Source: an uncultured Pseudomonadota bacterium (GTDB lineage: Bacteria > Oederibacteriota > Muellerivitia > Muellerivitales > Muellerivitaceae). From it: a DNA stretch of 64,000 bases. Positions 1 through 64,000 of this stretch are shown here, piece after piece. Both the position numbers and the translations under genes were made by a program. Within the stretch, counting starts at the first letter, position 1. Each line of letters starts with the position of its first letter. The DNA lies in assembly GCA_963836235.1 (NCBI GenBank), contig CAWIIP010000002.1:1472001-1536000 (forward strand), given 5' to 3'. A model generated the notes under the pieces. The model searched no databases and was not told the origin of the DNA. It was given only the letters and a program-made list of their open reading frames with translations.

Positions 1-2
1 CC

Positions 3-1097
3 TCTTTCACCACCCTTTGTATTTTTTTCTGGCCCCGCCAGTGGAAGGTTCCGGGGTCCATCGTGGCTTTGACCGTCACCGCCGCCGCCGCGGCTTGGGG
101 CCATTGGCCGGTAGAAACCATCGGCACCCGTTTTGGGGGCCTTCCCCAAGGCCTTCCCCATCCCCAATTCGTTCTCCAATCCTGGTCCCAAATGAAGCTT
201 CTTCTTCCCTCGGCCTTCACTGTGGCCGCCTTGGGGGCCATCGAGTCGCTTCTTTGCGCGGTGGTGGCGGACGGAATGATTGGGGGAAGGCATAAGTCCA
301 ACATGGAGCTGGTGGCCCAGGGTGTGGCCAACTGCATATCCCCAGTTTTTGGAGGCATCCCGGCGACGGGGGCTATCGCGCGCACCGCCACCAATGTGCG
401 GAATGGCGGCCGCACTCCCGTGGCCGGAATGATTCACGCTATCGTGTTATTTATCATCCTCCTGTCGGCGGGCCCCTTGGCCGCCCGCGTGCCATTGGCG
501 GCCCTGGCCGGAGTCCTGGTGGTGGTTTGTTACCACATGTCGGAATGGCATTCCTTTAAGTTTATCCTGACCGGCCCCTTGAGCGACGTGGCGGTACTTT
601 TAACCACTTTTCTCCTGACGGTTTTCGTGGACCTGACCACGGCGGTGGGGGTGGGCATGGTCCTGGCGGCCTTTCTTTTTATGCGCAACGTGTCGGCCTT
701 GAGCGAGGTTAAGCAACTCACCCACGAGAGGGAATCGGAAAGGAAGGCTAAGACCCCGGTTCCTCCTGGAGTGGAAGTTTATTCCATCAATGGCAGTTTC
801 TTTTTCGGCGCCGTGGAAAAATTAATGGAAGTGGAACAATCGCTTTTTAAGGCTCCCCAAGCCCTCGTCTTGGACATGGCCGGTGTCTTTTACATGGACT
901 CGACCGGCTTGAAAACGGTTCGGGATATCCGGCAGCGGTGCCAATCCCGGGGAACCCGGTTGATGCTGGCGGGGGTCCAGCCCCAGCCCCTTTCGGTGCT
1001 CCACAAAGCCAAGAAGGTGGACAAGATCGGCAAGGACAATTTCAAGCCGACCTTGGAAAAGGCCCTGGAACAATTAGCCGTCGATTCTAAAAGATAG
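3..1097 (+). CDS. sulP: SulP/SLC26 family anion permease with C-terminal STAS domain (5' truncated by window)
   Basis: Frame is open from the window start. Motifs ESLLCAVVAD, N-x-ELxAQGxAN, GAIARTATN and STAS FFGA...DSTG. Confidence 0.93.
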   Translation, partial: SFTTLCIFFWPRQWKVPGSIVALTVTAAAAAWGHWPVETIGTRFGGLPQGLPHPQFVLQSWSQMKLLLPSAFTVAALGAIESLLCAVVADGMIGGRHKSNMELVAQGVANCISPVFGGIPATGAIARTATNVRNGGRTPVAGMIHAIVLFIILLSAGPLAARVPLAALAGVLVVVCYHMSEWHSFKFILTGPLSDVAVLLTTFLLTVFVDLTTAVGVGMVLAAFLFMRNVSALSEVKQLTHERESERKAKTPVPPGVEVYSINGSFFFGAVEKLMEVEQSLFKAPQALVLDMAGVFYMDSTGLKTVRDIRQRCQSRGTRLMLAGVQPQPLSVLHKAKKVDKIGKDNFKPTLEKALEQLAVDSKR

Positions 1098-1106
1098 GAA
1101 AAAGTC

Positions 1107-1466
1107 ATGTATCCCCACGTCAACGCTGAAGCCTTCGCCAAAGAATGGGTCGAGGCTTGGAACAGCCGCCAATTAGACGCTATCCTTTCGCATTACGCCG
1201 ATAAGGTCCAATTCACCTCGCCCTTTATCGTGAAGCTGATGAACGAACCCTCGGGAACAATCACCGGCAAGGACAAGTTGCGGCCTTATTTTGAAAAGGG
1301 CTTGCAGGCCTATCCCGACCTTCATTTTGAGCTGATCGAGGTTTTGGAAGGAGTCGACAGTGTTATCCTCTATTACCTCAGCGTGAAAAACCTCATGGCG
1401 GCGGAAGTTATGTTTTTTGATGAGAAGGGAAAAATCAGCCGCGTGGTTGCCCACTACAATAGTTGA
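1107..1466 (+). CDS. SnoaL-like / NTF2-family protein
   Basis: FAKEWVEAWNS..LDAILSHYA..V.FTSP, GK..LR.YF pattern, 119 aa. Confidence 0.85.
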   Translation: MYPHVNAEAFAKEWVEAWNSRQLDAILSHYADKVQFTSPFIVKLMNEPSGTITGKDKLRPYFEKGLQAYPDLHFELIEVLEGVDSVILYYLSVKNLMAAEVMFFDEKGKISRVVAHYNS

Positions 1467-1625
1467 ATCATTCCAAACCACTTATTTTCTGGGGATTTTC
1501 CTAAAGTGGAGGAGCGGCTTTCCCATCGAGATTTCACCTTAAAAAGTCCAGGCCCCTTTTATCCCAGCCCAAAACAGGTATGATCTTCGGGCCATACCGC
1601 TAATCAGAACCCAAGAGAGGGAAGC

Positions 1626-2159
1626 ATGATCGAGGAAAATCCGATACCGATGGAAGAAACCAAGGCGGAAGAACCGAAACCCTCCCGCTTATCGCCGGCG
1701 GCCCAGAATAAAATCCTTGCCGCCACCGTCGTTCTCCTCTTAATGGGAGCTTCCTTTGTGGCGGGGCGTTTTTCCGTCCAAAACAAACCTTCGGTTCCCG
1801 ATACCTTCACCCAAATCCCCACGCCTCAACCTTCCATGCCTCAGGCCGTGGTTCCGGAATCCGCCTTACCGATGATCGATTTCACGAGCGTCTCGGAAAC
1901 CAAGAAAGCCGAAGTCTTGTCGGCTTTTAATACAGAGCTTTGCCGGTGTAATTGCAAAATGTCGGTTGCCGCCTGCATCGTGAGGGATCCTAATTGCCCC
2001 TATTGGAAGGAACACGTGACCGAGTTACAGAAGGCCCTGGGCAACGGCAAGAAACCCAACTTATCTAAGGCGCCCAAAAGAACCATGTCGATGCAACAGC
2101 TTTCGATACCGCCCGGAAGCCCGAGTGGATTTACCTTCCCCCAAGGAACGGGTAAGTAA
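1626..2159 (+). CDS. Membrane-anchored protein with Cys-rich CxCxC-x6-C-x6-C motif
   Basis: One TM helix (ILAATVVLLLMGASFVAG), then CRCNCKMSVAACIVRDPNC; RBS GAGAGGG. Confidence 0.6.
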   Translation: MIEENPIPMEETKAEEPKPSRLSPAAQNKILAATVVLLLMGASFVAGRFSVQNKPSVPDTFTQIPTPQPSMPQAVVPESALPMIDFTSVSETKKAEVLSAFNTELCRCNCKMSVAACIVRDPNCPYWKEHVTELQKALGNGKKPNLSKAPKRTMSMQQLSIPPGSPSGFTFPQGTGK

Positions 2160-2310
2160 CCCCCTTTTTTATCCCACTTAAATCAGGTTTTCTCCCCCTT
2201 CCCTAAAACCTGGGATTGGACTAAGCTTTTACTGTCTAAAAGTAGTCGAATATGCCGCTTCTCTTATTTTCATGGATGCTAATGAGGTTGATGTGGTTGA
2301 GAGGGACAAT

Positions 2311-3546
2311 ATGAATCGGAAATTTTTTTATGGGGCGGCCGCTTCTTGGTTGCTATTGGCCGGGATGGTATTAACGGGTTGTCCAAGTAAATTAACCATT
2401 CCTACCGCGCCTCCTCCTCCCCCGACAGCGACTTCCACCCTCGTCTCGACGAACAGCCCTTCCTTGACGCCCACAGGAACCCCGCCACCCGCCACCCACA
2501 CGCCTTCTTCGACCTGCAGTTTCACCCCGACGAATACCATTTCCCCCCCAACACCCACCTCGACCGCCACCAACACGGCCACGAATAGCCCGATCATCAC
2601 TTCGACGAATTCCCCGACCAACAGCGCCACTTCCACGAATACATTTACGGCCACCTTCACCCCGACGGCCACGCCCTCATTCACGATCACCAACACCCCA
2701 ACCGCCACCCCGACTCCCACCGGTCCTACCTCAACCCCGACCAGCACTTTCACTCCTCCCGCTTTCGACTTTTCTTCCGGCGTGACCAATTTGACGACGG
2801 GCCTTTATACTTTTAGCTGCGTCCATATTGGGGCCGGGGGTGTGGTGTCCATTTACGGCGCCGTCACCATTATGACGACCTGCTTTACCCTGGACGCCGG
2901 GGCGACTATTTCGGGAACGGGGAATGGGTACTTAGGAAATACCGGCGGGGGGCCGGGTGTCGGTTGGGGCGGCGCGGTGACTTGCGCCTGTGTTCCGCCT
3001 CTGTTGGGTTTTGGCGGGGGCGGGGGCCATGGTGGGGCGGGAGCGACTTTTTGCGATGGCGCTTCCTGCGCTCCCGGGGGAACCACCAACGACAATCCCG
3101 CGAATCCCACTTTAATGGGAAGCGCCGGGGGAAATGTCCAAGGTCTTTTAATCGGTTCCGGCTCAGGTGGAGCGCTGCTGAAAATCATTGTTTATGACCC
3201 TGTCGCAAACGCGGTGGCCCCGGCGACCGTGAATGGGACCATCGACATGACCGGGGGCGCGGGCGGGAGCGACTATACGGATGACGAATATAGCGGCGGG
3301 GGCGCGGGGGGAGCGGTCTACCTTGAGGCCAGCACCCTTTCCGGAACCGGGCTCGTGCAGGCCAACGGCGGGGCGGCGAATTATTCGGGCGGCGGCGGGG
3401 GGGGCCTAATCTCTTTCCTTGAAAATTTAACCTCCTTTCCGGGAACAACTTCCGTGGTGGGCGGCATTTCGGCCAGCAGTTCTTCCGACGACGGCGCTCC
3501 CGGAACGGTGACCTTCACCACGGCGCCGGTGAGCGGCTACCTTTAA
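2311..3546 (+). CDS. Lipoprotein with Pro/Thr-rich stalk and Gly-rich C-terminal domain
   Basis: Signal with LTG-C lipobox; TPT repeats; GGGGG...GGAGG beta-helix-like tail. ATG 2311 follows GAGGGA. Confidence 0.75.
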   Translation: MNRKFFYGAAASWLLLAGMVLTGCPSKLTIPTAPPPPPTATSTLVSTNSPSLTPTGTPPPATHTPSSTCSFTPTNTISPPTPTSTATNTATNSPIITSTNSPTNSATSTNTFTATFTPTATPSFTITNTPTATPTPTGPTSTPTSTFTPPAFDFSSGVTNLTTGLYTFSCVHIGAGGVVSIYGAVTIMTTCFTLDAGATISGTGNGYLGNTGGGPGVGWGGAVTCACVPPLLGFGGGGGHGGAGATFCDGASCAPGGTTNDNPANPTLMGSAGGNVQGLLIGSGSGGALLKIIVYDPVANAVAPATVNGTIDMTGGAGGSDYTDDEYSGGGAGGAVYLEASTLSGTGLVQANGGAANYSGGGGGGLISFLENLTSFPGTTSVVGGISASSSSDDGAPGTVTFTTAPVSGYL

Positions 3547-3630
3547 ATTTCCAATAAACTTTTACAATCGCCTTGAAAAGGGTGTGAAACGCGGCCGGAA
3601 AAGCAAATTGCGCCCTCCGGCGGGGGTAGA

Positions 3631-3658
3631 ATATTGCGCCCAGGGCCCGTCACGGACA
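3631..3658. repeat. Degenerate right-half copy (R0) of the 28-bp cassette repeat
   Basis: GGGCCCGTCACGGACA matches GGACCCGTCGTGGACA at 13/16; left arm unrelated. Confidence 0.45.
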
Positions 3659-3692
3659 ATGTCCTGGTGAGAAACTTGAATAGGAGTCGCTG

Positions 3693-4121
3693 ATGAATTC
3701 ACAATGGGCTTTTGTTTTATTGACCACCCTCTCTTTTGGTTTTTTTAATATTTTCATCCGGGCGGCGGGGCCGAAGATCGGCGGTATTTTAGGGCCCTTG
3801 TTCGTGGAGGGGTTCGCGGCGGCGGTTCTCCTGCTGTTTTTCCTTTGGCGGAAATGGAACGGGTCGGTGGAGCCGGTGACTTCCCTGGGAGCGGCCTATT
3901 CCATGGCCGCCGGCTTTTGCGCCGCCGCCGGTTCGATCGGGTTCTTCGTCGTCTTTTCCAAGGGAGGGATGCTTTCAGCGGCCGGTTCCTTTGTCTTGAT
4001 CGGAAGCACGATGCTGACCATCTTGGGCGGCTTTGTCCTTTTTAAGGAACCGGTCAACGCCTACCGTGCCGTGGGAATCCTATTGGGGCTTGTCAGCCTT
4101 TACCTATTGCGCATGGATTAA
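3693..4121 (+). CDS. EamA/DMT-family small transporter
   Basis: About 5 TM helices, C-terminal G..LFKEP....GI.L motif; RBS AGGAG. Confidence 0.8.
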   Translation: MNSQWAFVLLTTLSFGFFNIFIRAAGPKIGGILGPLFVEGFAAAVLLLFFLWRKWNGSVEPVTSLGAAYSMAAGFCAAAGSIGFFVVFSKGGMLSAAGSFVLIGSTMLTILGGFVLFKEPVNAYRAVGILLGLVSLYLLRMD

Positions 4122-4169
4122 AAAAGTCGGTGGATTCTTTGTTAGGACCAACGAAGCGTTCTGTAAAGT

Positions 4170-4197
4170 TGTCCACGACGGGGACCCTTCGTGGACA
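4170..4197. repeat. 28-bp palindromic cassette repeat R1
   Basis: TGTCCACGACGGGGACCCTTCGTGGACA. Confidence 0.95.
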
Positions 4198-4230
4198 GGT
4201 AAATTTAATGCGGGACTAAAGGAGAAACAA

Positions 4231-4536
4231 ATGCTGGAATTGAGGCCCACTTGCGAGAATTGCAATAAACCTTTGCCGCCTGAATCCCTAGAAGCGAGGA
4301 TTTGTACCTACGAGTGCACATTTTGCTCGGCTTGCGTGGAGCTTCTTGAAAATGTATGCCCCAGTTGCGGCGGTGGATTCTGTCCCAGGCCCATCCGGCC
4401 AAAAACCAATTGGAAGGGCGATAATTATCTGGGGAAAGACCCGGCGAGTACTAAGATCAAGCACCGCCCCGTTGATTTAAAAGAACATGCCCAGTTTTCT
4501 CTTCCGATTAAGAATCTGCCGCCTGAAAAAAGATAA
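4231..4536 (+). CDS. DUF1272 family Cys-rich protein
   Basis: MLELRPTCENC...ARICTYECTFC..C....NVCP.CGG...RP.RP signature; AAGGAG RBS before ATG 4231. Confidence 0.9.
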   Translation: MLELRPTCENCNKPLPPESLEARICTYECTFCSACVELLENVCPSCGGGFCPRPIRPKTNWKGDNYLGKDPASTKIKHRPVDLKEHAQFSLPIKNLPPEKR

Positions 4537-4543
4537 TGGGCGT

Positions 4544-4562
4544 TGTCCACGATGGGGACCCA
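4544..4562. repeat. Repeat R2, left part (5' exon of intron)
   Basis: TGTCCACGATGGGGACCCA; the remaining TCGTGGACA is at 6493-6501. Confidence 0.93.
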
Positions 4563-6492
4563 GCGCGCCAAGAAAGCTGTTGTTCATCCAGTCGGCTGAA
4601 ATGTGCCGACCCAGACAAAATTTGGCAGTCTGGTAGCAGGGAGCCGAATCGGGCAGGGTAACCTGCCAGGTTCAAGCGGCTCGACAAAGGGCGGCAAAGC
4701 GCCCGATGCGAAAGGACGGGTCGTAACACGTGTGAACCTAGGTGTAACCTCGTAACGTCGAGATTGAGGAGGGTGACCCTTTTGGGTCTTGGGGAAACCA
4801 GTATTCCATGCGGGAGCCAGAAATACGCATGGGACTGCTTCGGGGTAACAGGGGCGACACGTCCAGACGGAGAACAACGGAACTTGGGAGACCCATAGGG
4901 AAGCACAAGGTACCTGCCTATAAGTCTAAGCGGCGAAATGGCAGGGAGAGCCTATGGGAGTCAGACAAGCCTACAGTAGCTATGAGGGCTAGGACTAAAC
5001 CTAGTCAGAGCAAAGGGGCTTGACCTGGGTAGAGCTTGGCCAGGAGAGAGGGACAAGGGATTGGCGATGAGCCTAGTAACCCTACAAAAAGTTCAGGATC
5101 TTCAGCACAAGCTAGCTGGGAGGAGTAAGTCAAAGCCGAAAGAACGTTTCTACAGTCTCTACGACAAGGTGTGCCGGAAAGAGGTTCTGTGGGAAGCATG
5201 GCAGAAGGTGAAGGGCAATGGAGGTTCCGGAGGAGTGGACGGGGTAACGGTGGAAGGTATAAAGGCCACCGGAGAGAAGGAATACCTGCGGGCACTCTGG
5301 ACGGAGCTGAAGGAAAAGGAATATAAGCCATTGCCGCTCAGGCGGGTTTGGATACTAAAGGCCAACGGGAAGAAAAGGCCCTTGGGGATACCGACGGTGA
5401 AAGACCGGATTGTACAGCAAGCGGTACGATTCGTTATGGAGCCGATCTTCGAGGCGCACTTCTCGGAAGTGTCCTTTGGATTCAGGCCAGGCCGGGACTG
5501 CCATCAGGCCATCACCAGAGTGGTGACATACCTAAATTGGGGTATGGTGAACGTGGTTGAGACGGACATTGTGGACTGCTTCGGAAGTATCCCACATGGA
5601 AGGCTGTTGAAAGCGGTGGCTCGCAGGATAGCCGACAAAGGTATCCTGAGGGTGATCCGGCAATGGCTGAAATGCGGGGTGATGGAAGAAGGGCAGTTCC
5701 AAGAAACGACCACGGGAACGCCTCAAGGAGGGGTGATTTCGCCGCTTCTGGCGAATATTTACCTGGATGCGCTGGATCAACTTTGGAAGAAGCGGAAGAT
5801 GGATTCCAAAAGCGGATACAACGCCCAAATGGTCAGATACGCCGATGACATGGTAATTCTCACGGATCGGAGCCCCCGGGAGGCGGAAAGGCTGCTGAGG
5901 GAAACCTTGGGCAGACTGGATTTGAAGCCTCACCCGGAAAAGACGCGGGTGGTGAACGCAAAGGCAGGGGATTTTAACTTTCTGGGGTTCAATTTCCGAC
6001 AGCGGAAGAATCCCCGAACAGGGAGAAGCCAATGCCTGTTTCAACCCTCGCAGAAGGCCCAAAAGAATGTGCGGGAGAAAATCAGACTGGCTACAGCAAG
6101 CCCGGAGTTAAATGAACTGGGTAAGGTGGTCAGAGAGAAAGTTAATCCCATTCTGAGAGGGTGGGTGAATTACTTTCGGATCGGAAACTCCAGCAAAACT
6201 TTTAATAATCTCCGGAACTTTGCAAAGAAGAGAGTCCTGCGATTTATTCGCAGGAGGAAGAAACAAAGCGGGCCAGGTTGGGACAGGATCAGCGAGGATT
6301 TCCTTTATGGGAAGCTGGGCCTGTTTAAGGAATACCGGGTGAAACGGTTTTCTCAACCCGCTGTGGCTTAGACGAAGGGCCTCCGGTGAATACCCTTGGA
6401 AAGCCGTATGCGGGAAAACCGCACGTACGGTTTGATGAGGAGGCGTTGGAAACGTGCCGGTTATCCGGTGACGCGCCAGTGCTTTACTCTAT
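4563..6492 (+). mobile_element. Complete group II intron inserted in repeat R2
   Basis: 5' GCGCG; EBS1 TGGGTC (4783-4788) in a stem-loop is complementary to IBS1 GACCCA; D5 AAGCCGTATGCGGGAAAACCGCACGTACGGTTT (6401-6433); D6 with bulged A; ends ACTCTAT. Excision restores a perfect palindrome. Confidence 0.93.
5067..6371 (+). CDS. ltrA: Group II intron reverse transcriptase/maturase without HNH endonuclease domain
   Basis: GVDG, RPLGIPTVKDR, SFGFRPGR, GTPQGGVISPLLANIYL, VRYADD, FLGF, domain X RGWVNYF; ORF ends before any En domain. Confidence 0.96.
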   Translation: MSLVTLQKVQDLQHKLAGRSKSKPKERFYSLYDKVCRKEVLWEAWQKVKGNGGSGGVDGVTVEGIKATGEKEYLRALWTELKEKEYKPLPLRRVWILKANGKKRPLGIPTVKDRIVQQAVRFVMEPIFEAHFSEVSFGFRPGRDCHQAITRVVTYLNWGMVNVVETDIVDCFGSIPHGRLLKAVARRIADKGILRVIRQWLKCGVMEEGQFQETTTGTPQGGVISPLLANIYLDALDQLWKKRKMDSKSGYNAQMVRYADDMVILTDRSPREAERLLRETLGRLDLKPHPEKTRVVNAKAGDFNFLGFNFRQRKNPRTGRSQCLFQPSQKAQKNVREKIRLATASPELNELGKVVREKVNPILRGWVNYFRIGNSSKTFNNLRNFAKKRVLRFIRRRKKQSGPGWDRISEDFLYGKLGLFKEYRVKRFSQPAVA

Positions 6493-6501
6493 TCGTGGAC
6501 A
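6493..6501. repeat. Repeat R2, right arm (3' exon)
   Basis: TCGTGGACA directly after the intron 3' end. Confidence 0.9.
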
Positions 6502-6506
6502 CTTAA

Positions 6507-7148
6507 TTGACGGAAAGGGCATTTATGCATGACCGGGAACTAAGAATAAAAATGGTAAGTTTTGTCAAAGAATCGCCAAGCGCGACCCTTTTGCTTTGTT
6601 TTATGGCCGGCATTGTCATCACGCGAACGCTTACTACTTTTGGTTTTGGCTTTAATTATTTCTTTGCGTTTTTATTGCTTTCCGGCTCATTCTTGATTTT
6701 TAGGGTATTGAATTTAAACAGAACGGCTGTCCTTTTAAGCCCCGATTCCATCCAATTTTTCGAATCGATTCCCGTGCAAAGTTTTATCCTGGCTACGAAA
6801 AAAGTGAATGCTAAATGGGAGGATGTGACAAAAGTTCAAACCTATGAAACGTTGATGCAAAAATGGGAATATCGGCAACCTAAAAGTCCCGCTTTTGGGG
6901 GGGCGGTATGGGGTTCGGAGATTCAGTTGAATGATTTGTTTATATTAAAAACTAAACTTTACGTGAGGATTGCGGACAGTTTGAAAGAAAAAAGTTTTAC
7001 GATTTCTATGACTAATGAAAAATATCCCGAATACCTGATTTATTTAAAAAACAAACTGGATCCTTCGAAAATGGATTCGAAAACGATTGAGCTGCAAAAT
7101 CCAAAAATATTGATGGACGAGATGATGAAACGAAAAGTTTTTATTTAA
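6507..7148 (+). CDS. Hypothetical membrane protein (AT-rich cassette cargo)
   Basis: Two N-terminal TM helices plus a soluble domain; true start may be ATG 6523 region or later. Confidence 0.65.
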   Translation: MTERAFMHDRELRIKMVSFVKESPSATLLLCFMAGIVITRTLTTFGFGFNYFFAFLLLSGSFLIFRVLNLNRTAVLLSPDSIQFFESIPVQSFILATKKVNAKWEDVTKVQTYETLMQKWEYRQPKSPAFGGAVWGSEIQLNDLFILKTKLYVRIADSLKEKSFTISMTNEKYPEYLIYLKNKLDPSKMDSKTIELQNPKILMDEMMKRKVFI

Positions 7149-7155
7149 GCAATAT

Positions 7156-7183
7156 TGTCCACGGCGGGGACCCATCGTGGACA
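7156..7183. repeat. 28-bp repeat R3
   Basis: TGTCCACGGCGGGGACCCATCGTGGACA. Confidence 0.95.
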
Positions 7184-7206
7184 CCTAAGAAAGCAATAAT
7201 CAGTAC

Positions 7207-7253
7207 TTGCCACGGAGAAACTTTGGGCATAAAATGTACATCATCATGTACAT
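7207..7253 (+). promoter_or_regulatory. sigma70 promoter with TA autoregulatory operator
   Basis: TTGCCA-N17-TAAAAT overlapping two ATGTACAT palindromes (7234-7241, 7246-7253). Confidence 0.75.
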
Positions 7254-7265
7254 AAGGAGTTGCTC

Positions 7266-7547
7266 GTGACACCAACTAGCTTTACCATTGCACAGGCCCG
7301 AATCCATTTTCCCGGGCTCATCCACGATGCGGAAAAAGGGAAGCCGGTGGAGATAACCCGGCGAGGGAAACCGGTTGCCGTCTTGGTATCGGTGGATGCC
7401 TACCGGCATTTGACCGCACCCCGTCCCGGGTTTTGGGAGGTTGTTTCGGCCTTCCACGGCCGTATCAAAGCGAGTAAGGCCGGTTTGGAACCTAAAGATC
7501 TCCGGGGAATCCGCGAAACCGGACCCGGAAGAGAATTTAAGTGGTGA
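7266..7547 (+). CDS. Phd/YefM antitoxin
   Basis: FTIAQAR..F..LI....G.PVEITRRGKPVAVLVS; GTG after AAGGAG. Confidence 0.9.
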   Translation: MTPTSFTIAQARIHFPGLIHDAEKGKPVEITRRGKPVAVLVSVDAYRHLTAPRPGFWEVVSAFHGRIKASKAGLEPKDLRGIRETGPGREFKW

Positions 7548-7975
7548 AGCCCCGGTACTTGTTAGACACCAATGTCGTTTCGGAAGCAGCCCGTGTAAAA
7601 CCAAATCCCAATGTGATGAGAAAACTTGAGCGGCACAAAGACGAAATGGGAATCGCAAGTATTGTTTGGCATGAACTCGTCTTCGGCTGCGACCGCTTGC
7701 CACCCTCCGAAAAACGGACCCTTTTAGAGGAATTCCTTTCGGAATTAGCAAACTCCTCCATGTTAATTTTTCCTTATGACACGGAAGCGGCTGCTTGGCA
7801 CGGCCGGGAGCGTGCCCGTTTATCCAGACTGGGACTTACACCGGCATTCGCGGATGGGCAGATTGCTTCCATCGCGAAAGTCCATGATTTGATCCTGGTC
7901 ACCAACAACATCCGGAATTACCGTCATTTCGATCAACTGAAGATGGAGAATTGGCACGGCATGGCTAAAAATTGA
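7541..7975 (+). CDS. vapC: PIN-domain VapC toxin
   Basis: YLLDTNVVSE, EL..G, ADGQIASIA, LVTNN; overlaps antitoxin. Confidence 0.93.
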   Translation: MVKPRYLLDTNVVSEAARVKPNPNVMRKLERHKDEMGIASIVWHELVFGCDRLPPSEKRTLLEEFLSELANSSMLIFPYDTEAAAWHGRERARLSRLGLTPAFADGQIASIAKVHDLILVTNNIRNYRHFDQLKMENWHGMAKN

Positions 7976-7983
7976 AAAATGCT

Positions 7984-8011
7984 TGTCCACGATGGGGACC
8001 CGTCGTGGACA
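7984..8011. repeat. 28-bp repeat R4
   Basis: TGTCCACGATGGGGACCCGTCGTGGACA. Confidence 0.95.
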
Positions 8012-8076
8012 ATCATTTCTGCCACAAAAGGGTTAATATAAAGACGCCGTAAGTTGTTGCGTTGGAGAGGTGAATT

Positions 8077-8571
8077 ATAAAAAAAATATTATCAGGAATT
8101 TTAATATTTTTTGTTGGAGCTTTTGCATTCTACTTCCCTAGCTTTGTGGGTCACGCTTTTTCCGGGAATGGGGAATTTTCGAAACCAGAATTTTTTTTAA
8201 TATTCATTTGTCCTTTTATAACTTCACTTTTAATGCTTCTTTGGTTTAGAAAAAAATTCGTTTTAATTCCCAAAGGGTTAATTTCCTTAATTTTTATTTT
8301 GGGGATATGGATTTTGGGAACATTTGCAACTATGGCGAGCGCTAGCTTAGCAGGCGCAGGGTTTACAAAAATAGCTTCATTTTCTGATTGGAAAGATTTG
8401 ATCGTTCTAACTCTATGTTTTCCTCTTTCGACATTTGAGTGCACTACTTATGATGGAACATTAGGGGCATTGTTTGCTTTTTCTCTGTTTGTTCTTATCT
8501 GGATATTGATTGATGTTATTGTTTTAGTCAAAAAGGGCGGCAAAAAGAAGTTAGCCATTGATCGAACATAA
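8077..8571 (+). CDS. Hypothetical integral membrane protein (AT-rich cassette cargo); probable ATA start
   Basis: Frame is open upstream of GTG 8146 to ATA 8077 (IKKILSGILIFFVGAFAF), behind GGAGAGGTG; 4-5 TM helices. Confidence 0.6.
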   Translation: MKKILSGILIFFVGAFAFYFPSFVGHAFSGNGEFSKPEFFLIFICPFITSLLMLLWFRKKFVLIPKGLISLIFILGIWILGTFATMASASLAGAGFTKIASFSDWKDLIVLTLCFPLSTFECTTYDGTLGALFAFSLFVLIWILIDVIVLVKKGGKKKLAIDRT

Positions 8572-8656
8572 ATTTCTTCATGCGCTCCTTTATGGTCGAA
8601 TTACCTGGGATTTGTTGGTTCGTAAATCGGAATGGGGTCTTTGGTCATTTAGAGCT

Positions 8657-8684
8657 TGTCCACGACGGGGACCCACATTGGACA
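8657..8684. repeat. 28-bp repeat R5
   Basis: TGTCCACGACGGGGACCCACATTGGACA (right arm partly diverged). Confidence 0.9.
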
Positions 8685-8698
8685 AGGAAAATGTTTTA

Positions 8699-8725
8699 AT
8701 ATGTACGGAATAATACCGTACATAT
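8699..8725. promoter_or_regulatory. Operator palindrome of DUF1778/GNAT TA operon
   Basis: ATATGTACGG-N7-CCGTACATAT just upstream of -10-like TATATT. Confidence 0.7.
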
Positions 8726-8746
8726 GGTATATTTAAAACAGAGGTA

Positions 8747-9034
8747 ATGGCCATGACGAAAGCCCTAAAAACCAAGGAAGAACGCATTGAACTAAGGGTA
8801 AGACCCCAGGATAAGCGATTGCTGGAAAAGGCGGCTCAGGCCCAGGGTTTGAGCCTGAGTTCCTATCTCGTGACGCGGTCCCTCCATGCGGCCCAGGAAG
8901 ACGCGATCCCGGTTAAAACCTATGTTCCGCCTAAACGGGACGTGGACTTATTCCTGAGGCTTCTAGAAAACCCTCCCGCGCCTAACGAAAAGCTTAAGGC
9001 GGCGGCACGGCGCTACCAAAAAGAAATATCCTGA
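8747..9034 (+). CDS. DUF1778 (TacA-like RHH) antitoxin
   Basis: KEERIELRV....K.LLEKAA...G.SLSSY...F..LLENPP.PNEKL. Confidence 0.92.
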   Translation: MAMTKALKTKEERIELRVRPQDKRLLEKAAQAQGLSLSSYLVTRSLHAAQEDAIPVKTYVPPKRDVDLFLRLLENPPAPNEKLKAAARRYQKEIS

Positions 9035-9043
9035 TTTTCCGTT

Positions 9044-9562
9044 ATGACAGGCCCAAAATGGAAGTTTGTGCCCATCACAGAAAAACCGGACCTCGAATGT
9101 TTTGATTCCGGCATTCCTGAACTCAATGATTATCTGAAAAAATACGCGGGCCAGAACCACCGCAAGGGGTTAGGAAGCACTTATGTCCTCGTTCCGGCCG
9201 AAGGAGAACCGGTTGCGGCTGGTTATCACACCTTGAGCATGGCTCAGGTGGAATTGCATTCGCTGCCGGAATCCCAACGCAAAAACCTCCCGAAGTATCC
9301 GGTCCCCGCGGTCCGATTGGGACGCCTTGCCGTTGACCGCCAATGGCAAGGAACTGGATTGGGGGAGATATTACTGATCGATGCCATCCGCCGGTCTGTT
9401 GCCGCCGTCCAATCGGTGGCCGCGAAGTATATGATCGTCGATGCCAAAAACAAAAAGGCTGAGGAGTTTTACCACCGATACGGGTTTCAACCCTTTGAAG
9501 GCGGTTCGCACTCATTAGTGGCAGCCATTGATACCTTAAAAGTACTTTTTACGAAAGGTTGA
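9044..9562 (+). CDS. GNAT acetyltransferase toxin (TacT/AtaT-like)
   Basis: FDSG...LNDYL, P.YPVPAVRLGRLAVD..QGTGLG, VDAK..A..FY..YGF. Confidence 0.92.
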   Translation: MTGPKWKFVPITEKPDLECFDSGIPELNDYLKKYAGQNHRKGLGSTYVLVPAEGEPVAAGYHTLSMAQVELHSLPESQRKNLPKYPVPAVRLGRLAVDRQWQGTGLGEILLIDAIRRSVAAVQSVAAKYMIVDAKNKKAEEFYHRYGFQPFEGGSHSLVAAIDTLKVLFTKG

Positions 9563-9569
9563 AAAATCC

Positions 9570-9597
9570 TGTCTAAGACGGGAACCGCATTGAATGG
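9570..9597. repeat. Degenerate left-half copy (R6) of the 28-bp repeat
   Basis: TGTCTAAGACGGGAACCG matches TGTCCACGACGGGGACCC at 14/18; lies 7 nt after a stop codon, as R2 and R3 do. Confidence 0.55.
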
Positions 9598-9616
9598 CTT
9601 AAAAAAAGAAGAAAAA

Positions 9617-10099
9617 ATGAAAAGTACTTTTAAATCTAGTTGGCCCCCCCGCATCATTAGCTTCATTTTTTGTGCCTCACTGGCGTTGGGCCTGGGCGGC
9701 TGCGCGGTGGGGCTTTACGATTCTCCGGCGGTGGCTAAAGGGGTGGATGCCCAGGTTTCTTTTCCCGCGTTGAAATCCGAGGAGGTCTACTTTTTTCTTT
9801 CCAAAGAGGCTTTTCCCGCGGATCTTCAATCGACCCCGGTGGGCACCCTTTATACCCCCGAGAACAGCCAATGGACCGATAAGAAACTTGTCGGGGAGTT
9901 TCAAAAGAAAGCCGCTGAAATCGGGGCCAACGCGGTGGTGTTTGAAAGCATTCAAACAGGCAAGCTGCTTTATGGCTTCCTCTATTACACGGGCTACGCC
10001 ACCGCTTACCGGCTTTACAAGGAAAACCCCCTGGAAGACGCCGACTTAAGCAGCACCCAATATGGAACCCAAAACCCCGACCTGCAAAAGGTGAAATAA
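9617..10099 (+). CDS. Lipoprotein with YbjQ-like AAEIGANAV segment
   Basis: LGG-C lipobox; KKAAEIGANAVV...ATAYR. Confidence 0.6.
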   Translation: MKSTFKSSWPPRIISFIFCASLALGLGGCAVGLYDSPAVAKGVDAQVSFPALKSEEVYFFLSKEAFPADLQSTPVGTLYTPENSQWTDKKLVGEFQKKAAEIGANAVVFESIQTGKLLYGFLYYTGYATAYRLYKENPLEDADLSSTQYGTQNPDLQKVK

Positions 10100-10277
10100 G
10101 AGCTTGGCTGGTGGGGTCTATCCATGCCCCTTTCATCCCTTTAAAACAGGCCTTTTTCACTTCTTTAAAATAATTTGGATTTAACCGGCCTTTTCCCGTC
10201 TAAAGGTTGGCGGTTATGACGCTAGTCCTATTTCCATTATCCCCTGGGAGGAGATGATGGTTCTTACGGGGGAAAAT

Positions 10278-11606
10278 ATGGAACGGAAATTCTTTCTCGG
10301 GGTAGTGGTCTCTTGGATGTTGTCGGCCGGACTGGTTTTAACAGGTTGCCCCAGCCACCTCGGGGTTCCTTCCGCGCCCCCGCCTCCCTTGACGGCGACT
10401 TCCACCTTCGCTTCGACCAATAGCCCTTCTTTAACGCCCACGGCAACCGCCCCGGCGCTCACTCTGACGGGGACTCCCACCCAAACCGTAACAAGTACCG
10501 CCACCAACAGTCCGACATTTACCCCCTTGTCTTCCACCGCGACCTTCACCTTTACGCCCAGCTTTACGCTGAGCCCCATCCCAACACTCACCGTCACGAA
10601 TACGCCGACTAGCGGGGCGAACACTTTCACCCCGACTCTCACCTGGAGTCCGACCGGCATCGTCCCCCTCACCTTTACCCTTACCACCACCGCCTGCCCG
10701 ACCCACACCGCCACCTTATCTGTCACACCTACCCCCTCCAATACGGCCACGGTGACTCCTATCGGTTCTTGGTATACCTCCACCCCAACGGGTACTCCCA
10801 CCATCACCGGAACTCCCACTCTCACCGGCACGCCCACCCACACCGGAACCCCGACTAGCACCCTGCCGCCACCGCCCACTTTTACCGGCACGCCGACCCA
10901 GACTCCCAACGCCACGGCGACTTCCTGCCCTCCCGGTTTCGTGATGGGGAACAACAGCGTGGGGCTTTATGAGGATACGGACACCCAAAGGCTGAAACTC
11001 AACCGTTACACCGCGCCTTATAACACGACCCTCTATAGCATCACCGGCGCTTATTACAACGGAGGATTCACGCCGGATTTCACCTTCGCCGTTTACGACG
11101 ATAACGGAAGCGGAACCGCGCCGACCACCTTGTTGAGCCAGGCGGTTTATCCCTCCACCAGCGGCAGTTATGCCTACAGCTATCCTTGGGCCACCTTCAA
11201 CCTGGCGACTCCGGTCACCGTCACGACTAGGAAATATTATTGGCTTGGGTACAGCCTCAACGCGGGTTATTTCTTTTACAGTCCGACCACGTCGGTGACT
11301 TACGCTTATCAATATCCGGCCCCGCCGCAATCCTTGCCCTCCAGTTTTTCGGGAACCGTCAATCCCGTCGGAACTAACTACGTCCTGTCCCTTTACGTCA
11401 ACGGCTGTCCCTTCACCCCCCTGCCCAATACCCCGACTTACACGGCGACGATGACGCCCACTTCCAGCTTCACTTTCACGGTCACGCCGACGCCCACCGA
11501 CAGCCTCACGCCGACTCCCACGCCGATAGGAAGCTGGTTCACCGCCACCCCGACCATGACTCCCACGCCGACAATCACCTTCACTCCCACCGCCACGCCG
11601 ACCTGA
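10278..11606 (+). CDS. Pro/Thr-rich lipoprotein, paralog of 2311..3546 with a different central domain
   Basis: LTG-C lipobox; shared N-terminus; Tyr-rich beta-sandwich-like domain (AVYDDNG...P..LL, YWLG) between TPT tracts. Confidence 0.75.
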   Translation: MERKFFLGVVVSWMLSAGLVLTGCPSHLGVPSAPPPPLTATSTFASTNSPSLTPTATAPALTLTGTPTQTVTSTATNSPTFTPLSSTATFTFTPSFTLSPIPTLTVTNTPTSGANTFTPTLTWSPTGIVPLTFTLTTTACPTHTATLSVTPTPSNTATVTPIGSWYTSTPTGTPTITGTPTLTGTPTHTGTPTSTLPPPPTFTGTPTQTPNATATSCPPGFVMGNNSVGLYEDTDTQRLKLNRYTAPYNTTLYSITGAYYNGGFTPDFTFAVYDDNGSGTAPTTLLSQAVYPSTSGSYAYSYPWATFNLATPVTVTTRKYYWLGYSLNAGYFFYSPTTSVTYAYQYPAPPQSLPSSFSGTVNPVGTNYVLSLYVNGCPFTPLPNTPTYTATMTPTSSFTFTVTPTPTDSLTPTPTPIGSWFTATPTMTPTPTITFTPTATPT

Positions 11607-11811
11607 TAAAATTTAATAGCCCAAGCGAGGCCCTTTGTGTCCATCTCGTTTCGGAGCGGTTTTTAGGCAAACCACATTCCTCCCTCCTCCTTCACGCCTC
11701 CGAAAGGGAAAACCAACTTAAAAAGTGTTTAAATTAAGGCTTGTTAAGGCAATTACCGGGTTGGGACCGTAATATCCCCATTGATATTGAAAAGGTCGTT
11801 ATGATAAAAAA

Positions 11812-12549
11812 ATGACCATGGAAATTGACTACAGCAAGCCCATAGGCCGAATCGCCGTTGAAATCAGCGGGGCGGTATCGCTCTTTGAAAAATACGGGAT
11901 CGATTATTACCGGGAAGCTGAAAAGGAACTTGTAACGGCTTGTTCCATTGCCGGGGCACCCTTGGATCAGGTCGAATCCGAGCTGAAAAAAATCAAGGAA
12001 CCCATACCTGCCCTTTGGTATCAGCAGGAACCCGACTGGTCGCGGGAAACCATGGCCTCCTTGATCCACTACATCGTCCAGGTCCACCACACCAAAGCCC
12101 GTTCGCTTTTGGATGACATCGTGAGGGAGTTAGACCTCTCGCGGGAAACGAAACAAGAGCCCGGGAGATTGCAGGTCCTTCGGAACCTTTTCTTGGAGTT
12201 TGAGGCCGAACTTCGCAATCACCTGTTGGAGGAAGAAGAAACCATATTCCTTTATTTAATCCATACCGAGAGGGCTTTGGAAAAGGGCCAAGCCCCGGGG
12301 AATCTCGCGCCCATGGAAAAGGGCTTTTCCAACTCGATCCGCGAGATTCTTTTCGAACACCGGTTCATGGACAGGGGGTTCGAACAGATTGAGAAGCTCA
12401 TGCACTTGATCAATGACGAAGCCTCGGCGGTATCCTTGAAAAACCTGGTGGAAGCGTTGTCGGCTTTAAAAAAAGACAATGAAAAGCATGTCCACCTGGA
12501 AAACAGAAAACTTTTCGGGCGCAGCGCCCAACTGGGGCTGATGGATTAA
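11812..12549 (+). CDS. RIC/YtfE/ScdA-like di-iron hemerythrin protein, copy 1
   Basis: ScdA_N-like FEKYGID, LI.YI...HH, HL..EE..F, EH, HVHLEN. Confidence 0.8.
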   Translation: MTMEIDYSKPIGRIAVEISGAVSLFEKYGIDYYREAEKELVTACSIAGAPLDQVESELKKIKEPIPALWYQQEPDWSRETMASLIHYIVQVHHTKARSLLDDIVRELDLSRETKQEPGRLQVLRNLFLEFEAELRNHLLEEEETIFLYLIHTERALEKGQAPGNLAPMEKGFSNSIREILFEHRFMDRGFEQIEKLMHLINDEASAVSLKNLVEALSALKKDNEKHVHLENRKLFGRSAQLGLMD

Positions 12550-12653
12550 AAAAGGCCGCTGAATAAGTAGACCCCCTCGGTTCTTCCCTAAAAGAAATTA
12601 AACTCCACCCCACCCAAAAATCATGAATCAAAACGATGTAAATGACACCCCTT

Positions 12654-12669
12654 TATGATCCCCGTCATA
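12654..12669. promoter_or_regulatory. Putative Crp/Fnr-family box
   Basis: TATGA-N6-TCATA palindrome about 60 bp upstream of RIC copy 2. Confidence 0.4.
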
Positions 12670-12730
12670 GGGAGTAGGAAAAAGGGGCGATATCTTTTTT
12701 AAAAGACAGGGAAGGACCCGTTAAACCAAA

Positions 12731-13459
12731 ATGGAAATAGACACTACCAAACCCATCCGCCAAATCGCCGTTGAAGTCAGCGGGGCGGCCACTCTCTTCG
12801 AGAAATTCGGGATCGATTATTACGGCGAGGGAAACCGGGAACTGAAGGTGGCTTGTTCCATGGTCGGCGTGCCTTTGAGCCATGTCGAGACGGAATTGAA
12901 AAAGAGATACACGATTCCCGCCTCCTGGCGCGAGCGGGAACCCGATTGGTCGCGGGAAAACATGGCGTCGCTGATCCATTACATCATTCATGTCCACCAT
13001 GTCAAAACCAGGGCGCTGTTGGACGACATCGGGCGGGAACTGGCCCTTTTGCGAGACAGCCACAAGGAACGCGAAAGATTGGATGTCCTCCGAAATCTTT
13101 TCCAGGAAATCGACGACGAACTGAGGGACCATATGTTGGACGAGGAAAAAGTGATCTTCCCTTACCTCATTTACGCCGAGAGAGCCTTGGAGAAGGGCGA
13201 GGTGATTGGGGACGTTCTTCAGATGAACAAGGGTTTTTCCGACTCGATCCGCGAAATCCTTTTTGAGCACCGTTTCATGGACCGGGGATTTCAAGAGATG
13301 GATAAGCTTATGTACCTGATCAATGACGAAAGCGCGGGAGATTCCCTGAAAGCCCTGGCGAAGGCGGTGGAGGCCCTCATCCAAGACAACGAAAAGCATA
13401 TCCAACTGGAAAACAACAAACTCTTCCGCCGCAGCGCCCAACTGGGGCTGATGGAATAA
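12731..13459 (+). CDS. RIC/YtfE/ScdA-like protein, copy 2 (tandem paralog)
   Basis: Same motifs (HH, HMLDEE, EH, HIQLENN.LF); colinear with copy 1. Confidence 0.82.
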   Translation: MEIDTTKPIRQIAVEVSGAATLFEKFGIDYYGEGNRELKVACSMVGVPLSHVETELKKRYTIPASWREREPDWSRENMASLIHYIIHVHHVKTRALLDDIGRELALLRDSHKERERLDVLRNLFQEIDDELRDHMLDEEKVIFPYLIYAERALEKGEVIGDVLQMNKGFSDSIREILFEHRFMDRGFQEMDKLMYLINDESAGDSLKALAKAVEALIQDNEKHIQLENNKLFRRSAQLGLME

Positions 13460-13476
13460 GCCGCCGGTCCCCGCAA

Positions 13477-14871
13477 TTACTCGTCCCACCCTCCCGTACT
13501 GTTAAAGTGATAAACCAGTTCGTTCGAGGCTTTCTCCAAAAAGTCGATGTCGGCCCGGCTGAAGCCCCGCTTCGCCAGGTACCGCGACAGGAAAGGGAAG
13601 GCGCGCCGGTGAATGATGGTTAAATCCACATCCGAGGGCCGGGTCACCAAGCGGGGCAGGAGATTTTCGAAGATCCGGCGGAAAGTCTGCTTGTAGGTCA
13701 GGCGAATCCAAATCACCGTATCCCGGTAATTCATTTCCTTGATGTCACCCCGCAGTTTTGGCGGATACCTGTAATCCGCGAACATGTCGTCCGAAAGAAT
13801 GTCCTCCAGGCATTGGGCGATCACGAGGGGATCGTTTTTTTGGGGCCCCCAGGGCTTTTTGTTCAAAAGCTCGAAAAGCTTCCAGGGGGATTGTTGCTTC
13901 TTCGGAGTCTTGGCCGGGGCGGCCTTCGGGGGGGTGGCGGGCCGGCAAGCCGCGTTGCGGCCCCGGCCCACCCGGATGATGCGTCCCTCCCTCAGGAGCT
14001 TTTCCTGGAGCCGGTTGACGGCTTTTCGATTCATCCCCAATCCCTTAACTAATTCGCTGGTCTTAATCTCCCCTTTTAGTTCAAGCACGGACATGATTTG
14101 AAGTTCCAAGGCGAAGGTGGTTTCCTTGGGAGGCCGGCCCGGGGCCTTACCCTTCGATAGGGTTGGGGCAGCGGGGATAACCGCCGGGGGGGCGAAAGAG
14201 TTCAGGCTAGGGGGAGGTTGGGGAAGAATTGGCTGTGGTTGGCTGGGGTAGCCGGTTCCAACCGGGGCAAGAAGGTGGTATGGGGTCTCAGGCGTTTGAG
14301 GTTCTGGCGCGGGAGCAGGCTTATCGATCATGATGTCGGACACCCCCGACCATACCTGTTCTTTGGCCGGGGCGGGAGCCGCCGTCGGGGCTAAAACCTT
14401 ACCGCGAAGGAGCGCCACCAAGAGATGCTGAAGCCCCCATAGCGCGGCACAGATGGCCAGGGTTTCGTCCAGGAAGGTGGGCATGGCCTGGATCAAGCCC
14501 TTGGCCCGGTAATAGTGGGCGATTCCCGACAAGACGGCCCATAACAGCAGGGAGGAAGTCCCGGGGCCCACCGTTTGTAGCAAGAAAGGCGGCTTCGTGT
14601 CGGAGTCTGGCCCCAACCACACCTGCATGGCGGTTACCCAAACCACGTAGATGAAATAGGCCAGGAGATAGGCTTGGTAGGTTTGGGTCCAGGACAGGGG
14701 GTTCAGGTAGTCCACCCACCCTTCGGGGGGCTGGTGCTCCCCGTTGAGCTGGGGGTTCCAGAAAAGGGACGAAAGGATATGGCTCCCGTGGAAAAAGGCG
14801 GTAAGCCACAAAAAAGCCTCTAAAAGCAGGGTAATGGGAATGATCACCATAATTACGGGACATTTTACCAA
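13477..14871 (-). CDS. Hypothetical membrane protein with Pro-rich linker and winged-HTH
   Basis: 4-5 N-terminal TM segments, P-rich linker, GRPP, I...L...GEIKTSELV..LG.NR..V.R....L...G.I.RVG.GR. Confidence 0.6.
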   Translation of the reverse strand: MVKCPVIMVIIPITLLLEAFLWLTAFFHGSHILSSLFWNPQLNGEHQPPEGWVDYLNPLSWTQTYQAYLLAYFIYVVWVTAMQVWLGPDSDTKPPFLLQTVGPGTSSLLLWAVLSGIAHYYRAKGLIQAMPTFLDETLAICAALWGLQHLLVALLRGKVLAPTAAPAPAKEQVWSGVSDIMIDKPAPAPEPQTPETPYHLLAPVGTGYPSQPQPILPQPPPSLNSFAPPAVIPAAPTLSKGKAPGRPPKETTFALELQIMSVLELKGEIKTSELVKGLGMNRKAVNRLQEKLLREGRIIRVGRGRNAACRPATPPKAAPAKTPKKQQSPWKLFELLNKKPWGPQKNDPLVIAQCLEDILSDDMFADYRYPPKLRGDIKEMNYRDTVIWIRLTYKQTFRRIFENLLPRLVTRPSDVDLTIIHRRAFPFLSRYLAKRGFSRADIDFLEKASNELVYHFNSTGGWDE

Positions 14872-14903
14872 CCGGATTCGGGCCCTTCCAGGGGGTTGGG
14901 GAA

Positions 14904-14941
14904 GAATTATGTCTCAATTAACCCGAATTATGTCCCAATTA
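14904..14941. repeat. Tandem 17-bp direct repeat with 21-bp period
   Basis: GAATTATGTCTCAATTA / GAATTATGTCCCAATTA upstream of the wHTH gene. Confidence 0.8.
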
Positions 14942-14962
14942 CGAAGAGGGCTTCTTTTGAGC

Positions 14963-15745
14963 TTATCTTCTGGAACAGGTATAAACCTGGGTCTCATAGG
15001 GTATCTCGAACTCGGTCCGGCCCTGGGTTTGGGGGTGGGCGGCCAGGAGGGCCCTTACCTCATCCGCTACCCTTTCCCGGGCGGGGGAGGGTAGGGCGGC
15101 GATGAAGCTGACGGAGGTCGCCCGGTCGACGACCATCCCGGCGTCTCCCTTTTGAAGCTGGGGAAAACCCCGCTTTTCTAGGGGGGTAAAGAGGAGGCTG
15201 GCCTCGAAGGCCCTTTCCCACTCCAAGGTCTTAAAACGGGGGGTAGCCCCCTCGTGGCTATTGATGATCCGGCTCAGTTGGCCTACCCAATCCACCGATT
15301 CGTCCCGGACATTCCAAACCAGCCCCAGCCTCCCCCCGGGCTTCAGGACCCGGTGGATTTCCGCCAGGGCTCGGGGCCCGTCGAACCAATGGAAGGCTTG
15401 GGCCACGACCACTACATCCAAGGACTCGGAGGGAAGGGGAACGGCCTCGGCAGTACCTTCTAGGATTTCGACGCCGGGCAGGAGTGCCGAGAACTTCCGC
15501 CGCATTCCTTCCACCGGCTCCACCGCCGTCAACTTGGCGCCCGTGGGCACCAGCCGCCGGGTGAGCTTGCCGGTCCCCGCCGCCAAATCCAGCACATAGG
15601 AGCCCTGGTTGATATTTAGGTTTCGTATAAGGAACTCAATGGCTTCCGCAGGAAAGTCCGGCCGGCCCCGTTCGTAAGTATCCGCCCCCGCTTGAAAGCC
15701 CTGCGCAGCAGCGGAGTTGATGTTTAATTTCTTTTCGTTCGTCAA
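14963..15745 (-). CDS. Class I SAM-dependent methyltransferase
   Basis: YERGRP, VLDLAAGTGKLT, VEP, GTAE, AQAFHWFD, RVLKPGG. Confidence 0.93.
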   Translation of the reverse strand: MTNEKKLNINSAAAQGFQAGADTYERGRPDFPAEAIEFLIRNLNINQGSYVLDLAAGTGKLTRRLVPTGAKLTAVEPVEGMRRKFSALLPGVEILEGTAEAVPLPSESLDVVVVAQAFHWFDGPRALAEIHRVLKPGGRLGLVWNVRDESVDWVGQLSRIINSHEGATPRFKTLEWERAFEASLLFTPLEKRGFPQLQKGDAGMVVDRATSVSFIAALPSPARERVADEVRALLAAHPQTQGRTEFEIPYETQVYTCSRR

Positions 15746-16566
15746 TCGGTTTGTCCCAAGGGAATTTTAAAATTATTTCCGCAAGCCTCTAGGTACCATT
15801 TCATCGCTTCTTTATGATCACGGATAACCCCGCCAAGCCCATCGTCATAAAGGTACCCGATGTTAATTTCGGCCGGTGCGAATCCTTTCTTGGCGGCTTT
15901 TCGATACCATCTCATCGCCGAATGAAAGTCTTGATCTCCATTTTCAGTGCGTCCAGTACTATATAGTTCACCTATGCTGTTTTCCGCATTGGCATTTCCA
16001 AGATCGGCGGCTTTTCGATACCAAATCATTGCTTGAGTATAATCCCCGGACTTTTCAGCTTTTAATCCCTTGTTCAACTCCACCAACCCGGGAGAAGATT
16101 CCGCGCAAAAGGAAAGACTTTTGAGGACTTCAATGTTTTTTAGCGCTGCTTTGTCCCCCTGAGCAAAGGCTTTTTGAAACCAATTCATGGCTTCCGTGTA
16201 ATCCATCCACACCCCAAGACCTTTTTCATAACAAATACCGATGGCGTTTTCGGCACCAATATTTCCTTTACTAGCGGATTGCCTGTAATACATCATGGCT
16301 TGTTCATAATCTTGATCTTGGGTTGCTCCCAAACCATTAGCATATAAGTCACCTATTTCTTTTTCGGCTTGGTCATTTCCTTGTGCTGCGGCTTTTTGGA
16401 ACGATTGCATAGCGTGGACATAATCCCCGATTTTTGCAGCACTTAAACCAACTTTTAATTCATCGGAACCAGCCGAGGTTTGTGCCAAAAGGAAAGTGGA
16501 ATTCCAAAAAACAATCCCGAATGAAAGTAGAAGAGTTAAATAGCTATGGGCAAAAGAATGTTTCAT
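15742..16566 (-). CDS. Secreted Sel1-repeat (TPR) protein
   Basis: Signal peptide; repeated A...IG.LY..G.G...DY..AM.WY.KAA..G. Confidence 0.9.
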   Translation of the reverse strand: MKHSFAHSYLTLLLSFGIVFWNSTFLLAQTSAGSDELKVGLSAAKIGDYVHAMQSFQKAAAQGNDQAEKEIGDLYANGLGATQDQDYEQAMMYYRQSASKGNIGAENAIGICYEKGLGVWMDYTEAMNWFQKAFAQGDKAALKNIEVLKSLSFCAESSPGLVELNKGLKAEKSGDYTQAMIWYRKAADLGNANAENSIGELYSTGRTENGDQDFHSAMRWYRKAAKKGFAPAEINIGYLYDDGLGGVIRDHKEAMKWYLEACGNNFKIPLGQTD

Positions 16567-16582
16567 GCCTTTCTCCTTAAAG

Positions 16583-16981
16583 TTATTGAGGCTTTTGGGG
16601 AACAATCGGTTTCATCTTACAAACTTTTGAAACCAAAAACCGGTTGCGGTTGAAGACGCGATAGGCCATCCAAAAAAGACTTCTCAAACCTGGAAGGCTG
16701 AAAAAGTAACCGATTGGGCTGGTCCACCAAATATTTCTGAAGATATAAAGATAAGCGTCGGCCCCAGAAATGATGCTGTTGTCCTCAAACAATATTCGAA
16801 TGTCCCGGGTTAATTCCTCATCCGTAAAGCCGGTGCGCTTTTGGACCCACTTCGCTTGCAGGGGTTCAATCTTGAAACCCTTTGAGGCCAGTAAGTCGCC
16901 CCAGAAGGGTATCCACCAACTGCAAAAGCCGCAGGCCCCATCGTAAAGCACCCAGCCTTTGATTTCTTTTGGAGTTTTCAT
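16583..16981 (-). CDS. DCC1-like thiol-disulfide oxidoreductase (DUF393)
   Basis: VLYDGACGFC motif; Y....RNR. Confidence 0.88.
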   Translation of the reverse strand: MKTPKEIKGWVLYDGACGFCSWWIPFWGDLLASKGFKIEPLQAKWVQKRTGFTDEELTRDIRILFEDNSIISGADAYLYIFRNIWWTSPIGYFFSLPGLRSLFWMAYRVFNRNRFLVSKVCKMKPIVPQKPQ

Positions 16982-16985
16982 TCGG

Positions 16986-17753
16986 CTAGACCTTTCGACC
17001 GGGATAGATATTTACGTGAGAACCTTCCGCCACAAAAGCGGAATGGGGTTTACGGCTTAAGGCTGCCGAAAACCGGTCGCCGTAAAAAGAACGGACCGCT
17101 TTATCTACCGTCATCTTGAGGTGGCTCCAATATCTCCAGGGTTCATGTTGTACCCGATACTCTTTGACGGAGCCATTCTTTTGCCGGGTATAACCCCAAT
17201 AATGCTCCAAAATAAATTCTTCGATCGACTTTTTTCGGAGAGGTTGCGGATTTCCGGTTGTTTTGGCCGTGAACCCGACCCACTTTTCCCCTATTTTCCA
17301 CTCATAGGTACACTCGTACCTATTCTTCGGGTTTGATACATCTTTCTGAAGTATCAGGTGCCCCATGGGATAAGCCACATAGGGTTCGTTGTATAAAACC
17401 CGTGCGCCCCAAGCAATGGGGGCGAACGGAACAATCTCACGGATAAAACAAACCGCCCGGCGAATTTCATTACCCACTTTTTTACGGACATAAAACCTAA
17501 GATTAATCTCTTCAAAATTTTGAAAAGGAAACATCGGAATAACGCCGAAAAGTTTTGTGTTTTGAAACAAAAATCCGACCAAGCTGATGAAGGTTTTCTT
17601 TTGGTAAGAGTCTAATTCGGTTCCAGGAGGCACCAAGGGCTTCAACAGGGCGGGATTAATTTGATAGTTGATGACGATTAAATATCGCCAATAGGAACTG
17701 AGCAATGGGAGGGATGGCCGGGTGGGACCGCTAATATCTTTATTCGCTTGCAA
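16986..17753 (-). CDS. DUF2071 (YqjF-like) protein
   Basis: W..L...NY..P..L.PLVP.GTELD, FEEINLRFYV, FI.EHYWGY, YRV.H.PW. Confidence 0.88.
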   Translation of the reverse strand: MQANKDISGPTRPSLPLLSSYWRYLIVINYQINPALLKPLVPPGTELDSYQKKTFISLVGFLFQNTKLFGVIPMFPFQNFEEINLRFYVRKKVGNEIRRAVCFIREIVPFAPIAWGARVLYNEPYVAYPMGHLILQKDVSNPKNRYECTYEWKIGEKWVGFTAKTTGNPQPLRKKSIEEFILEHYWGYTRQKNGSVKEYRVQHEPWRYWSHLKMTVDKAVRSFYGDRFSAALSRKPHSAFVAEGSHVNIYPGRKV

Positions 17754-17781
17754 CTAGATCTCCATATGGACAAGCTTCAAG

Positions 17782-18141
17782 TCAGTAAATTAAACCTGAA
17801 TGATCGTTTTTAAAATCTGTTGGAGAGTTTTTTTGATCGCTGGCGTGAAGACGGCCCATTTTTTGAATCACTAAATTCTTCTCAATCGTAGTCAAGATGG
17901 GCTTGAAAACGGAAGGCTTTAAAAGGCCTGCTCCTTTCCAGTGGGAAAGACTAGTTCCCCCAAACACGGTCGAAGCGGCGGGTTGGCTGGTTAAGGCCAG
18001 GATAATCAGGTCGGGGCGGGAAAGGTTGTAGGTTCTTGAGCTTATAACAACGGCAGGACGCTTCTTAACGGCGGTTTGGTTGGAGAAGGGAAAAGGAACG
18101 AGGAGAACATCTCCAAAATCATAGTTTGTCGTAGATGGCAT
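17782..18141 (-). CDS. mazF: PemK/MazF toxin with probable C-terminal frameshift
   Basis: GDVLLVPFPFS....KKRPAVVIS, GLLKPS; ATG 18141 overlaps the antitoxin end. Confidence 0.85.
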   Translation of the reverse strand: MPSTTNYDFGDVLLVPFPFSNQTAVKKRPAVVISSRTYNLSRPDLIILALTSQPAASTVFGGTSLSHWKGAGLLKPSVFKPILTTIEKNLVIQKMGRLHASDQKNSPTDFKNDHSGLIY

Positions 18142-18334
18142 CTTCGGGATTATCCCAGACCTTTGAAAAAGACTTTTCGGAAAGTTTAGAAGCGGCTTTG
18201 GCCAATTGCCTGTCGGAACCTTTGTGGCCAAGGAACTCCACGAAATTCTCAACTTCATTGATCTTGTCGGCGGGAAGAGCCTCGATTTTTTTGATGAGCG
18301 TTAAGACGTTTTTCTTGGTTCTCATGAAAATCAT
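18119..18334 (-). CDS. DUF2281-type antitoxin
   Basis: LP..K..EV.NFVEFL...LSE.SF.KVWDN.ED..YD.L, upstream of PemK. Confidence 0.8.
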   Translation of the reverse strand: MIFMRTKKNVLTLIKKIEALPADKINEVENFVEFLGHKGSDRQLAKAASKLSEKSFSKVWDNPEDAIYDKL

Positions 18335-18433
18335 TATACCTTTTTAACGGATAGTCCAAAAGTTGAAAAAATAAACCGCACGAAAATCGGCCACTTTGTT
18401 TACAACCGATTCTTTCGGCGATACTCATTCGAC

Positions 18434-18586
18434 TTACTTCTTAAAAAAGACAAAAAAATCATGAATGGCCCTTCCAGAGTTTCCTTTCTTGACGGGCTTA
18501 TGTGGAACGGTCTTAAAGCCAACCTCCACTAGCCATTTGGCATAGGTAGGATGATCGTCGTGGCTCCAAAATATTTTCGCTCCAAA
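18434..18586 (-). pseudogene. Orphan 3' fragment of the methyltransferase at 22700..23323
   Basis: Translates FGAKIFWSHDDHPTYAKWLVEVGFK...AIHDFFVFFKK*; 33/50 aa identical to the C-terminus of 22700..22852. Confidence 0.88.
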
Positions 18587-18695
18587 CATCGGGCCTGGGT
18601 CCAGTAAAAACCTTTATTTGAAGGCCTTTTCTTGGGGCCGCCGTGATTTTATGGGATAATTGGGTCTGAGATAAAACCACTTTTGAAAGCTACCC

Positions 18696-21600
18696 ATGCC
18701 CCTTTCCTTTCTCTTTACCGACATCGAGGACTCCACCGCCAAATGGGAAGCGGATCACCGCGCCATGAGCCGGGCCCTGCTTCAGCATGATCGGGTCTTG
18801 AATGAGGCGGTTCAGGCGGCGGGCGGGAGAATCGTCAAGCACACCGGCGACGGCATTTTCGCGGTTCTTTCCAGCGAGGATTCCTTAAGGTGCGCGCTGG
18901 ATATTCAGAAGCGCGTGGGGGCCTGCCACTGGGAGCCCTTTGCGGGTTTCCGAGTGCGCATTGGGCTGCACGCGGGCGAAGCCGAGGAGCGTAACGGGGA
19001 TTTTTTCGGGCCTGTCATCAATTGCGCGGCGCGGGTCATGTCCAAGGCGGGGGGCGGGCAGGTGTTGGCGACCCAGGAGGCGGTGCAGGAAGGGGCCTTG
19101 CCGGAGCAAGCCACGGCCGCCGACGTGGGGGTCTTCCGCCTGAAGGGCATCGAGAAGCCCCACCGGCTTTTTCAACTGCACCATCCCCAGATGGAACAGC
19201 GTGTTTTCCAACAGATCAAAAACGACGATGTCACCCTCTCCGGCCTGCCCACCGCCACCGAACAAATGCAAGGCCGCCAGAATGAGTTGAAGGAAGCCCT
19301 GGCATTATTTGAAAGCGGGCGGTTAGGCCTGCTGACCATAACGGGCCAGGCCGGGGTGGGCAAAACCCGCTTCGCGCTGGCCTTGGGCGAGCGCTTGAGT
19401 TCCCATTATCCCGATGGCACCTGCTTCATCGATTTGTCCACGGTCGACGGACGGGACACCCTGGGCAAAAGCGTAGCCCAGGCCCTGGGGCTGAACCTAC
19501 CCCATACGGAAGAAACCGATTTGGTGGTCTACCAATATCTGGCAGAGCGGCAGTTGCTCTTGATCCTCGATAATTTCGAACACCTGACCACCAAGGCGCT
19601 CTTCGTGGGCAGGCTCCTCAAGGCCGCGCCCTTCGTGACGGTCTTGGCCACCTCGCGGGTGCGGCTGAACCTGCCCGGGGAAAAAATCTTCAATCTCTTG
19701 GGCCTCTCCGTGGAGCCGGAAGGCGGGGCGCTGGAAATGGCCGTGGCGGTGGCGCTGGCCTCGGGACGGGCCTTGAACAAGGCCGAGCGCGCGACCCTGC
19801 GGGAAATTTGCGTTTTATTGGAAGGCAACGCCCAGGCCATCCGCCTGGCGGTGGCGCTTTGCGCCGAAATGGAGCCAGAATCCCTTCTGAATCTCCTGCG
19901 GGAAATTCTTAGCGAGATGGGCGGCGATCGTTCCCTGGAAATCAGCGCCGGATTGAAGGGCGCGTTCGAGGCCCATTGGTGCACCCTCGACAATGACACC
20001 CGGGGGGTTCTGGCGAGGCTTTCGGTTTTCCACGCTGGCTTTTCCACCGACGCGGCGAGGGCCGTGAGCCAGGCCACTGAGGATCAGCTGGCGCGCCTTG
20101 GCCGTCGGCACCTACTTTTATCCCTGGAGGGCCGCCATCACCTGCACGAGTCGGTACGCCAAATGGCCCTGGCCCAACTGCAATTGGACCCCGCCGCCCG
20201 CGAGGCCAGCTGGCGGGCCTACCGGCGTTATTACATGGGTTTCCTGCGCGAGCACGCCCTGGAACTGCAGGGTGGCCCCCGCAAGGTGGAGCTTTTGAAA
20301 ATCATGGACCGCGACTTCGCCAATATCAGCGAAGCCTGGCGGCTGGCTTGCGAGGCGGACGGGGTGGCGGAAATCACCGAAGGGTCGGAGTCGCTTTGCC
20401 AATATGTCGACTTCCGCCATATTTACCGGGAAGGCACGCGGCTTTACGGCATGGGCCTGCAAAAATTGGAAGCCCAGGGGCGAAGCCGGGCCCTCGCCGA
20501 GATGTATATTCGGCAGTCCAACTGCCTGACTTTCCTGGGCCGCCTGGAGGAGGCGGACCATCTGCAGGCCATGGCCCTGGACTATTATCAGGCTGAGGGG
20601 AACCGCGAGAAGGAAGCCGCCACCTTCACCTTGATGGCCCAAGTGGCCAGTTCCCGGGGGGATTTCGCCGCCCAAATCCGCAACGCCTCCCAGGCGCTGG
20701 ATATCTGGCTTCAGTTGAAGGACGCCAAGGGCCAGGCCTGGGCCATGACCTATCTCTGCCAGGGTCATTTCCGGCGGGGCGAGTACAAGCCGGCGAAAGT
20801 CCGGGGAGAAGCGGCGGTCAAAATTTATGAGGCGGCGGGGGACATTTCGGGCCAGCTTTGGTCCATGAGCATCCTGGCCGAGGACATCTTCATGCTCGGG
20901 GAGATCAACGAAGCCCGGGCCCTTTGCTACAAAAGCCTGGAACTGGCCCGCCCCCTGGAGGAGCTTTGGGCCCTTGCCCGCACCAACAACATGCTGGCCC
21001 GTATCGCCGAGCTTCAAAGCGAATACCGGGAAGCCCGCCATTACCTCAAGGCCTGCAAGAAATATTTCATGCGCCTGGGGCTTGACCCGCAGATGGCCTT
21101 CAACCTGCGAAACCTCAGTGTGGAAATCCAGCTGGCGCTGGGGGACTACGCCGAGGCCGAGCGACTGCTGAGCGAATCCCTCGACACCAAGAACGCCCCC
21201 GAAAGCCGGATCGACCTAACCTGGCCCCTCAACCTCTTGGCCCAGTTGCGGCTGCAACAGGGCGATTTCAAGGGCGCCGCCGACATTTGCGACCAGGGTT
21301 TGAAGGAAGGAACTATGTACGCCGACGGCGGTTCCTGGTTCAAGGAAAACCTAGCGATAGTGCTGGCCGCCCTGGGCGAATATCCCCGCGCCTTGGACCT
21401 GACCCGGGAAAGCCTGCGGCAATCCATCCAAGCGGACTTTCCGCGAGGCCAGGCCTGGGGCCATATCCGGCTGGCGTCCGTCCTGGTGCCCTTGGGAAAA
21501 CTGGAGGAGGCCCGGGTGGCTTTGGATACGGCGCGAAAACTTCACGCCCAGCTGGGCGAGCCCCACGGCATGGCTTCCAACGACCTGCTGTTGGCCAAGA

Positions 21601-22058
21601 TCGAGCGCCTGGAGGGAAAGGTGCCGTCCGCCCTGCGCCTAGCCGCCCGGGGCCGGGACACCTACGCTAATTTAGGCATGCCCCGAAGCCTGGCCCTGGC
21701 CCACCTGGAACTGGGAAGCGCTTTGGCCGCCGCCGGGGACAAGGACCTGGCCGCCGAGCATTTTTCCACGGCCTTCAAGACCGCCGCCAAAGTAGAAGCC
21801 CTTCCCGTGGCCATGGCCGCCCTTCAGCGCCTGGCGGTGGTGAAAGCGGCCCGGGGAGAACCGTCTTTAGCGGTGCAGGCCCTCTTCGCGGTAGTGGAGG
21901 AGGAGGCTTGCGACGCCGAAACCCGCGAAACCGCCCAGCGTGAATTGGACAGCCTAACCCAGGCCCTGCCGAAGGAGGTTTTGGAGGAGGCCCGCCAAAA
22001 GGCCCGGGAACTGGGATGGAAAAAAACGGGAGAGTTGTTGGGCGTTGTTTTTGAGTGA
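18696..22058 (+). CDS. Class III adenylate cyclase fused to STAND/NB-ARC NTPase and TPR repeats
   Basis: FLFTDIEDST, KHTGDG, RIGLHAG, DFFGPVINCAAR; Walker A GQAGVGKT, LLILDNFEH, LATSR; TPR array. Confidence 0.9.
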   Translation: MPLSFLFTDIEDSTAKWEADHRAMSRALLQHDRVLNEAVQAAGGRIVKHTGDGIFAVLSSEDSLRCALDIQKRVGACHWEPFAGFRVRIGLHAGEAEERNGDFFGPVINCAARVMSKAGGGQVLATQEAVQEGALPEQATAADVGVFRLKGIEKPHRLFQLHHPQMEQRVFQQIKNDDVTLSGLPTATEQMQGRQNELKEALALFESGRLGLLTITGQAGVGKTRFALALGERLSSHYPDGTCFIDLSTVDGRDTLGKSVAQALGLNLPHTEETDLVVYQYLAERQLLLILDNFEHLTTKALFVGRLLKAAPFVTVLATSRVRLNLPGEKIFNLLGLSVEPEGGALEMAVAVALASGRALNKAERATLREICVLLEGNAQAIRLAVALCAEMEPESLLNLLREILSEMGGDRSLEISAGLKGAFEAHWCTLDNDTRGVLARLSVFHAGFSTDAARAVSQATEDQLARLGRRHLLLSLEGRHHLHESVRQMALAQLQLDPAAREASWRAYRRYYMGFLREHALELQGGPRKVELLKIMDRDFANISEAWRLACEADGVAEITEGSESLCQYVDFRHIYREGTRLYGMGLQKLEAQGRSRALAEMYIRQSNCLTFLGRLEEADHLQAMALDYYQAEGNREKEAATFTLMAQVASSRGDFAAQIRNASQALDIWLQLKDAKGQAWAMTYLCQGHFRRGEYKPAKVRGEAAVKIYEAAGDISGQLWSMSILAEDIFMLGEINEARALCYKSLELARPLEELWALARTNNMLARIAELQSEYREARHYLKACKKYFMRLGLDPQMAFNLRNLSVEIQLALGDYAEAERLLSESLDTKNAPESRIDLTWPLNLLAQLRLQQGDFKGAADICDQGLKEGTMYADGGSWFKENLAIVLAALGEYPRALDLTRESLRQSIQADFPRGQAWGHIRLASVLVPLGKLEEARVALDTARKLHAQLGEPHGMASNDLLLAKIERLEGKVPSALRLAARGRDTYANLGMPRSLALAHLELGSALAAAGDKDLAAEHFSTAFKTAAKVEALPVAMAALQRLAVVKAARGEPSLAVQALFAVVEEEACDAETRETAQRELDSLTQALPKEVLEEARQKARELGWKKTGELLGVVFE

Positions 22059-22107
22059 GGTTTATAAAACCGTAACCGCAGGGACCTAGCGGGCCTTTAA
22101 ATTTCTT

Positions 22108-22644
22108 TTAAAGGCCATAACGTAAATCCAAAACCAAACCATTATTTTGGGGAGACAGATTCCAAGTCACCGAAGGGGATTGCTTCGTCACGCGGTTATA
22201 GCGTTGGACGGCGGTGTACTTGGCGGTTCCCGCCTCCAATTCCAGAAGCCCGCCCGCAACCCCCAAGACCGCCCCTGGAATGGCAATGGGCAAATAGGGA
22301 GTGGAAATATCCAGGCCCACCACATAGATGTGGGTGTTGGGAAAGAAAAGGGAAAGAACCGATAGGGCCACCGAACCGCCCAAGCCAAAAAACCCCAGGG
22401 TTTCATCCGACTCGGATTTACTCAAGAGGGAGCTGGCTTGCGGGTCGCTAATAGAATCAATCGCGTTTTTCAACTGCGGCCCGGAAAGCACCTTGTCGTT
22501 TTGCAAATATTGCATCCCGCCCAGGGTGGTCCAGTGGGTTTGGATGGGGGAATAGGTTGGAGTGGAATCGGGGGAGGCATCTTCCGCCCAAGCCACCGGC
22601 ACCAACGAAGAAATTAAAAAAACCGCGAGAAAAAACCGGATCAT
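22108..22644 (-). CDS. Secreted/membrane hypothetical protein
   Basis: Signal peptide (AWA), hydrophobic hairpin, AV..YN. Confidence 0.6.
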   Translation of the reverse strand: MIRFFLAVFLISSLVPVAWAEDASPDSTPTYSPIQTHWTTLGGMQYLQNDKVLSGPQLKNAIDSISDPQASSLLSKSESDETLGFFGLGGSVALSVLSLFFPNTHIYVVGLDISTPYLPIAIPGAVLGVAGGLLELEAGTAKYTAVQRYNRVTKQSPSVTWNLSPQNNGLVLDLRYGL

Positions 22645-22699
22645 GAAAGTCCTCTCATTAATTCGAAGCGTGTTTTAAATTCACGCCGACCATTATCTT

Positions 22700-23323
22700 T
22701 TATTTCTTGAGACAAAAGAATAAATCATGAATGGCCTTCCCTGATTTTCCTTCTTTAACGGGCTTATGCCGAACGATCTTGAAGCCCGTTTCCTCAAGCC
22801 ATTGGGTATAGGTTTCATGGTCGGCGTGGCTCCAAAACATCTCGGCGCCGAACCAATTTTTTTCCCGGCCGGTCCAGCGGCCATGGCCGAGCATGGCGGC
22901 AAAGGCCCCGCCCGGCTTGAGCCAGCGGCAAATACGCCGCAACAAGGGGCGTTGTTCCTTCATGGGCAAGTGGATGATCGAATAAAAGCTGACGACGGCA
23001 TCAAAGCTTTCCGCCGGAAATCTTAGCTGGGTCATGTCCGCCCGCCGGAACCGGCCCTGGGGCACCAGCTTTTTCGCGCGACGGATTTGGACGTCCGAAA
23101 TGTCCACACCCAAGTAAGAATGGTTCCGGGCGAAATATTGAGCCGCCGGGACACCCATCCCGCAACCCAGCTCTAAAACCTTCCCGCCCTTTTCCGATCG
23201 CCGTCCGACCCAAGCCAGCCAAGGAAGCATGTTCTTGGCGTCCTCGCCCCGGCCTTGGTCGTCACGGTAACGAAAGGAAATGCGGTTATAACCTTTTCGA
23301 ACCGTTTGCTTGGAACCGGGCAT
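22700..23323 (-). CDS. Class I SAM-dependent methyltransferase
   Basis: VLELGCGMG, GVDIS, ADM, FDAVVSFYSIIH, WLKPGG, MFWSH. Confidence 0.92.
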   Translation of the reverse strand: MPGSKQTVRKGYNRISFRYRDDQGRGEDAKNMLPWLAWVGRRSEKGGKVLELGCGMGVPAAQYFARNHSYLGVDISDVQIRRAKKLVPQGRFRRADMTQLRFPAESFDAVVSFYSIIHLPMKEQRPLLRRICRWLKPGGAFAAMLGHGRWTGREKNWFGAEMFWSHADHETYTQWLEETGFKIVRHKPVKEGKSGKAIHDLFFCLKK

Positions 23324-23350
23324 GGGAACTCCTGGGTAGGTTTTGTCTCT

Positions 23351-25948
23351 TTATCGGACCAACAAAACCCTGGCCTGGTGGACACCCGTGGGTTCGACCA
23401 GCCGAAGGATATAGGTGCCGCTGGCCACCAGATCACCGTACTTATTTTTTCCGTCCCAAGTGAGCTGAAACGATCCCGCCGGTTGATTGGCGTAATTACC
23501 CAGGGTTCGGATGTGCTCACCGGCCGAGTTGTACACCATCACCGAACAGGCGCCCGGAAAGCAAAGGAAGGAGGTTAAAGTCAGGGGCTGGCCGGCTTGC
23601 GGGGTAAAAAGGTTCAGCGAAGCGGAAAGTCCGCTTTGGCAGATGGGGGTGGGGCTGAAAGTCGGTGTAAAGGTGAGTGTCGGTGTGGGACTGATGGTGG
23701 GGGTGGGCGTATTGACGGCGAACTTCATGACGAAGGCATCCTCCGTTCCTCCCCCGTAATTCACTTGAAAGGCTCCGGCCGTGGTCGGAAAATTTCCGCT
23801 GGTATAACCCGTTAAATAAATGTTTTCCGAAGGGTCCAGGGCCACTTTGTAACTGGAGTCTTCCCCTGATCCCCCCAAATAAGTGGAATAAATTAAAGCC
23901 GTTCCCAGGGGATTGAAAATGGTCATAAAACCATCATAGGTCCCGCCGCCATAAACCGTCTGGTAGGCGCCGGCGGTGGTCGGAAAACTTCCCGAGGTCA
24001 AACCAGTCGCATAGACGTTCCCCGCGGGATCCACGGCGATACCGCCCCCTTCGGTAATGCCCCCTCCACCCAAGTAAGTCGAAAAAATAAGGGCTGTTCC
24101 GTTGGGATTCAATTTGGTAACGAAAACTTCCACGCCACCCGGGAAAACCGTCTCATAGGCACCGGCGGTGGTGGGGAAGTTTCCACCCGTGGAACCAATG
24201 ATGTAAGCGTCTCCGGCGGCGTCCAACGCGATGCCATAAGACGCGTCGTTATTGTTTTCCCCCAGGTAGGTGGAATAGACCAAGGCGCTTCCGGCCGGGT
24301 TCAACTCAGTGACAAAAACGTCCCAACTACTCGTGGCTCCATAAACGGTCTGATAGGCTCCCGGCGTGAGGGGGAAATCCGGGCTGGTCGTGGGACCTGT
24401 GATATAAACGTTTCCGGCGGCATTCACCGCAATGGCTTCCGCCATATCGTTGCCGCTTCCCCCGACATAGGTGGAATAAAGCAACGCGCTTCCAGCGGGG
24501 TTTAATTTGGTGACGAAAGAGGACTGAACACCCGCGGCAACAGTCTGAAAAGCGCCGGGCGTGACGGGAAAAGATCCAGTGAAATAGCCGGTGACATAAG
24601 CGTTTCCCGCCCCGTCCACCGCGATGCCGTTGGCCTGCTCGTTGCCGCTTCCCCCCAGGTAGGTCGAATAAACTAGGGCATTTCCGGCGGGATTCAGTTT
24701 GGCCACGAAAGCATCGGAGGTCCCGCCGCCGAAAACCGTTTGATAGGCTCCGCCCGTGGTGGGGAAGTTAGAGCTATCCGTTGCGCCCGTCACATAGGCA
24801 TTCCCGGCGCCATCGATGGCGACGCCAAAGCCATCATCTTCTCCATTTCCACCGAGATAGGTTGAATAAACCACCGCGCTTCCCGTGGGGTTTAACTTCG
24901 TCACGAAGGCATCCGAGGTTCCACCTTTAAAGGCTGTTTGGAAGGCTCCCCCTGTGGTTGGAAAGTTGGGGCTGTCGGTGGTACCTGTCACGTAAGCGTT
25001 ACCCAAAGCGTCGGCCACGATATCCATGCCATTATCATCCCCGCTGCCGCCCAGATATGTGGAATAGGCCAGGATCGGGTCGATCACCAAGGGCTTAGCC
25101 CGGTCATAATTTTGAACCTCAAAACCCGCCTCGTCCCGGCCGAGCTTCACGAACTTTCCCTGGATTTTCGTTCCCTCACCTTTCTCAACCTGGTAAACCG
25201 CCGGAACCTGAAAGGTGAGGGCGCCGGTTTTAGTTTGAAGCACCAAAGCGCCGCGAGAGTCGACCTTCACGAGTTTCGCCCCGGTGAACTTCAGCCGAAT
25301 GGCTTTCGGGTCCGCCCCCGGTTTCACCCAGAAGTCATACTCCAGCTTCCTTTGGTCGCCGTAGTAAAGCATATCGACGCCGGGATAAAGTTCCTCCATC
25401 TTGACCTGGGCGTACTGGGCCACGCCCTTTCGCCAATGGTCCGGGTTATTGCCGATGAAATAGTTGGATTTGCCTTTTAGTTCTTCCAGCCCCTCCATGC
25501 GGCATAAGCGGTTTGCGCCTTGAAAGCGCATCCGAATAACACCGGAGGGGGATGTTTGTAAAGAAGCGGTTTTTTGATGGTGGTGGCCAGCCGAAAAACT
25601 TTTGGACGGTGTGGAGCGAAAACGGAGGACAGCCTCCGCCGGGGTCAGGAACAAATGATAGTCCCGGCCCTTGGCCAGGAACCGCACCGAGGGATCGGTC
25701 TGGCCCTCGTTTTTTTCGAAGCTCATCGGCAAGTCCCCATAAGCCCGGAAAATCCTCTTGCGGGCCTGGATGTCGGGCCTAAAAGACGAACCCTTGGGCG
25801 AAGGGGATGAGGAAACCGGGAGGCGGTCCAGGGAAAAGGCGAGGAGACCGGCGGGTTGGGCCAGAAAACAAGACAATAGGCATCGCAAAAGTAATTGAAA
25901 GCGTTTGGGGGCCTTGATTAGAAAAAAGGAAGGTAGGTCTAGCGGCAT
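23351..25948 (-). CDS. Secreted SBBP beta-propeller protein with PT linker and FlgD-like Ig tail
   Basis: FEKNEGQ N-domain, YF.GN...W, repeated YSTYLGGSG.D....IAVD..GNAYVTG, tail VYNSAGE.IR.L...WDGKN..G..VASG.Y. Confidence 0.9.
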   Translation of the reverse strand: MPLDLPSFFLIKAPKRFQLLLRCLLSCFLAQPAGLLAFSLDRLPVSSSPSPKGSSFRPDIQARKRIFRAYGDLPMSFEKNEGQTDPSVRFLAKGRDYHLFLTPAEAVLRFRSTPSKSFSAGHHHQKTASLQTSPSGVIRMRFQGANRLCRMEGLEELKGKSNYFIGNNPDHWRKGVAQYAQVKMEELYPGVDMLYYGDQRKLEYDFWVKPGADPKAIRLKFTGAKLVKVDSRGALVLQTKTGALTFQVPAVYQVEKGEGTKIQGKFVKLGRDEAGFEVQNYDRAKPLVIDPILAYSTYLGGSGDDNGMDIVADALGNAYVTGTTDSPNFPTTGGAFQTAFKGGTSDAFVTKLNPTGSAVVYSTYLGGNGEDDGFGVAIDGAGNAYVTGATDSSNFPTTGGAYQTVFGGGTSDAFVAKLNPAGNALVYSTYLGGSGNEQANGIAVDGAGNAYVTGYFTGSFPVTPGAFQTVAAGVQSSFVTKLNPAGSALLYSTYVGGSGNDMAEAIAVNAAGNVYITGPTTSPDFPLTPGAYQTVYGATSSWDVFVTELNPAGSALVYSTYLGENNNDASYGIALDAAGDAYIIGSTGGNFPTTAGAYETVFPGGVEVFVTKLNPNGTALIFSTYLGGGGITEGGGIAVDPAGNVYATGLTSGSFPTTAGAYQTVYGGGTYDGFMTIFNPLGTALIYSTYLGGSGEDSSYKVALDPSENIYLTGYTSGNFPTTAGAFQVNYGGGTEDAFVMKFAVNTPTPTISPTPTLTFTPTFSPTPICQSGLSASLNLFTPQAGQPLTLTSFLCFPGACSVMVYNSAGEHIRTLGNYANQPAGSFQLTWDGKNKYGDLVASGTYILRLVEPTGVHQARVLLVR

Positions 25949-26119
25949 TCAAATATCCTTACATGGAATAGATGAAGAGATAGAGCTTTCAAATTTACCA
26001 CGAAAGGGCGGCTTTAGGCCTTTTACCGAGAATTCCCGTTCCGCGCTTTTGGCTCTAAGGCTTAAAAACGTTATGGGATGGCTATTTTACCAGGCACGCG
26101 AAAGAGCGCTCCATAGAAC

Positions 26120-26150
26120 TTGAACCTCACGTTACGTGAGGTCTTATACT
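26120..26150 (+). promoter_or_regulatory. MerR-type promoter/operator
   Basis: TTGAAC-N19-TATACT with ACCTCACG-TTA-CGTGAGGT palindrome in the spacer. Confidence 0.9.
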
Positions 26151-26157
26151 TACTCGC

Positions 26158-26895
26158 ATGGGTATTCGAATCTGGAAAGTCGGGGAGCTGGGGAGGATCA
26201 CGGGCCTCAGCATCCGGACCCTTCACTATTACGAGGGGATGGGGCTTTTAATCCCATCGGGCCGCACGGACTCGGGCCATCGGGTCTATGGCGAGAAAGA
26301 CCTGGTGCGGCTTCAACAAATTCTTTCGCTTAAACAGCTGGGTTTTCCGCTGGAAGACATCAAGAGCTGTCTTAACGAGGAAAAGATGTTCCCGGTCCAG
26401 ATCGTTCGGGCGCACAAAAAGCGAATCGAGGAGGAAAAAGCGAGGATAGAAAATCTGTATGGGCTCCTTTCCAGCCTGGAAAAGGCTTTGGCGGCAAAGG
26501 AGAAAATTTCAATTGATGAGGTGATTAAAACCATGGAAGCGATCACGATGTATGAAAAATATTTCACGAAAGAACAGCTTGATAAACTTTCCAAGATCAG
26601 GAAGTCCCTGGGCGATAAAAAATTAAAAGACCTTAGGGACCAATGGCCCAAGCTCATCAAGGCCGTGCGGGCTGAAATGAAGCGGGAAACCCATCCGAAC
26701 GATCGGAAGGTCCAAAAACTGGCGAAGCAATGGAGAAAGCTCAGTGACACCACTACAGGCGGGGATATTGACCTAAGCTTGGGGTTCGCGGAAATGTATA
26801 GAAAAGAACCCCAGGCTTTAAAAAGGTTGGGTATCGAACCGAAGCTTCGAGAATATGTGGGGAAAATGTTGTTCTGCTTTTATAGAAACAAATGA
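26158..26895 (+). CDS. MerR family regulator with TipAS-like domain
   Basis: WKVGEL....G.SIRTLHYYE..GLL.PS.RT.SGHR.Y; C-terminal P....VQ.LA..W...GGD. Confidence 0.92.
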   Translation: MGIRIWKVGELGRITGLSIRTLHYYEGMGLLIPSGRTDSGHRVYGEKDLVRLQQILSLKQLGFPLEDIKSCLNEEKMFPVQIVRAHKKRIEEEKARIENLYGLLSSLEKALAAKEKISIDEVIKTMEAITMYEKYFTKEQLDKLSKIRKSLGDKKLKDLRDQWPKLIKAVRAEMKRETHPNDRKVQKLAKQWRKLSDTTTGGDIDLSLGFAEMYRKEPQALKRLGIEPKLREYVGKMLFCFYRNK

Positions 26896-26987
26896 AGTGT
26901 GGATGGCCTAAAAGAATGGCTCCCCATTCCGTACGATTTGCGAACCATTAAATTTGCGATAATTTGATAACTATTACCGTTCGGCGA

Positions 26988-27443
26988 TTACTTATTGTCA
27001 AGATTCACGACTTTTGTGATTTCAACAGAATCCACGCAAACCTCTTGCATAACTCCAGGTTCAGACTTGGTTAAGGGGCAAACCGTGAATTTACCGTAAA
27101 CTTCAACGCTGAAATTGTTGTTTATTGCTTTTTTAAAATTTTCAGGGATGCAAGGCTCTTCGCCCGTGGTTTCGTTAAAAGTTTCGTGAACGCCCAAAAT
27201 TCTTTTAGTGCCGATTCTCCAAATTCTTAAAGAAGGATTACCGTTATACAAAGAAGCGCGACCTTTAAATGTGAAACAACCGCTAACAATTCCTTCGAGA
27301 TTGTTACATGGCTTTTTGGGCTCAATTTTTTTTGTTTGAATTGATTCTGTCGGCATTCTTGTCGTTTCAGGATTTTCACCAAAACTATTAGCATTTACTA
27401 ACATCAAAGAAACATTAATCAGAACCACTATCGCTAATTTCAC
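26988..27443 (-). CDS. AT-rich secreted hypothetical protein
   Basis: Signal peptide; C...GR...YNG.P..RIW..GTKR.LG; VCPLT...PG.MQ.VC. Confidence 0.7.
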   Translation of the reverse strand: MKLAIVVLINVSLMLVNANSFGENPETTRMPTESIQTKKIEPKKPCNNLEGIVSGCFTFKGRASLYNGNPSLRIWRIGTKRILGVHETFNETTGEEPCIPENFKKAINNNFSVEVYGKFTVCPLTKSEPGVMQEVCVDSVEITKVVNLDNK

Positions 27444-27511
27444 TTTTAATACCTCCCCGCGTTGGACTCGAATTGTTCGACGGGCTCATCAACATTGCCG
27501 AGACATTACAT

Positions 27512-29416
27512 TTATTTCACTGTGAACTTCAAATCTTTCACCAGCATCCGGCCAGAACCCTGGTTTTGAGGGAGGTAAAACTCCACATCCTGCAAGGCCT
27601 GCAAGTCCAAGATGTTGTTCCCGTGCTGGTTGCCCCAGACCGTGCGGCGTTCCAGCTCGGAAAGGTCCACCCGGTAGTCTTCCCATTTGCCCGTGCCGGT
27701 GAAAGGGGGAAAGGCGTAGGATTCGCCGTCCGCGCCGTTTTTGCCGTCGTATTGGGCCTGGTCCGGCGCGGCGCAACCCGATTCGCTCATATAGATGGTG
27801 AAGCTGACACCCTTGGGAACGAAAGCTTTGAACTGGAAAAAGTTATATCCCCTCAAATCCACGGTGCCACCATCGGCAAAGGGAGGAATGTTGGAAGGAA
27901 TGGAAGCCCCGCAGCCCCAACCGACACCGGTTTCGTAATCCATCACGATGGTCCCCGTCGTGGTATTGGCGACCGCTTTTCCGCCCTTGGCGCCATCACC
28001 CCAAGTGTCCACGTGGGCGCTGTTATCAATCTTGAGGAAATCGCGCGACGAGGGCACCTTCATCCCCGCATCGGCTTTGCGGTAATCGGCGCCCAAGTCT
28101 TCCTTGAATTCCGAAGGCAAGGGAACCAGGGATTTCTTATGGAGCGGGGCCGCGATCAAATTTAGCTTCGTGTGTTCCTGGGTGACGAGGGGATAGGCAT
28201 GGTCCTTAAGATCCACCAGACCGTAATTGCAATCCTCGCCGTCGAAACGCCCCTCGGGGGACTCATCGGCCCATTCGTACCAATGCAGGCCCACGATATA
28301 AGGAAGGCTCAATAGCTGGCGGGCGTAGTTATCCAAATGACCGGCCCGGTCCTTTTGGGTGGGGAGGGCCACGTCCGCGCCGTGGTCGTTGGGATCGCCA
28401 CTTTGGTTTTCCATGGCGCTGAAGGAATATTCCGAAATGAGGACGGGCTTTTTGGCCCGGGCGTAAAAATTATCCAAGAGGGGTTGGTTGATATTGCCGG
28501 ACTTCGCATAAGTGTTCACCGAAACCACGTCGCAATATTTGGCGCAGGCTTCCACGGCCTCCCAGGGGTTTTCGCCGGCGAAGCGGACGCCTAAAATTAA
28601 ATGGTTTTGGTCCACCGCCCTGAGGGCTTGGGTGGTCACCGAGAAATAACGCTCCGCCACCACGCCCACCCAGGCCATGGCGTCGGCCTTTTGTCTTTTA
28701 GTTTTGACCGACAAGGTGACGGGAGCTTCCAATTCTCCAAAGGATTGCAGTTGAAGGCCCCAGGCCTCATCGAATTGCTGGACGTCCTGGTCGTAGCGGT
28801 CCTCGAAAAATTTTTCCAAAGCCTGCTTGTTGGCGTCGTCCACGCCCTTAAGGGCGTATTTTTCGAGCAGGGTCTTTTGTCCGTTGTCGTGCCAGCCGTA
28901 ATCCCCCCACCAGGGCAATTCGTTATCGAGGAAATAGCCGATCAGATAAGGATCATCCTTGTATAGGGCGGCCTTTTTGGAATTCTCTTTCGCCCGGGTC
29001 GCGAAGTCGTCGGTGAAAACGGACAAGAGCACGTCATCCCAGGGGTTGCCCCGGCCCAAGTAAAGCATATCCGTGTAAGGAAATTTTTGGCCCAACAAGG
29101 CCTCATCCCCCCAGCAACCGATGGTGTTGAAATGCCATTTCTTTAAACGGGTGAAGACGCCCTTGATCCAGGCTTTTTTGTTCCCGTCATATTGGTTTTT
29201 GACGGGGTTGTAATAATGATCGTTGGGCGCCCGGTAGGATTGGTCCCCGATGGCATTGACCCCCATGGAAAGGAAGGGTTTGCCCGAAGGGGCCGTAAAC
29301 CAAGCCTTGCCGTCTTTCCAACCGACGGTGAAAAAAGGCTGGGGTTTGGCCTCCAGAAGAGGCATTCCGAAGGGAAAAAGGGTTAAAAGTAAAAAGAAAG
29401 TTAAGAATTTCCTCAT
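27512..29416 (-). CDS. Secreted glycoside hydrolase (GH50 agarase-like TIM barrel) with C-terminal CBM11-like domain
   Basis: WF..P.G..F.S.GVN, FNT.G.W, IGYFLDNE, D.NHL.LG.RF, KPV.ISEY, VG.HWY...D, E..NYGLV; start MRKFL. Confidence 0.75.
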   Translation of the reverse strand: MRKFLTFFLLLTLFPFGMPLLEAKPQPFFTVGWKDGKAWFTAPSGKPFLSMGVNAIGDQSYRAPNDHYYNPVKNQYDGNKKAWIKGVFTRLKKWHFNTIGCWGDEALLGQKFPYTDMLYLGRGNPWDDVLLSVFTDDFATRAKENSKKAALYKDDPYLIGYFLDNELPWWGDYGWHDNGQKTLLEKYALKGVDDANKQALEKFFEDRYDQDVQQFDEAWGLQLQSFGELEAPVTLSVKTKRQKADAMAWVGVVAERYFSVTTQALRAVDQNHLILGVRFAGENPWEAVEACAKYCDVVSVNTYAKSGNINQPLLDNFYARAKKPVLISEYSFSAMENQSGDPNDHGADVALPTQKDRAGHLDNYARQLLSLPYIVGLHWYEWADESPEGRFDGEDCNYGLVDLKDHAYPLVTQEHTKLNLIAAPLHKKSLVPLPSEFKEDLGADYRKADAGMKVPSSRDFLKIDNSAHVDTWGDGAKGGKAVANTTTGTIVMDYETGVGWGCGASIPSNIPPFADGGTVDLRGYNFFQFKAFVPKGVSFTIYMSESGCAAPDQAQYDGKNGADGESYAFPPFTGTGKWEDYRVDLSELERRTVWGNQHGNNILDLQALQDVEFYLPQNQGSGRMLVKDLKFTVK

Positions 29417-29694
29417 CCAAAGCCTCCCGATCGCCTGAACTTTCCAAAACAGTATAGCTTCCCTCCGGGAAAATAGAAAAACCCGGAAGATCGATTTTAG
29501 CAAGTTGACGCTGGTAGACCCCCTGGGGATAATGTGCCGATTTTCCATCAACAGTTCATGTATGGGAATCGGCACAATACCGACCTCTTTGAAAAATTTT
29601 CATTTCTAGGAAAGTCGGCATGACGCCTTCTTCCGGACAGCCTGTGGATTTTGGGCTTGTTAAGACGCCGGAACAAAATTAAGGAGATGAAACG

Positions 29695-30357
29695 ATGAAG
29701 AAGTTATTTGCCGCCGCTGCCAGCCTGTTGCTGTTATTTGCCGCTCCTCTTTTCGCCGACGATCAAACTGCCGCCCCGGCCGCCGGGACCACCGAGGCCG
29801 CTCCCGCGGCTGGTACCATCCCAAGTGTGGCCGCGACGCCGATGGGGAAAAAGGTAACCGGCTCCGACGCTGAAATTCGCACTACCCTCGATGAGATTTC
29901 CGCCGATTGGGCCTCCGGGGACGCCCATAAAATGGCCTCCCATTGGCTGGAAAAAGGATCGCTGATCACGCCTTTCGGCAAGGAAGCCTGGAACCGCGCC
30001 GAAGTCGAGGAAGCCATCGCCGGGGACCTCGAAATGATGAAGGGAAGCACCCAAACTTTCAGCGATCCCAAGATCGACTGGATTCTGGGTGGATGCGCCT
30101 TGGTGGATACGACCGGAACCATCGGCGGGATGAAGAACGCCGACGGAACCGACGCTCCCTCGAAGGAATTCCATGTTTACATGGTCCTCGTCCAACGGGG
30201 CAGCAAGTGGATGGCTCGCGCGGTCCGGCCTTACGCCTTCTTGCCGGCGCCGGATGGGTCCGCCGCAGCTCCCGCCGCTGCTTCCACCACGCCTTCGGAC
30301 TCGACCGTTCCGCCAGCCCCCGATAGCGACTCGAAGAAGGACGACAGCACGAAATAA
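29695..30357 (+). CDS. Secreted NTF2-like (DUF4440/SgcJ) protein
   Basis: Signal peptide, Ala/Pro-rich ends, W..GDA..MA.....G.LI.PFG. Confidence 0.7.
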   Translation: MKKLFAAAASLLLLFAAPLFADDQTAAPAAGTTEAAPAAGTIPSVAATPMGKKVTGSDAEIRTTLDEISADWASGDAHKMASHWLEKGSLITPFGKEAWNRAEVEEAIAGDLEMMKGSTQTFSDPKIDWILGGCALVDTTGTIGGMKNADGTDAPSKEFHVYMVLVQRGSKWMARAVRPYAFLPAPDGSAAAPAAASTTPSDSTVPPAPDSDSKKDDSTK

Positions 30358-30378
30358 ACCGGCTGTTAGAAATCTTTC

Positions 30379-30412
30379 AAAGCCTTCCTCCCTCTGGGGG
30401 GAAGGCTTTTTT
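30379..30412 (+). terminator. Rho-independent terminator
   Basis: AAAGCCTTCCTCCC-TCT-GGGGGGAAGGCTTT followed by a T run. Confidence 0.85.
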
Positions 30413-30499
30413 ATTTTAGCGGGATTATGAGGAGGATCAGACTTTTCGATCTGAGGATCGTTATAATCCCTTTACCTTTTTTCATTTCGGGGGAATAGC

Positions 30500-31639
30500 T
30501 TGAGTCGTGGCAAGATCATCATCATTGGGGGAGGGGTCATCGGCCTCTCGATCGCGGACCATTGCCTGCGCCGGGGTTTCCAACCGGTCGTCCTGGACAA
30601 GGGGTCTTTCGCCAAGGAAGCTTCCTGGGCCGGCGCCGGATACCTGGACCTTCGAAGCGCTTCCCGGGTGGGGGGCGCCTTTTTTGACCTTTGCCGGAAA
30701 TCCTACGATCTTTTTCCCGAATGGGCCGCTCGTCTTCATCAGGAAAGCGGGATCGACCCGGAACTTTTAAATTCGGGAAGCCTGGACGTGGCTTTCTCAA
30801 CCGAAGAAGAAAATTCCATCCGCCAAATGGAAAGCAACCTGAAAACCTTCGGCTTTTCGGGCGAATGGTGGACCGCCCCGGAGGCCGTCAAAAGGGAACC
30901 GAAACTCTCGACCGGATTAAAATCGGCTTTCTTCTTTAAGGCCACCAGTCAGGTGCGCCCACCCCGATTGACCCGGGCCATTCTTCGAGTCCTCCAAAAG
31001 AGCGGAGCGGAATTAAGGGAGGTGGAACCGGTCGAGGACATCCTTTTTAAAGGAAACCAAGCCGTCGGGGTGAAAACCTCCAAAGGGGTCTTGGAGGGGG
31101 AAGCGGTGGTTTTGGCTTCGGGCGCTTGGTCGGGCCTGATGGCGGAAAAAATCGGAATCCCCCTGGCGGTGAAGCCCTACCGGGGCCAGGTAGTGATGTT
31201 CCGGGGACAACCGGGAACCCTGCGCCACATCCTTTTCACCGGCATCCAAAAGGCCTTTACCTACCTCGTGCCCCGGCTGGACGGGCATATTTATGTCGGC
31301 AGTACCCTGGAAGACCAGGGCTTCGATAAGAACACCAGCTCGGAAGGCATGGATAAGCTCAAAAACGGGGCGGTCAAATTATTGCCGGGGCTTTCTCAAC
31401 AACTCATCGAGGATACCTGGGCTGGCCTAAGGCCGGGTTCGGTGGATGGATGGCCCTATCTGGGCCGGGTGCCGGGCTTTGAAGGGCTTTGGATCGCCAC
31501 GGGACATTTTACCCATGGACTTTTACTTTCGGCGGTGACGGGACAAGTGATGGCGCAAGTGTTATCGGGAGAGAGGCCGGCCTTGGATTTAAGCGCCTTC
31601 GCGACTGACCGCCAGCCCCACCCGGTGGCCGGGATATAA
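30500..31639 (+). CDS. thiO: Glycine oxidase ThiO (FAD-dependent)
   Basis: GGGVIG, ASWAGAG, GAWS, P.RGQ, YLVPR.DG, WAGLRP, ATGH...G.LL. Confidence 0.85.
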   Translation: MSRGKIIIIGGGVIGLSIADHCLRRGFQPVVLDKGSFAKEASWAGAGYLDLRSASRVGGAFFDLCRKSYDLFPEWAARLHQESGIDPELLNSGSLDVAFSTEEENSIRQMESNLKTFGFSGEWWTAPEAVKREPKLSTGLKSAFFFKATSQVRPPRLTRAILRVLQKSGAELREVEPVEDILFKGNQAVGVKTSKGVLEGEAVVLASGAWSGLMAEKIGIPLAVKPYRGQVVMFRGQPGTLRHILFTGIQKAFTYLVPRLDGHIYVGSTLEDQGFDKNTSSEGMDKLKNGAVKLLPGLSQQLIEDTWAGLRPGSVDGWPYLGRVPGFEGLWIATGHFTHGLLLSAVTGQVMAQVLSGERPALDLSAFATDRQPHPVAGI

Positions 31640-31714
31640 GCGGGTTAAGAATTTATTAATCAAAATTTATTCTCGTTTATAATGCCCTTCCAAATCTTCT
31701 CATAAAGGAAGTTC

Positions 31715-32976
<1,262 letters not shown>

Positions 32977-32991
32977 GGGGAGCCAAGATCG

Positions 32992-33903
32992 ATGTCCGAA
33001 AAAATTGTTTTACAGACCAATATTCCCGGAGTGCCGGAACCCAAGCGCGGCAAAGTGAGGGATATCTATGACCTGGGGGACAAGCTCCTCATCGTCGTCA
33101 CTGACCGCATTTCAGCTTTTGACGTGATCATGCCCAACGGCATCCCGAACAAGGGCGTTGTCTTAAACCAGATTTCCCATTATTGGTTCAAGCAGGTGGA
33201 AGGAATCATTCCCAACCATGTCATCTCCACGGAACTTTCCACCCTACCGGAGCCCTTTCAAAAGGCCAAGGACCAGCTTTTAAACCGCTCGATGATCGTC
33301 AAAAAAGCGCAACCGCTTCCCGCCGAATGCATCGTGCGGGGTTACCTGACGGGTTCGGGTCTGAAGGAATACCAGAAGAGCGGCAAGGTCTGCGGTATCG
33401 AATTACCGAGGGGTTTAGTGGAGTCCTCCCGCATCGCCGAACCCATTTTCACCCCTTCCACCAAGGCGGAAGAAGGGCATGACCTCAATATTTCCTTCGA
33501 GGAAATGAAAAAGATCCTCAAGGACGATAGGTTGGCCCAGAAGGTGAAAGATGTCAGCTTGTCTATTTACCAGAAGGGACGGGATGTGGCCGACGCCAAG
33601 GGGATTATTATTGCCGATACCAAATTTGAGTTTGGATTATTGAATGGGGAATTGATCCTCATCGACGAGGTCATGACCCCCGATTCTTCCCGCTTCTGGC
33701 CCAAGGCTGAATACAAAGAAGGCGTCTCCCAAAAAAGTTTTGATAAACAATTCGTGAGGGATTACTTGGAAACCCTGAAAGACTGGAACAAGACTCCACC
33801 CGGTCCGGTTTTGCCCGAAGAAATAGTGGCTAAAACCCGTGAAAAATACGTGGACGCCTATGAGCGGATCACCGGCAAAAAATTCGGGGATTTCCGCTTT
33901 TAA
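32992..33903 (+). CDS. purC: Phosphoribosylaminoimidazole-succinocarboxamide synthase
   Basis: [56 protein letters not shown]. Confidence 0.97.
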
Positions 33904-33992
33904 TTTGCCGTTTAAAAAAACAAAAGCCGGGCTTTACCCCGCACCAGTCCCCGGTACAATAGTACAGCTCGCAAGAACCAAGGAGGATTAAG

Positions 33993-34529
33993 TTGAATCC
34001 AAGCGAAACGCCTTTTAATTTTCATCTTTTTCTCACCAACCTGGGGAATTGGCTTTTTTCCAATACCTGGTCCTGGTGGGCCGCGGGGCTTGGGATCGGG
34101 CTGACCGCCTTGGGACTGGCTTGGTTTACCGGAAAGCGATTGGGCGTGACGGGGGGCTTTGTGGAAGCCATTTCGGCCGCCGTTCCCGAGTCTTCCAGTA
34201 AAGTTTCATCCTCTCCTTGGAAATTTTGGTTCATCATCGGAATCGTTTTTGGCGGGGCCCTGGCTACCTTGGGCCATTGGAACTGGACTTGGCTTTACGG
34301 CCGCTTGGACGCCATCACTTACGGCAGTCTTTTCTTCAAGAGCCTCTGGCTGCTGGTGGGAGGATTCCTGGTGGGATTTGGCGCCCGTTGGGCCGGCGGT
34401 TGCGTGAGCGGCAACAGCCTCATGGGAATTTCTACCGGCAATAAGATGGCCATGTTGGTGACAGTCGGCTTTCTCGCGGCGGGGATTTTAGTCACTAATA
34501 TTATTTTCTCTTTATTCAGGGTGATGTAA
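33993..34529 (+). CDS. YeeE/YedE (sulfur-compound transporter) family protein
   Basis: LG.TGG, GGFLVGFGARWAGGC.SG. Confidence 0.88.
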   Translation: MNPSETPFNFHLFLTNLGNWLFSNTWSWWAAGLGIGLTALGLAWFTGKRLGVTGGFVEAISAAVPESSSKVSSSPWKFWFIIGIVFGGALATLGHWNWTWLYGRLDAITYGSLFFKSLWLLVGGFLVGFGARWAGGCVSGNSLMGISTGNKMAMLVTVGFLAAGILVTNIIFSLFRVM

Positions 34530-35087
34530 ATGGCCACCAAAAAACAAACCCCCATACGAAGAAAAGCGGTTAGGAAACCAGCCATGAAAACCTCAACTCC
34601 TGCCAGGAACCAAAGTACCAATCCCCTCCCCTATCTTGGTTTTGGGGTTCTTTTTGGATACTTTCTTTCCAAGGCCGGAGCAACGGATTATGACACGGTC
34701 ATCAATATGTTCCGTCCGAGCGATGTTCATATCGACAAGACTCCCGGTGGGTTTGTTTTTCACTTGGATTCCTTGCGGCTTTACGGCGTTATCGGCATGG
34801 CGATCGCGGTGATCGCTTTGAGACTTTTTCTTTTGGAAAATAGCCAGAAGCCCACATTGTCCGGAAAAAAGCTGGACTGGGAGCCCTTGAAGTGGGATCC
34901 CGACCGGCTTATCGGCGCTTTCATCTTTGGAGCGGGATGGGCTTTGACGGGGACTTGCCCCGGAACTTCCTTGGCCCAAATCGGTGAAGGAAAATTGGTA
35001 GCGATCTTCACCGTCATTGGTATCGTGGCAGGTGTTTGGGCTTATCCGAAATATAAACCCGATTCCACCAAAGAAACGGTTTGTTGA
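34530..35087 (+). CDS. YeeE/YedE family partner protein
   Basis: G.LFG..L.K, I..MF, G..IFG.GWAL.G.CPG. Confidence 0.88.
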   Translation: MATKKQTPIRRKAVRKPAMKTSTPARNQSTNPLPYLGFGVLFGYFLSKAGATDYDTVINMFRPSDVHIDKTPGGFVFHLDSLRLYGVIGMAIAVIALRLFLLENSQKPTLSGKKLDWEPLKWDPDRLIGAFIFGAGWALTGTCPGTSLAQIGEGKLVAIFTVIGIVAGVWAYPKYKPDSTKETVC

Positions 35088-35827
35088 GATTCTCGGGTCT
35101 CTGTTTTTTCCTGACTTTTTGTTTTTTGTTTTCGTCCACGGCGGTTTCCCAAGCGGATGAGCCCTGGCAATCTCCCGACTCCGATACGTCTTTGGGGCAT
35201 TTCCCCTCAAAATTTCTCGCGGATATCCCGCATCTTTTCATTCCGGATAACGCCATTCCTTTTTTCACTGGAAGTTTATTAACCGTTTCCGATTGGGTTC
35301 TCTTTGACCAACAAAATAATCTAGAGCCTGATTTGAGAAGTTTAAATATTCAACCTTTGTTCGATTTTGGCGATTTTTATGGGGAGGGATGGGTGGAAGG
35401 AGGAGCCGCTTTGGGGAGTTGGTCCCTGGGAGCGATCACCCAGAACCTTCGGCTTCAGGAATTCGGCCGAGACGCCTGCGAAACTTTGGGCGCCTCTTTT
35501 ATCGTGGTGGAGGGTTTAAAAGTGGCGGTCAATCGGACCCGCCCGAACGGTAACTCTGACTCCTTTCCCTCAGGCCATTCCATTACGGCTTTTTGCGTGG
35601 CGCCGGTGGTCAATCGTTATTTTGGCTGGCAGGCGGGGATATCCGCCTACGTTTTGGCCACGGTGACGGCTTTCGCCAGGGTGGAGGGTGGTTATCATTA
35701 CTTGTCTGATGTTCTCGCCGGGGCTACGCTGGGGATCGTTATCGGCAACGCGGTGGTTTACGCCCCGAAGGACGTTTCTGTTTCGGCGGGACTTGGACAA
35801 ATGGACTTGAAGCTGGCTTTCAACTAA
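35081..35827 (+). CDS. PAP2 family phosphatase
   Basis: K....R.RP, SFPSGH, ARV..G.HYLSDV.AG. Confidence 0.9.
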   Translation: MLRFSGLCFFLTFCFLFSSTAVSQADEPWQSPDSDTSLGHFPSKFLADIPHLFIPDNAIPFFTGSLLTVSDWVLFDQQNNLEPDLRSLNIQPLFDFGDFYGEGWVEGGAALGSWSLGAITQNLRLQEFGRDACETLGASFIVVEGLKVAVNRTRPNGNSDSFPSGHSITAFCVAPVVNRYFGWQAGISAYVLATVTAFARVEGGYHYLSDVLAGATLGIVIGNAVVYAPKDVSVSAGLGQMDLKLAFN

Positions 35828-37556
35828 CTTTTTCCAGGTGCTCCAGTTCCTTTCCGACTTCTTCCATGAGCGGTTCGATCATTTTCAGGCTGAAATCAAA
35901 TTGGATACCGGCGGATTTGAAAATCTCCGGCAAGGGTTGGCTGCCACCCACAGATAACCCCTGTTTGTATAGGCGCACGCCTTCGGTCTTGTCCTTACGG
36001 AAATTTTTCCAAACTTGCAGGGCGCCCAATTGCGCGATGCCATATTCAATGTAATAGAAGGGATATTCAAATATATGAAGCTGTCGATGCCAAAGGTAGG
36101 ATTGTATTTCTTCCAGTCCACTCCAATCCTCAAGGCCTCCCAAGCGATGGCGTAAATCCAGCCAGTAATTGGACCGTTCTTTTCGGCTATGGTTGGGGTG
36201 GGTATAAATCCAATGTTGAAAGGCGTCCACCGTGGCGATCCAAGGAAGCAGGATAATCACATCCTCCAAATGACGGATGGTGGATCGAGCGGCTTCCCGA
36301 GAATTGGGATAAAACTCATCCAAATAGGGATCGGCCATCAATTCCATGCTCATGGAAGCCACTTCGCAGAATTCCATGGGTGCGTGGCGGTAGGGGGAAA
36401 AGGAAATATTTCGCCAGGCAAAACTATGCATGGCATGGCCGCTTTCATGAAGCAATGTACGAACATCATGGTCCAGCCCCACCGCGTTAGCAAAAATAAA
36501 AGGAATGCGGGCTTCTTCCAAATCGGCTTGATAACCACCGGGAGCTTTGCCTTTGCGGGATTCCAAGTCCAAAAGGCCCAATTCCTTCATCCGCTTAAAG
36601 TTTTTCCCGAAGTCTGGGTCAATTTTCGATAATATCTTTTCACAATCTGCGACGAGTTTTTCAGTATTTTCAAAGGGTTTTAGGGGAGGCAACCCATCTG
36701 GGTCCACGGAAAGATCCCAGGGCCGCAATGCGGATAATCCCATCTTTTTTTTCCGCTTTTCCTGTATTTTGATGACCAAGGGACGGATGGTCTTCTCGGC
36801 GCTTTCATGAAAAGTTTCGCAGTCTTTTGGACTGTAATCAAAACGTTCCTTGCGGCGAAAGATATAGTCCCGGTAATCAAGGAAACCCGCGTTTTCGGCA
36901 GCTCTGGCGCGAAGCTTAAGCATCTTGTCAAAGAGGTCCTCAAGGAAGTCTTTATCGTTTAAGCGCCTTTTCGCCACTAACCTCCAGGCTTCCTCCCGCT
37001 GAACCCTGTTAGTCGACTCTAAATAACGTCCCATCTGTTGAAGTGTTTGTTCTTTGCCTTCGTATTGCACACTCATGGCCCCATTTTGCTTCTGGTATTC
37101 CTGGGAAAGTTTTTCCAGCTCGGTTTCCAAGAGGATGTTTTCCTCCCGGTATAAAGCCAGGTCGTTTCCGATGGAACGATTGTAAAGGAAATACTCTCTT
37201 TGCGGAAGCGAGGCTCGGTGAGGACATTCCCAATATTTTTTGGAGAGGGCGAAGAATTTGGGTTTGCTGGGTTCGGAGATTTTTTCGAGAAAATCCAGGT
37301 AGCTTTTCTCGATTTCGGAGTCGTTGGTTTTGCAGGTCATGCGGACATAGCGAACAGACCCTTCCTGATTTAAGCAATCTTGTAATTCCCCCAGATCCTT
37401 CAACCATTTCTCTAAATCTCCGGAAGATAAAAGATCCCGGTTTTGGAGCTCCTCGAAAATTTTTTCGACTATTACCCAACTTCCAAGATCGGCTTTCAAC
37501 GGAACAAACTGGCGGGGATAGGGATGGGGAAGCGTTTGGGCATCCAAGAGGGCCAT
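35820..37556 (-). CDS. pepF: M3 family oligoendopeptidase
   Basis: GK.PGGY, PFIF.N, TLLHESGHA.H, EVASMSMEL, W..QLHIF..PFYYIEY. Confidence 0.93.
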   Translation of the reverse strand: MALLDAQTLPHPYPRQFVPLKADLGSWVIVEKIFEELQNRDLLSSGDLEKWLKDLGELQDCLNQEGSVRYVRMTCKTNDSEIEKSYLDFLEKISEPSKPKFFALSKKYWECPHRASLPQREYFLYNRSIGNDLALYREENILLETELEKLSQEYQKQNGAMSVQYEGKEQTLQQMGRYLESTNRVQREEAWRLVAKRRLNDKDFLEDLFDKMLKLRARAAENAGFLDYRDYIFRRKERFDYSPKDCETFHESAEKTIRPLVIKIQEKRKKKMGLSALRPWDLSVDPDGLPPLKPFENTEKLVADCEKILSKIDPDFGKNFKRMKELGLLDLESRKGKAPGGYQADLEEARIPFIFANAVGLDHDVRTLLHESGHAMHSFAWRNISFSPYRHAPMEFCEVASMSMELMADPYLDEFYPNSREAARSTIRHLEDVIILLPWIATVDAFQHWIYTHPNHSRKERSNYWLDLRHRLGGLEDWSGLEEIQSYLWHRQLHIFEYPFYYIEYGIAQLGALQVWKNFRKDKTEGVRLYKQGLSVGGSQPLPEIFKSAGIQFDFSLKMIEPLMEEVGKELEHLEKVS

Positions 37557-37654
37557 TTTATTTTCCTTTGGTTAATCAGGCGCGCGGGCACTTTATCAAA
37601 AGCCCATGGGGAAAAAAAGCTGTATGATAAAACCGTTCAGGGAGGACAGCTCTT

Positions 37655-38125
37655 ATGCGTTGGATGGCGGTCTTATTTATAGCAGCGACCCTGACCGGGT
37701 GCAATTTAAGCGACCGGGGCCTTTCAAAACTCCAAGTCGCGGAAGATCTGATGCTGGGCGCTAACATGGAAGACAGCAAACAGCAATGGTTTCTGTATTC
37801 CACCAAAGAGCTGGTTGTGGACCAATTGATGAGCACTGACTCCGATATCGTCTATCGCGGCGTCAGTCGGGACCCGGCGGTCACGGGCTTTTATTTTTTC
37901 TTCAATTCTAAAACAAAAATTCTTCACCAAATTGAATGGCGTTATCAATCCAGTATGACGGAAGCCAAAGAAAAAGAACTTTTAGACTATTGGGCGAAAA
38001 AACTTTGGAATCCTTCTTATCACCAGCGGTGGGAAGGCAAGGTTTATGTTTGGGATGACCGAAAAGCTCAGTTGCAACTCTACTTGGCCGATGGGATTTG
38101 TCATTTGATCCAAAAGTTAAATTGA
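37655..38125 (+). CDS. Hypothetical lipoprotein
   Basis: LTG-C lipobox; GGAGG RBS. Confidence 0.7.
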   Translation: MRWMAVLFIAATLTGCNLSDRGLSKLQVAEDLMLGANMEDSKQQWFLYSTKELVVDQLMSTDSDIVYRGVSRDPAVTGFYFFFNSKTKILHQIEWRYQSSMTEAKEKELLDYWAKKLWNPSYHQRWEGKVYVWDDRKAQLQLYLADGICHLIQKLN

Positions 38126-38267
38126 ATCCATCAGATATTCCAATGTTCGACATTTGAGAGGGGTATCGTTATAATCGGCCCATGTACCGATTTACATTAT
38201 TTTATATTTTAAAGAATTCGGCACTATACCGACCAACTTACAACATTTTGAATAATGAAGGGTCGGC

Positions 38268-39308
38268 ATGACGATTTATTCTTATTCCCGTATCAATACC
38301 TATTTTACTTGCCCCGCCCAGTTTCAATTCCGTTATATCGAAAAAAGACCCTCACCCGTTGCGGAGGGGATTGAACTTTTTCTCGGGTCCCGCTTCCACG
38401 AGACCATGGAGTTCCTTTACCATCAGATTCCAAAACGAGTTCCAACCGTCAATGAGATGGTGGATTATTTCAAGAATCATTGGGAAAAGCATTGGCAACA
38501 ATCCCTTCAAAAACAAAAAGACAAAAACTTCAAAGTAACCTTAAGAATCGTTAATGAAGGGCAATCGGCGGAGGATTATTTCCAAAAAGGCCTGCTTTTT
38601 GTTGAAAACTATTACCACCAATATCACCCCTTTGACCAAGACAAGACCGAGGGCATCGAGTTAAGAGTCGCCTTTGATTTGGATTCAAAAGGTGAATATA
38701 AAATGCAAGGTTTTATTGACCGATTAGGAAGGGACGATGAAGGGACCCTTTGGATTCACGACTATAAAACCAGTTCTCGTAAGATGTCAGAAGAGGACGT
38801 GAAAACGGAAGACCAATTGGCTCTTTACCAGATTGGTTTGACCCAAAATCACCGGTACGGGCCAGCTGAAAAGATTAAATTAATTTGGCACTTTGTAGCG
38901 TTTGAGAAAGACCAAGTCATCGGGGAAAGGAATCCAAAGGAGATTGGTTGGCTTAAGGAAAAATATATCTCCAAGATTCAAACGATCGAGAAAGCCAAAA
39001 CTTATCCAACCAAGCCCGGAGTTCTTTGCTCCTGGTGCGAATACCTGACGGTTTGCGCGGATGGTCAGCAATTCGTGTCCAATCGAAAGAAAAAATATGA
39101 TGATCGGGAATCCATATCCACTACTTCGATAGGCTCAGCCAAGATTAATGAATCTCCAACACCGTCGGTTTCCTTGATGGAGAAACCTAAAAGCGATTTA
39201 ATGCCTATCTCTGACAACTTGCCGATTTCAAACATTTCTACGTTAAAAACAAGGCGAAAAAAAGGTTCACGTGGAGAAGTTTCGCCTGACCAACTAACTC
39301 TTTTTTAA
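38268..39308 (+). CDS. PD-(D/E)XK RecB-family, Cas4-like nuclease with 4-Cys cluster
   Basis: SYS....Y..CP, G..FH, E, G.IDR, DYKT, QL..Y, C..C.....C; C-terminal QLTLF. Confidence 0.9.
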   Translation: MTIYSYSRINTYFTCPAQFQFRYIEKRPSPVAEGIELFLGSRFHETMEFLYHQIPKRVPTVNEMVDYFKNHWEKHWQQSLQKQKDKNFKVTLRIVNEGQSAEDYFQKGLLFVENYYHQYHPFDQDKTEGIELRVAFDLDSKGEYKMQGFIDRLGRDDEGTLWIHDYKTSSRKMSEEDVKTEDQLALYQIGLTQNHRYGPAEKIKLIWHFVAFEKDQVIGERNPKEIGWLKEKYISKIQTIEKAKTYPTKPGVLCSWCEYLTVCADGQQFVSNRKKKYDDRESISTTSIGSAKINESPTPSVSLMEKPKSDLMPISDNLPISNISTLKTRRKKGSRGEVSPDQLTLF

Positions 39309-39528
39309 GTCGGCCATCAGAACAACAAAAATTAGTCAAATAATCGGCAATAAATATGACTTTTCAAAAAGAAGGAAGATATTTAGGCAAATAGCAGATT
39401 CAATAACCTGGCTGGATGAAGCCACTAGAAAAATATTCTTATGCTATTTTTATTAAAGGATTAACCTATGACACGCATTATTTATTCCGAGAAAAGTAGT
39501 GTTATAAAAGCGCCCCCAAAGAGTCAAA

Positions 39529-40947
39529 ATGGCAAATACCACGGGAAAAGATACTTTTATTGTCTGTCGTAACAGCCAAGGCATGGAATTCCGTGCCACC
39601 CTCCTGAGGCTGACGCGGTACATGGTCGTTTTTGAAGTTTATAATCCTTATAGCATCCTCCAATTGTCCGAAGTTTTAACTGATTTTAAACTCATCATGA
39701 ATGACCGGATTGTTTATTCGGGCCGGGCTGTCGTCAGTAATCTTTTGAATACTGGAATCATGCTCGTTTGCGAAGCCACCTTAGAAGATGCTTGGCTGGA
39801 TGTGGATGTATTTTCTCCAACACAGAAGGGCGACTGGTTAGAGGCCGAATTCGCCGAATTCCTTAAAGAGTGGGAAAAGGTCCGGCAGGTTCAGCCAGAA
39901 TTTAAAGTGATCGTAGCCGATATCCAAACCATGTTGATGGATCTTCGGCGTTGGCTGGAACAAGTGGAATTAAGCATTCGCGCCGAGCCGGGAAGGGACC
40001 GGTTGAAAATGGAAGTTGATATTCTTGAGAACCTGAAGAAACCCGTGATTCCAACCGTGACGTCTATTTTTCAGCAATTTGAAGAAGCCGCCTGTCAGAT
40101 TGAGGAAGACTTGCAGCCAGTACATCGTTCCTACGTCAAACGACAAATCCATTGGTTGATCCTTTGCTCGCCTTTTATCTACCGCACTTTTCAAAAACCC
40201 ATGGGATACGCGGGAGATTATGAAACGGTAGATATGATTTTCCGGCCTCCTCATGAGGGAGGATCGCTTTTCGCCAAAATATTGAACTTGTATATCTTGA
40301 GCCGGGCCCCCGCCGAGGCTCATCGAAACCGAGTGAAGTACATGACGGAACTTTTAAGCCGAGAGACCCGGAGGGTTGCGCTTCAAGGACGAAAGGCCCT
40401 TATTTTTAACTTAGGATGTGGCCCAGCGCGTGAAGTCCGGGATTTTCTGAGGGAAGACGAATTGTGCGAGAAAGCCCGCTTGATCCTGGTGGACTTCAAC
40501 GAGGAAACCCTGATCAATGCCGGTGGCATCTTGGAAAAAACAAAAAAGGAAAACAACCGAAGCACTGAAATTGAGTTAGTTAAAAAATCAGTACACCAAG
40601 TTTTGAAGGAATCACTCAAGGGCTTTGGATCAAATCCCGATGGAAAGTTTGATTTCATTTATTGTGCGGGACTTTTTGACTACCTTTCCGACCGTATTTG
40701 TAAAAGACTTATGACTATTTTTTATCAATCCCTAACGCCAGGAGGGATTGTGGTGGCTACAAATGTGGATCCTTCCAATCCTATCCGATATTTGATGGAT
40801 TACGTATTAGAATGGCACTTGGTTTACCGTGACGCGGCCCAATTTAAGCTTTTAGCCCCGGATGAGGCTCCCCCGGATGCCGTGTTGGTAAAGTCGGAAG
40901 TTACGGGAGTCAATCTCTTTCTCGAAATAAGGAAACCCGAACCATGA
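39529..40947 (+). CDS. PhcB-like SAM-dependent methyltransferase (hydroxy-fatty-acid methyl-ester signal synthase family)
   Basis: KP.GYAGDY, A.AHRNR, NLGCGPA.E, YCAGLFDYL, TNV...NP...M...LEW.L.YR; 472 aa; first gene of a kinase operon. Confidence 0.72.
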   Translation: MANTTGKDTFIVCRNSQGMEFRATLLRLTRYMVVFEVYNPYSILQLSEVLTDFKLIMNDRIVYSGRAVVSNLLNTGIMLVCEATLEDAWLDVDVFSPTQKGDWLEAEFAEFLKEWEKVRQVQPEFKVIVADIQTMLMDLRRWLEQVELSIRAEPGRDRLKMEVDILENLKKPVIPTVTSIFQQFEEAACQIEEDLQPVHRSYVKRQIHWLILCSPFIYRTFQKPMGYAGDYETVDMIFRPPHEGGSLFAKILNLYILSRAPAEAHRNRVKYMTELLSRETRRVALQGRKALIFNLGCGPAREVRDFLREDELCEKARLILVDFNEETLINAGGILEKTKKENNRSTEIELVKKSVHQVLKESLKGFGSNPDGKFDFIYCAGLFDYLSDRICKRLMTIFYQSLTPGGIVVATNVDPSNPIRYLMDYVLEWHLVYRDAAQFKLLAPDEAPPDAVLVKSEVTGVNLFLEIRKPEP

Positions 40948-43580
40948 AATTTTCCGAGTTTTCACCCCTCTTACGAAGCGCCTTTATCAACGAAGAAAGG
41001 CGCGTTCGAATCGCGAATTCCAAGGGAGGGTGCTGGTTAGCCATCGTGCTCATGCCGGCCGGTTACAGTTTGGACGCGGGCCTTTATCCCGAGAAGGCGT
41101 TTCTATTCCTCAAGTTGCGGCTATTGTGCGCCCTTTTGGTTGGTGGCGTGTTGGCGGTTTTTTATACCAATATGGGCCGTCGTTTTTATAAGGTTTTGAG
41201 CCAGGTTTGGTACATCCTTCCACTCATGACCCTTTGTTGGATCATTTACGCCTCTAATGGGTATGCCTGCCCCCATTACTTAGGCCTTTATATCGTCCTT
41301 TTAGCTGTGGGTTTGATGCTTCCTTGGACTTATCAGGAGAATATTTTTGCTGGAGTTCTTGTCACTACCATGTATGTGGTCGCTTGTTGGCTCCATGGCC
41401 CCCATCCTCTCCCGGAAGAATTCAAATCCCATCTCTACTTCTTAATTCTCACCGACATCATCGTGATTACGGGCAGTTACTTCCAGGAACGCATCCGGTT
41501 GAGCGAGTTTGTTTTAAGGTTCGAGCTGAATGAGAACAAGCAAATGCTGGAAGAATCCAACCGCAAACTCGTGGAAGTCGACCAGATCAAAAGCCAGTTT
41601 TTCGCCAATATCAGCCACGAATTACGGACGCCTCTTACCCTTCTGATCGCACCCCTCGAAATGCTCCAATCGGAAAAAGCCCATCTTTTAGATAACGAAG
41701 CCCGTGATGTTTTGAAGACCATGCAAGAAAACGCAATGCGGCTCCTGAAGCTAATCAATGACCTATTAGACCTCGTTAAGTTAGAGTCCGGCCGGGTGGA
41801 AGTCCGTAAAGAGCCTCTGAAAGTCGAGGAGTTTATCAAAGGAGTGATTCTCTCGGTACAAGGTGCCGCCCGAGATAAAAGGGTTCATCTTTCCGCAAAC
41901 ATCGAAAAAGACTTAGGAACGCTCATGGCCGACCGCGATATGCTGGAAAAAATTATCTTGAATCTAGTCTTCAACTCGGTGAAATTCACGCCTGCCCGGG
42001 GAAAAGTCGAGCTTTCGGCAATAGCGGAAGGGAACTTTCTTGTCCTCAAAGTTGTGGATACGGGGATGGGTATTTCGGAACAAGACCTACCACATATCTT
42101 TGACCGCTTCTGGCAGGCGGATGCCTCCGCCCAACGCAAATACCAAGGAACCGGTATCGGTTTATCCCTCGTCAAGGAATTAACCGAAGCACAAGGCGGC
42201 ACGGTTACCGCCGAAAGCCAACTTGGGAAAGGAACAACCATGACCGTGAAAATTCCCATGGAAAAGACGGTTGAAGTTCTAGTTTCGGAATCGCAATTGG
42301 CTGGACAAGAGGATTCCACCCATATTCAATCCGCGGACTGGCTTACCAAACTTTATCGCCGCGCGGAACTTTTCCCAGCTATGACGCCGTTGGCCGCCAC
42401 CCTGCGCCCGAACGAATTTGGAAGGAGAAAAAGGCCGAAAGTTCTCATCGCCGACGACGAGCCGGATATGCTGCGATTTTTGAAAACCCAGATGGAAAAA
42501 TATTATGAAGTTTTAGAGGCGGTGGATGGTAAGCAGGCGGTGGAAAAAGCCCGCCAGTTCCTGCCCGACCTGATTGTCCTCGATATGATGATGCCGGAAA
42601 TGGACGGTATCGAAGCTTGTAAGGAAATCAAGGACTCTACCCCCACCCAAGCCATTCCCGTTATTCTCTTAACGGCCCGGGCTGACGATGAGACCAAGTT
42701 ATCCGCCTTAAACGCGGGAGCGAGCGATTTCCTGACCAAACCCTTTTCCACCACCGAGTTACATGTGCGAGTAAAAAACCTTGTGGAATCTTATCAATAT
42801 CAAAGGGACCTGACCCGGCAAAAAAGTGCACTAGAATCGACACTTGAACAATTAAAAGAAACAGAAGGACAACTGGTCCAAAATGAAAAGATGGCTTCCC
42901 TTGGACGTCTGAGCGCCGGTATCATCCATGAGATCAACAATCCTTTAAATTACGCCCATTCGGCACTCCATGTTTTGAGAATGAAAAAGGACCTTTTACC
43001 CCAGGGGGACCGGGAAAAATACGCCGAGGTCGTGGCCGATATCGAGGATGGGATCGGGCGGGTTCAACGAATTGTCTCGGATTTGAGAACTTTCACCCAC
43101 CCTAAATTCGGCGGGGCGGTGGATCTGGTCGAATTGGAGGAGATTATCACGACAGCCCTGCGTTTTTTAAGCTACGAATTGAAGGACAAGATCAGGGTGG
43201 ATTTAAAAATACAGAAAGACCAACGGGTCTTTGTGGACCGAAACAAACTGATTCAAGTTTTCGTGAATCTCTTCCAAAATTCGGCGGACGCATTGAAGGA
43301 GAAAAAATTTGAAGTAGAGGAACCTCTCTTGGTCATTCAAAGCCGAGAGGCGGACGGCAAGGCCTTGGTGAGCATCCGGGATAACGGGGCCGGAATCGCC
43401 CCGGAAAACCTGGACAAAATTTTCGACCCTTTTTTCACTACCAAAGACGTCGGCCAAGGGATGGGGTTGGGTTTGAGCCTCTGTTACAGGTTAATGGGTG
43501 ATCAAGGAGGAAGTATCGCGGTGAAGAGCGAGCAGGGCAAGTTCACCGAGGTTGATTTGGAGATACCGGCAAAGAAATAG
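40944..43580 (+). CDS. Membrane hybrid sensor kinase: TM-HisKA-HATPase-REC-HisKA-HATPase (PhcS-like)
   Basis: About 6 TM; [10 protein letters not shown] boxes; REC ADDE...D.MMP..DG...KPF; second HEINNPL, DNG.GI, PFFTTK..G.G.GLGL. Confidence 0.9.
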
Positions 43581-43607
43581 AAGATGAGATCTCAAGGAGA
43601 TAAGTTT

Positions 43608-44870
43608 ATGGAAGACTTTTACGATTACAAAAGATTTTATGTTCTTTATGTGGACGATGAGGAAAAATCCCTGAAGTATTTCCGGGAAACTTTTGGGGAT
43701 AAATTCGCCGTCTTGACCGCTCCTAATGCCGAGGAAGGTTTCCGCATCTTAAAGGAAAATCAGGACCGCGTGGCGGTTCTCATGACGGACCAGCGCATGC
43801 CGGGGGAAAAAGGCATCCAGCTTTTGGAAAAGGCCAGGCTATTAAAGCCACGCATCATTCGCGTATTGGTTACCGCTTACTCGGACCTTGAAACGGCCAT
43901 CGAGTCCGTGAACACGGGCGCCATTTATAAATATGTCACTAAACCCTGGGATATCCCTCAATTGGAAGTCACTTTAAAACGCGGAATTGAGTTTTTCATC
44001 GTCCAAAACGAAAGAGACCAGCTTTTACGGGAAAAAATGTCCACGCTTTACAATGTCATGCTGACGGACCGGATATTGAGCCTGGGAATTCTGGCAACAG
44101 GCTTAAGCCATCATATTCGCAACTCCATGGTGGCCGTCAAAACCTTCCTCGACCTCACCCCCAAGAAATTGGAGGAGGAAAATCTCAATTTGGAACAATT
44201 GAGGAACCCGGATTTTTGGAGTGATTATTATAAAAAAGTCCAGAACCAGATGGATAAAGTCGCCCATCTCTTAAGCGATCTTTGGGAGTCCTCCGAACTT
44301 CCGGTCAACGAGTTTCCTGATAAGGTCAAGTTGAATCAATTGTTACCCGAGGTCATCGCCCAGATGAAAACCCATTTAGACCAAAAGGGAATCATCGTGG
44401 AAAACAAGCTTTCCAGCGAGCTACCCGAACTGAAGGTGGACGGTAAAAAATTCCGGCGTCTTTTCGAGATGCTTCTTAAGGAAGAAACCGCGGCTTTGGC
44501 TCCTGGCGGGCGGATAAAATTTACCGCGCAAGTCACAGGCCCCAAGGAAGGGCCCTCTGAGATTCAACTGGAGATGGAAGACAATGGCCCTGAAATGGCC
44601 TCGGACGCCCTGCGTTCCATCTTCGATCCTTTCTTTGTCCGGTCCGGCAATCCCCAGGAGTTCGGTATTTACCTTATGTCTTGTTTTTTCATTGTCTATC
44701 ACCATGGCGGGCGGATTTCAGCGCACCGCGAGGCCAATCGGGGAAATATATTTACTTTGATTTTTCCGGTGAATCCCGCCGTAAAGCGGTCTTCCGTTGA
44801 GGAAAGGGATTTTGTCAGCAAAATCCTGATTAATGAAACCATGTGGGAAAAATTACTTTCCGGAAATTGA
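43608..44870 (+). CDS. Response regulator with N-terminal REC and C-terminal degenerate kinase (PhcR-like)
   Basis: LYVDDE, TDQRMPG, KPW; LSHHIRN H-box; DNG, FDPFF, HHGG. Confidence 0.82.
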   Translation: MEDFYDYKRFYVLYVDDEEKSLKYFRETFGDKFAVLTAPNAEEGFRILKENQDRVAVLMTDQRMPGEKGIQLLEKARLLKPRIIRVLVTAYSDLETAIESVNTGAIYKYVTKPWDIPQLEVTLKRGIEFFIVQNERDQLLREKMSTLYNVMLTDRILSLGILATGLSHHIRNSMVAVKTFLDLTPKKLEEENLNLEQLRNPDFWSDYYKKVQNQMDKVAHLLSDLWESSELPVNEFPDKVKLNQLLPEVIAQMKTHLDQKGIIVENKLSSELPELKVDGKKFRRLFEMLLKEETAALAPGGRIKFTAQVTGPKEGPSEIQLEMEDNGPEMASDALRSIFDPFFVRSGNPQEFGIYLMSCFFIVYHHGGRISAHREANRGNIFTLIFPVNPAVKRSSVEERDFVSKILINETMWEKLLSGN

Positions 44871-44939
44871 AGTCGTGTTCACGCGGGACCCTAAAAATAA
44901 AAACCCTCCCCCTCAATGAAGAGAAGGAGGGCATATTCA

Positions 44940-44971
44940 CCGTTAAAAGCATTGGGCACCGCTTTTAACGG
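44940..44971. terminator. Hairpin between convergent genes
   Basis: CCGTTAAAAGC-N10-GCTTTTAACGG. Confidence 0.5.
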
Positions 44972-44997
44972 AACAACCCTTCTTGTAATAAAAAACT

Positions 44998-47133
44998 CTA
45001 AAGAGTTTGAATCTTTTCATGAATAATTTTGTCCAGCGTTTCCTGCAAAGTCGGATTTTTCTCCCCCATCAAAGATTCAAGAAAACTCCAAACTTCCGGC
45101 TGATTGATCTTGGTCAGAGCCCGGATGGCTTCTAGCCGCACGGGAAGGGAGAAGTTTTTCCCCCGAAACAATGGTTTTTTCCGCGCGATGTCTTGGAGGA
45201 AATCCATGCCTTCCGGAACGGCCAAATCCCCCAAGGCTTGGCATACCGAGGCAAGAAAAATGTCGTTATTTGAGAACCGTCCTTCTCGCATTTTCGACGC
45301 TTTTAAAAGCACCGGAACCCCGGCCGTAAAGTGAATCTTTCCGATCACTCTCGCCGCCATGGCGGCAATTTCCTCCGAATCGTCCAATACCGCCAGCCTC
45401 AGGGCTGGTCCACCCGCTGGGTCACCTACTTCCTCAATCAAACTTAACAGGTCCAACTTTAATTCCCGGCTTCCCCGGGAAAGCCAGGCGGAAAGCAGAA
45501 GCGAAAGTCCCGGGTCCATGCCGCAGACCCTAAGAATCGGCATCAATTGTGGTATTTCGCTTTCATTCTGGATATAGGCCAGCCATTCGGTCAAAGCGGA
45601 CCGGACCGGTCCTTTCATCCCGGCGAACAGTTTTAAGTACCCGCTTTTGTCCGGGGCCGACGAAACGAGGAAATCGTCCAAAAGAATCGGCGCCGCCATT
45701 TCCCCCAGAAGCGGGAAATGGTCAAGCTGTTCCGCCTTGCAGGCGCAAAGGACAAATCGGCGGATGAGGTCGGGCGTGGACCGCTCGAAAAGCCAATGCC
45801 GGGCGATATGCGCCCTTTCCGGGAAAGAGGCTACATCCTCATCGGCGTGAAAGTGAAGGGTGGACAAGAGGGTTAAGGCGGAGTGTTCGTTCCCATCGGC
45901 CATGGCAGGTTCCATCAGGTCCCAAGCCAGCAAAAGGGCCGTTTGGTAAAGCCCGGGCGTTGTTTCTGTTGCTAATAAAGCGTTCAAGTGATCCAGAACT
46001 TTTCGCAGCAAATCGGCCTGCCGCACCCAGGGGCGGGCGTCCATGAGATGGGTCAAGGCCAGTTGTCTTTCGAACGAATTACCGCTCAAATTTTGGGCCA
46101 AGCAATCGACCGTTTTTTCCACCAGTTCCTGTTTTCCATTGGCCCCCCAATAAGCCAGGCACTCATTCACCAGGCCTTCCGTCGCGGGATCCAAAAGGAC
46201 GGCCATCCAGTTGTTCCTGACCGCGAGTTCCAATAGGGGATACATGGACGAAGACACATGGCCTTGCATCAGTTCGCCTTGGGGAGTCCGGAACCACTCG
46301 TAAATATGAGCGAATTCAGGAGAGGATTTTTCCATGCGGTCCAAGAGCCGGTCGAATAATTTATCGAAAGAAAGGGCCAAGCCCGCCATTTCTGGAGAAG
46401 CGTTTAAATTTTTCTTTTGTAATTGGGAATATTGCCATGCTTCGGCCACAAAACTTAAAAGCGCCTCACTGGAACGGACTTCAGTTTCAGGAGATGTCCT
46501 GGTGAAGGCCAAGGAAATATTTTCATCTTTAAGGATTTCCTTCAGGGAGAAAGAAGCGTCCTTCGTTTCATTGAGGGACATGGCCGACAGCGTGGGGAGT
46601 TCCACCGGTGGGATCTCAAAAGGTTTTAAAAAAACGTTTTCTTTTTGAGCGAACAGGTCACTCGGCGCCGCTATCGTTTTTTCTTCCAGAGTTTCCACCT
46701 CTTCCAGGACTTTAACCGCGTCTTCCAATGAAAGGACATGGATACAAGAGGGATCTTTTAGGGATTCCACCGGGCTGGAGACCGGCAGGGAAATTTGTCT
46801 CAACCAAGACGTCAATTCCCCGGCGGTCACTCCATTTATCAATTCAACTCCCCGGATATTCTTGTCCTGGAAAATTTTCAAGAGGTCGTCCAATTCGGAC
46901 AGATCGGAGCCATTGAGCAGAAGCTTGTCCCCTTCCAGGTAGAGGGCTAAGGGACCGAAGGCCAGAAGTAATTTTTGGATATCCTTGTGGCATTTTTGGA
47001 CGGCTTGAACCACAAAGGGGCTGTCACTGGAATAAAAGGAAACGTAACTGAGGGCTGCTTTGAAATCCCTTATCAATTGGGGTAAAGAAATTTGGTGGGC
47101 TTTAGACACAGGCTTCACTTGAATCAGGTTCAT
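44998..47133 (-). CDS. HEAT-repeat-containing protein
   Basis: N-terminal Y...SP.V motif; helical C-terminus A...IGKI, ALG.L, VR..A..AL. Confidence 0.7.
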   Translation of the reverse strand: MNLIQVKPVSKAHQISLPQLIRDFKAALSYVSFYSSDSPFVVQAVQKCHKDIQKLLLAFGPLALYLEGDKLLLNGSDLSELDDLLKIFQDKNIRGVELINGVTAGELTSWLRQISLPVSSPVESLKDPSCIHVLSLEDAVKVLEEVETLEEKTIAAPSDLFAQKENVFLKPFEIPPVELPTLSAMSLNETKDASFSLKEILKDENISLAFTRTSPETEVRSSEALLSFVAEAWQYSQLQKKNLNASPEMAGLALSFDKLFDRLLDRMEKSSPEFAHIYEWFRTPQGELMQGHVSSSMYPLLELAVRNNWMAVLLDPATEGLVNECLAYWGANGKQELVEKTVDCLAQNLSGNSFERQLALTHLMDARPWVRQADLLRKVLDHLNALLATETTPGLYQTALLLAWDLMEPAMADGNEHSALTLLSTLHFHADEDVASFPERAHIARHWLFERSTPDLIRRFVLCACKAEQLDHFPLLGEMAAPILLDDFLVSSAPDKSGYLKLFAGMKGPVRSALTEWLAYIQNESEIPQLMPILRVCGMDPGLSLLLSAWLSRGSRELKLDLLSLIEEVGDPAGGPALRLAVLDDSEEIAAMAARVIGKIHFTAGVPVLLKASKMREGRFSNNDIFLASVCQALGDLAVPEGMDFLQDIARKKPLFRGKNFSLPVRLEAIRALTKINQPEVWSFLESLMGEKNPTLQETLDKIIHEKIQTL

Positions 47134-47534
47134 GGTCTCCTCCGAGGGGGAATAACATCAGAACCGTATTTCAAGCGGTGAATTAATTGGTCGTCATACA
47201 ATCTTCACCTCAAAATTAGCACTGATAGGAAAGCGAAAAATAGTGAAAAAGCTCAGAAAAAGGGAAACTCGTTTTCCCGTTAAAGATGGTTGAATAGCTC
47301 TTTGAAATAGTATTAATCCTGTCGGATGCAAGGATTGGTGGCCCCTCTCCATCCTTCCCACCAGCAAATGGGCTTTTTAGGGCCATTCCGCGGAAAGCGC
47401 CGCATTATTTTTATCGTCTCCGGGTTTTTAATTGGTAAAATGGTTCTGCTCAAAACAGTCTGACCTCTTGATTCGTCCTAATGCCCAAGAGGAAAATAGA
47501 GGCGGGTCAGACTCAACTCGAAGGAGAAATTAAG

Positions 47535-47948
47535 ATGGAACAACGCAAACTAGTTCTGGCTTTATCCCTGTTGGCCGCTACGACTCTGGCGGTCGGTTGC
47601 GGTAACACCAAGCGGATTGAAAGCACTGAAGTGCCGAAAGCGGCTCCCGCCGCCGAGCCGGTTAAGGCCGTCACCTCAGACCATTATATGGTCGCTGATC
47701 ATGACACGCTTTGGAGCATCGCCGGTAAAACGGATATCTATAGTGATAACTTCCAATGGCCCCTCATCTTCAAGGCCAACCGGGACACCATCAAGGATCC
47801 GGATTTGATCTATCCCAAGCAGGACTTTGCGATTCAAAAGGGCCTGTCGGATGAAGAGACTTCCCAAGCGAAGAGTTTGGCCATGAAGACTCCCAAGTAC
47901 GTTCCCCATAGCAAGCCGAGGGAAACCCTGCCGTTGGATTATTTTTGA
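47535..47948 (+). CDS. LysM-domain lipoprotein
   Basis: AVG-C lipobox; Y.V...DTLW.IA....Y.....WP.I..AN...I.DPDLIYP.Q. Confidence 0.92.
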   Translation: MEQRKLVLALSLLAATTLAVGCGNTKRIESTEVPKAAPAAEPVKAVTSDHYMVADHDTLWSIAGKTDIYSDNFQWPLIFKANRDTIKDPDLIYPKQDFAIQKGLSDEETSQAKSLAMKTPKYVPHSKPRETLPLDYF

Positions 47949-47961
47949 TCAAGGTTTTTCC

Positions 47962-47994
47962 AAGCCCGTTCCCGAAAGGGGACGGGCTTTTTTT
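47962..47994 (+). terminator. Rho-independent terminator
   Basis: AAGCCCGTTCCC-GAAA-GGGGACGGGCTT plus T run. Confidence 0.9.
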
Positions 47995-48070
47995 GTTTAT
48001 GGGGATTGAAAAAGGATTTTGAAACACCTGAAGATGGTCATGTCCTAATCATCGCTCTTGGGAGAACTTA

Positions 48071-49051
48071 ATGAAAGCCATTCTGGTTAAGGAATTCGGC
48101 GGGCCGGAAGTATTGATAATGGAAGAAGTTCCCGATTTAAAACCAGGAAAAGGCCAAGTGTTAGTCCGGTTGGAAGCCGCGGGCGTGAATCCCGTGGAGG
48201 CTTATGTCCGTTCGGGCAATTACGCCCGTATCCCGGTTTTACCCTATACACCCGGCGCGGATGGAGCGGGAGTCGTGACGGCCATTGGACGGGGCGTAAA
48301 GAAAATTAAAATCAACGCCCGAGTCTACGTGGAGGGCGCCCTCACCGGAACCTACGCCCAAGCCTGCCTGGCCGACGCGCGAAACGTCCATCCCTTGCCG
48401 TCCTTCACTACTTTCGCCCAAGGCGCGGCACTGGGTGTTCCCTACGGCACGGCCCATCAATCCTTATTCGAAAGGGCGAAAGCCAAAAAGGGCGAGACCC
48501 TTTTGGTGCATGGCGCGTCCGGCGGTGTGGGGGTGGCTTGCGTCCAATTGGCGAGGGCGGCGGGCCTCAAGGTGATCGGCACGGCGGGAACAGAGGAAGG
48601 GTTGGTGCTCATCAAGGAACAGGGAGTCCACCTAGCCCTCAACCACCGGTCGCCGGGTTATTTGGAAGAATTGAAATCCTTTACTGGCGGCAAAGGTGTC
48701 GACGTCATTTTGGAAATGGCCGCCCATGCCAATTTAGTAAAAGACCTACCGCTTCTTGCCAAACATGGCCGGGTGGTGGTGATCGGCTCCCGGGGGCCGG
48801 TGGAGATAAATCCCCGCGACCTGATGGGCCGGGACGCGGCCATCCTCGGCATGACCCTCTTCAACGCGACACCGGAGCAAAGAGTTGAAATCCATAAGGA
48901 CCTGGTGAAAGGATTAAAGGCTAAAAAGTTAAAACCCGTCATCGGTAAGGAATTTCCGCTTGCCGAGGCCGCCCAAGCCCACCAACTGGTGATGGAACCG
49001 GGCGCCTTCGGTAAAATTGTGCTCCTCTGCGATGGAAACCCCCATGGATGA
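48071..49051 (+). CDS. qor: NADPH:quinone reductase (zeta-crystallin/MDR family)
   Basis: FGGPEVL, GVNP, PYTPG.DGAG, LVHGASGGVG, AH......GK.VL. Confidence 0.9.
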   Translation: MKAILVKEFGGPEVLIMEEVPDLKPGKGQVLVRLEAAGVNPVEAYVRSGNYARIPVLPYTPGADGAGVVTAIGRGVKKIKINARVYVEGALTGTYAQACLADARNVHPLPSFTTFAQGAALGVPYGTAHQSLFERAKAKKGETLLVHGASGGVGVACVQLARAAGLKVIGTAGTEEGLVLIKEQGVHLALNHRSPGYLEELKSFTGGKGVDVILEMAAHANLVKDLPLLAKHGRVVVIGSRGPVEINPRDLMGRDAAILGMTLFNATPEQRVEIHKDLVKGLKAKKLKPVIGKEFPLAEAAQAHQLVMEPGAFGKIVLLCDGNPHG

Positions 49052-49259
49052 TAGTTTTAAGGAACAGCTTCAAAAGCAGGCCTTGGAAGCCACGGTCAAG
49101 ACGGTCCAAGAAAAAATCGCCTCCCTGGTTTGTCCGATCCACCAACAAAGCCCCAAGCTAAAGTTCTCGGAGGATTCGGGCCCGGGGGAGAAAAAGATGT
49201 CTTTTGACTGCTGTTGCGATACTTTGTCCCGGATACTTCAAGAAGCCTTGAAGACTTGA
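49044..49259 (+). CDS. Small hypothetical protein with CPxH...CCC
   Basis: Overlaps the qor stop; Cys/His pattern suggests metal binding. Confidence 0.5.
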   Translation: MDDSFKEQLQKQALEATVKTVQEKIASLVCPIHQQSPKLKFSEDSGPGEKKMSFDCCCDTLSRILQEALKT

Positions 49260-49289
49260 GTCGGGTCTTGTTTTTCCCAAATTCTTTTA

Positions 49290-51431
49290 TCAATACTCGT
49301 CATTCTTTTTTTCGGGCAGGGGACTTTTGCTGAAGGTTTGAAAGTAGAGCAGGCATTTGTCACTCCACTGTTTCGCTTCTTTCACCTGAAGGCTCAGCTT
49401 GTTCTCCACAACCTGCCAACGTTCGCCGTCTACCCGTCCTTTCAGCGTCGCCCATTGTTTTTCCATTCCCGAGGCTTCTCCCACTCCCTGACCATAGCGG
49501 CCAATCAGTTCTTCCCAAAAAGTTTTTCCCGATTTCATGGGGTGGTCCCAGGCAACGTGGTGGAACCAAAGCAGGTAATCCTCGGGGCAGGTGGTCAGTC
49601 TGTTCCATCGGTTGGGAAGGGGGGGATGGTATTGGTCTACCGCGTCGCTGCCTAGGCGGGTGCGGTCGAATCCCAATCCCTTGGGGTCGGCCCGCACATA
49701 GTAAGACGCTGACCAGTCGACTCGGCGGGGGTCCACCATGCTGGGGTCGGGGGCGTAATGGATATCCTTCTCGAAGACACCGTTGAGACCCAACGGAGTC
49801 GCGTAATCCACGAAGGCTTGGCGGGAGCCCATCATGAGGGTGGTGATAGTCGAGACGACTTCCGGGTCATTGCTCCAGGTAAGACGGGCCCATTCTTCTG
49901 CGATAGATTCGGCGCTTAAAGACGGGTTCCAGGCCAAGCGTCCGAAGGCGTACCAATTGGCCTGGGCGAAGGGGTGGCCGCACCAATCCCGGCTGTCACC
50001 CGTGTTGGCCACGCCCGCGATGGCGCTGTCCGCATGATTCTCGAGCGTTCCTTCCACGACCTTCTCTACCGTCGAGCGGGGCCCTTGGGCGTAAGTGTCT
50101 GAATTCAAAAATTCCTTCCATATCGGCGCCAGGTAAACCAGGTGGGTCGAATGGCCCAGGTATTCCTGGGTCACTTCCAGTTCCGCCGCCAGGTGGGTCT
50201 GGGGCATGGCGCCGAAAAGGGGGCTGAAGGGCTCCCGGGGCTGGAAGTCCAAGGGGCCGTTTTTGACCTGCACGAAAACATTCGGATCGAACTGGCCGTC
50301 CAGGGGTTTGAATTCCTTGTAAGCCCGCTTGATGCGGTCGGCGTCCACCTTGTCGTCGTAAACGAAAGCCCGCCACATCACTATGCCGCCGTGGGGGGCG
50401 AGGACCCGGGCCAGCAGATTGGCTCCCTGCGCGTGGGTCCGTTGGTAGTCCTGGGGCCCAGGCTGGCCTTCGCTGTTGGCTTTCACCAGGAAACCGCCGA
50501 AGTCGGGTATGAGGCCATAAATTTCTTCGGCCTTGGCCTTCCACCATTTTTGAGCCGCCGGGTCCAGGGGATCGGCGGTGGGCAGGCCGCCTATGGCCTT
50601 GGGTGCGCCGAAGTTGGCCGAAAGGTAAACCCGGATGCCATAAGGCCGCAGGGCCTTGGCCAGGGCGGCGGCTTTTTCCAGATAGGGCGCGGTCAGTATA
50701 TAGGGATCGGCGTTCACGTTGTTCAGCACGGTTCCGTTCAAGCCGATGGAAGCGCAGGCCCTGGCGTAGTCCGTGACGCGGGAATCCACCTGGTCGGGAA
50801 GCTCATCCCATTTCCAGAGGGACTTGCCCGCGTAGCCCCGCTCGATGCTCCCATCCAGATTGTCCCAGTGGTCCAGAATCCTCCGGTGGATGTGAGGCTT
50901 CTCGGTGATATTGAGTTTGTCGATAGGTTGGTGGGTTCCGATGAGCCTCAGCAGGTGAAAGGTGCCGTAGAGGCAGCCGACGGGGTTTCGCGAAGCGATC
51001 ACGGTGACCCGGTGGTCTTCCATGATGGAAGAACGAATGAGATAGCCCTCCGGGCCCAACCGGGCCAGCTCCCCGTCCCATTTCAAACCGGATACTAGGG
51101 GTGAGGTTTCGGGGGTGCCAACCACCAGCGCGCCGTCTTTAAGGGTGGCCGTTGTGGGGATAGCGGTATCCAGCATTCCTTGTAGGCCCCGTCGCAGTTC
51201 TTCGGTCAGGATGCGATCTGTTTCCGTGTTCCCCTGGGCCACGATGGAGGAAATTTTGGACCGGTAGCTGTCGCACAAGGTCCTATCCTCCACCTTTGCG
51301 TACCTTAGCCAAAGCCGATAGCCGTCCTCAGCCTGGACAAGCGAAGTTCCGCCCCAAAATAAAACCGCTGCCAACAAGATAGGTTGGACGTAGGACCCAT
51401 AGGGTGAAGGTGAATTCATAACGCTCTCCAA
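49290..51431 (-). CDS. aguA: Alpha-glucuronidase (GH67), secreted
   Basis: EDGYRLWLRY, HWDNLDG.IERGYAG, NNVNA, GGFLVKANSEGQPGP, VKNGP.DFQ.REP, TQEYLG. Confidence 0.95.
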   Translation of the reverse strand: MESVMNSPSPYGSYVQPILLAAVLFWGGTSLVQAEDGYRLWLRYAKVEDRTLCDSYRSKISSIVAQGNTETDRILTEELRRGLQGMLDTAIPTTATLKDGALVVGTPETSPLVSGLKWDGELARLGPEGYLIRSSIMEDHRVTVIASRNPVGCLYGTFHLLRLIGTHQPIDKLNITEKPHIHRRILDHWDNLDGSIERGYAGKSLWKWDELPDQVDSRVTDYARACASIGLNGTVLNNVNADPYILTAPYLEKAAALAKALRPYGIRVYLSANFGAPKAIGGLPTADPLDPAAQKWWKAKAEEIYGLIPDFGGFLVKANSEGQPGPQDYQRTHAQGANLLARVLAPHGGIVMWRAFVYDDKVDADRIKRAYKEFKPLDGQFDPNVFVQVKNGPLDFQPREPFSPLFGAMPQTHLAAELEVTQEYLGHSTHLVYLAPIWKEFLNSDTYAQGPRSTVEKVVEGTLENHADSAIAGVANTGDSRDWCGHPFAQANWYAFGRLAWNPSLSAESIAEEWARLTWSNDPEVVSTITTLMMGSRQAFVDYATPLGLNGVFEKDIHYAPDPSMVDPRRVDWSASYYVRADPKGLGFDRTRLGSDAVDQYHPPLPNRWNRLTTCPEDYLLWFHHVAWDHPMKSGKTFWEELIGRYGQGVGEASGMEKQWATLKGRVDGERWQVVENKLSLQVKEAKQWSDKCLLYFQTFSKSPLPEKKNDEY

Positions 51432-51447
51432 AAAATATGATCCCTCT

Positions 51448-51996
51448 TCATCTTTTGCCGTACTTGGTGCCCTTTGTGCCTTGGTGGTTCAATGGCTTTT
51501 TGGGGGTGTATCGTCCCAGAAGTTCCGCCGCCGAACCCACCAGGATGGCGAAGCCCAAGCCAATGGAAGTCTCAACGAAGCGGGCCCAGGCATAGTCCCA
51601 AGGCTTGTCCCCATGGAAGAGGATGACGATGCCCGTGATATAGCCGGTAATCTTGGCCGCGTCCTTCAAGCCGATGAGGGGGCAAATCAGGATCGCCAAA
51701 AGCACCCCGGCGGCCATCACCAGGGGTGTGTGCCCCAGAAGCGTTCCCAGCCCGCCTCCCAAGCCGGCCCCGATCACGTTTCCCACCAGCCTGAGAAGCC
51801 CCGTGCGCCGGGTTACTTCCGGCGAAGGGTCGGTGACCACGATGGCCGCGATGACGGCGTAAATGGGAAAATCCATGCCCAACCGCAAGGCCACCCAGGC
51901 CGAGAGCAGGCTCGCCAAAGCCGCCCGCAGGCCGATTTGAAGGCCCTGTTCCAGGTTTTGGGAAAAGGGGGAAGGTTGTTTTTTCTTTTTGGCCAT
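51448..51996 (-). CDS. FUSC/aromatic acid exporter family membrane protein
   Basis: R.A.A, YAVIAA..V, R..G..IGA, A..R..ET.IG. Confidence 0.82.
   Translation of the reverse strand: MAKKKKQPSPFSQNLEQGLQIGLRAALASLLSAWVALRLGMDFPIYAVIAAIVVTDPSPEVTRRTGLLRLVGNVIGAGLGGGLGTLLGHTPLVMAAGVLLAILICPLIGLKDAAKITGYITGIVILFHGDKPWDYAWARFVETSIGLGFAILVGSAAELLGRYTPKKPLNHQGTKGTKYGKR
51463..51492 (-). repeat. CACCAAG-type REP-like element copy in the FUSC gene 3' end
   Basis: CTTGGTGCCCTTTGTGCCTTGGTGGTTCAA. Confidence 0.85.
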
Positions 51997-52069
51997 AAAA
52001 TCCCGCTCCGGGTATCAATCATGATGGACCGACATATTTTTATGGAGATTCAAGATAAATGGAAATGAC

Positions 52070-52912
52070 TTAGGCAGGAACCAATTCGTCGTAAGTCCGG
52101 ATTTTAGAGATGACTTCCTCAATTAAGTAGTCCGGCGTCGAGGCCCCGGCGGTAATGCCCACCTTGCTTTTACCCTCGAACCATTTCGAGTCCAGTTCCT
52201 GGGCGGTTTCCACGTGGTAGGTGTCGTTGGGAAGGTTCATCTTGCAGGTATCGGCCAGCTTGTGGGTGTTGCTGGAATTGCGGCCCCCGATGACGATCAT
52301 AATTTGCATAGTTTTGGAGAGCGCGGCGGCGGCGGTTTGGCGGTCCTTGGTGGGCTTGCAGATGGTGTTCACTGTAACCACCTCGGCACAACGGGCCTTC
52401 AAGAGCGACACGAACTTATCGAACTTTTCCATTAAAAGGGTGCTTTGGCAGACCACGCCGACTTTCGATCCCTCCGGCACGGTCTGGATATCCTCTTCGT
52501 GGTACACAATCAGGGGGTTTTTCATGCGGCTGGCGATGCCCTTTACTTCCACGTGCTTGGGGTCGCCGATGATGACGATTTGCAGGCCATGGGCTTCCAG
52601 CTTGTGGCCCTCGTTGTAGATTTTGGTGACCAGGGGGCAGGTGGTGTCGATGATTTCCAGGTTCCGTTCCTTCATCTGGCCGATCACGTTGATGTCCAAC
52701 CCGTGGGCGGTGATGACCACCCGGTTGTCCTCCACGTCCTCCAGCGAATGGACGATTTTCTTGTTCAGGGAAGCCAGCCGGGCCACTTCCTGGGGGTTAT
52801 GGATGAGGGAGCCGAAGATGAAGGCGCGGTCCATGGTTTCGGCCTTTTGGATGGCCTTCTTCACGCCGAAGCAGAACCCGGCGGCATTGGCGATTTGGAT
52901 TTCACGCGGCAT
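52070..52912 (-). CDS. ispH: 4-hydroxy-3-methylbut-2-enyl diphosphate reductase
   Basis: AGFCFGV, IHN, AHG, DTTCP.V, H.EV.G, TIC..T..RQ, SSNT..L, TAGASTP; start MPREIQ. Confidence 0.97.
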   Translation of the reverse strand: MPREIQIANAAGFCFGVKKAIQKAETMDRAFIFGSLIHNPQEVARLASLNKKIVHSLEDVEDNRVVITAHGLDINVIGQMKERNLEIIDTTCPLVTKIYNEGHKLEAHGLQIVIIGDPKHVEVKGIASRMKNPLIVYHEEDIQTVPEGSKVGVVCQSTLLMEKFDKFVSLLKARCAEVVTVNTICKPTKDRQTAAAALSKTMQIMIVIGGRNSSNTHKLADTCKMNLPNDTYHVETAQELDSKWFEGKSKVGITAGASTPDYLIEEVISKIRTYDELVPA

Positions 52913-52929
52913 AAAAACCTCGAAGGAGT

Positions 52930-52959
52930 TTGAACCACCAAGGCACCAAGGGCACCAAG
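52930..52959 (+). repeat. CACCAAG-type REP-like element copy
   Basis: TTGAACCACCAAGGCACCAAGGGCACCAAG. Confidence 0.9.
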
Positions 52960-53058
52960 GAAGATTAGGCCAAAGGCAAAAGCCTTTGTGAAAGTGGATT
53001 ATATATAATGACGTCCCTAAACCATAGAGGCCTTCCCGGGCCAAGAATTTTAGCTTTT

Positions 53059-53088
53059 CTTGGTGCCCTTGGTGTCTTGGTGGTTCAA
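53059..53088 (-). repeat. CACCAAG-type element, inverted partner of 52930..52959
   Basis: CTTGGTGCCCTTGGTGTCTTGGTGGTTCAA (one mismatch). Confidence 0.9.
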
Positions 53089-53108
53089 TCTTTCTTTAAG
53101 GACTTTCC

Positions 53109-56100
53109 GTGGCTTTTTCCCTCTATTTGGGACCTTACCAGCCTTTCCTGGAGGCGGAACTCGCCGCCGCTGTCGAAGGGTTGCGCCAGTCCGATCCCTT
53201 ATCGCCTTTGGTCGTCCTTGTTCCCAACCGGTCCCTGGTGCGGCACTTGCGGGAGGAACTGGCCCGAAAAAACGGGTCCGTCTTCAACCTACGGGTCCTG
53301 ACGCTCCACCAATATTTGCAGGAATTCACCGAGGAAAAATGGATCATCGATGGTTTCCGGCCCCTGCCCGAATCGCTGGTGTCTTGGATATTGAAGGAGA
53401 CCGCCCGGGCTTCCAAGTCCAAGGGCGGCCCCTTCGCCGCGGTTGAGGGGACGCCGGGCTTTTACCGAACGCTCCAAGCCACCTTGTCCGAACTTCGCCA
53501 GGGTGATTTCACGCCCCAAGGCCTGCTGGATTCCTCCAAAAAGGTGGCCCGGGATAAGGGGCGAAAGAGGCTTTCCCATAAACTCGCCGAGTTCGCCGGA
53601 CTGCTGGCGGAGTACGCGAAATGGAAACAAAGCCACCAATGGAAGGACCGGGAAGACCTCTATGTGGATGCCTTGACGCTTCCATCGCCACCGGCTTCGG
53701 TTTGGACCTACGGGTTCTATGACGCTTCGGAACTCCAGCGGAAGGTACTACAACACCTTTGTTCACCACCAAGGCACCAAGGGCACCAAGAAAATCAAAC
53801 GACTGGAAAAAAAATTGAAAGCTATTGGTTTATTCCTTATGAAGATCATCCCGCTTTTGAGTATGCCAAGCCCTTCGTGGATTGGGCGAAACAACAGGGA
53901 ACCGTGAAAAGGGAAGGTGTGTTTAAAAGTGAAAAGGGAACACCTTTAGGCAAACTACAAAACGACTTATTTAAAACTGAGGGTGCTTCGTCGCAAGCCT
54001 CGTCCTATTCGGACGAGGCTCCTCGCAATGACAGCAGTTTAAATTTTGTGGATTCCGACGTGAAAATTTTCCTTTGCCCTGGAGAGCCACGGGAAATCAG
54101 GGAGGCGGCGCGGGCCATTACGGAAGAAGCCGGGAGGCGCCAGACCCACTTTTCCGACTGTGGGCTGGTCCTGCGCCAAATGGAAAGCTACCGGCGGATG
54201 ATCAAGCCCCCCTTCGACCAGCAGGGCGTCCCCCTGGCCAAAAACCCCACGGTCTTCCTGATGGAAACCCCCGAGGCCAAGTGCCTCCTGCTTTTGCTGG
54301 AATGTTTCCAGGGGGAATTTCCCCGGGAAACGCTTATGGACTTCCTCTCCTGCCCCAACCTCAACCCCGAGGGTTTCCACTTGAAGCCCGGGGAATGGGA
54401 CCCCCATCTTTGGGACCAGGCTTCCAAGGAAGCGGGGGTGGTGGAGGGCGAGGGGGCCTGGATAGACCGCATGCGGGAATTCCTCAAGCCTTCCCCGGCT
54501 TCCCGCGAGGAAGAAGCATTCTCCACCCAGGAAACCCAGTCCCTTTCGGCTTTCCAGTCCAAGGTGCTCCAGGCGCTCTTCGATAGCCGCCACCGGTTCG
54601 ACAGGGAAAAGCATTGGGCGGGGAAAGCCAAGGTGCTCTTCGGCCTGGCCGAAAAGCTCTTCCGCCCTTCCGACGCCAAGGAACAGTTGAAGACCCTCCA
54701 GCGGGGGGTGGAAATCCTCTCGCAGGATTCCTTCACCGTGGAAAAGGACGAACTGGGCCCCCTGCTGACCGGGCTCATGGAAGAAGTGAAGATTCCCTGG
54801 AAGAGCTCCGGTTCGGGCGGGGTGGAGGTGGAAGACCTGATGCAGGTGAGGGGTGTTCCTTTCGACATCCTGGTCATGCCCGGGCTAGTGGAGCAGGGCT
54901 TCCCCAAGGTGCCCCGACAGGACCCGCTTCTGCTCGACGAGGAACGCCGTATCCTCAACGGCCTCCACGAGGGCAAGGCCCATATCCCCGAGAAGGCCGA
55001 GGGGCGGCTGGAAGAAAAGCTCCTCTTCCTCTTGGCCGTCCGTAGCGCCCGCAAGGCCCTCCTCCTGACCGCCTCCCATCTCCATCCGGCCACGGGCGCC
55101 CCCCGGGTGCCCAGCGCCTACCTCCATGAGGCCCTGCGGGCCGTGACGGGCCGGCGCCAGGCCCATTGGGACGGGGATTCCCCCTTCCTGCGCAAAGTCG
55201 CGGTTTCGGATTGGGTCCGGGGCGGGGAGGCCGACCGGGTGGACGACCTGGAAGAGCTCTTAAGCCGCTTCCAGCAGGCCCGGGAGGGGAACCCCCTGCC
55301 CGCCCAGGCCTATGTGGAGGGCAAACCCTTCTTCGCCCAGGCCCGGGAACTGCTAAAAGAGCGCCAAAGCCGCCGCCAATTTACCCCCTATGACGGGGTT
55401 TTTAAGGGCGCGGAAGCCATCCAGAAGCTCAGCCGGGAACATTCCCTGAGGGACAAGCCCCTCTCGGCCTCCCGGCTGGAAACCTACGCCGCCTGCCCTC
55501 TGCGCTATTTCTACCGCTATATTCTGGGTCTCAAGGTGCATCCCGAGCCCGAGCGGGTCTTCCAGCTGGACCCGGCGGAGAAGGGCAACTTAATGCACGA
55601 GGTGCTGGAAAAAACCCTTTCGCGCGGGGTGGAGGAAGGCTGGCTGAGGGCCCGCGACCGGGAGAAGGGGCAAAAGGCCCTGGCGGAAGAGACCCAAAAG
55701 GCCTTCCAAAGGTTCGAGAAGGAGGGGCTCCCCGGCTCCCCGGCCCTATGGCAGTGGAGCCAGTTCAACCTGGGCCGGGACCTGGAAAGGGCCCTGAAGA
55801 AGGTGCTGGAGGACGGGGATTGGACCCCGGTGGATTTTGAGAAGGGCTTCGGCCGCCCCGGCCAGCCCGAGGTTTTGTTCCAGACCACCACGGGAAGCCT
55901 GCGGCTGGAAGGCTGGATGGACCGGGTGGACCTTTCCCCCGACGGCAAAAAGTTAAGGGTCGTGGACTATAAGACGGGCTCCAACCTGGGCTTCAAGGAA
56001 GACAGCGTCAAGGAAGGCACCAAGATCCAGATGCCCCTCTACCTTTGGGCCTGCCGGACCCTCTACCCGGGGGTCAACCCCGAACAAGCGATTTATGAGT

Positions 56101-56354
56101 TCATCACGGCCAAGGGAAACTACCGTTCGATTCCCTTCGATGCCGCTGATTGGAAAAGAGTGGAAGAACCCCTGACCGCCCTCCTGACGACCGCCTCGGA
56201 GGCGGTGGACCAGGGCCTCTTTCCGGCGGCGGCCAAGGCCTGCGACCAATGCGACTACCGGACCCTCTGCGGACCGGGGGTGGTAAAGCGGGGCGAACGG
56301 AAGAGGGAGGATAAGAGGGTTGGGGATTATTTTAGGTTGGAGGAATTGAAATGA
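53109..56354 (+). CDS. addB: AddB-like subunit (inactive helicase fold plus PD-(D/E)XK nuclease with Fe-S Cys)
   Basis: VLVPN, RG..F....PG..E..FP, SAS.LE.YA.CP..YF, G..DRVD, VVDYKTG, Q.P.Y, C..CDY...C; upstream of addA. Confidence 0.88.
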   Translation: MAFSLYLGPYQPFLEAELAAAVEGLRQSDPLSPLVVLVPNRSLVRHLREELARKNGSVFNLRVLTLHQYLQEFTEEKWIIDGFRPLPESLVSWILKETARASKSKGGPFAAVEGTPGFYRTLQATLSELRQGDFTPQGLLDSSKKVARDKGRKRLSHKLAEFAGLLAEYAKWKQSHQWKDREDLYVDALTLPSPPASVWTYGFYDASELQRKVLQHLCSPPRHQGHQENQTTGKKIESYWFIPYEDHPAFEYAKPFVDWAKQQGTVKREGVFKSEKGTPLGKLQNDLFKTEGASSQASSYSDEAPRNDSSLNFVDSDVKIFLCPGEPREIREAARAITEEAGRRQTHFSDCGLVLRQMESYRRMIKPPFDQQGVPLAKNPTVFLMETPEAKCLLLLLECFQGEFPRETLMDFLSCPNLNPEGFHLKPGEWDPHLWDQASKEAGVVEGEGAWIDRMREFLKPSPASREEEAFSTQETQSLSAFQSKVLQALFDSRHRFDREKHWAGKAKVLFGLAEKLFRPSDAKEQLKTLQRGVEILSQDSFTVEKDELGPLLTGLMEEVKIPWKSSGSGGVEVEDLMQVRGVPFDILVMPGLVEQGFPKVPRQDPLLLDEERRILNGLHEGKAHIPEKAEGRLEEKLLFLLAVRSARKALLLTASHLHPATGAPRVPSAYLHEALRAVTGRRQAHWDGDSPFLRKVAVSDWVRGGEADRVDDLEELLSRFQQAREGNPLPAQAYVEGKPFFAQARELLKERQSRRQFTPYDGVFKGAEAIQKLSREHSLRDKPLSASRLETYAACPLRYFYRYILGLKVHPEPERVFQLDPAEKGNLMHEVLEKTLSRGVEEGWLRARDREKGQKALAEETQKAFQRFEKEGLPGSPALWQWSQFNLGRDLERALKKVLEDGDWTPVDFEKGFGRPGQPEVLFQTTTGSLRLEGWMDRVDLSPDGKKLRVVDYKTGSNLGFKEDSVKEGTKIQMPLYLWACRTLYPGVNPEQAIYEFITAKGNYRSIPFDAADWKRVEEPLTALLTTASEAVDQGLFPAAAKACDQCDYRTLCGPGVVKRGERKREDKRVGDYFRLEELK
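53765..53790 (+). repeat. CACCAAG-type element inside addB
   Basis: ACCACCAAGGCACCAAGGGCACCAAG, read as PPRHQGHQ. Confidence 0.9.
53984..54032 (+). repeat. REP-like palindrome inside addB
   Basis: TGCTTCGTCGC-A-AGCCTCGTCC-TATTC-GGACGAGGCT-CCTCGCAATGAC. Confidence 0.7.
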
Positions 56355-57535
56355 ATTGGTTTAAAAAATTACCTTGGCGCTGGAAGCTTCCGATTCTATT
56401 TACTTCTCTGGACCTCCTTTATTTAGCGATTGTCCGTTTTTCTTTTGCTGGTGGCCATGGATTTATTATCGGGGAATTTTTTCAAGTTCTTTTCGCCTGT
56501 TGGATTCCTTTTTTTTGGCACTTTCCATTCGCATATATTTTGTTTGGAGACTCGAATTTAAATCACATTTTTATTGAGCCGGTTCAAACCTTTTTTATAT
56601 TTTTTCTGACTGGTTATTGGCTGGAGAAATCAAGAAATAACCTTCCGAAATATATTGTTCTTGTTTTTTATGTTTTGGCTACAGGCGTAGCCATCCTTAC
56701 CGCTTGGTCGGATAGAACAAGAGAACCTATCGTCATGGTATTGCCAAACGGCTATAAGGGAATCATATGCTTGAAGACGAAGCAATCTGGGGAGGAAGAG
56801 ATAAAGATTTCCAATGGCCAATATCGCATCGAAATGCCCGAAAGCGGATTCAGAGCCGTTAGCAATGATTTCCAGGGTTGGCACAGCTATAACGCTGAAT
56901 ACCAAGATGGAACTACCATCCAATATGGCGACGAATACAACACCCCGGTGAATTTGATAGCCCAATACAGCTTCAGTTCAAGCGCAAACGGTAATTTCTA
57001 TTTTATCGGGAATAACCTGGACGCCCAGGTGACTCGATGTGCGGGGACCGAAGTGACTGGAAGGGATACAGGCGGGCTATCCAATTTCCCGAACACTAAA
57101 TTCAAGGAAGTTTCGAGGCGTCAAGAGTCAGGCGCCCAATTTACCATGCGCAAGGTGGAAGACTGTCCCATCTATGGGAACCTGGAATTTGTCCAACGAA
57201 AAGGCGATCCAAAGCCCATCCATTATTTTACCGATGACTTAGACGCGAAACCGGTGATGGGAAACCTGGGACAACGAATCGCAGTCAAAAATTACGAATA
57301 TCCTGTCGGGACGCCCTATACGGTTTGGCTCGTAGATTTATCCAAGAATACCGAGTTCCAAATCGACCAGGATATTTCTGGTGATGATCAAGGCAATGTA
57401 GAGCCAACTTTTTCTCCTGATGATAATCGCATTCTTTTAACAGGAATAAAAAAAGCATATGTCGTTGATTCTTTAAATGGAAAGGTTCTCCGCCAATTTG
57501 CGAAGGATCAAATTCCTCAAAAGTGGTGGCAATGA
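56351..57535 (+). CDS. AT-rich hypothetical membrane-anchored protein between addB and addA
   Basis: Four N-terminal TM helices, LP.GY.G motif, C-terminal FSPD; ATGA overlap with addB. Confidence 0.65.
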   Translation: MNWFKKLPWRWKLPILFTSLDLLYLAIVRFSFAGGHGFIIGEFFQVLFACWIPFFWHFPFAYILFGDSNLNHIFIEPVQTFFIFFLTGYWLEKSRNNLPKYIVLVFYVLATGVAILTAWSDRTREPIVMVLPNGYKGIICLKTKQSGEEEIKISNGQYRIEMPESGFRAVSNDFQGWHSYNAEYQDGTTIQYGDEYNTPVNLIAQYSFSSSANGNFYFIGNNLDAQVTRCAGTEVTGRDTGGLSNFPNTKFKEVSRRQESGAQFTMRKVEDCPIYGNLEFVQRKGDPKPIHYFTDDLDAKPVMGNLGQRIAVKNYEYPVGTPYTVWLVDLSKNTEFQIDQDISGDDQGNVEPTFSPDDNRILLTGIKKAYVVDSLNGKVLRQFAKDQIPQKWWQ

Positions 57536-57557
57536 TTCAAATTCATTGGAGTCTTCA

Positions 57558-57674
57558 ATGATTTCTGACCAATCCGTCCGGGACCGGGTTACTCATGACC
57601 ACGATACCCTCTTCGCAGTGGATGCGGGGGCGGGAACCGGTAAGACCACGCTCCTGGTGTCCCGGCTCATCGCC
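57558..57674 (+). pseudogene. Duplicated 5' end (39 codons) of addA
   Basis: MISDQSVRDRVTHDHDTLFAVDAGAGTGKTTLLVSRLIA, 36/39 aa identical to 58407..58523. Confidence 0.93.
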
Positions 57675-57746
57675 AAAATTCCCTCACAAAAGGCTGTTTT
57701 ACCCAGGGTTGGTGGGCTGCTGGACAAACCCTTTCCTTTGTGAGAA

Positions 57747-57769
57747 TATGACCATAATTTATGGTCATA
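57747..57769. promoter_or_regulatory. TA operator palindrome
   Basis: TATGACCATAA-T-TTATGGTCATA directly before the GGAGG RBS. Confidence 0.8.
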
Positions 57770-57779
57770 GGAGGAACCC

Positions 57780-58007
57780 ATGAAAACCATCGCCGCTGGT
57801 GAATTCAAAGCTAAATGTCTTTCATTGTTGGACGAGGTTAACCGCGCCCACGAAACCATAGTCGTGACCAAGCATGGAATTCCCGTGGCCAGGATGGTCC
57901 CGGTTTCGAGGGAAAAAGACGGGCAAAAGGGAACCCTTCGTGGGAGCGTTTTGTCGGAAAAGGACCTCCTTCGCCCAATTGATGATACCTGGGAAGCCGA
58001 TCGATGA
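57780..58007 (+). CDS. Phd/YefM antitoxin
   Basis: I.AGEFKAKCL.LLDEV......IVVTK.G.PVA..VP. Confidence 0.92.
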   Translation: MKTIAAGEFKAKCLSLLDEVNRAHETIVVTKHGIPVARMVPVSREKDGQKGTLRGSVLSEKDLLRPIDDTWEADR

Positions 58008-58390
58008 TTCTTTTGGATACCCACGCCTGGGTCTGGTGGTGCTCGGGTTCCCCCAAACTTTCCGCCAGAGCGTTGAAGGCCATTAAAGCCGAAGAAACCC
58101 TGGGGGTATGCGCCATCAGCTGTTGGGAGGTGGCCATGCTGGTGGCCAAAAAAAGGCTGGTCCTGGACCGGGACATCGAGGTTTGGATGGATCAGGCCTT
58201 GAAACTCCCCAAGGTCCAATTGATTCCATTGACTCCCCGGATCGCGGTGAAAAGCACCCAATTGGGCGGCGACTTCCATGGGGACCCGGTGGACCGGATT
58301 CTGGTGGCCGCAGCGGCGGAAGAGGGATGTCCCCTGGTTAGCAAGGATGAACGCATCCGCGGCTTCCATGGCATCAAAGTGATCTGGTAA
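58004..58390 (+). CDS. vapC: PIN-domain VapC toxin
   Basis: ILLDTH..VW, IS.WE...L..K.R, H.DP.DR.L.A.A, LVS.D. Confidence 0.93.
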   Translation: MILLDTHAWVWWCSGSPKLSARALKAIKAEETLGVCAISCWEVAMLVAKKRLVLDRDIEVWMDQALKLPKVQLIPLTPRIAVKSTQLGGDFHGDPVDRILVAAAAEEGCPLVSKDERIRGFHGIKVIW

Positions 58391-58406
58391 AAGAAGGATC
58401 TTTCTC

Positions 58407-61400
58407 ATGATCTCCGACCAAACGGTCCGGGAACGGGTCACCCATGACCACGAAACCCTCTTCGCGGTGGACGCGGGGGCGGGGACGGGCAAGACCACGC
58501 TCCTGGTGTCCCGGCTTATCGCCCTATTGCTTGAAAAGGCGGCACCCTTAAGCCGCATCGCGGCCATCACCTTCACCGAAAAGGCTGCCGCCGAGTTGGC
58601 CGAGAGGCTTCGGTCCAAGCTGGAAGAAGCCCTGGCCGCAAACCCCGGCCAAAAAGGCCTGATTTTTAAGGCCCTGGAAGACATGGAAAGGGCGCCCATC
58701 TCCACCATTCATTCCTTTTGCGCGGCCCTATTGCGGGAATACCCGGTGGAAGCGGGGGTGGACCCCCAATTTACGCTCCTGGACGAGGTGCAATCGGGAG
58801 CCTTCGAGTCCCAAACCTGGGAACATTGGCTGAAAAAAAACCTATCCCACCCGGTCGAGCCCCTGTTCCAATTCCTGCGGATGGGGGGAACCTTCGAGCT
58901 GGTGGAAGAACTCAAGCAGTTCCTGAAGCGCAACCGAACCCTTTTATCGGTCCCCGCCCCCCAAACCCTGCCGTCGGTGGAACCCTTTCGGGAAAAATGG
59001 AAGGCCTTCTTGGCTTGGAGCCAAAAAGAAGCCACCCAATGTACCAAGCACGAGGACAGTCTTTATGAGCTTTTAGAAGCCTTTTGGACCCAGTGTGAAT
59101 CGATCAAAGAGGATTTTGACCTTGCGAGTTTGAAGGTTCCCAAGACAGGTCGAAGTGGGGCCCAAGGTAATTGGGGCAAGGAACGTTTGGCCGCGATTCG
59201 GGAAGGGTTCGTTCGGCTGGCCGAGGAGCATGGCCAGGCCTTCGCGCCTTTCAAGGAGGCGGTGATCCTGAACCTGGTCCATTGGATCGGGGGATACCTG
59301 GTCGAATGGGAAAGCCAAAAGGCTCAAGGCGGATTCCTGGATTTTGACGACCTGCTTTTAAAAACCCGAGACCTCCTGAGGGAGCATTCCGAGGCCCGTG
59401 AAGAAATGAAGAAGCGACTCGATTATCTCTTTGTGGACGAATTTCAGGATACAGACCCATTGCAAGTGGAAGTGGTTTTCTTCTTGTCGGAAAAACTGGC
59501 CCCCCTACGCCAAGGCTCCGGGGGGCAGCCTCAAGTCATTGATTGGAAGAAGATTGAACTTGAGGCTGGCAAGTTGTTCCTCGTCGGCGACCCCAAACAA
59601 AGCATCTACCGTTTTCGGCGGGCGGACGTGGCTATTTACGAAGAAACCAAAGACCGGATCCTGGCCAACGGGGGCAAGGTGGAGGTGCTCACCGAGAACT
59701 TTCGTACTGTGGGCGGGCTGGTGGAATGGGTCAACGGGCGGTTTCCGGCGCTCTTTGAGGGAACGGGTATCGGTTACAACCCCTTGAGCGCCAACCGGGA
59801 GAAGGGGAAGACCGAGGGCACCCTACCTATTATTTGGGGCTTGAGTGTTCCCGTGCCGCCGGACGCACCGGAGACCAAAAGTTATTTCCGCCAACAGGAA
59901 GCCGAATGGGTGGCGGCTTTCCTTAAAGAAAAAATTCTCGGGGGCGGCTGGACCCTTTCGGACCCCAAGACCCACCTCCTCCGCTCGGTCCAAAAAGGCG
60001 ACATCGCCATTCTGTTCCGAGACCTTTCCAACGAGAACGAGGAATTCTGGGAAGAAGCCCTGCGCAAGCGGGAAATGTCCTACCAGATTGTGGGGGGCAA
60101 GCGGTTCTATAACCGGCCTGAGATCGTGGCCCTGTCCACCCTGCTGACCTGCCTTTCCTCGCCCGCCGCCGAGGCGGCCTGCGTGGCCGTATTGCGGGGT
60201 CCCCTTTTCGGGTTCAGCGACGAAGCCCTTTTCCTCCACCGTTCCGCCGGCGGTTCCTTCCGGTTCCAGGACATCGGGGGTAAGAAAATGGAAGAAGCCT
60301 TCCAACTTTTGAGGGAGCTTTACGAAGCCACCCGCACCCAGGGGGTTTCCGAAACCCTGTCCGTCATCTATCAGAAGACCAACCTTTTGGCCGTCACGGC
60401 GGGCCAGCCCCATGGGGAACAGCGGGTCGCCAACTTGATGAAGGTGTTGGACCAGGCCCGGGACCTGGAAACCTCCCAGCATTTCACCTACCGGGCCTTC
60501 ACCCAATGGCTGACCACCCAGCAGGAAGAGGAGACCATGGAAGGCGAAGCCCCCGGGCCCGATTCTTCCGAGGACCGTATCACCTTGATGACCATCCACA
60601 AGGCCAAGGGACTGGAGTTTCCCATTGTCTTCGTTTCGGGTTGGGCGTCCGACCCGAAGGATTCGGGGAGCCTGGTGGACCGCAAGCATTCGGCGGGGGC
60701 CTTTAAGGCGGGCCGGGCCGACCTGGGGCTTAAGAGCCTGAACTACGATGGGGTGAAACAAGAAGAAGAGCTTCAACGCAAGGCCGAGGATACCCGCTTA
60801 CTTTACGTGGCGGCCACCCGGGCCCGGGATTGCCTATTGCTCTCCCATTTCAACATGCACCCCGAATGCAAATTCCAGAATGAAGGGCTTTTTACGGGGC
60901 CGCTTTTGAAGGCGCTGGAAGAAGGGGGGGCTCCCGTGCAGTCTGCGCTGAGGCCACCAGCCGAGGCGCAAGATTTGACGGTGCTGGCGTCTTTACAGAC
61001 GCCAGTGCATTGGGCCGAGGCTGGGGAGGGAGCCGAAGCCCTGGAGGACCCGCCCTCTTGGGTGGTTCCTTTGGAGGTTCCATCCGGCGACCCGGCCCTG
61101 GCCGTGGAAAAAGAGAAGTTGAAAACCCAGCAACAAGTCCGGAAGGAAAGACTAGAGAGCCTTCGAGGCCAAAGGGAATTCAAGTCCGTGACTTCCGTTC
61201 TCTCGGGGGACGAAGAAAAAAGACAAAGGGAAGAGCGGATATTCACCGAGCCGGAAGCCTCTTCCCCTTGGGGTGGGAAGGACTTGGGTTCCTTCGCCCA
61301 TCTGTTATTGGAAAAGGGATGGGATTGGGATGGACCTCAGATTCAGAAGGCCGCCCAGGCTTATGGGGAGAAGATGGGGATAGCCACGCCCGAGGCCGAA

Positions 61401-61727
61401 CAAGGCTTGGAGTGGGTCAAGAAAACCCTTCAAAGTGAACTCATTCAAAGGGCACGAAGTTCCGGAAAGGTTTTTCGGGAACTGCCCATTACCGGAAAGC
61501 GGGAAGATGGGTCCTATTTAAACGCCATCATCGACCTGGCTTTCCTGGAAGGCGACGAATGGGTGATCGTGGATTACAAGACGGACCGGGATATGGAAAA
61601 GGAAAGGGACAAGTACCAAGAACAACTGGGATATTACCGTAAGCTTTTGGAAAAATTCACCGATTGTAAAGTTAAGGAAATTTACCTTTATTTTTTAAGA
61701 TATCAGCATGTTGTGCCGGTAAAATAA
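58407..61727 (+). CDS. addA: AddA UvrD-type helicase/nuclease
   Basis: AGAGTGKT, ITFT.KAA.EL, TIHSFC, VDEFQDT, VGDPKQSIY.FR.AD, MTIHKAKGLEFP, LYVA.TRA, IDL...VDYKT. Confidence 0.95.
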   Translation: MISDQTVRERVTHDHETLFAVDAGAGTGKTTLLVSRLIALLLEKAAPLSRIAAITFTEKAAAELAERLRSKLEEALAANPGQKGLIFKALEDMERAPISTIHSFCAALLREYPVEAGVDPQFTLLDEVQSGAFESQTWEHWLKKNLSHPVEPLFQFLRMGGTFELVEELKQFLKRNRTLLSVPAPQTLPSVEPFREKWKAFLAWSQKEATQCTKHEDSLYELLEAFWTQCESIKEDFDLASLKVPKTGRSGAQGNWGKERLAAIREGFVRLAEEHGQAFAPFKEAVILNLVHWIGGYLVEWESQKAQGGFLDFDDLLLKTRDLLREHSEAREEMKKRLDYLFVDEFQDTDPLQVEVVFFLSEKLAPLRQGSGGQPQVIDWKKIELEAGKLFLVGDPKQSIYRFRRADVAIYEETKDRILANGGKVEVLTENFRTVGGLVEWVNGRFPALFEGTGIGYNPLSANREKGKTEGTLPIIWGLSVPVPPDAPETKSYFRQQEAEWVAAFLKEKILGGGWTLSDPKTHLLRSVQKGDIAILFRDLSNENEEFWEEALRKREMSYQIVGGKRFYNRPEIVALSTLLTCLSSPAAEAACVAVLRGPLFGFSDEALFLHRSAGGSFRFQDIGGKKMEEAFQLLRELYEATRTQGVSETLSVIYQKTNLLAVTAGQPHGEQRVANLMKVLDQARDLETSQHFTYRAFTQWLTTQQEEETMEGEAPGPDSSEDRITLMTIHKAKGLEFPIVFVSGWASDPKDSGSLVDRKHSAGAFKAGRADLGLKSLNYDGVKQEEELQRKAEDTRLLYVAATRARDCLLLSHFNMHPECKFQNEGLFTGPLLKALEEGGAPVQSALRPPAEAQDLTVLASLQTPVHWAEAGEGAEALEDPPSWVVPLEVPSGDPALAVEKEKLKTQQQVRKERLESLRGQREFKSVTSVLSGDEEKRQREERIFTEPEASSPWGGKDLGSFAHLLLEKGWDWDGPQIQKAAQAYGEKMGIATPEAEQGLEWVKKTLQSELIQRARSSGKVFRELPITGKREDGSYLNAIIDLAFLEGDEWVIVDYKTDRDMEKERDKYQEQLGYYRKLLEKFTDCKVKEIYLYFLRYQHVVPVK
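59496..59530 (+). repeat. REP-like palindrome inside addA
   Basis: GCCCCCC-TACGCCAAGGCTCC-GGGGGGC, read as APLRQGSGGQ, between helicase motifs II and III. Confidence 0.6.
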
Positions 61728-61808
61728 ATCCATGTCCAAAGACCACCACGATTCCCATGGGCTGGTTCATGGCTTCTCCTTGTTTAAAAAGCCCCCGAGA
61801 GTTTCGAC

Positions 61809-64000
61809 TTGAAAGAAAACGATATTTTTTCAAGCTCGGAGAGCCAAGAAAAATTCCAAGTTTTATTTTTGAGCGCGTTGTTTGGAATTATTTTTTTTAG
61901 ATTATTTTTGAGTTTTTATCTCGGGGGCTCACCATCCAACCCGGGTTTGAACATACAAGATAACGTATTTAAAATTTATTTTTTAGGATGGACAGTTTTT
62001 CCCGTGGCGGGACTTTTGGCAGGCCGGGTCCTGGAAGACTTCCGACGAAAGGAAGGAATTCCGAGTCCTCATTTTTACCCTTTGATTATTTTTTTGAATT
62101 TCAACCTTATGTTGCTCATTCTTTATCCCCGTCAGTGGGATTCTTATACCGGGCTCATCCTGCTGATGGGATTCTTTTTCTTACAAGTCTCGGGGGTAAT
62201 CATCTTAAAAGTGATGAATAAAAATGAGGGATTTTGGGAAAGGACCCAGGGAAGAAAAAAGTTATATTTTTCAATATTTCCACTGCTGGTGCTTTGGGTT
62301 TTGTGCCTGCCTTGGGATTGGTGGAATTTATTAGGTCATCAAACCGTTTATAACTGGTTTTTTTTCGCTTGGACTGTTTGGCTGTTTCACTTCGGTATTC
62401 CCAATATTTCCAGGACCCCGTCGCCAAAGCCTTCTTCCCTACTGGGAGGTGTGGGAAAAAAAATATTTCTTTATGGGTTCACCTTTCTTTTTATCGCCTA
62501 TGTAGTCATCGATCCCTATTTTAGGTTTGACTTGACGCACCATTCCTTTTACTTAGGGCCATTGGCGGACATGTCCGCCGGTAAAACCCTATTGGTCAAC
62601 ATCAATGCCCAGTATGGAGTCATTGTTTTTTACTTCTTGAACCTCATTTTCCATCTGTTGCCCTTGGGTTTTATGTCCTTCACCCTGGTTGGTTTCATTC
62701 TTATCATCCTGCAATACCTCGTTTTTTATTTTATCGTCCGGCAGCTGTTCCGTTCAGAGGCGCTAGCCTACTTCTGTTTACTGGCGCTTTTGCTCATCAA
62801 CCATTTTTGTCCCCAACAGGATTTGCCCGGTTATTACCCCTCTACGGGCCCATTGCGCTTCGGATTCATCTATCTTCTGACGGGGCTGGTCGTCCTGCGC
62901 AACCGGAAACCAACGTGGGAAAGGCCGATCTTCCTTATGGAAGCCGCCGTCACCGCAGTGGCTTTTTTTTGGAGTTTCGAGGTTTGTGTTTATACGGTGA
63001 TAGCTTACGTGGGCTTGGTGTTTTATGAGTCGGCGGAATTTGAAAATGAAAGAATCGGGCTTAAGACCGTTCCTCTCAGCCGACGCCTTTCGACGCTCCT
63101 GGGCTTAACGGCCCTCGTGGGCGGCTTGCTTTACCTTTATACTTTCCAAAGGGCCCATGAATGGCCCAATTGGTCCTATTACTGGGATTATCTCTCGACC
63201 TATCGGAATGGATTAGGGATGCTTCCCACACCGGGGTTTGGCGGTTGGTGGGTCATTATCGGTGTGCTTTATTTTTCGGTTTTCGCCCTTTTGGGCTTTT
63301 TTTTCCTCTCATCGAAAGAAAAGAAGACAGTGGACTTGAACGTGGCGGTCCTTTTGACCTTTTATGGGATCACCCAATTCCTTTATTTCCTTGGCCGGTC
63401 CCATTACATTAACTTGTTTCATATCGCTATGCCGAGTCTTTTGGTCCTGGTCTTTTGGTTGTACTACTTGCGCTCTTGGGCGCCTTCCGAGGTTCCCAAG
63501 GGTGTTCAAAAAGGTTTTTTTACCTTGGTCGTGGTTCTGGGGGGATTAGGCCTTTCCCAAACCCTTCCTATCGCGGTGGGTATTCTTGAAAAGCGGATTA
63601 TCCCCCTGCCGAAGTTATTGAATCGTCTTTATTTGACCGCCCGGGACCTTCCTCGTGACAATGATTTCGCCCTCAATGCCGCCCGGCTGATGAAAAAATA
63701 TTCCGGCGATCAAAAGTCCCTGGTTTATTTTTTTGGCAAAAAAGATTTAGAAGTCTCCCTCTACGCGGGAAAAATGGAAACCTATCCCTACAACGACGTC
63801 ATTCAAGCTGACGCAATTCCTAGCGTCTCCCGTCGGATCATGGCCTTTGATCCGCTTCTGAAAACCGGGGATTATATTTATTTGTCAGAGGACTTAAACC
63901 AAGTCTATTATGAATATGATTATTCAGGAGTGTCTCGGAATGTTAAATCAACCCTTGAGCAAAAGCTTCTTTTAGGCCTTATCGCTAGGTTCGACTTACA
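61809..64000 (+). CDS. Multi-pass membrane protein, possibly GT-C-like (3' truncated by window)
   Basis: Open frame from TTG 61809 to the window end (absent from the ORF track because it has no stop); many TM segments; HHSFYLGP, QYG, PSTGPLRF. Confidence 0.65.
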   Translation, partial: MKENDIFSSSESQEKFQVLFLSALFGIIFFRLFLSFYLGGSPSNPGLNIQDNVFKIYFLGWTVFPVAGLLAGRVLEDFRRKEGIPSPHFYPLIIFLNFNLMLLILYPRQWDSYTGLILLMGFFFLQVSGVIILKVMNKNEGFWERTQGRKKLYFSIFPLLVLWVLCLPWDWWNLLGHQTVYNWFFFAWTVWLFHFGIPNISRTPSPKPSSLLGGVGKKIFLYGFTFLFIAYVVIDPYFRFDLTHHSFYLGPLADMSAGKTLLVNINAQYGVIVFYFLNLIFHLLPLGFMSFTLVGFILIILQYLVFYFIVRQLFRSEALAYFCLLALLLINHFCPQQDLPGYYPSTGPLRFGFIYLLTGLVVLRNRKPTWERPIFLMEAAVTAVAFFWSFEVCVYTVIAYVGLVFYESAEFENERIGLKTVPLSRRLSTLLGLTALVGGLLYLYTFQRAHEWPNWSYYWDYLSTYRNGLGMLPTPGFGGWWVIIGVLYFSVFALLGFFFLSSKEKKTVDLNVAVLLTFYGITQFLYFLGRSHYINLFHIAMPSLLVLVFWLYYLRSWAPSEVPKGVQKGFFTLVVVLGGLGLSQTLPIAVGILEKRIIPLPKLLNRLYLTARDLPRDNDFALNAARLMKKYSGDQKSLVYFFGKKDLEVSLYAGKMETYPYNDVIQADAIPSVSRRIMAFDPLLKTGDYIYLSEDLNQVYYEYDYSGVSRNVKSTLEQKLLLGLIARFDL

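Follow-up and report, generated by a model that had tools for sequence, protein, structure and literature searches.

In the genome of an uncultured bacterium of peat and soil, one 64-kb stretch of DNA (hereafter the window) contains a short palindrome that recurs between small genes, raising the question of whether it delimits mobile cassettes and, if so, which enzyme moves them. A gene-capture and shuffling system, neither attC- nor XerC/D-based, had been predicted here, and was supported by the accessory nature of the arrays, their variable content, breakpoints that fall at the repeats, and the lack of IntI. We consider it fairly probable that this is an integron-like cassette system run by a short serine recombinase. 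The features of the array in the window were as follows.

3631-3658, + strand: upstream array boundary, right half-site only (3643-3658), read by eye
3693-4121, + strand: cassette 1, ORF of 142 aa, small EamA-like membrane protein (Pfam EamA, E=5e-4, below cut-off)
4170-4197, + strand: 28-bp site, 1 mismatch in the pattern scan
4231-4536, + strand: cassette 2, DUF1272 ORF of 101 aa (Pfam, 86.8 bits), stop codon 7 nt before the next site
4544-4562, + strand: left part of the intron-split site, read by eye
4563-6492, + strand: group II intron (Rfam RF02005 at 4600-4855, RF00029 at 6399-6492)
5061-6371, + strand: intron RT-maturase ORF (Pfam RVT_1 and GIIM)
6493-6501, + strand: right part of the intron-split site, read by eye
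6525-7148, + strand: cassette 3, AT-rich membrane ORF of about 207 aa, no Pfam family, stop codon 7 nt before the next site
7156-7183, + strand: 28-bp site, 1 mismatch in the pattern scan
7260-7975, + strand: cassette 4, Phd/YefM antitoxin (7260-7547) and PIN/VapC toxin (7541-7975), by Pfam
7984-8011, + strand: 28-bp site, exact pattern match (0 mismatches)
8146-8571, + strand: cassette 5, AT-rich membrane-like ORF of 141 aa, no Pfam family, interval GC 0.37
8657-8684, + strand: 28-bp site with variant right arm, 3 mismatches in the pattern scan, all at positions 19-22
8747-9562, + strand: cassette 6, TacA-like antitoxin (8747-9034) and GNAT acetyltransferase toxin-like ORF (9044-9562), by Pfam
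9570-9597, + strand: degenerate terminal site, left half matching 11 of 13 arm positions, right half decayed, by eye

The pattern scan and our reading by eye bore out the full palindromes predicted at 4170, 7156, 7984 and 8657 and the intron-split copy at 4544. As also predicted, no copies beyond those at the array were found in the 64-kb window, and 100 shuffled sequences yielded 0 matches. The degenerate ends proposed at 3631 and 9570 are both real but unequal. The upstream half-site at 3643-3658 matches 11 of 13 right-arm positions by eye (more than 3 mismatches in the pattern scan), and this boundary looks like a hybrid junction of site and non-site DNA; the terminal site, which likewise exceeded 3 mismatches, has a good left half, and no recombinase remnant was found adjoining it. 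Successive sites are spaced by 374, 2612 (about 680 minus the intron), 828, 673 and 913 bp. ORF and Pfam searches confirmed one co-oriented + strand gene or toxin-antitoxin pair per interval, and ORF coordinates confirmed that four cassette stop codons end 7-8 nt upstream of the following site. The cargo as first read also held under Pfam, with a weak EamA match (20.7 bits), DUF1778 corresponding to TacA1, and two ORFs without a match.

Across the window genome we identified 70 places with at most 6 mismatches to the site, in 18 loci, where 0 were expected by chance; these include 10 arrays of at least 3 sites. Orientation is uniform within every array, with the sole exception of one weak end site. 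In 52 intervals (GC 0.36-0.60), nearly all had their longest ORF along the site direction, with its stop codon 2-50 nt before the next site. A CRISPR array was considered and rejected, the spacings being 234-4747 bp genome-wide and filled with genes rather than with short unique spacers. The original prediction had named occurrence between housekeeping genes as the mark of an ordinary REP sequence; the repeat instead clusters in accessory-gene arrays. Among the genomes searched, the 28-bp site spans one family of candidate division FCPU426 and is confined to it, with the most copies in genome G018 and no convincing copy in G017 or G007.

Homologous cassettes, up to 100% identical, sit amid unrelated neighbours in other arrays, species and genera. 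A 1273-bp cassette found at both C2:1195352 and C4:57529 is 100% identical from site to site, with unrelated neighbours. The Phd-VapC cassette of the window is 80-92% identical in three other genomes, where its flanks are unrelated; in G001 and in G018 (another genus) the identity is 90-92% and the similarity ends at the sites. The housekeeping flanks of G001 are just 71-79% identical to those of the window, and no array was found at its syntenic locus. Cassette 6 is 86% identical to a cassette of G005. From 267 unique intervals we recovered 45 homologous cassette pairs, in 42 of which both outer flanks were unrelated. These cross-genome alignments bear out the expectation that content varies and breakpoints fall on the repeats, and show that the cassettes are modular within and between genomes. 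No excision circles or empty sites were seen, the sole joint in public contigs (4187 to 7156, run X1) being based on 21 letters.

The homologous pairs also bracket the point of exchange. At their upstream site, left-arm positions 1, 7 and 11 differ and rare right-arm variants are common to both members; at their downstream site, the two are identical through position 15, and differences begin at 16, 18 or 19. These comparisons place the exchange point between site positions 11 and 16, at the palindrome centre, and exchange at the centre gives each cassette two half-sites. The site consists of 13-bp inverted arms flanking GA (13-2-13), the central GA being its sole asymmetry. When places were matched by their outer arms alone, 328 of 343 had GA at the centre, and conservation drops from position 16 on; positions 16 and 17 are C in 89% and 94% of sites, respectively, and travel together with the right side. 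For arm pairs 6-10 in 316 sites, we counted 29 compensated versus 321 unpaired cells. The alignments show a conserved site sequence and no conservation of hairpin pairing.

The group II intron is inserted between site positions 19 and 20 (boundary ambiguous by 1 nt), and a second copy, 99.8% identical, occupies the same junction of another site at G000:C1:223031. Its RT-maturase ORF contains no endonuclease domain in Pfam, and the intron lies in the sense orientation, in the same direction as the cassettes.

The original prediction placed the recombinase elsewhere. This stood insofar as a candidate was found in the window genome (G000), about 1.3 Mb from the window and abutting the end of another array, with a putative activity on the sites.

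G000:C2:163827-164663: short serine recombinase, Resolvase and Recombinase domains

In Pfam the protein contains PF00239 (residues 13-159), PF07508 (187-271) and no other domain, with a serine, which we take to be catalytic, in a YVRVSS motif. The PF13408 zinc ribbon is absent: relatives of 507-515 aa, 50-55% identical, continue into CxxC motifs, whereas the short protein stops just before their zinc ribbon, and it is by this comparison a truncated derivative of a large serine recombinase, not a standard member. We identified 19 protein clusters of this type, all of 275-283 aa and 74-100% identical, followed by a gap to at most 61% identity; among 10 pairs, the 7 with unsaturated dS give a dN/dS of 0.08-0.16.

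In G000, G022 (two loci that overlap, L043 and L150), G042 and G045, as well as the metagenome contigs L182, L183, L186 and L187, the gene converges on a terminal site, with 13-52 bp between the site and the 3' end of the gene. Adjacency to an array end holds for most genomes and metagenome contigs carrying the gene. The exceptions are G001, with only a degenerate site beside the gene, L185, where the site is 126 bp off and in the other orientation, and L184, which is cut by a contig end. Terminal sites are also adjoined by decayed recombinase fragments in L042, L051 and L083, and in G000 the terminal site at C1:399376 has a 26-aa remnant 18 bp away. Around the longer relatives (at most 61% identity), we found 0 sites at up to 6 mismatches in 73 loci (410 kb). 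The adjacency could alternatively reflect one ancestral array that inserted into a large-serine-recombinase gene, the stump of which then hitch-hiked; the strong purifying selection and the constancy of length make this less likely.

Of the 31 family genomes, only 5 contain an intact copy of the short recombinase, and a few others contain fragments. Searches for Resolvase-domain genes found none in the site-rich genomes G005 (98% complete), G010 (99%), G021, G023 and G016, and G018 (99% complete), which has the most sites, retains fragments only. This absence from many site-rich genomes is the main weakness of the serine-recombinase reading. All of the site-rich genomes that lack the gene are metagenome bins, which often miss mobile DNA. 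The integrase-less arrays of integrons (CALINs) likewise outnumber complete integrons (PMC4889954).

The same cassettes and central exchange might instead be the work of a host tyrosine recombinase that treats the site as a dif-like 11-6-11, as happens in Acinetobacter dif modules or Xer-exploiting elements, with a 353-aa Xer-like protein (G000:C1:328834-329895) as prime suspect. We regard this as unlikely, albeit with several points in its favour: the site is 28 bp long, a cut at 11|12 fits the exchange interval, of the recombinases found, only an Xer-like gene recurs in nearly all family genomes (PF00589 in 30 of 31), arrays in genomes without the serine recombinase would be accounted for, and dif modules also hold toxin-antitoxin pairs and small genes (PMC13141974). 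However, no tyrosine recombinase gene recurrently adjoins the arrays, and the sites of an array share one orientation, where those of dif modules alternate. The arms are mirror images, in agreement with the predicted lack of XerC/D arms, with asymmetry confined to the two central bases, and a 6-bp overlap would include positions 16-17, which are variable and go with the right side. The site is GC-rich, unlike the dif consensus, and the lack of a convincing copy in at least G017 and G007 would be odd for a chromosomal dif. The one Xer-like gene of the window genome falls below the XerC and XerD equivalog cut-offs. An improbable reading is that the palindrome is a REP-like intergenic repeat, RAYT-spread or acting as an RNA hairpin, with cassettes arising by homologous recombination between repeats. 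A short GC-rich palindrome directly after stop codons recalls such elements, single-stranded folding is strong for some copies (-14 kcal/mol), and the genome encodes three Y1 transposases, one above the NCBIfam cut-off for REP-associated tyrosine transposases (88 versus 80 bits). Nonetheless, the sites cluster in 18 accessory-gene loci and not among core genes, and Y1 transposases (PF01797) do not occur in the site-rich G018, G001 and G023, yet are encoded by G017, G007 and G009, where sites are few or missing. Nor do unconserved pairing, folding energies of -6 to -14 kcal/mol, the terminator-like character of only 1 of 4 window sites, a sharp exchange point and half-sites at cassette ends fit this reading.

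Another reading, that the repeats are divergent and unusually short attC sites from a classical integron with a lost or unassembled integrase, is very improbable. Resemblances to integrons are the layout of the cassettes, their cargo of toxin-antitoxin pairs and small ORFs without known function, and a group II intron specific for the site (PMC3001079), but attC-specific introns run against their cassettes, opposite to the intron here. No integron integrase was found in the 99.4%-complete window genome, on which the IntI model was run (TIGR02249, best 40.9 bits versus a cut-off of 265); relatives were screened with PF00589 only. Inspection of the 28-bp site confirmed the predicted lack of the attC end motifs RYYYAAC/GTTRRRY, and it is sequence rather than structure that is conserved, with exchange central, not at one end. 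We attach still less weight to a CRISPR-like process in which Cas1 inserts gene-sized 'spacers', duplicating the repeat. A genuine Cas1 (protein scan, 250.9 bits) and a 111-aa partner ORF do lie directly after a terminal site, and copies 98-99% identical adjoin sites at three loci of another species. Yet Cas1 is present in only 9 of the 31 family genomes and absent from G018, G001, G010, G023 and G016, it is co-oriented like cargo, and half-sites travel with the cassettes, unlike a repeat duplication.

Under the serine-recombinase reading, the array in the window would be one of about ten mobile-cassette arrays in the genome, each cassette beginning with a right half-site and ending with a left one, around a single promoter-poor gene or toxin-antitoxin pair. 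Cassettes would leave as circles and re-enter by conservative site-specific recombination at the site centre. The enzyme would be the 275-283-aa serine recombinase, ending after the Recombinase domain and without zinc ribbon and coiled coil; a dimer may bind the two arms, cut with a 2-nt stagger at GA, and rejoin the strands after subunit rotation. The non-palindromic GA would render head-to-tail products alone viable, which would explain the co-orientation of the sites. The recombinase gene, convergent at the downstream end of some arrays by a terminal site with a degenerate right arm, may be the counterpart of the intI-attI platform, and gene-less arrays such as that of the window would be served in trans or be relics, like CALINs.

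As in integrons and CALINs, promoter-poor cassettes, most of them with a single gene, follow one another in the same orientation, and each is closed by a recombination site. The cargo likewise abounds in toxin-antitoxin pairs and small unknown proteins, some arrays have a recombinase gene at one end and many have none, and, as in integrons, a group II intron is specific for the site. In contrast to integrons, there is no IntI, and a serine recombinase is the candidate; the duplex-type palindrome of 28 bp is conserved in sequence, whereas attC (55-140 nt) is a folded single strand with conserved structure; exchange is at the centre, with two half-sites per cassette, and not at one end; the recombinase gene lies at the downstream end and converges on the cassettes, where that of integrons lies at the upstream end and diverges from them; and the intron is in sense orientation. 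Acinetobacter dif modules share the 28-bp site length, small modules often with toxin-antitoxin pairs, shuffling among replicons, and an enzyme encoded elsewhere. Their pdif sites combine an XerC arm with a different XerD arm, and successive sites have to be in opposite orientations (C and D modules; PMC13141974), in contrast to the identical arms, all-direct sites, chromosomal arrays and single Xer-like gene here.

NCBIfam searches gave matches to CcrA and CcrB. Staphylococcal SCC elements are moved by Ccr large serine recombinases and stack head to tail, separated by attachment-site repeats, and the present arrays resemble them in the lineage of the candidate recombinase and in stacking. SCC units, however, span tens of kilobases at one chromosomal insertion site, and Ccr is full length, with zinc ribbon and coiled coil; here we find single-gene units, dozens of sites per genome and a candidate enzyme without these modules. 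Small serine recombinases (Hin, Gin, resolvases) act on short crossover sites made of inverted repeats, where an asymmetric 2-bp overlap at the centre sets polarity. The 13-2-13 arms and asymmetric GA centre (328 of 343) would correspond to this design, with exchange bracketed at 11-16 and cleavage at the dinucleotide predicted. Those enzymes have a C-terminal helix-turn-helix, need accessory sites or an enhancer and act only intramolecularly, whereas the short recombinase has a Recombinase domain and must also integrate circles.

If the short serine recombinase is the enzyme, this would be an independent invention of gene capture. We give about even credence to a second, independent invention of the integron principle, in which a truncated serine recombinase, having shed the direction-imposing zinc-ribbon and coiled-coil module, freely excises single-gene circles from, and inserts them into, a minimal 28-bp site. 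Such a system would have built many cassette arrays per genome across an entire candidate phylum-level lineage, with Cas1 genes and a dedicated group II intron riding in the same arrays.

We identified four matches to a 28-bp palindromic site in the window, at 4170, 7156, 7984 and 8657, all of them best on the + strand and with 0-3 mismatches; the pattern scan found no additional copies elsewhere in the 64 kb, and none in 100 shuffles of the window. These results bear out the original prediction, which had placed co-oriented copies at these positions, a further copy at 4544 split by an intron, and degenerate ends at 3631 and 9570. The split copy and both ends were also recognised, giving the following features.

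3643-3658: upstream degenerate end, a right half-site (judged by eye)
4544-4562 and 6493-6501, + strand: split fifth site (sequence reading)
4563-6492, sense relative to the cassettes: group II intron, with Rfam matches at both ends and an RT-maturase ORF lacking an endonuclease domain
9570-9597: downstream degenerate end, a decayed site whose left half is well preserved (judged by eye)
Six intervals between sites, all + strand: cargo, comprising an EamA-like ORF (weak match), DUF1272, two AT-rich ORFs without a family, Phd with PIN, and TacA with GNAT

ORF reading and Pfam agreed with the proposal that each interval holds one gene or one TA pair on the + strand, and in four cases the stop codon indeed lies 7-8 nt upstream of the following site. 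On either side of the array is a lipoprotein-like gene with many Thr-Pro repeats (window 2272-3546 and 10254-11606), the two being paralogues, and three other arrays are also flanked by similar large surface proteins.

The host genome (G000; 3.97 Mb in five contigs, C1 to C5, 99.4% complete, with the window at C2:1472001-1536000) contains the site at 70 places in 18 loci, at up to 6 mismatches, with ten arrays of 3 to 14 sites that are co-oriented within each array, save for one weak end copy. The site forms many arrays rather than a dispersed repeat in this genome. Across 52 intervals, with a GC content of 0.36 to 0.60, in nearly all the longest ORF has the orientation of the site and terminates 2-50 nt upstream of the following one. 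Scanning of 20 further cassette ORFs identified BrnT/BrnA-like and MazE/PIN pairs, HAD hydrolases, GNAT, an outer-membrane barrel, an NHL-repeat protein, a LOG-family protein and AraC with hemerythrin among the matches, and no Pfam family for seven of the 20. Site orientation tracks the sign of GC skew, a pattern that gene-strand bias alone could produce, and the five contigs show no clear terminus in a dif/terminus test by GC skew.

We additionally noted an unusually large cargo, a complete Mg-translocating P-type ATPase (887 aa, 1251 bits) that occupies one 2.9-kb cassette bounded by two sites (G000:C1:432902-435885; L130:14970-17633) and has an 88% identical counterpart among the cassettes of another bin (L051). 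The two largest arrays adjoin integrative/conjugative-element genes (G000:C4:132072-134740; C2:1184034-1186715 and 1205629-1207404), mostly named by eye: a coupling-protein-like ATPase, a homologous pair of 270 and 303 aa, a 367-aa integrase and ParB-like proteins, the last recurring at three array ends. Insertion sequences break up cassettes at G000:C1:370995-375769, C2:1202653-1205568 and C5:1083-4421; they include a 1.7-kb insertion sequence in six copies and a 1.5-kb element with an IS66-like 474-aa transposase (named by eye) in two copies, 99.9% identical.

Comparison between arrays and between relatives showed the cassettes to be modular, as had been predicted. One 1273-bp unit is 100% identical from site to site in two arrays of the host genome, with unrelated flanks. 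The Phd-VapC unit of the window is 90% identical in G001, 92% in G018, which belongs to another genus, and 80% in G005, the similarity beginning at the upstream site and ending at the downstream one, and in the housekeeping flanks of the window identity to G001 is only 71-79%. The matching G001 locus has no site, but its gene content differs too, and it is not a clean empty site. In the host genome and fetched loci combined (422 sites, 267 unique intervals), we identified 45 pairs of cassettes homologous over at least 80% of their length, and both outer flanks were unrelated in 42 of these. The remaining three comprised one with an unjudgeable upstream flank, one with a common upstream neighbour only and one with both neighbours in common. 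Many high-identity matches between species start or stop within 10 nt of a site. Circular cassettes, which the original prediction had expected in sequencing reads, were not seen: the public runs, covered as short Logan contigs only, held neither a circle junction nor a clean empty site, and yielded a single joint, from 4187 to 7156 in run X1, with 21 nt on its shorter side.

The most similar cassette pairs locate the point of exchange. At the upstream site the left arm differs (positions 1, 7 and 11) and rare right-arm variants are common to both members, and at the downstream site the two are identical through position 15, with differences from 16, 18 or 19 onward. This pattern indicates that each cassette begins, at the 5’ end, with a right half-site and finishes, at the 3’ end, with a left one, and, because upstream left arms and downstream positions from 16 differ, that exchange falls between positions 11 and 16. 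We consider it very probable that these are site-bounded mobile cassettes which recombine at the centre of the palindrome. The central dinucleotide is GA in 328 of the 343 places found by the outer arms alone, defining a 13-2-13 site. Positions 1-15 are conserved at 75-99% (position 10 being the Y of the pattern); conservation drops from position 16 and is lowest at 19-22. Arm changes are mostly uncompensated, with 29 compensated versus 321 unpaired cells (arm pairs 6-10 in 316 sites, overlapping loci included), and the single-strand folding energy of the sites is -6 to -14 kcal/mol, a pattern that would suit a protein reading duplex DNA, not a folded hairpin. Positions 16-17 are variable and travel with the right side, which fits a 2-bp overlap better than a 6-bp one.

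We investigated the distribution of the site across related and distant taxa. At up to 3 mismatches, 19 of the 24 other family genomes carry it, spanning at least 13 genera, with one weak copy in the sister family and none in the 15 genomes sampled from the rest of the phylum. A looser pattern also identified copies in G009 and G006, and no convincing copies in G017 or G007. An exact scan of one genome per species, over 185,579 species, returned 89 stretches with the site, titled mostly as candidate division FCPU426 and otherwise as ‘uncultured proteobacterium’ or ‘uncultured bacterium’ bins, plus one bin labelled Firestonebacteria; no viral contigs scanned contained it. The possibility raised earlier that the palindrome is an ordinary genome-wide repeat is not borne out, the sites being clustered in arrays.

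As to the enzyme, no integron integrase was found in the host genome at the family cut-off. Its tyrosine recombinases comprise six paralogous integrases of approximately 367 aa, which are not array-linked and were set aside, one 425-aa integrase whose reading frame, judged by eye, continues into tRNA-like sequence, and a single Xer-like protein (353 aa; G000:C1:328834-329895). The only genes recurrent beside its arrays encode ParB-like proteins (judged by eye) and surface proteins. The genome also encodes three Y1 transposases of 313-319 aa with a C-terminal DnaA-like helix-turn-helix (G000:C2:2047689-2048630, C5:263448-264407 and C2:1841972-1842925), one of which passes the NCBIfam cut-off for REP-associated tyrosine transposases (RAYT); such genes are absent from the site-rich genomes G018, G001 and G023. 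For these transposases, and for Cas1, found in 9 of the 31 family genomes, the co-occurrence pattern was not useful, and both were rejected as candidates; that of the tyrosine recombinases was no more informative.

A different candidate adjoins the arrays themselves. The host genome has two serine recombinase genes, one of which (C2:163827-164663, 278 aa) stops 38 bp short of an array’s terminal site and is encoded on the strand opposite to the cassettes; the same layout occurs in G022 (two overlapping loci, L043 and L150), G042 and G045. Decayed fragments, retaining only residues ~112 to 265, lie beside terminal sites in L042, L051 and L083, and a second host array has a 26-aa C-terminal remnant 18 bp away from its terminal site. 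The G001 gene adjoins only a degenerate site, and a 46% identical relative in G020 has none beside it. Among seven metagenome loci with relatives at at least 75% identity, four have a convergent site 13-52 bp past the gene (one of them with 7 mismatches); in the others, the contig ends inside a site-like start, the site is 126 bp off in the other orientation, or the locus was unjudgeable. By comparison, no site at up to 6 mismatches was found in 73 loci (410 kb) with relatives at 61% identity or less, where three related contigs have one 7-mismatch match in common. Where a terminal site adjoins the gene, its right arm is degenerate, in a form that varies between recombinase subgroups, much as a platform half-site would be expected to look. 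A conserved partial inverted repeat, half-site-like, lies between the recombinase stop codon and the terminal site (L124:2299-2363, G000:C2:164661-164725; also L182) and could be an accessory binding site.

The short recombinase has just two domains, Resolvase at residues 13-159 and a complete Recombinase domain at 187-271. It ends just ahead of the zinc-ribbon cysteines found in 507-515-aa relatives, which share 50-55% identity with it and occur in the same genomes. Comparison of the five intact genes, which represent four genera, gave dN/dS values of 0.08-0.16 in seven of ten pairs, those with unsaturated dS, and a large protein collection contained 19 clusters at 74-100% identity, all of 275-283 aa, followed by a gap to 61% identity or less, a range in which proteins differ in length and the zinc ribbon is found. 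The low dN/dS and uniform length indicate that the short form is a maintained protein and not a fresh pseudogene. Its matches to solved structures by sequence (3guv, 3bvp, 6dgc) cover the catalytic domain only, none including the Recombinase domain.

Cassette exchange might instead be driven by a host tyrosine recombinase, an explanation that we regard as live. The recombinase that the original prediction expected to co-occur with the arrays did not emerge, except in that the Xer-like gene is near-universal in the family, making it the only candidate to which co-occurrence points. Pfam Resolvase domains, found in 12 of 31 family genomes, do not follow the site distribution; the short recombinase is intact in only 5 of the 31, and several site-rich bins have no Resolvase domain at all. 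The case for the serine recombinase rests on adjacency and on site design. Mobile DNA is often missing from bins, and among integrons CALINs are more numerous than complete ones (279 versus 164, about half of the CALINs being in replicons without an encoded IntI; PMC4889954); even so, the rival stands. Against it, tyrosine recombinase genes are not recurrently found beside the arrays, and the behaviour of positions 16-17 suits an overlap of 2 bp better than one of 6 bp.

On balance, gene adjacency and site structure lead us to lean towards an integron-like cassette system run by the short serine recombinase. Dimers of the enzyme would bind the arms, cut around the GA with a 2-nt stagger and swap halves; the non-palindromic GA would bar head-to-head products, keeping arrays co-oriented. 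Two direct sites would recombine to release a one-site circle, which could enter any other site. In large serine recombinases, direction control is tied to the zinc ribbon and coiled coil, and the loss of both may have abolished it here. More speculatively, because left halves are near-invariant and right halves degenerate, cassettes may be born through recombination of a good site 3’ of a gene with a poor pseudo-site 5’ of it.

We additionally identified other elements associated with the site. Two group II introns, 99.8% identical (window 4563-6492 and G000:C1:223031-224988), occupy the same position in two sites, in sense. In run X4, an intron of 97% identity is still preceded by the left half-site and has a different downstream exon, and a related intron in G005 lies outside any site; intron targeting seems to read the left half. 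A bona fide Cas1 gene (TIGR00287, 250.9 bits) with a 111-aa partner ORF without a family (G000:C1:431485-432857; L130:13486-14858, - strand) directly follows the terminal site of an array, with no short-spacer CRISPR array nearby. As cas1 copies 98-99% identical adjoin sites at three loci of another species (L034, L075 and L093), the gene seems to move around as cargo of cassettes. Another repeat family, 37 nt long, is represented by ten copies in the host genome (G000:C4:58813-60814; C2:917796-919302; C1:380527, 405292 and 431421; C2:189964): three on C4, approximately 1 kb apart, run straight on from a 28-bp array, one follows the cas1 cassette, and two on C2 are separated by only ~67 bp. 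The family could represent either another kind of cassette site or a repeat of CRISPR type.

Integrons, which depend on one tyrosine-recombinase lineage and folded single-stranded sites, are to our knowledge the only general platform that stores single genes as exchangeable cassettes. The arrays described here have the same working logic, but were negative for IntI, for attC and for exchange at the site end, consistent with the earlier view that the palindrome is not an attC. That it is not a pdif site was also upheld: dif modules differ in arm symmetry, site orientation and enzyme set (PMC13141974). Likewise, attC-specific introns are inserted in the opposite orientation to the intron found here (PMC3001079). 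We found no description of serine-recombinase cassette arrays in the literature searched, largely outside subscription journals, and of 134 papers mentioning FCPU426 the 15 listed do not deal with mobile elements. We hold the full reading with moderate confidence.

If that reading is right, cassette capture evolved more than once, here with a serine recombinase acting on a simple duplex site of 28 bp. A compact recombinase (~278 aa) with a short defined site, possibly without directionality control, would be of interest for genome engineering, and the near-invariant left and degenerate right half-sites provide a natural case for studying cassette birth. The accessory genes of this uncultured lineage from peat and soil would, moreover, become accessible to targeted recovery, for instance with PCR from one site to the next.

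Follow-up and report, generated by a model that had tools for sequence, protein, structure and literature searches.

The window, a 64,000-nucleotide stretch of DNA, contains a run of small co-oriented genes separated by copies of a 30-bp palindrome, all on the + strand. Immediately upstream of the first copy lies a co-oriented ORF of 142 aa with no Pfam family (3693..4121); matches to 3682-4136 were found in G047, G067, G050, G051, G053 and G048, separate from its window neighbours, and in G067 the ORF stands beside a TacA/GNAT cassette. Site R1, TTGTCCACGACGGGGACCCTTCGTGGACAG, follows at 4169..4198 with GA at 4183-4184, and the first cassette holds an ORF for a DUF1272 zinc-ribbon protein (4231..4536; PF06906, E 1e-24) that is also present in G049 and G063. 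Site R2 is interrupted, its positions 1-20 (4543..4562) and 21-30 (6493..6502) forming the 5' and 3' exons of a group II intron (4563..6492). The second cassette, with an ORF of 213 aa and no family (6507..7148), runs up to site R3 (7155..7184), and the third (7260..7975) encodes, according to a domain search, a Phd/YefM antitoxin (7260-7547) and a PIN toxin (7541-7975) and is followed by site R4 (7983..8012), R3 and R4 both coming from the repeat search. The fourth cassette has a membrane-like ORF of 141 aa without family (8146..8571); after site R5 (8656..8685), whose right arm is of the variant type ACATTGGACAA, the fifth (8747..9562) combines a TacA-like antitoxin (8747-9034) with a GNAT toxin-like acetyltransferase (9044-9562). 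A degenerate sixth site with approximate limits was read from the sequence at 9570..9599.

The repeat unit is a palindromic site of the form TTGTCCACGACGGG-GA-CCCGTCGTGGACAA, and the family of five window copies (D9; starts at 4169, 4543, 7155, 7983 and 8656) had no match in 100 dinucleotide shuffles. The original prediction described arms of 13 bp around an invariant, asymmetric GA and took this geometry as a pointer to a serine recombinase. Rejoined without the intron, R2 fits that description exactly, with perfect 13-bp arms flanking GA, but the symmetry of the site reaches 14+2+14 = 30 bp, its outermost pair being weakly conserved (T1 in 49 and A30 in 38 of the 71 genome sites), and the perfection of R2 is exceptional: R1, R3, R4 and R5 have 1, 2, 1 and 4 arm mismatches, and across the genome 9/71 sites are perfect at 13+2+13 and 3/71 at 14+2+14. 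The GA is kept in all five window copies, as had been claimed, and in 67/71 copies genome-wide, and it always reads the same way as the cassette genes. The described variation of the arms holds for the right arm, where positions 20-24 vary freely and without compensating changes, but the left arm and GGGGACCC are almost invariant over the 71 sites, the latter being kept as an 8-bp stretch in 55 of them; the pair 11:20 is Watson–Crick in 33 sites, G–T in 8 and something else in 30. The layout of 13–14 bp, GA and 13–14 bp, with an exchange junction between positions 16 and 17 (16|17), agrees with sites of the resolvase/invertase type, which have inverted arms of 12–13 bp and an asymmetric 2-bp core. 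Geometry alone is nevertheless not decisive, since a division into 11-8-11, the layout of a tyrosine recombinase, is also compatible with the site.

The genome to which the window belongs, G000, has about 70 sites, grouped into about 11 co-oriented arrays. The site is carried by 29 of the 30 sister genomes (30/31 genomes of the family in all), and its sequence is conserved in 17 genera. The longest ORF follows the site direction in 46 of 49 inter-site segments, its stop codon lying mostly less than 20 nt before the next site, and the spacing between sites ranges from 234 to 3923 bp with a median of 763 bp. The arrays thus have an integron-like organisation of co-oriented, tightly packed cassettes, each ending in a site, and according to ORF coordinates all 11 are preceded by a co-oriented gene. 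The cargo includes 14 toxin–antitoxin components, GNATs and immunity proteins, whereas 27 of 77 proteins had no family, and none of 53 cassette proteins matched the defence models of PADLOC. A CRISPR array, for which cas genes and regular spacers of 25-50 bp are expected, was rejected on the spacing of 234-3923 bp, the ORFs inside the segments and a single Cas1 gene that does not track the sites. This gene lies beside one array and occurs in 6/31 family genomes, at 96–100% identity in five of the six; being so sparse, it is cargo and not the cassette enzyme. The site direction in G000 mostly equals the sign of the GC skew, with exceptions on C1 at 223 kb and 236 kb, a pattern that is uninformative on mechanism.

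The element within R2 has all the marks of a group II intron, namely D1-D4 and D5-D6 domains (matches to RF02005 at 4600-4855 and to RF00029 at 6399-6492), a reverse transcriptase/maturase ORF at 5061-6371 (RVT_1 and GIIM; TIGR04416, 412 bits) and a constant homing site. At C1:223030-224988, another site holds a copy of 100% identity in the same position, so that both full copies in G000 are found between site positions 20 and 21. By base complementarity, EBS1 UGGGUC (4783-4788) is predicted to pair with GACCCA (4557-4562) in the left exon.

Individual window cassettes, without their neighbours, turned up in other genera with identities reaching 99%. The unit of the third cassette (7155-8012) is 99% identical in G047, which belongs to another genus, and 90–93% identical in G067, G070, G054 and G044; that of the fifth occurs in 9 other genomes at 79–91% identity. 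Elsewhere, a 1245-bp cassette is identical in two arrays and a 386-bp cassette is 100% identical between G052 and G048. Systematic pairing of cassettes over the examined loci gave only three informative pairs, and the junctions are central, as expected from the predicted crossover within the core dinucleotide, the sharpest falling exactly after the A of GA. There, in the 386-bp pair, identity extends through ACGGGGA and ends at the very next base (junction 16|17), the partner sites differing at positions 17-19 (GGC vs CCC). Lone left half-sites likewise end at one fixed base, after GGGGA, and exchange took place between sites of the canonical form and variant palindromes with which they have little beyond GGGGACCC in common. 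The Cas1 unit stands behind a site in five contexts, in all of which the right arm is the same rare one while the left arm takes four different forms, and it ends in a different, 37-bp repeat without a left half-site. One pattern is not predicted by a strictly central junction: a rare G at left-arm position 10 (7/71 sites) goes with the downstream Phd/PIN cassette in three of four contexts. No cassette circles or excised forms were seen among the assembled contigs of public runs; a joint of 4187 to 7156 in one contig was considered as an excision product and discarded, as its 21 letters on the short side are too weak.

We profiled the repeat against recombinase families, as the original prediction had suggested. 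No integron integrase was found, HUH enzymes and tRNA-island integrases failed to track the sites, and one serine recombinase gene was found to adjoin sites at array ends. HUH/RAYT-like genes of 320 aa are spread over the phylum without linkage to the sites; six paralogous tyrosine integrases of 370 aa have a tRNA gene at 4/6 loci and are therefore ordinary island integrases; and the full-length, 515-aa serine recombinase of G000 has no sites nearby. The remaining gene, SR278 (G000:C2:163827-164663, outside the window), encodes a serine recombinase of 275–283 aa across its close relatives. It contains PF00239 (E 4e-22) and PF07508 (residues 187-271), the domain limits being those of Pfam, and has no PF13408 zinc ribbon; the gene resembles the front half of a recombinase family of about 520 aa. 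All 19 close protein clusters are 275–283 aa long with PF07508 present and PF13408 absent, no longer protein is above 62% identity to SR278, and PF13408 appears in relatives at or below 62%. The motif YVRVSS is invariant in 26 sequences, as are R18, S20, D89, R90 and R93. The best NCBIfam matches are CcrB and CcrA, both below the cut-off, and the plasmid collection had no relative above 31% identity. The gene is under purifying selection, with dN/dS of 0.08–0.16 in seven unsaturated pairs; a working gene is indicated by values around 0.1 and by a stop position conserved in 4 genera and 19 protein clusters.

SR278 and the site are physically linked. In 10 of 11 genomic loci with an SR278-type gene or a C-terminal remnant, a convergent site lies 45–72 nt past the end of the match, and the same was seen beside SR278 orthologues in 3/5 metagenome contigs; in contig L163, the site stands at +126 in the opposite orientation. 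No real site was found near larger paralogues (0/6 loci: five full-length and one a frame of 378 aa where a contig begins) or near distant relatives (0/73 loci). In G000, a 125-bp remnant of the SR278 3' end adjoins a second array. Metagenome contig L161 has an intact, unoccupied variant palindrome beside the gene, and in G000 the two halves of this palindrome bound the three-cassette array C2:164697-168037, the flanks being homologous. The same locus is thus seen in an empty and an occupied state; in the SR278 copy of G054, the right half-site alone is found beside the gene. Intact SR278 is present in only 5/31 family genomes, while 30/31 have sites. The genomes with the intact gene have 66, 53, 78, 27 and 81 sites, and the other 26 have a median of 6.5; only one of these, G070 (100 sites, 99% completeness, SR278 remnants only), is above 49.

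On this evidence, the palindrome is probably where double-stranded DNA is crossed over in a gene-capture system that resembles integrons but works with a serine recombinase, and SR278 is the likely enzyme. The involvement of a serine recombinase, which had been proposed from the site alone, is supported by four independent lines, namely the central junctions, the linkage of SR278 to the site, the empty and occupied platform and an enzyme without a zinc ribbon whose expected contact is about 13 bp. According to PMC3783163, the recombinase domain of this family contacts approximately 13 bp per half-site, which matches the arm length. SR278 would be a derivative of the large serine recombinases that kept the catalytic and recombinase domains and lost the zinc-ribbon and coiled-coil part. 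One dimer may bind each site, each subunit covering about 13–14 bp; two sites would then pair, and all four strands would be cut at the central GA, leaving 2-nt overhangs, before the half-sites rotate and are rejoined. Since GA differs from its reverse complement, rejoining would be restricted to sites that point the same way, and this rule would fix the orientation of the cassettes, allow direct sites to release a cassette circle and let the circle re-enter at any site. Each cassette would begin with positions 17-30 of one site, continue with one or two genes that have no promoter and close with positions 1-16 of the site that follows, and would probably be expressed by read-through. The SR278 gene would sit in a fixed platform beside a primary site analogous to attI, and the arrays without SR278 would be the counterpart of attC clusters without integrase.

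The site could also be a genuine double-stranded crossover site to which SR278 is only a bystander, at one time truncated by an array; the active enzyme would then be a different one, or one that a mobile element provides in trans. That 26/31 family genomes are without intact SR278, that many copies are N-terminally truncated remnants and that the gene itself has the appearance of the front half of a larger recombinase would all agree with this. A bystander would, however, hardly be expected to show a dN/dS of around 0.1 and the same stop position across genera, nor to be linked to a fixed right half-site and an empty palindrome as a platform predicts, and none of the other recombinase families tested tracks the arrays. 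We consider this explanation unlikely.

More doubtful still is an 11-8-11 core for a tyrosine recombinase, most plausibly the Xer-like enzyme encoded at G000:C1:328834-329895, with the cassettes behaving like Xer-dependent dif modules. The site can be divided into 11-bp arms around the near-invariant 8-bp spacer GGGGACCC (55/71), and the Xer-like gene is the only recombinase gene with an orthologue in 31 of the 32 genomes of the order; it is single in G000, and its protein covers the XerC and XerD models in full length and aligns to TIGR02249 in two pieces with about 30 residues missing between them. Modules of the dif type with toxin–antitoxin cargo are reportedly found on Acinetobacter plasmids (PMC6449649, PMC13141974). 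Yet the junction at 16|17 between partners differing at positions 17-19 would leave a mismatched overlap in an exchange over 6–8 bp, the Xer-like gene is present in G058, which has no sites, and neither a site nor a palindrome nor an array lies beside the gene. The sites are all direct and never alternating, and a search for a dif-like variant with the same arms found none. The small array of G068 lies about 450 kb from the GC-skew switch, and the site is therefore not the chromosomal dif.

The alternative raised with the original prediction, a single strand of the site that folds into a hairpin and is acted on by an IntI-like enzyme or one of the HUH (RAYT/IS200-type) class, as attC and REP elements are, is not supported and very improbable. 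Single-stranded sites could fold (DNA hairpin energies from −6.1 to −14.2 kcal/mol), the array layout and cargo are integron-like, and the intron homes into the site much as group IIC-attC introns home into the attC sites of integrons, the latter as described in PMC3001079. However, no integron integrase (TIGR02249) scored above the 265-bit cut-off in the 32 genomes of the order, the best match in G000 reaching 40.9 bits, and the 320-aa HUH family, while present in 68/99 genomes of the phylum, was not found in G070, G054 and G044, which have 100, 53 and 41 sites. The variation in the arms is uncompensated, and the site has about half the length of the shortest attC sites. Least credible of all is a purely structural or regulatory repeat (an RNA hairpin, a terminator or a REP-like element) with the cassettes reshuffled by homologous recombination alone: although the sites come directly after stop codons and homologous exchange could occasionally occur over 30 bp of identity, a T-run 3' of the stem was absent at the window sites on inspection of the sequence, the stem has no compensating changes, the exchanged canonical and variant palindromes have little beyond GGGGACCC in common, and lone left halves stop at a single fixed base.

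Integrons are the textbook means of storing and exchanging genes one by one in bacteria, and to our knowledge all of them rely on a single tyrosine recombinase and on sites folded from one DNA strand. Returning to SR278 as the recombinase, we lean, with some reservation, towards the broader view that a family of the candidate phylum FCPU426 runs a convergent, independent counterpart of the integron. In that counterpart, a 278-aa serine recombinase without a zinc ribbon, encoded beside a primary palindrome, would capture, release and reshuffle promoterless cassettes through a 30-bp duplex site with a GA core, with up to 100 sites and a dozen arrays per genome and exchange between genera. This enzyme would be the smallest in the lineage of large serine recombinases to act on a pair of short, identical sites with no directionality switch. 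We know of no activity for a zinc-ribbon-less derivative of this family, and open-access full-text papers and bioRxiv held no description of such a system that we could find. If this is correct, cassette capture would have evolved more than once, in this instance around an ordinary 30-bp duplex site and a serine recombinase, and the system would account for the way in which an uncultured lineage of soil and peat assembles its accessory genome. Such a recombinase, very small and with a site that is short, symmetric and defined in orientation, would also be a candidate tool for genome engineering.

The likeness to integrons and CALINs extends to the small, co-oriented and tightly packed cassettes, their cargo of toxin–antitoxin systems, acetyltransferases and proteins of no assigned family, one platform with a recombinase gene and a primary site next to many arrays without a platform, single cassettes common to several genera, and the colonisation of the site by a group II intron. 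In contrast to integrons, the candidate enzyme is a serine recombinase and not the tyrosine recombinase IntI (0/32 genomes), its gene converges on the 3' end of the array, whereas that of integrons diverges from the 5' end, a promoter dedicated to the cassettes was not seen, and the roughly 11 arrays per genome follow host genes. The site is a double-stranded palindrome of 30 bp with a 2-bp core, whereas attC sites are folded, imperfect hairpins of 55–140 nt with R and L boxes in which structure is kept over sequence; with its conserved sequence and arms that do not co-vary, our site does not have an attC-type structure, attC anatomy being taken here from general knowledge and not from a model. 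Unlike the palindromes of REP/RAYT elements, the site does not co-occur with an HUH gene, the 320-aa family not having been found in the site-rich G070, G054 and G044.

The modules on Acinetobacter plasmids resemble our cassettes in being small, often toxin–antitoxin units between sites of the 28-bp class that are moved between replicons; theirs are XerC/XerD sites of the 11-6-11 type, with a 6-bp spacer and alternating orientation, whereas those described here are direct and chromosomal and have their junction at a 2-bp core. Among serine recombinases, res site I, hix and gix have the same inverted arms of 12–13 bp and an asymmetric 2-bp core that sets polarity. The small resolvases and invertases acting on these are about 180–200 aa long with a C-terminal helix-turn-helix and usually need accessory sites or an enhancer, while SR278 has the PF07508 recombinase domain instead of the small helix-turn-helix. 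With the large serine recombinases, usually of about 450–700 aa, SR278 shares the PF00239 catalytic domain with the nucleophilic serine and PF07508, but it has no PF13408 zinc ribbon or coiled coil. Those enzymes recombine two unlike sites (attP of about 50 bp and attB of about 40 bp) in a one-way reaction, whereas all sites of G000 belong to one 30-bp family. The composite SCC/SCCmec islands, which integrate at the essential gene rlmH, and the ssrA islands of Dehalococcoides are the work of CcrB-type large serine recombinases, which belong to the superfamily of SR278, and likewise stack units between short direct repeats, some without their own recombinase. In PMC3146451, the ssrA islands are described as integrating at ssrA, 16 of those identified carrying a 540-aa recombinase and accessory genes. 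The arrays described here differ from both in their median spacing of 763 bp, in units without a recombinase, in an enzyme without a zinc ribbon and in the presence of identical palindromes at many loci.

Five copies of the 30-bp site lie on the forward strand of the window, at 4169, 4543, 7155, 7983 and 8656 (read of 3800–10300 and pattern search), and a degenerate sixth was read near 9570 on the same strand; the pattern searches gave no matches in 100 dinucleotide shuffles. Joining both exon parts of the copy at 4543 yielded the perfect 13+2+13 palindrome that the original prediction had described, and the GA core was kept in one direction in all five copies, as it had claimed; the other four contain 1, 2, 1 and 4 arm mismatches. 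The full site reads TTGTCCACGACGGG-GA-CCCGTCGTGGACAA. Within the source genome (G000; 3.97 Mb in five contigs labelled C1, C2 and so on, the window being C2:1472001–1536000), a full-site search with 7 substitutions allowed identified 70 copies, and querying with the core plus left arm gave 85 matches, in ~11 arrays and singletons, each array being one-directional with the exception of four stray opposite-strand matches. Among 71 good copies, GA was present in 67 and GGGGACCC in 55, while perfect 13+2+13 and 14+2+14 symmetry was seen in 9 and 3. The variable arms of the prediction turned out to be half the picture: positions 20–24 are free to vary and the opposite arm shows no compensating change, whereas positions 2–19 are almost fixed. 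This lopsided conservation is not explained by ascertainment alone, as querying with the right arm brought up just two or three sites whose left arm was poor. Allowing at most one mismatch, the 18-mer of the site was found in 29 of 30 other family genomes, from 17 genera and with 0–100 copies each; the 68 remaining genomes of the phylum essentially lack it, the exception being a three-site array in G043, a genome of the same order.

All 11 arrays of the source genome begin just past a co-oriented ordinary gene (ORF coordinates and Pfam names). The median site spacing, counted from the segment table, is 763 bp, and the longest ORF is co-directional with the site in 46 of the 49 intersite segments, usually stopping at most 20 nt short of the following site. 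Toxin–antitoxin components account for 14 of the 77 array proteins searched with Pfam; further cargo includes GNAT acetyltransferases, SUFU/WapI/DUF4265 immunity-type proteins, HAD hydrolases and small barrels, and 27 had no Pfam family. PADLOC defence models matched none of 53 array proteins. Sequence comparison shows that the cassettes move singly. The Phd/PIN unit of the window (7155–8012) is present, 99% identical, in a second genus, where it again lies between sites but in other surroundings; nine genomes have the TacA/GNAT unit of the window; and a 1245-bp cassette is identical between two arrays of the source genome.

Recurrent units also locate the exchange point. A Cas1-carrying unit follows a site in each of five distinct contexts; the right arm there is always the rare TTCGTGAACAA, while the left arm comes in four variants, which puts the junction somewhere from position 11 to position 20. 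The genomes G052 and G048 share a 386-bp cassette at 100% identity, which continues through ...CTGTCCACGACGGGGA and ends there, the following letters being GGCGTAG... vs. CCCGCAT.... Lone left half-sites elsewhere in the source genome likewise end directly after GGGGA, and at array ends the left half and core often continue into a right half that is variant or unrelated. One pattern does not fit a central junction: in three of four contexts, the site upstream of the Phd/PIN cassette has the uncommon base G at position 10. The alignments thus place the cassette junction centrally overall and most sharply at 16|17, which is where a GA-cutting serine recombinase, the enzyme class originally predicted, would put it. 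Partners differing at positions 17–19 would be ill suited to exchange over a 6–8 bp overlap.

The competing proposal of an IntI-like or HUH enzyme is not supported: no integron integrase was found in the source genome or in any of 32 genomes of the order, and the three 320-aa HUH genes (REP-transposase-like) belong to a phylum-wide multicopy family of which several genomes rich in sites gave no match. Also rejected were six paralogous tyrosine integrases of 370 aa, most of them adjoining tRNA genes, and a single Cas1 gene, which just 6 of the 31 family genomes have and which is nearly identical in five. A single-copy Xer-like gene, found in 31 of 32 genomes, including where sites are absent, and not near arrays, is an unlikely candidate.

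A Pfam scan of the array flanks revealed the candidate enzyme SR278, a 278-aa serine recombinase with Resolvase and Recombinase domains (G000:C2:163827–164663, outside the window), whose gene faces the last site of the array C2:164697–168037 and stops 33 nt short of it. Truncation to a pseudogene was initially suspected, since the protein aligns with residues 1–272 of a 515-aa paralogue; this was ruled out by its orthologues, dN/dS, fixed length and invariant catalytic motif residues, which at the sequence level show SR278 to be a real gene. Orthologues of equal length and 74–81% identity are present in G054, G052, G048 and G067, and dN/dS was 0.08–0.16 for 7 unsaturated pairs. All 19 SR278 protein clusters (74–100% identity) are 275–283 aa long and have no zinc-ribbon Pfam domain, while longer relatives, mostly with that domain, reach at most 62% identity.

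SR278 is closely linked to the site. Eleven SR278-type genes or remnants reach the C-terminus (5 intact and 6 remnants, the latter in G048, G070 and G072), and 10 of them have a convergent site 45–72 nt past the match end, the eleventh, in G054, having the right half-site only. A site was found at none of six loci of larger paralogues. Beside the array C1:399390–403329, a second such locus of the source genome retains only the last 125 bp of the SR278 gene. In metagenome contigs, three of the five orthologues with enough downstream sequence have a convergent site; of 73 loci of distant relatives, none has a real one. The right half-site adjoining SR278 is a fixed variant, e.g., CCCAAAAGGAACAC in six places, as expected of a primary site that receives a new left half with every insertion. 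On the metagenome contig L161, an unbroken variant palindrome, TTGTCCCCTAGGGG-GA-CCCTGAGGGGACAA, adjoins the SR278 gene; in the source genome, the array C2:164697–168037 is opened by the left half of that variant and closed by its right half, with three cassettes between, and the flanking genes match between L161 (274 bp) and the source genome (4.4 kb). In a solved Listeria-phage integrase–attP structure, the recombinase domain contacts ~13 bp beside the crossover and the zinc ribbon positions 16–24 (PMC3783163); an enzyme lacking the zinc ribbon should thus need only 13–14 bp arms, as in the sites here. The five of 31 family genomes with intact SR278 have 66, 53, 78, 27 and 81 sites, G070, with remnants only, has 100, and the remaining family genomes 0–49. 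This patchy presence resembles, by analogy, integrase-less attC clusters and leaves room for another enzyme.

The cassette system works like an integron but lacks the two defining features, IntI and attC, and its candidate enzyme SR278 comes from the lineage of large serine recombinases without their third domain and two-site logic. SCC elements are tandem islands built by CcrB-type recombinases. Such islands, SCC and the ssrA islands of Dehalococcoides, are the nearest published relatives but are confined to one locus, unlike the arrays here; a 540-aa recombinase is carried by 16 of the identified ssrA-GIs (PMC3146451). A search of open-access and bioRxiv full texts found no account of a system like the SR278 and 30-bp-site arrays.

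The site at 4543 is interrupted after base 20 by a group II intron of 1930 nt (4563–6492, forward strand; Rfam group-II-D1D4-6 match at 4600–4855 and D5–D6 model match at 6399–6492), whose ORF (5061–6371) encodes a reverse transcriptase/maturase without an endonuclease domain. By our reading, its domain I loop UGGGUC is able to pair with GACCCA just upstream. Both full copies in the source genome are inserted between site positions 20 and 21, and short D5-like matches recur within arrays of other genomes; this makes the intron a secondary parasite that exploits the site, much as group IIC-attC introns exploit attC (PMC3001079), although here its insertion is in sense orientation relative to the cassettes. 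Matches to domain V (6398–6456) with 84–88% identity are found at G067:C11:109261, 110573 and 112282 and in many places in G048, at cassette-like spacing, which suggests that many sites in other genomes hold other, perhaps ORF-less, group II introns. Three sites, at C2:427140(−), C2:1231169(+) and C2:1943049(+), have inserts of 22–46 bp that begin TTCGACA... and finish ...GGCAGGCC or ...GACAGGCC; they are located after GGGGACCCA, the exact insertion point of the group II intron, and the right arm is recognizable past the insert in two.

Behind the solitary Cas1 gene (C1:431820–432857, outside the window; TIGR00287, 251 bits) lies a 37-bp repeat, CCTGCACATGCCTGTCGCAAAAAGGATAGTGTGCAAC, past which the sequence diverges immediately. 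Copies lie at C4:58813, 59821 and 60778, C2:917797, 917902, 919266 and 189969, and C1:380527, 405292 and 431426; 10 of 11 copies in the source genome are identical. G067, G051, G048 and G049 have 25, 11, 6 and 5 copies, and Cas1-less G070 none. The repeats form same-direction arrays with spacing of 0.07–12 kb (mostly ~1–4 kb), not the size of CRISPR spacers, and often overlap ORF ends; they may represent a second, Cas1-linked insertion system. Three of them (917.8–919.3 kb) and a 425-aa tyrosine recombinase (929190–930467) lie near the cumulative GC-skew minimum of contig C2 at about 920 kb, a possible replication origin.

The source genome has no XerC/XerD pair; its single Xer-like tyrosine recombinase (C1:328834–329895, 352 aa) scores below the XerC/XerD equivalog cut-offs. 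The G068 orthologue lies between two samples bracketing the GC-skew switch, and the small array of that genome is far from the switch. Tandem pairs or trios of Xer-like genes, resembling recombinase-in-trio elements, are found at G070:C97:110447–112226 and on G049:C134, G044:C34, G051:C8, G057:C1 and G058:C33. In G051, the 320-aa HUH gene (with a DnaA-C-like tail) is also present in about ten copies that are nearly full-length, at 68–72% identity to the query and with one or two in-frame TGA codons each, either a burst of pseudogenes or recoding. Elsewhere in the window, tandem repeats of ~195–200 nt at 23756–24967 (families D1, D4 and D6) probably represent a repeated protein domain, and 11812–13459 holds a pair of neighbouring paralogues separated by 910 bp, with 70–79% DNA identity, the first of which (11812–12549) is hemerythrin/ScdA-like.

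Follow-up and report, generated by a model that had tools for sequence, protein, structure and literature searches.

Bacterial group II introns have been described at ordinary homing sites, at terminator hairpins and at integron attC sites (PMC4424553). The attC sites are the targets of the group IIC-attC introns, which belong to class C, recognize a stem-loop together with short IBS1 and IBS3 sequences, and use the bottom strand, opposite to cassette transcription (PMC7923331, PMC4424553); EBS1 of class C introns is of a shortened type (PMC3753933, PMC3522654). Group IIB introns have also been reported beside attC, namely, UHB.I2 (CL1) and H.ha.F1 and H.ha.F2 (class E) (Sonbol and Siam 2021, PMC7923331). 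RmInt1 lacks an endonuclease and relies on replication-dependent priming (PMC4075523, PMC3522654, PMC4424553), and it is established that introns of this kind obtain their primer from the replication fork (PMC4424553). Among palindromic repeats outside integrons, two of the nine group II intron copies of Pseudomonas putida KT2440 were scored as associated with REP sequences (PMC1525189).

Here we analyze an intron that divides a short palindromic repeat between two cassettes, in a stretch of 64,000 nucleotides (the window). No description of this repeat sequence, or of introns inside such repeats, was found in the literature, supplementary target-site tables aside (PMC7923331; PMC3552965, Table S1).

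The intron and the repeat that it divides

Positions 4563 to 6492 of the window hold a complete group II intron of 1930 nt on the forward strand, which begins with GCGCGCC and ends with CUAU. Its domain I to IV scaffold was recognized by RF02005 (group-II-D1D4-6) at 4600-4855 with 60.4 bits (gathering threshold of 49), and domains V and VI were recognized by RF00029 at 6399-6492 with 51.5 bits (gathering threshold of 40), the match ending exactly at 6492. In the predicted fold of 6395-6492 (minimum free energy of −41.6 kcal/mol, z of −4.62), the 33-nt domain V carries the AGC triad, helices of 8 bp and 5 bp and a 2-nt bulge, and the bulged A of domain VI lies 7 nt before the 3′ end of the intron. 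Compared with the boundary consensus GUGYG ... AY, the 3′ end is AU (6491-6492), whereas at the 5′ end, which reads GCGCG, position 2 is C. It can be aligned with GUGCGCCAAGA in L056, an intron of the D1D4-6 type, and related lineages in the same family start with UCGUG, GCGUG or GUGUG. The GCGCGCC start recurs in an RNA-library contig of about 95% identity from another run, so that it looks like a trait of the lineage. The RNA-library contigs of run X11, which are about 95% alike, are no demonstration of transcription of this locus.

The intron-encoded protein (IEP) scored 412 bits against TIGR04416 (cutoff of 300). Its Pfam domains were RVT_1 and GIIM only, with an intact YADD motif, which makes it a reverse transcriptase (RT) with a maturase domain, and the Pfam search found no D/En (HNH) endonuclease domain. 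A cluster of 98%-identical proteins of 434 aa (P0001) stands for eight sequences on four contigs. Comparison with solved structures by phmmer gave 192 bits for GsI-IIC, 188 for 7uim, 184 for TeI4h and 166 for LtrA, scores that do not separate class C from CL, given that GsI-IIC is nearly matched by the CL-type TeI4h. The best plasmid-borne relatives (39 to 45% identical by tblastn) carry no class labels. No class names are attached to the Rfam models D1D4-4 and D1D4-6, and the parts of PMC3552965, PMC3753933 and PMC3522654 used here offer no sequence-free class diagnostic usable for this intron.

The insertion falls within repeat R2, between GACCCA and TCGTGGACA. When 4543-4562 (TTGTCCACGATGGGGACCCA) is joined to 6493-6501 (TCGTGGACA), a perfect copy of the repeat is restored, as found intact at 4169, 7155, 7983 and 8656 (Table 1). 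The repeat is a 29-nt palindrome, TTGTCCACGAYGGGGACCCNTCGTGGACA, with 65 copies in the genome (core with at most one mismatch; the reversed control gave none), which follow stop codons directly in arrays of uniform orientation. Of the 24 family genomes searched, 22 contain the repeat, its sequence is conserved over 16 or more genera of one family, and as single-stranded DNA the copies form hairpins of −6 to −14 kcal/mol. That the two halves might be terminal inverted repeats of the element itself was ruled out, because 63 copies are uninterrupted and the boundaries given by Rfam fall exactly between the halves.

The EBS1 sequence TGGGTC, at 4783-4788, complements GACCCA exactly and sits in a hairpin loop that the Rfam model aligns to its variable terminal loop. 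In its longer form, UGGGUCUU, it can pair with GGGACCCA by way of two G-U pairs, which extends the pairing from 6 exact base pairs to as many as 8. Just 5′ of this hairpin, the stretch CGUCG fits CGACG fully and CGAUG with one G-U pair; it is a candidate EBS2 with a 5-bp pairing, on the grounds of its position in the Rfam alignment and of a single comparison with the relative L094. In the equivalent stretch of three other D1D4-6 introns, L054 showed a convincing pairing, and L062 and L056 showed no clear one.

Bare GACCCA is found 1,913 times in the genome, against about 1,937 expected. By contrast with this background count, CGAYGGGGACCCA occurs at 10 sites, every one of them a copy of the repeat, and 2 of the 10 hold copies of the intron. 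Insertion of the intron in the repeat is not due to chance. Nine of these strict sites have T at +1, two occupied and seven empty, and the empty ones indicate that mobility of the intron may be low or its invasion very recent. The first-pass annotation had described the split of R2 by a 1930-nt intron, the complementarity of the loop at 4783-4788 to GACCCA, the presence of this hexamer in R3 and R5 also, and an RT devoid of an endonuclease domain. Each of these observations was reproduced here from the exon join, the sequence read together with the Rfam alignment, the repeats themselves (GACCCT in R1 and GACCCG in R4) and the Pfam domains.

Table 1. Features of the intron, its exons and the neighboring cassettes in the window
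Feature	Position	Strand	Remarks
Repeat R1	4169..4197	+	Intact; GACCCT (no IBS1 match); family D9; DNA hairpin of −10.3 kcal/mol
Upstream cassette ORF (DUF1272)	4231..4536	+	Stop codon 6 nt before R2
5′ exon: R2 left arm and center	4543..4562	+	IBS1 GACCCA 4557-4562, extendable to GGGACCCA 4555-4562
Proposed IBS2 CGATG	4550..4554	+	Within the 5′ exon
Ribozyme domain I region	4600..4855	+	Rfam group-II-D1D4-6
Candidate EBS2 CGUCG	4756..4760	+	13-nt unpaired stretch just 5′ of EBS1 hairpin
EBS1	4783..4790	+	UGGGUC 4783-4788; UGGGUCUU as longer form
IEP	5067..6371	+	434 aa from ATG 5067 (436 aa from TTG 5061); RT and maturase (X), YADD
Domain V	6401..6433	+	AGC triad 6402-6404, AC bulge; Rfam and fold
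Domain VI	6437..6489	+	Bulged branch-point A 6486; fold
3′ exon start: R2 right arm TCGTGGACA	6493..6501	+	First base T, presumed IBS3
Downstream cassette ORF	6525..7148	+	No Pfam family; stop codon 6 nt before R3
Repeat R3	7155..7183	+	Intact, unoccupied; GACCCA then T; IBS2 CGGCG would pair with one G-U pair
Repeat R4	7983..8011	+	Intact; GACCCG
Repeat R5	8656..8684	+	Intact; GACCCA then C; degenerate right arm

Insertions at the repeat and relatives of the intron

A second copy of the intron, on another contig of the same genome (G000:C1:223050-224979), interrupts a different copy of the repeat at exactly the same position. It differs from the intron of the window at 2 of 1930 nt and is preceded by the same 20 nt, with GAC in place of GAT, and its flanks outside the repeat are unrelated. 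The site is a solitary repeat on a strand that is locally not G-rich (skew of −0.007); as this is roughly neutral, no replication-strand preference is claimed, and the region of the first copy has a weakly positive skew. A third copy was found in a 2187-nt contig from a run of another study (X2), which covers 4543-6493 with 67 differences (about 96.6% identity). Its 5′ exon is again the left half of the repeat, with another flank upstream. On the 3′ exon side, T is followed by unrelated sequence, which indicates that the right arm of the repeat is not required. The three independent insertions thus share one 5′ exon, which supports site-specific homing into the repeat. Stretches without cover in these comparisons with read contigs carry no meaning, and a joint seen in run X1 (4187 to 7156), which may be the source sample, was not used, since one of its sides is no longer than 21 letters and the joint falls within repeats.

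The closest relative with sequence context, L094, has 80% IEP identity and scored 81.3 bits with RF02005; other relatives, among them P0001 (98%), P0002 (81%) and P0004 (74%), were seen at the level of the protein. Its EBS1 loop and EBS2 stretch differ from those of the window intron in conserved surroundings, and its 3′ exon is unrelated, the 5′ exon being missing. Given that a relative of 80% identity has other EBS loops and another 3′ exon, the specificity for the repeat appears to have arisen when EBS1, and probably also EBS2, was recently retargeted within the lineage. A further relative (L095, 84%) is a 5′-truncated fragment beside another intron and is uninformative on the target.

Introns of two other lineages from sister genera were also found at the repeat, and the three IEP clades are mutually 36 to 44% identical. 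Lineage (a), with EBS1 CGUCGUG, inserts at TTGTCCACGAYG|GGGACCC in five of the eight loci with junctions read (L089, L091, L093, L051 and L052; elsewhere in L053, L079 and L076). Lineage (c), with EBS1 UGUCCAC or UGUCUAC, inserts right after ...GTGGACA in 13 of 16 loci read, these being all nine fetched from genome G042 plus L059, L080, L049 and L060; the insertions elsewhere are L085, L087 and the third intron of the genome to which the window belongs. The junction readings leave out the 5′ boundaries of L074, L077, L082, L048 and L050. The complete hairpin immediately precedes the lineage (c) introns, which occur in both orientations, with EBS1 pairing with 7 nt of the arm. In both lineages, EBS1 matches the lineage's own site on the repeat, which suggests that two other intron lineages converged on this repeat at other positions. 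The claim of the first-pass annotation that a separate intron lineage has adapted to the repeat family thus holds for site-specific homing, seen in three insertions, but not for the lineage as a whole, as L094 illustrates.

Cassettes bounded by the repeat

The ORFs on either side of the intron (4231-4536 and 6525-7148) lie on its own strand and belong to an array of same-orientation units, each made of an ORF and a site. Shared cassettes occur with different neighbors, and the breakpoints are just 3′ of GGGGACCC. One cassette is 90 to 92% identical between genera in which core genes are 71 to 79% identical. With 65 copies of a repeat that bounds cassettes of changing neighborhood, the earlier suggestion that the sites are numerous and mobile was upheld; nothing in this analysis supported the companion idea that the RT contributes to cassette genesis.

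An integron in the usual sense was rejected, because no IntI was found in the genome itself, where the best score with TIGR02249 was 41 bits, or in any of 31 family genomes (0 of 31 over the 265-bit cutoff). On inspection, the 29-nt palindrome contained no attC R″/R′ cores of the form GTTRRRY. A REP/RAYT system was also rejected: none of the three Y1_Tnp ORFs is flanked by repeats, and the arrays of the repeat, which follow stop codons, have a single orientation. CGTC-tagged REPs, which have stems of 8 to 9 bp and form dimers (PMC3733652), were rejected as a match for the repeat on these features. The tyrosine recombinase paralogs of about 370 aa were rejected as a specific cassette recombinase, since they are multicopy, one of them adjoins a tRNA gene (L046), and they are present in the repeat-free genomes G017 and G029.

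The repeat is probably a new cassette recombination site. A wider reading, which we put forward tentatively and at somewhat less than even weight, is that the palindrome is the site of an undescribed integron-like cassette system that works without IntI and that EBS1 came to target it independently in at least three intron lineages. In such a system, recombination may be carried out by the one Xer-like enzyme that each of these genomes has (G000:C1:328954-329805 in the genome of the window), and the top strand would be exposed on the lagging-strand template. The three positions of one 29-nt site would then offer the introns a safe, multicopy and horizontally travelling landing pad, and the intron of the window would land 1 nt from the presumed crossover point. 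If true, this would be a natural system in which homing introns and recombining cassettes are rivals for one set of nucleotides.

Target recognition and comparison with known systems

Judging from sequence features, the element in the window is probably a mobile group II intron that lacks an endonuclease, was active recently and recognizes its exons in an IIB-like manner. Its ribonucleoprotein would find the DNA target by pairing with the top strand of the repeat, EBS1 (UGGGUC, possibly UGGGUCUU) with GACCCA (GGGACCCA), the candidate EBS2 CGUCG with the adjoining CGAYG, and EBS3 with the T at +1. Reverse splicing would take place between GGGGACCCA and TCGTGGACA. As the IEP has no En domain, the intron would need a primer from the replication fork, from which cDNA copying would start. 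The repeat would be a good target in that it is multicopy, with 10 strict sites of which 2 are taken, and bounds gene cassettes that are mobile both inside a genome and from one genome to another. Moreover, insertion should be harmless, because the site is intergenic and comes immediately after a stop codon. Given that intron and cassette ORFs point the same way, read-through transcripts could splice and so restore the repeat in RNA; at the DNA level, the intron parts one half of the cassette junction from the other.

A very unlikely alternative is structure-guided insertion of the IIC type, in which the intron recognizes the DNA hairpin, as class C introns do at terminators and attC sites, with the brief match to IBS1 of lesser importance, and which implies that loss of the palindrome with CGAYGGGGACCCAT kept would alter homing efficiency. 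It draws on a target that forms a strong single-stranded DNA hairpin (−6 to −14 kcal/mol), on an IEP without En, as in class C, on GsI-IIC as the best solved-structure match (192 bits) and on the lineage (c) introns, which sit straight after the full hairpin in both orientations. However, the GsI-IIC score is close to the 184 bits of the CL-type TeI4h RT, and even in lineage (c) EBS1 pairs with 7 nt of the arm. The insertion point of the window intron is within the 3′ arm of the palindrome and not just downstream of a stem-loop, so that base pairing of EBS1 (and EBS2) to the loop and the 5′ arm precludes folding of the hairpin, and the X2 copy occupies a half-site that has no right arm. The predicted pairing of EBS1 over 6 to 8 bp, contiguous with that of a candidate EBS2, also differs from the shortened EBS1 and EBS3, with no EBS2, of IIC introns (PMC3753933, PMC3522654). 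The way in which the intron recognizes its target is not IIC-like, a statement that covers recognition and not the class of the IEP. To this extent the verdict "not IIC" of the first-pass annotation stands, on stronger grounds than the AGC triad and full-length domain V that it had invoked: the length of EBS1, the candidate EBS2, and insertion inside the palindrome and in a half-site that lacks the hairpin.

Recombination between repeats and movement of cassettes do occur, and a single chance ectopic retrotransposition could have been spread by them in place of retrohoming. The first-pass annotation had named insertion of close homologs at unrelated targets as the mark of such an event, and the other target of L094, seen in its 3′ exon, goes part of the way; we read it as recent retargeting and not as chance ectopic insertion. 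The three insertions have only the intron and the repeat in common: the left arms differ (GAT versus GAC), the neighboring cassettes are unrelated on both sides, and a cassette move would have brought the neighboring ORF along with the intron. With EBS1, and apparently EBS2, tailored to the site, this is the least probable of the explanations considered. The intron could also have homed in the past and now be a relic, immobile or defective in splicing through its 5′ GCGCG or other lesions, that only inactivates a cassette junction. Its noncanonical 5′ end and the occupation of only two of nine strict T+1 sites fit this, but the GCGCGCC start is shared with the contig of about 95% identity from another run, the 434-aa ORF is intact with its YADD motif, and so are domain V, domain VI and the branch-point A. 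The two copies in the genome differ at 2 of 1930 nt, and the 98%-identical IEP cluster comprises eight sequences on four contigs, so that we consider a relic improbable.

The present case is one of sequence-based homing, apparently IIB-like, into a cassette-junction repeat in genomes without an integron integrase. The finding shows introns choosing DNA that is harmless, multicopy and horizontally mobile, and it bears on whether introns hinder cassette recombination or ride on it. Three lineages at different nucleotides of one 29-nt site amount to a compact natural experiment on the retargeting of EBS loops, and a repeat with such conservation across the genera of a family merits a study of its own.

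Like the group IIC-attC introns, of which S.ma.I2 is an example, the window intron is En-less, homes into a multicopy hairpin-forming site between cassettes, and splits a junction of two cassettes by its insertion. Unlike them, it is predicted to pair through a 6- to 8-bp EBS1 and a candidate EBS2, and it lies inside the palindrome in cassette orientation. Its site is a sequence-conserved palindrome of 29 nt, in a family with IntI over the cutoff in 0 of 31 genomes. With the IIB introns beside attC, which are not IIC, it shares the lack of En and a place in cassette arrays or CALINs, and UHB.I2 has the cassette orientation as well (PMC7923331). Those introns are, however, single or 5′-truncated copies after attC, the exons of their homologs are poorly conserved, and the main text of the report shows no pairing with attC (PMC7923331). 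Here, three insertions are at one nucleotide and match EBS1, and two lineages are found on the repeat in addition.

Homing by EBS-IBS pairing into multicopy mobile DNA is also seen in RmInt1 (class D, in ISRm2011-2) and in the E. coli introns that reside in insertion sequences. In contrast to RmInt1, the target of the present intron is not a transposase gene but an intergenic 29-nt palindrome that is conserved in the family and bounds cassettes. Class C introns after terminators and REP-associated insertion sequences and introns likewise use short intergenic palindromes as safe landing sites. Their associations are partial and concern the outside of the hairpin, whereas the intron described here would pair with the repeat itself, and this repeat, unlike REP dimers, is found in arrays that alternate with ORFs.

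Anatomy and insertion site of the intron

Reading of positions 4200-6900 together with an Rfam scan of the window showed that the + strand holds a complete group II intron, whose parts are listed in the table. In domain V, 33 nt long, the AGC triad is accompanied by an AC bulge and a loop of 5 nt, and the bulged A of domain VI lies 7 nt from the 3' end of the intron. The intron-encoded protein (IEP) reaches 412 bits on NCBIfam TIGR04416, above the cut-off of 300, and its YADD motif is intact. The 5' end, GCGCGCCAAGA, departs from GUGYG at position 2; the boundary at 4563 is supported because this sequence aligns with GUGCGCCAAGA of another D1D4-6-type intron (locus L056).

Features of the intron and its insertion site in the window
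Feature	Position	Strand	Evidence
Intron	4563-6492	+	1930 nt
RF02005 (group-II-D1D4-6)	4600-4855	+	Rfam 60.4 bits, gathering 49
Candidate EBS2 (CGUCG)	4756-4760		Complementary to CGACG; one G-U pair in a pairing with CGAUG
EBS1 (UGGGUC)	4783-4788		Exact complement of GACCCA
IEP ORF	5061/5067-6371	+	Pfam RVT_1 and GIIM, no other domain
RF00029 (domains V and VI)	6399-6492, end exactly 6492	+	Rfam 51.5 bits, gathering 40
Bulged A of domain VI	6486		
Halves of repeat copy R2	4543-4562, 6493-6501		TTGTCCACGATGGGGACCCA and TCGTGGACA
Intact repeat copies R1, R3, R4, R5	4169, 7155, 7983, 8656		Repeat family D9

Joining the two halves of R2 gives a perfect copy of the 29-nt palindromic repeat, of which four intact copies surround the intron. 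The first-pass annotation had described an intron that splits R2, an RT without an endonuclease domain, an AGC-triad domain V and an EBS1 loop exactly complementary to GACCCA. Every element of this description was confirmed by Rfam, the ORF domains, the restored repeat and the EBS1 complementarity.

The intron occurs again in the same genome (G000; 3.97 Mb, five contigs), at C1:223050-224979, with 2 differences over 1930 positions. This second copy lies between TTGTCCACGACGGGGACCCA and TCGTGGACAAAG, at the identical nucleotide position of a different repeat copy, and its flanks beyond the repeat are unrelated to those of the window. In a sequencing run of another study (X2), a 2187-nt contig spans 4543-6493 with 67 differences; upstream of 4543 its sequence is unlike the window, and 3' of the T at 6493 it is unrelated, with no right arm. 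This copy is a third insertion, into a half-site, and shows that insertion requires neither the right arm nor, consequently, the hairpin. The three insertions are independent and more than chance.

Matches to the IEP at E<=1e-30 were found in 11 of the 41 genomes searched, G000 included. Neither the 40 related genomes searched nor 31 genomes of the window's family yielded an IEP above 47% identity. Metagenome protein clusters reach 98%, 81%, 80% and 74% identity. On a 1516-nt metagenome contig (L095), a 5'-truncated copy of the window intron's lineage (84% IEP identity), with a frameshift or early stop near YADD, abuts the X domain, D5 and D6 that make up the 3' end of a different group II intron.

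Target recognition and intron class

EBS1 sits in a hairpin loop that the Rfam model aligns to a variable terminal loop, and directly 5' of this hairpin the alignment leaves 13 nt, UAACGUCGAGAUU, unpaired. Within this stretch, CGUCG is a candidate EBS2. In the EBS1 segment, UGGGUCUU can pair with GGGACCCA via two G-U pairs. The candidate IBS2 together with IBS1 would make a contiguous 13-nt site, CGAYGGGGACCCA. The unpaired stretch 5' of the EBS1 hairpin gave, in three other D1D4-6 introns, one convincing pairing and two ambiguous ones.

The bare hexamer GACCCA occurs 1913 times in G000, against about 1937 expected. The 13-mer CGAYGGGGACCCA has only 10 sites, all of them repeat copies: 2 hold the intron, 7 are empty and have T at +1, and the remaining one, R5, has C at +1. 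Since the hexamer is at about its chance frequency and the 13-mer is confined to these 10 repeat copies, 2 of them occupied, recognition of the site reaches beyond the hexamer. The window intron is predicted to splice and to be mobile.

The closest relative with DNA context is found on metagenome contig L094 (IEP 80% identical; probably cluster P0003). Its ribozyme is conserved relative to that of the window intron except at exactly two places, the loop of EBS1 (CCCUGUAGUGAAUUGGGG) and the 13-nt stretch (beginning AAAUACUAAG). Its 3' exon is AAAAATAACC, without a repeat arm. The contig stops short of the 5' exon, which leaves the EBS2 pairing inferred. An NTPT-repeat ORF adjoins the intron on this contig. 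Of the exon flanks of homologs, whose inspection the first-pass annotation proposed as a check on homing into the palindrome, those of the second copy and the X2 half-site share the insertion position, and the 3' exon of L094 lacks the repeat.

With respect to class, the IEP has no En domain, an absence that passages of PMC4424553 report for every intron of classes C, D, E and F and for a minority of CL introns. Passages of PMC3522654, PMC3753933 and PMC4424553 attribute to class C introns only EBS1 and EBS3, with a shortened EBS1, and insertion after terminator or attC stem-loops. Without its ORF, the RNA of the window intron measures about 620 nt. A passage of PMC3753933 lists 450-700 nt for IIE and IIF introns, a range that includes this length, and 412 nt, which is shorter, for a IIC intron. 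Against solved RTs the IEP scores 192 bits for GsI-IIC, 188 for 7uim, 184 for TeI4h and 166 for LtrA, which by sequence places it equidistant from class C and CL RTs; the best plasmid-borne relatives are 39-45% identical. The earlier view that the intron is not IIC holds for target recognition, which is not of the IIC kind, and the evidence on class extends as far as that.

Other intron lineages on the same repeat

Two further lineages, (a) and (c), occupy the repeat; their boundaries were taken as the divergence points among multi-copy introns, and five loci with unsettled boundaries were left out of the counts. A tree and identity matrix separate three IEP clades, with (b) being that of the window intron: 40% identity between a and b, 42-44% between b and c, and 36-38% between a and c.

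Lineage (a) has a canonical 5' end, GUGCG, and an EBS1, CGUCGUG, that complements CACGACG; it inserts between TTGTCCACGAYG and GGGACCCNTCGTGGACA. It was at the repeat in 5 of the 8 loci read, namely L089, L091 and L093 (3 of the 11 copies in genome G045), L051 (G001, a genome of the same genus as G000) and L052 (G018), and at other targets in L053, L079 and L076. Its IEPs are 96% identical between G045 (L089) and G001 (L051), hosts of different genera, which suggests recent horizontal spread between genera, possibly with cassettes.

Lineage (c), with 5' end UCGUGCC, inserts directly after the entire palindrome, which ends in GTCGTGGACA. Its EBS1, UGUCCAC or UGUCUAC, matches GTGGACA or GTAGACA. 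It was at the repeat in 13 of the 16 loci read: all 9 fetched copies of genome G042 (6 in the GGGGACCC orientation, 3 in the GGGTCC orientation) and L059, L080, L049 and L060. Other targets were found in L085, L087 and the third intron of G000 (C2, about 504.8-506.8 kb). Within L046 (G000:C2:502500-510500) this last, of lineage (c) type, spans about 2226-4306 on the minus strand, with 5' end GUGUGCC and EBS1 UUCAUGC, after the non-repeat target CCGCATGGG; an integrase of ~370 aa and a tRNA gene lie within a few kb. As read from these junctions, one 29-nt site is the convergent target of three intron lineages, each at a position of its own. In L091 (G045:C3:752-5020), one repeat copy carries two introns, that of lineage (a) inside the left arm and that of lineage (c) beginning right after the right arm.

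The repeat as a probable cassette junction, and known systems

The sequence GTCCACGRYGGGGACCC (<=1 mismatch) has 65 copies in G000 and its reversed control none; the stricter core GTCCACGACGGGGACCC (<=1 mismatch) has 59, in 11 multi-copy same-orientation arrays plus 5 singletons. A same-strand ORF stop codon precedes each repeat, by roughly 5-85 nt where an ORF was called. The array ORFs are unrelated accessory genes (a GNAT acetyltransferase, HAD hydrolases, a BrnT/RHH toxin-antitoxin pair, a LOG-family protein, an NHL-repeat protein, an outer-membrane beta-barrel, DUF1272 and unknowns), a content that resembles integron cassettes (window 4169-8684; L105, L106 and L107). Of 24 family genomes searched, 22 contain the 17-mer core, as does the single genome searched of the order's sister family, with only a few 1-mismatch matches elsewhere in the phylum; by these matches the repeat is conserved in sequence, not merely in structure. 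By GC skew over +-100 kb on all G000 contigs, the ORF-sense strand is locally the G-rich one in 56 of the 59 stricter-core repeats and in all 11 multi-copy arrays, so the arrays point the way replication is presumed to run.

Some cassettes recur, identical, in other arrays beside other neighbours, and identity stops just 3' of GGGGACCC (two informative pairs). The R3-R4 cassette (7156-8012) is 90-92% identical in G001 (L113, on C6) and in G018, of another genus (L112, on C33). In both it has different neighbours and lies on contigs other than those of the homologs of the window's flanking core genes, whose identity is just 71-79%. A three-way alignment shows homology from the upstream repeat through the left arm and GGGGACCC of the downstream repeat, whose right arms differ. 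These limits of identity and the sharing across genera indicate that the repeat acts as a junction of mobile gene cassettes. A handful of comparisons would place the crossover about 1 nt from the insertion point of the window intron, and the palindrome may represent a novel type of cassette recombination site.

No integron integrase (IntI) was found in G000 or in any of 31 family genomes. The ~370-aa integrase paralogs, considered as cassette recombinase, look like island integrases. The only Xer-like recombinase found in G000 (C1:328954-329805) scores 154.6 bits on the XerD model TIGR02225 (cut-off, 329.6); its action on cassettes is speculation, and an Xer system with a single recombinase would fit a nearly perfect palindrome whose centre is asymmetric. 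The suggestion that the RT contributes to cassette genesis found no support in these data. The array region is flanked by paralogous genes (2272-3546 and 10254-11606; 5' parts 73-81% identical, spacing 7967 nt) with long Thr/Pro-rich repeats, similar to the NTPT-repeat ORF of L094. Beyond them, the adjacent divergent ORFs 11818-12549 and 12731-13459 (about 245 aa each) are tandem paralogs that have three blocks in common (70-79% nucleotide identity, spacing about 910 nt).

Literature searches, which covered material other than supplementary files, returned no description of the repeat or of introns inside it. The nearest precedents are IIC-attC introns, the IIB introns described next to attC sites of halophile integrons and CALINs (part of PMC7923331), RmInt1 and E. 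coli introns that home into IS elements, and a P. putida intron partly associated with REPs (part of PMC1525189). Unlike these, the window intron combines sequence-based, IIB-like recognition of a cassette-junction repeat with insertion within the palindrome, oriented like the cassettes, in a system with no integron integrase and with three intron lineages on three positions of one 29-nt site.
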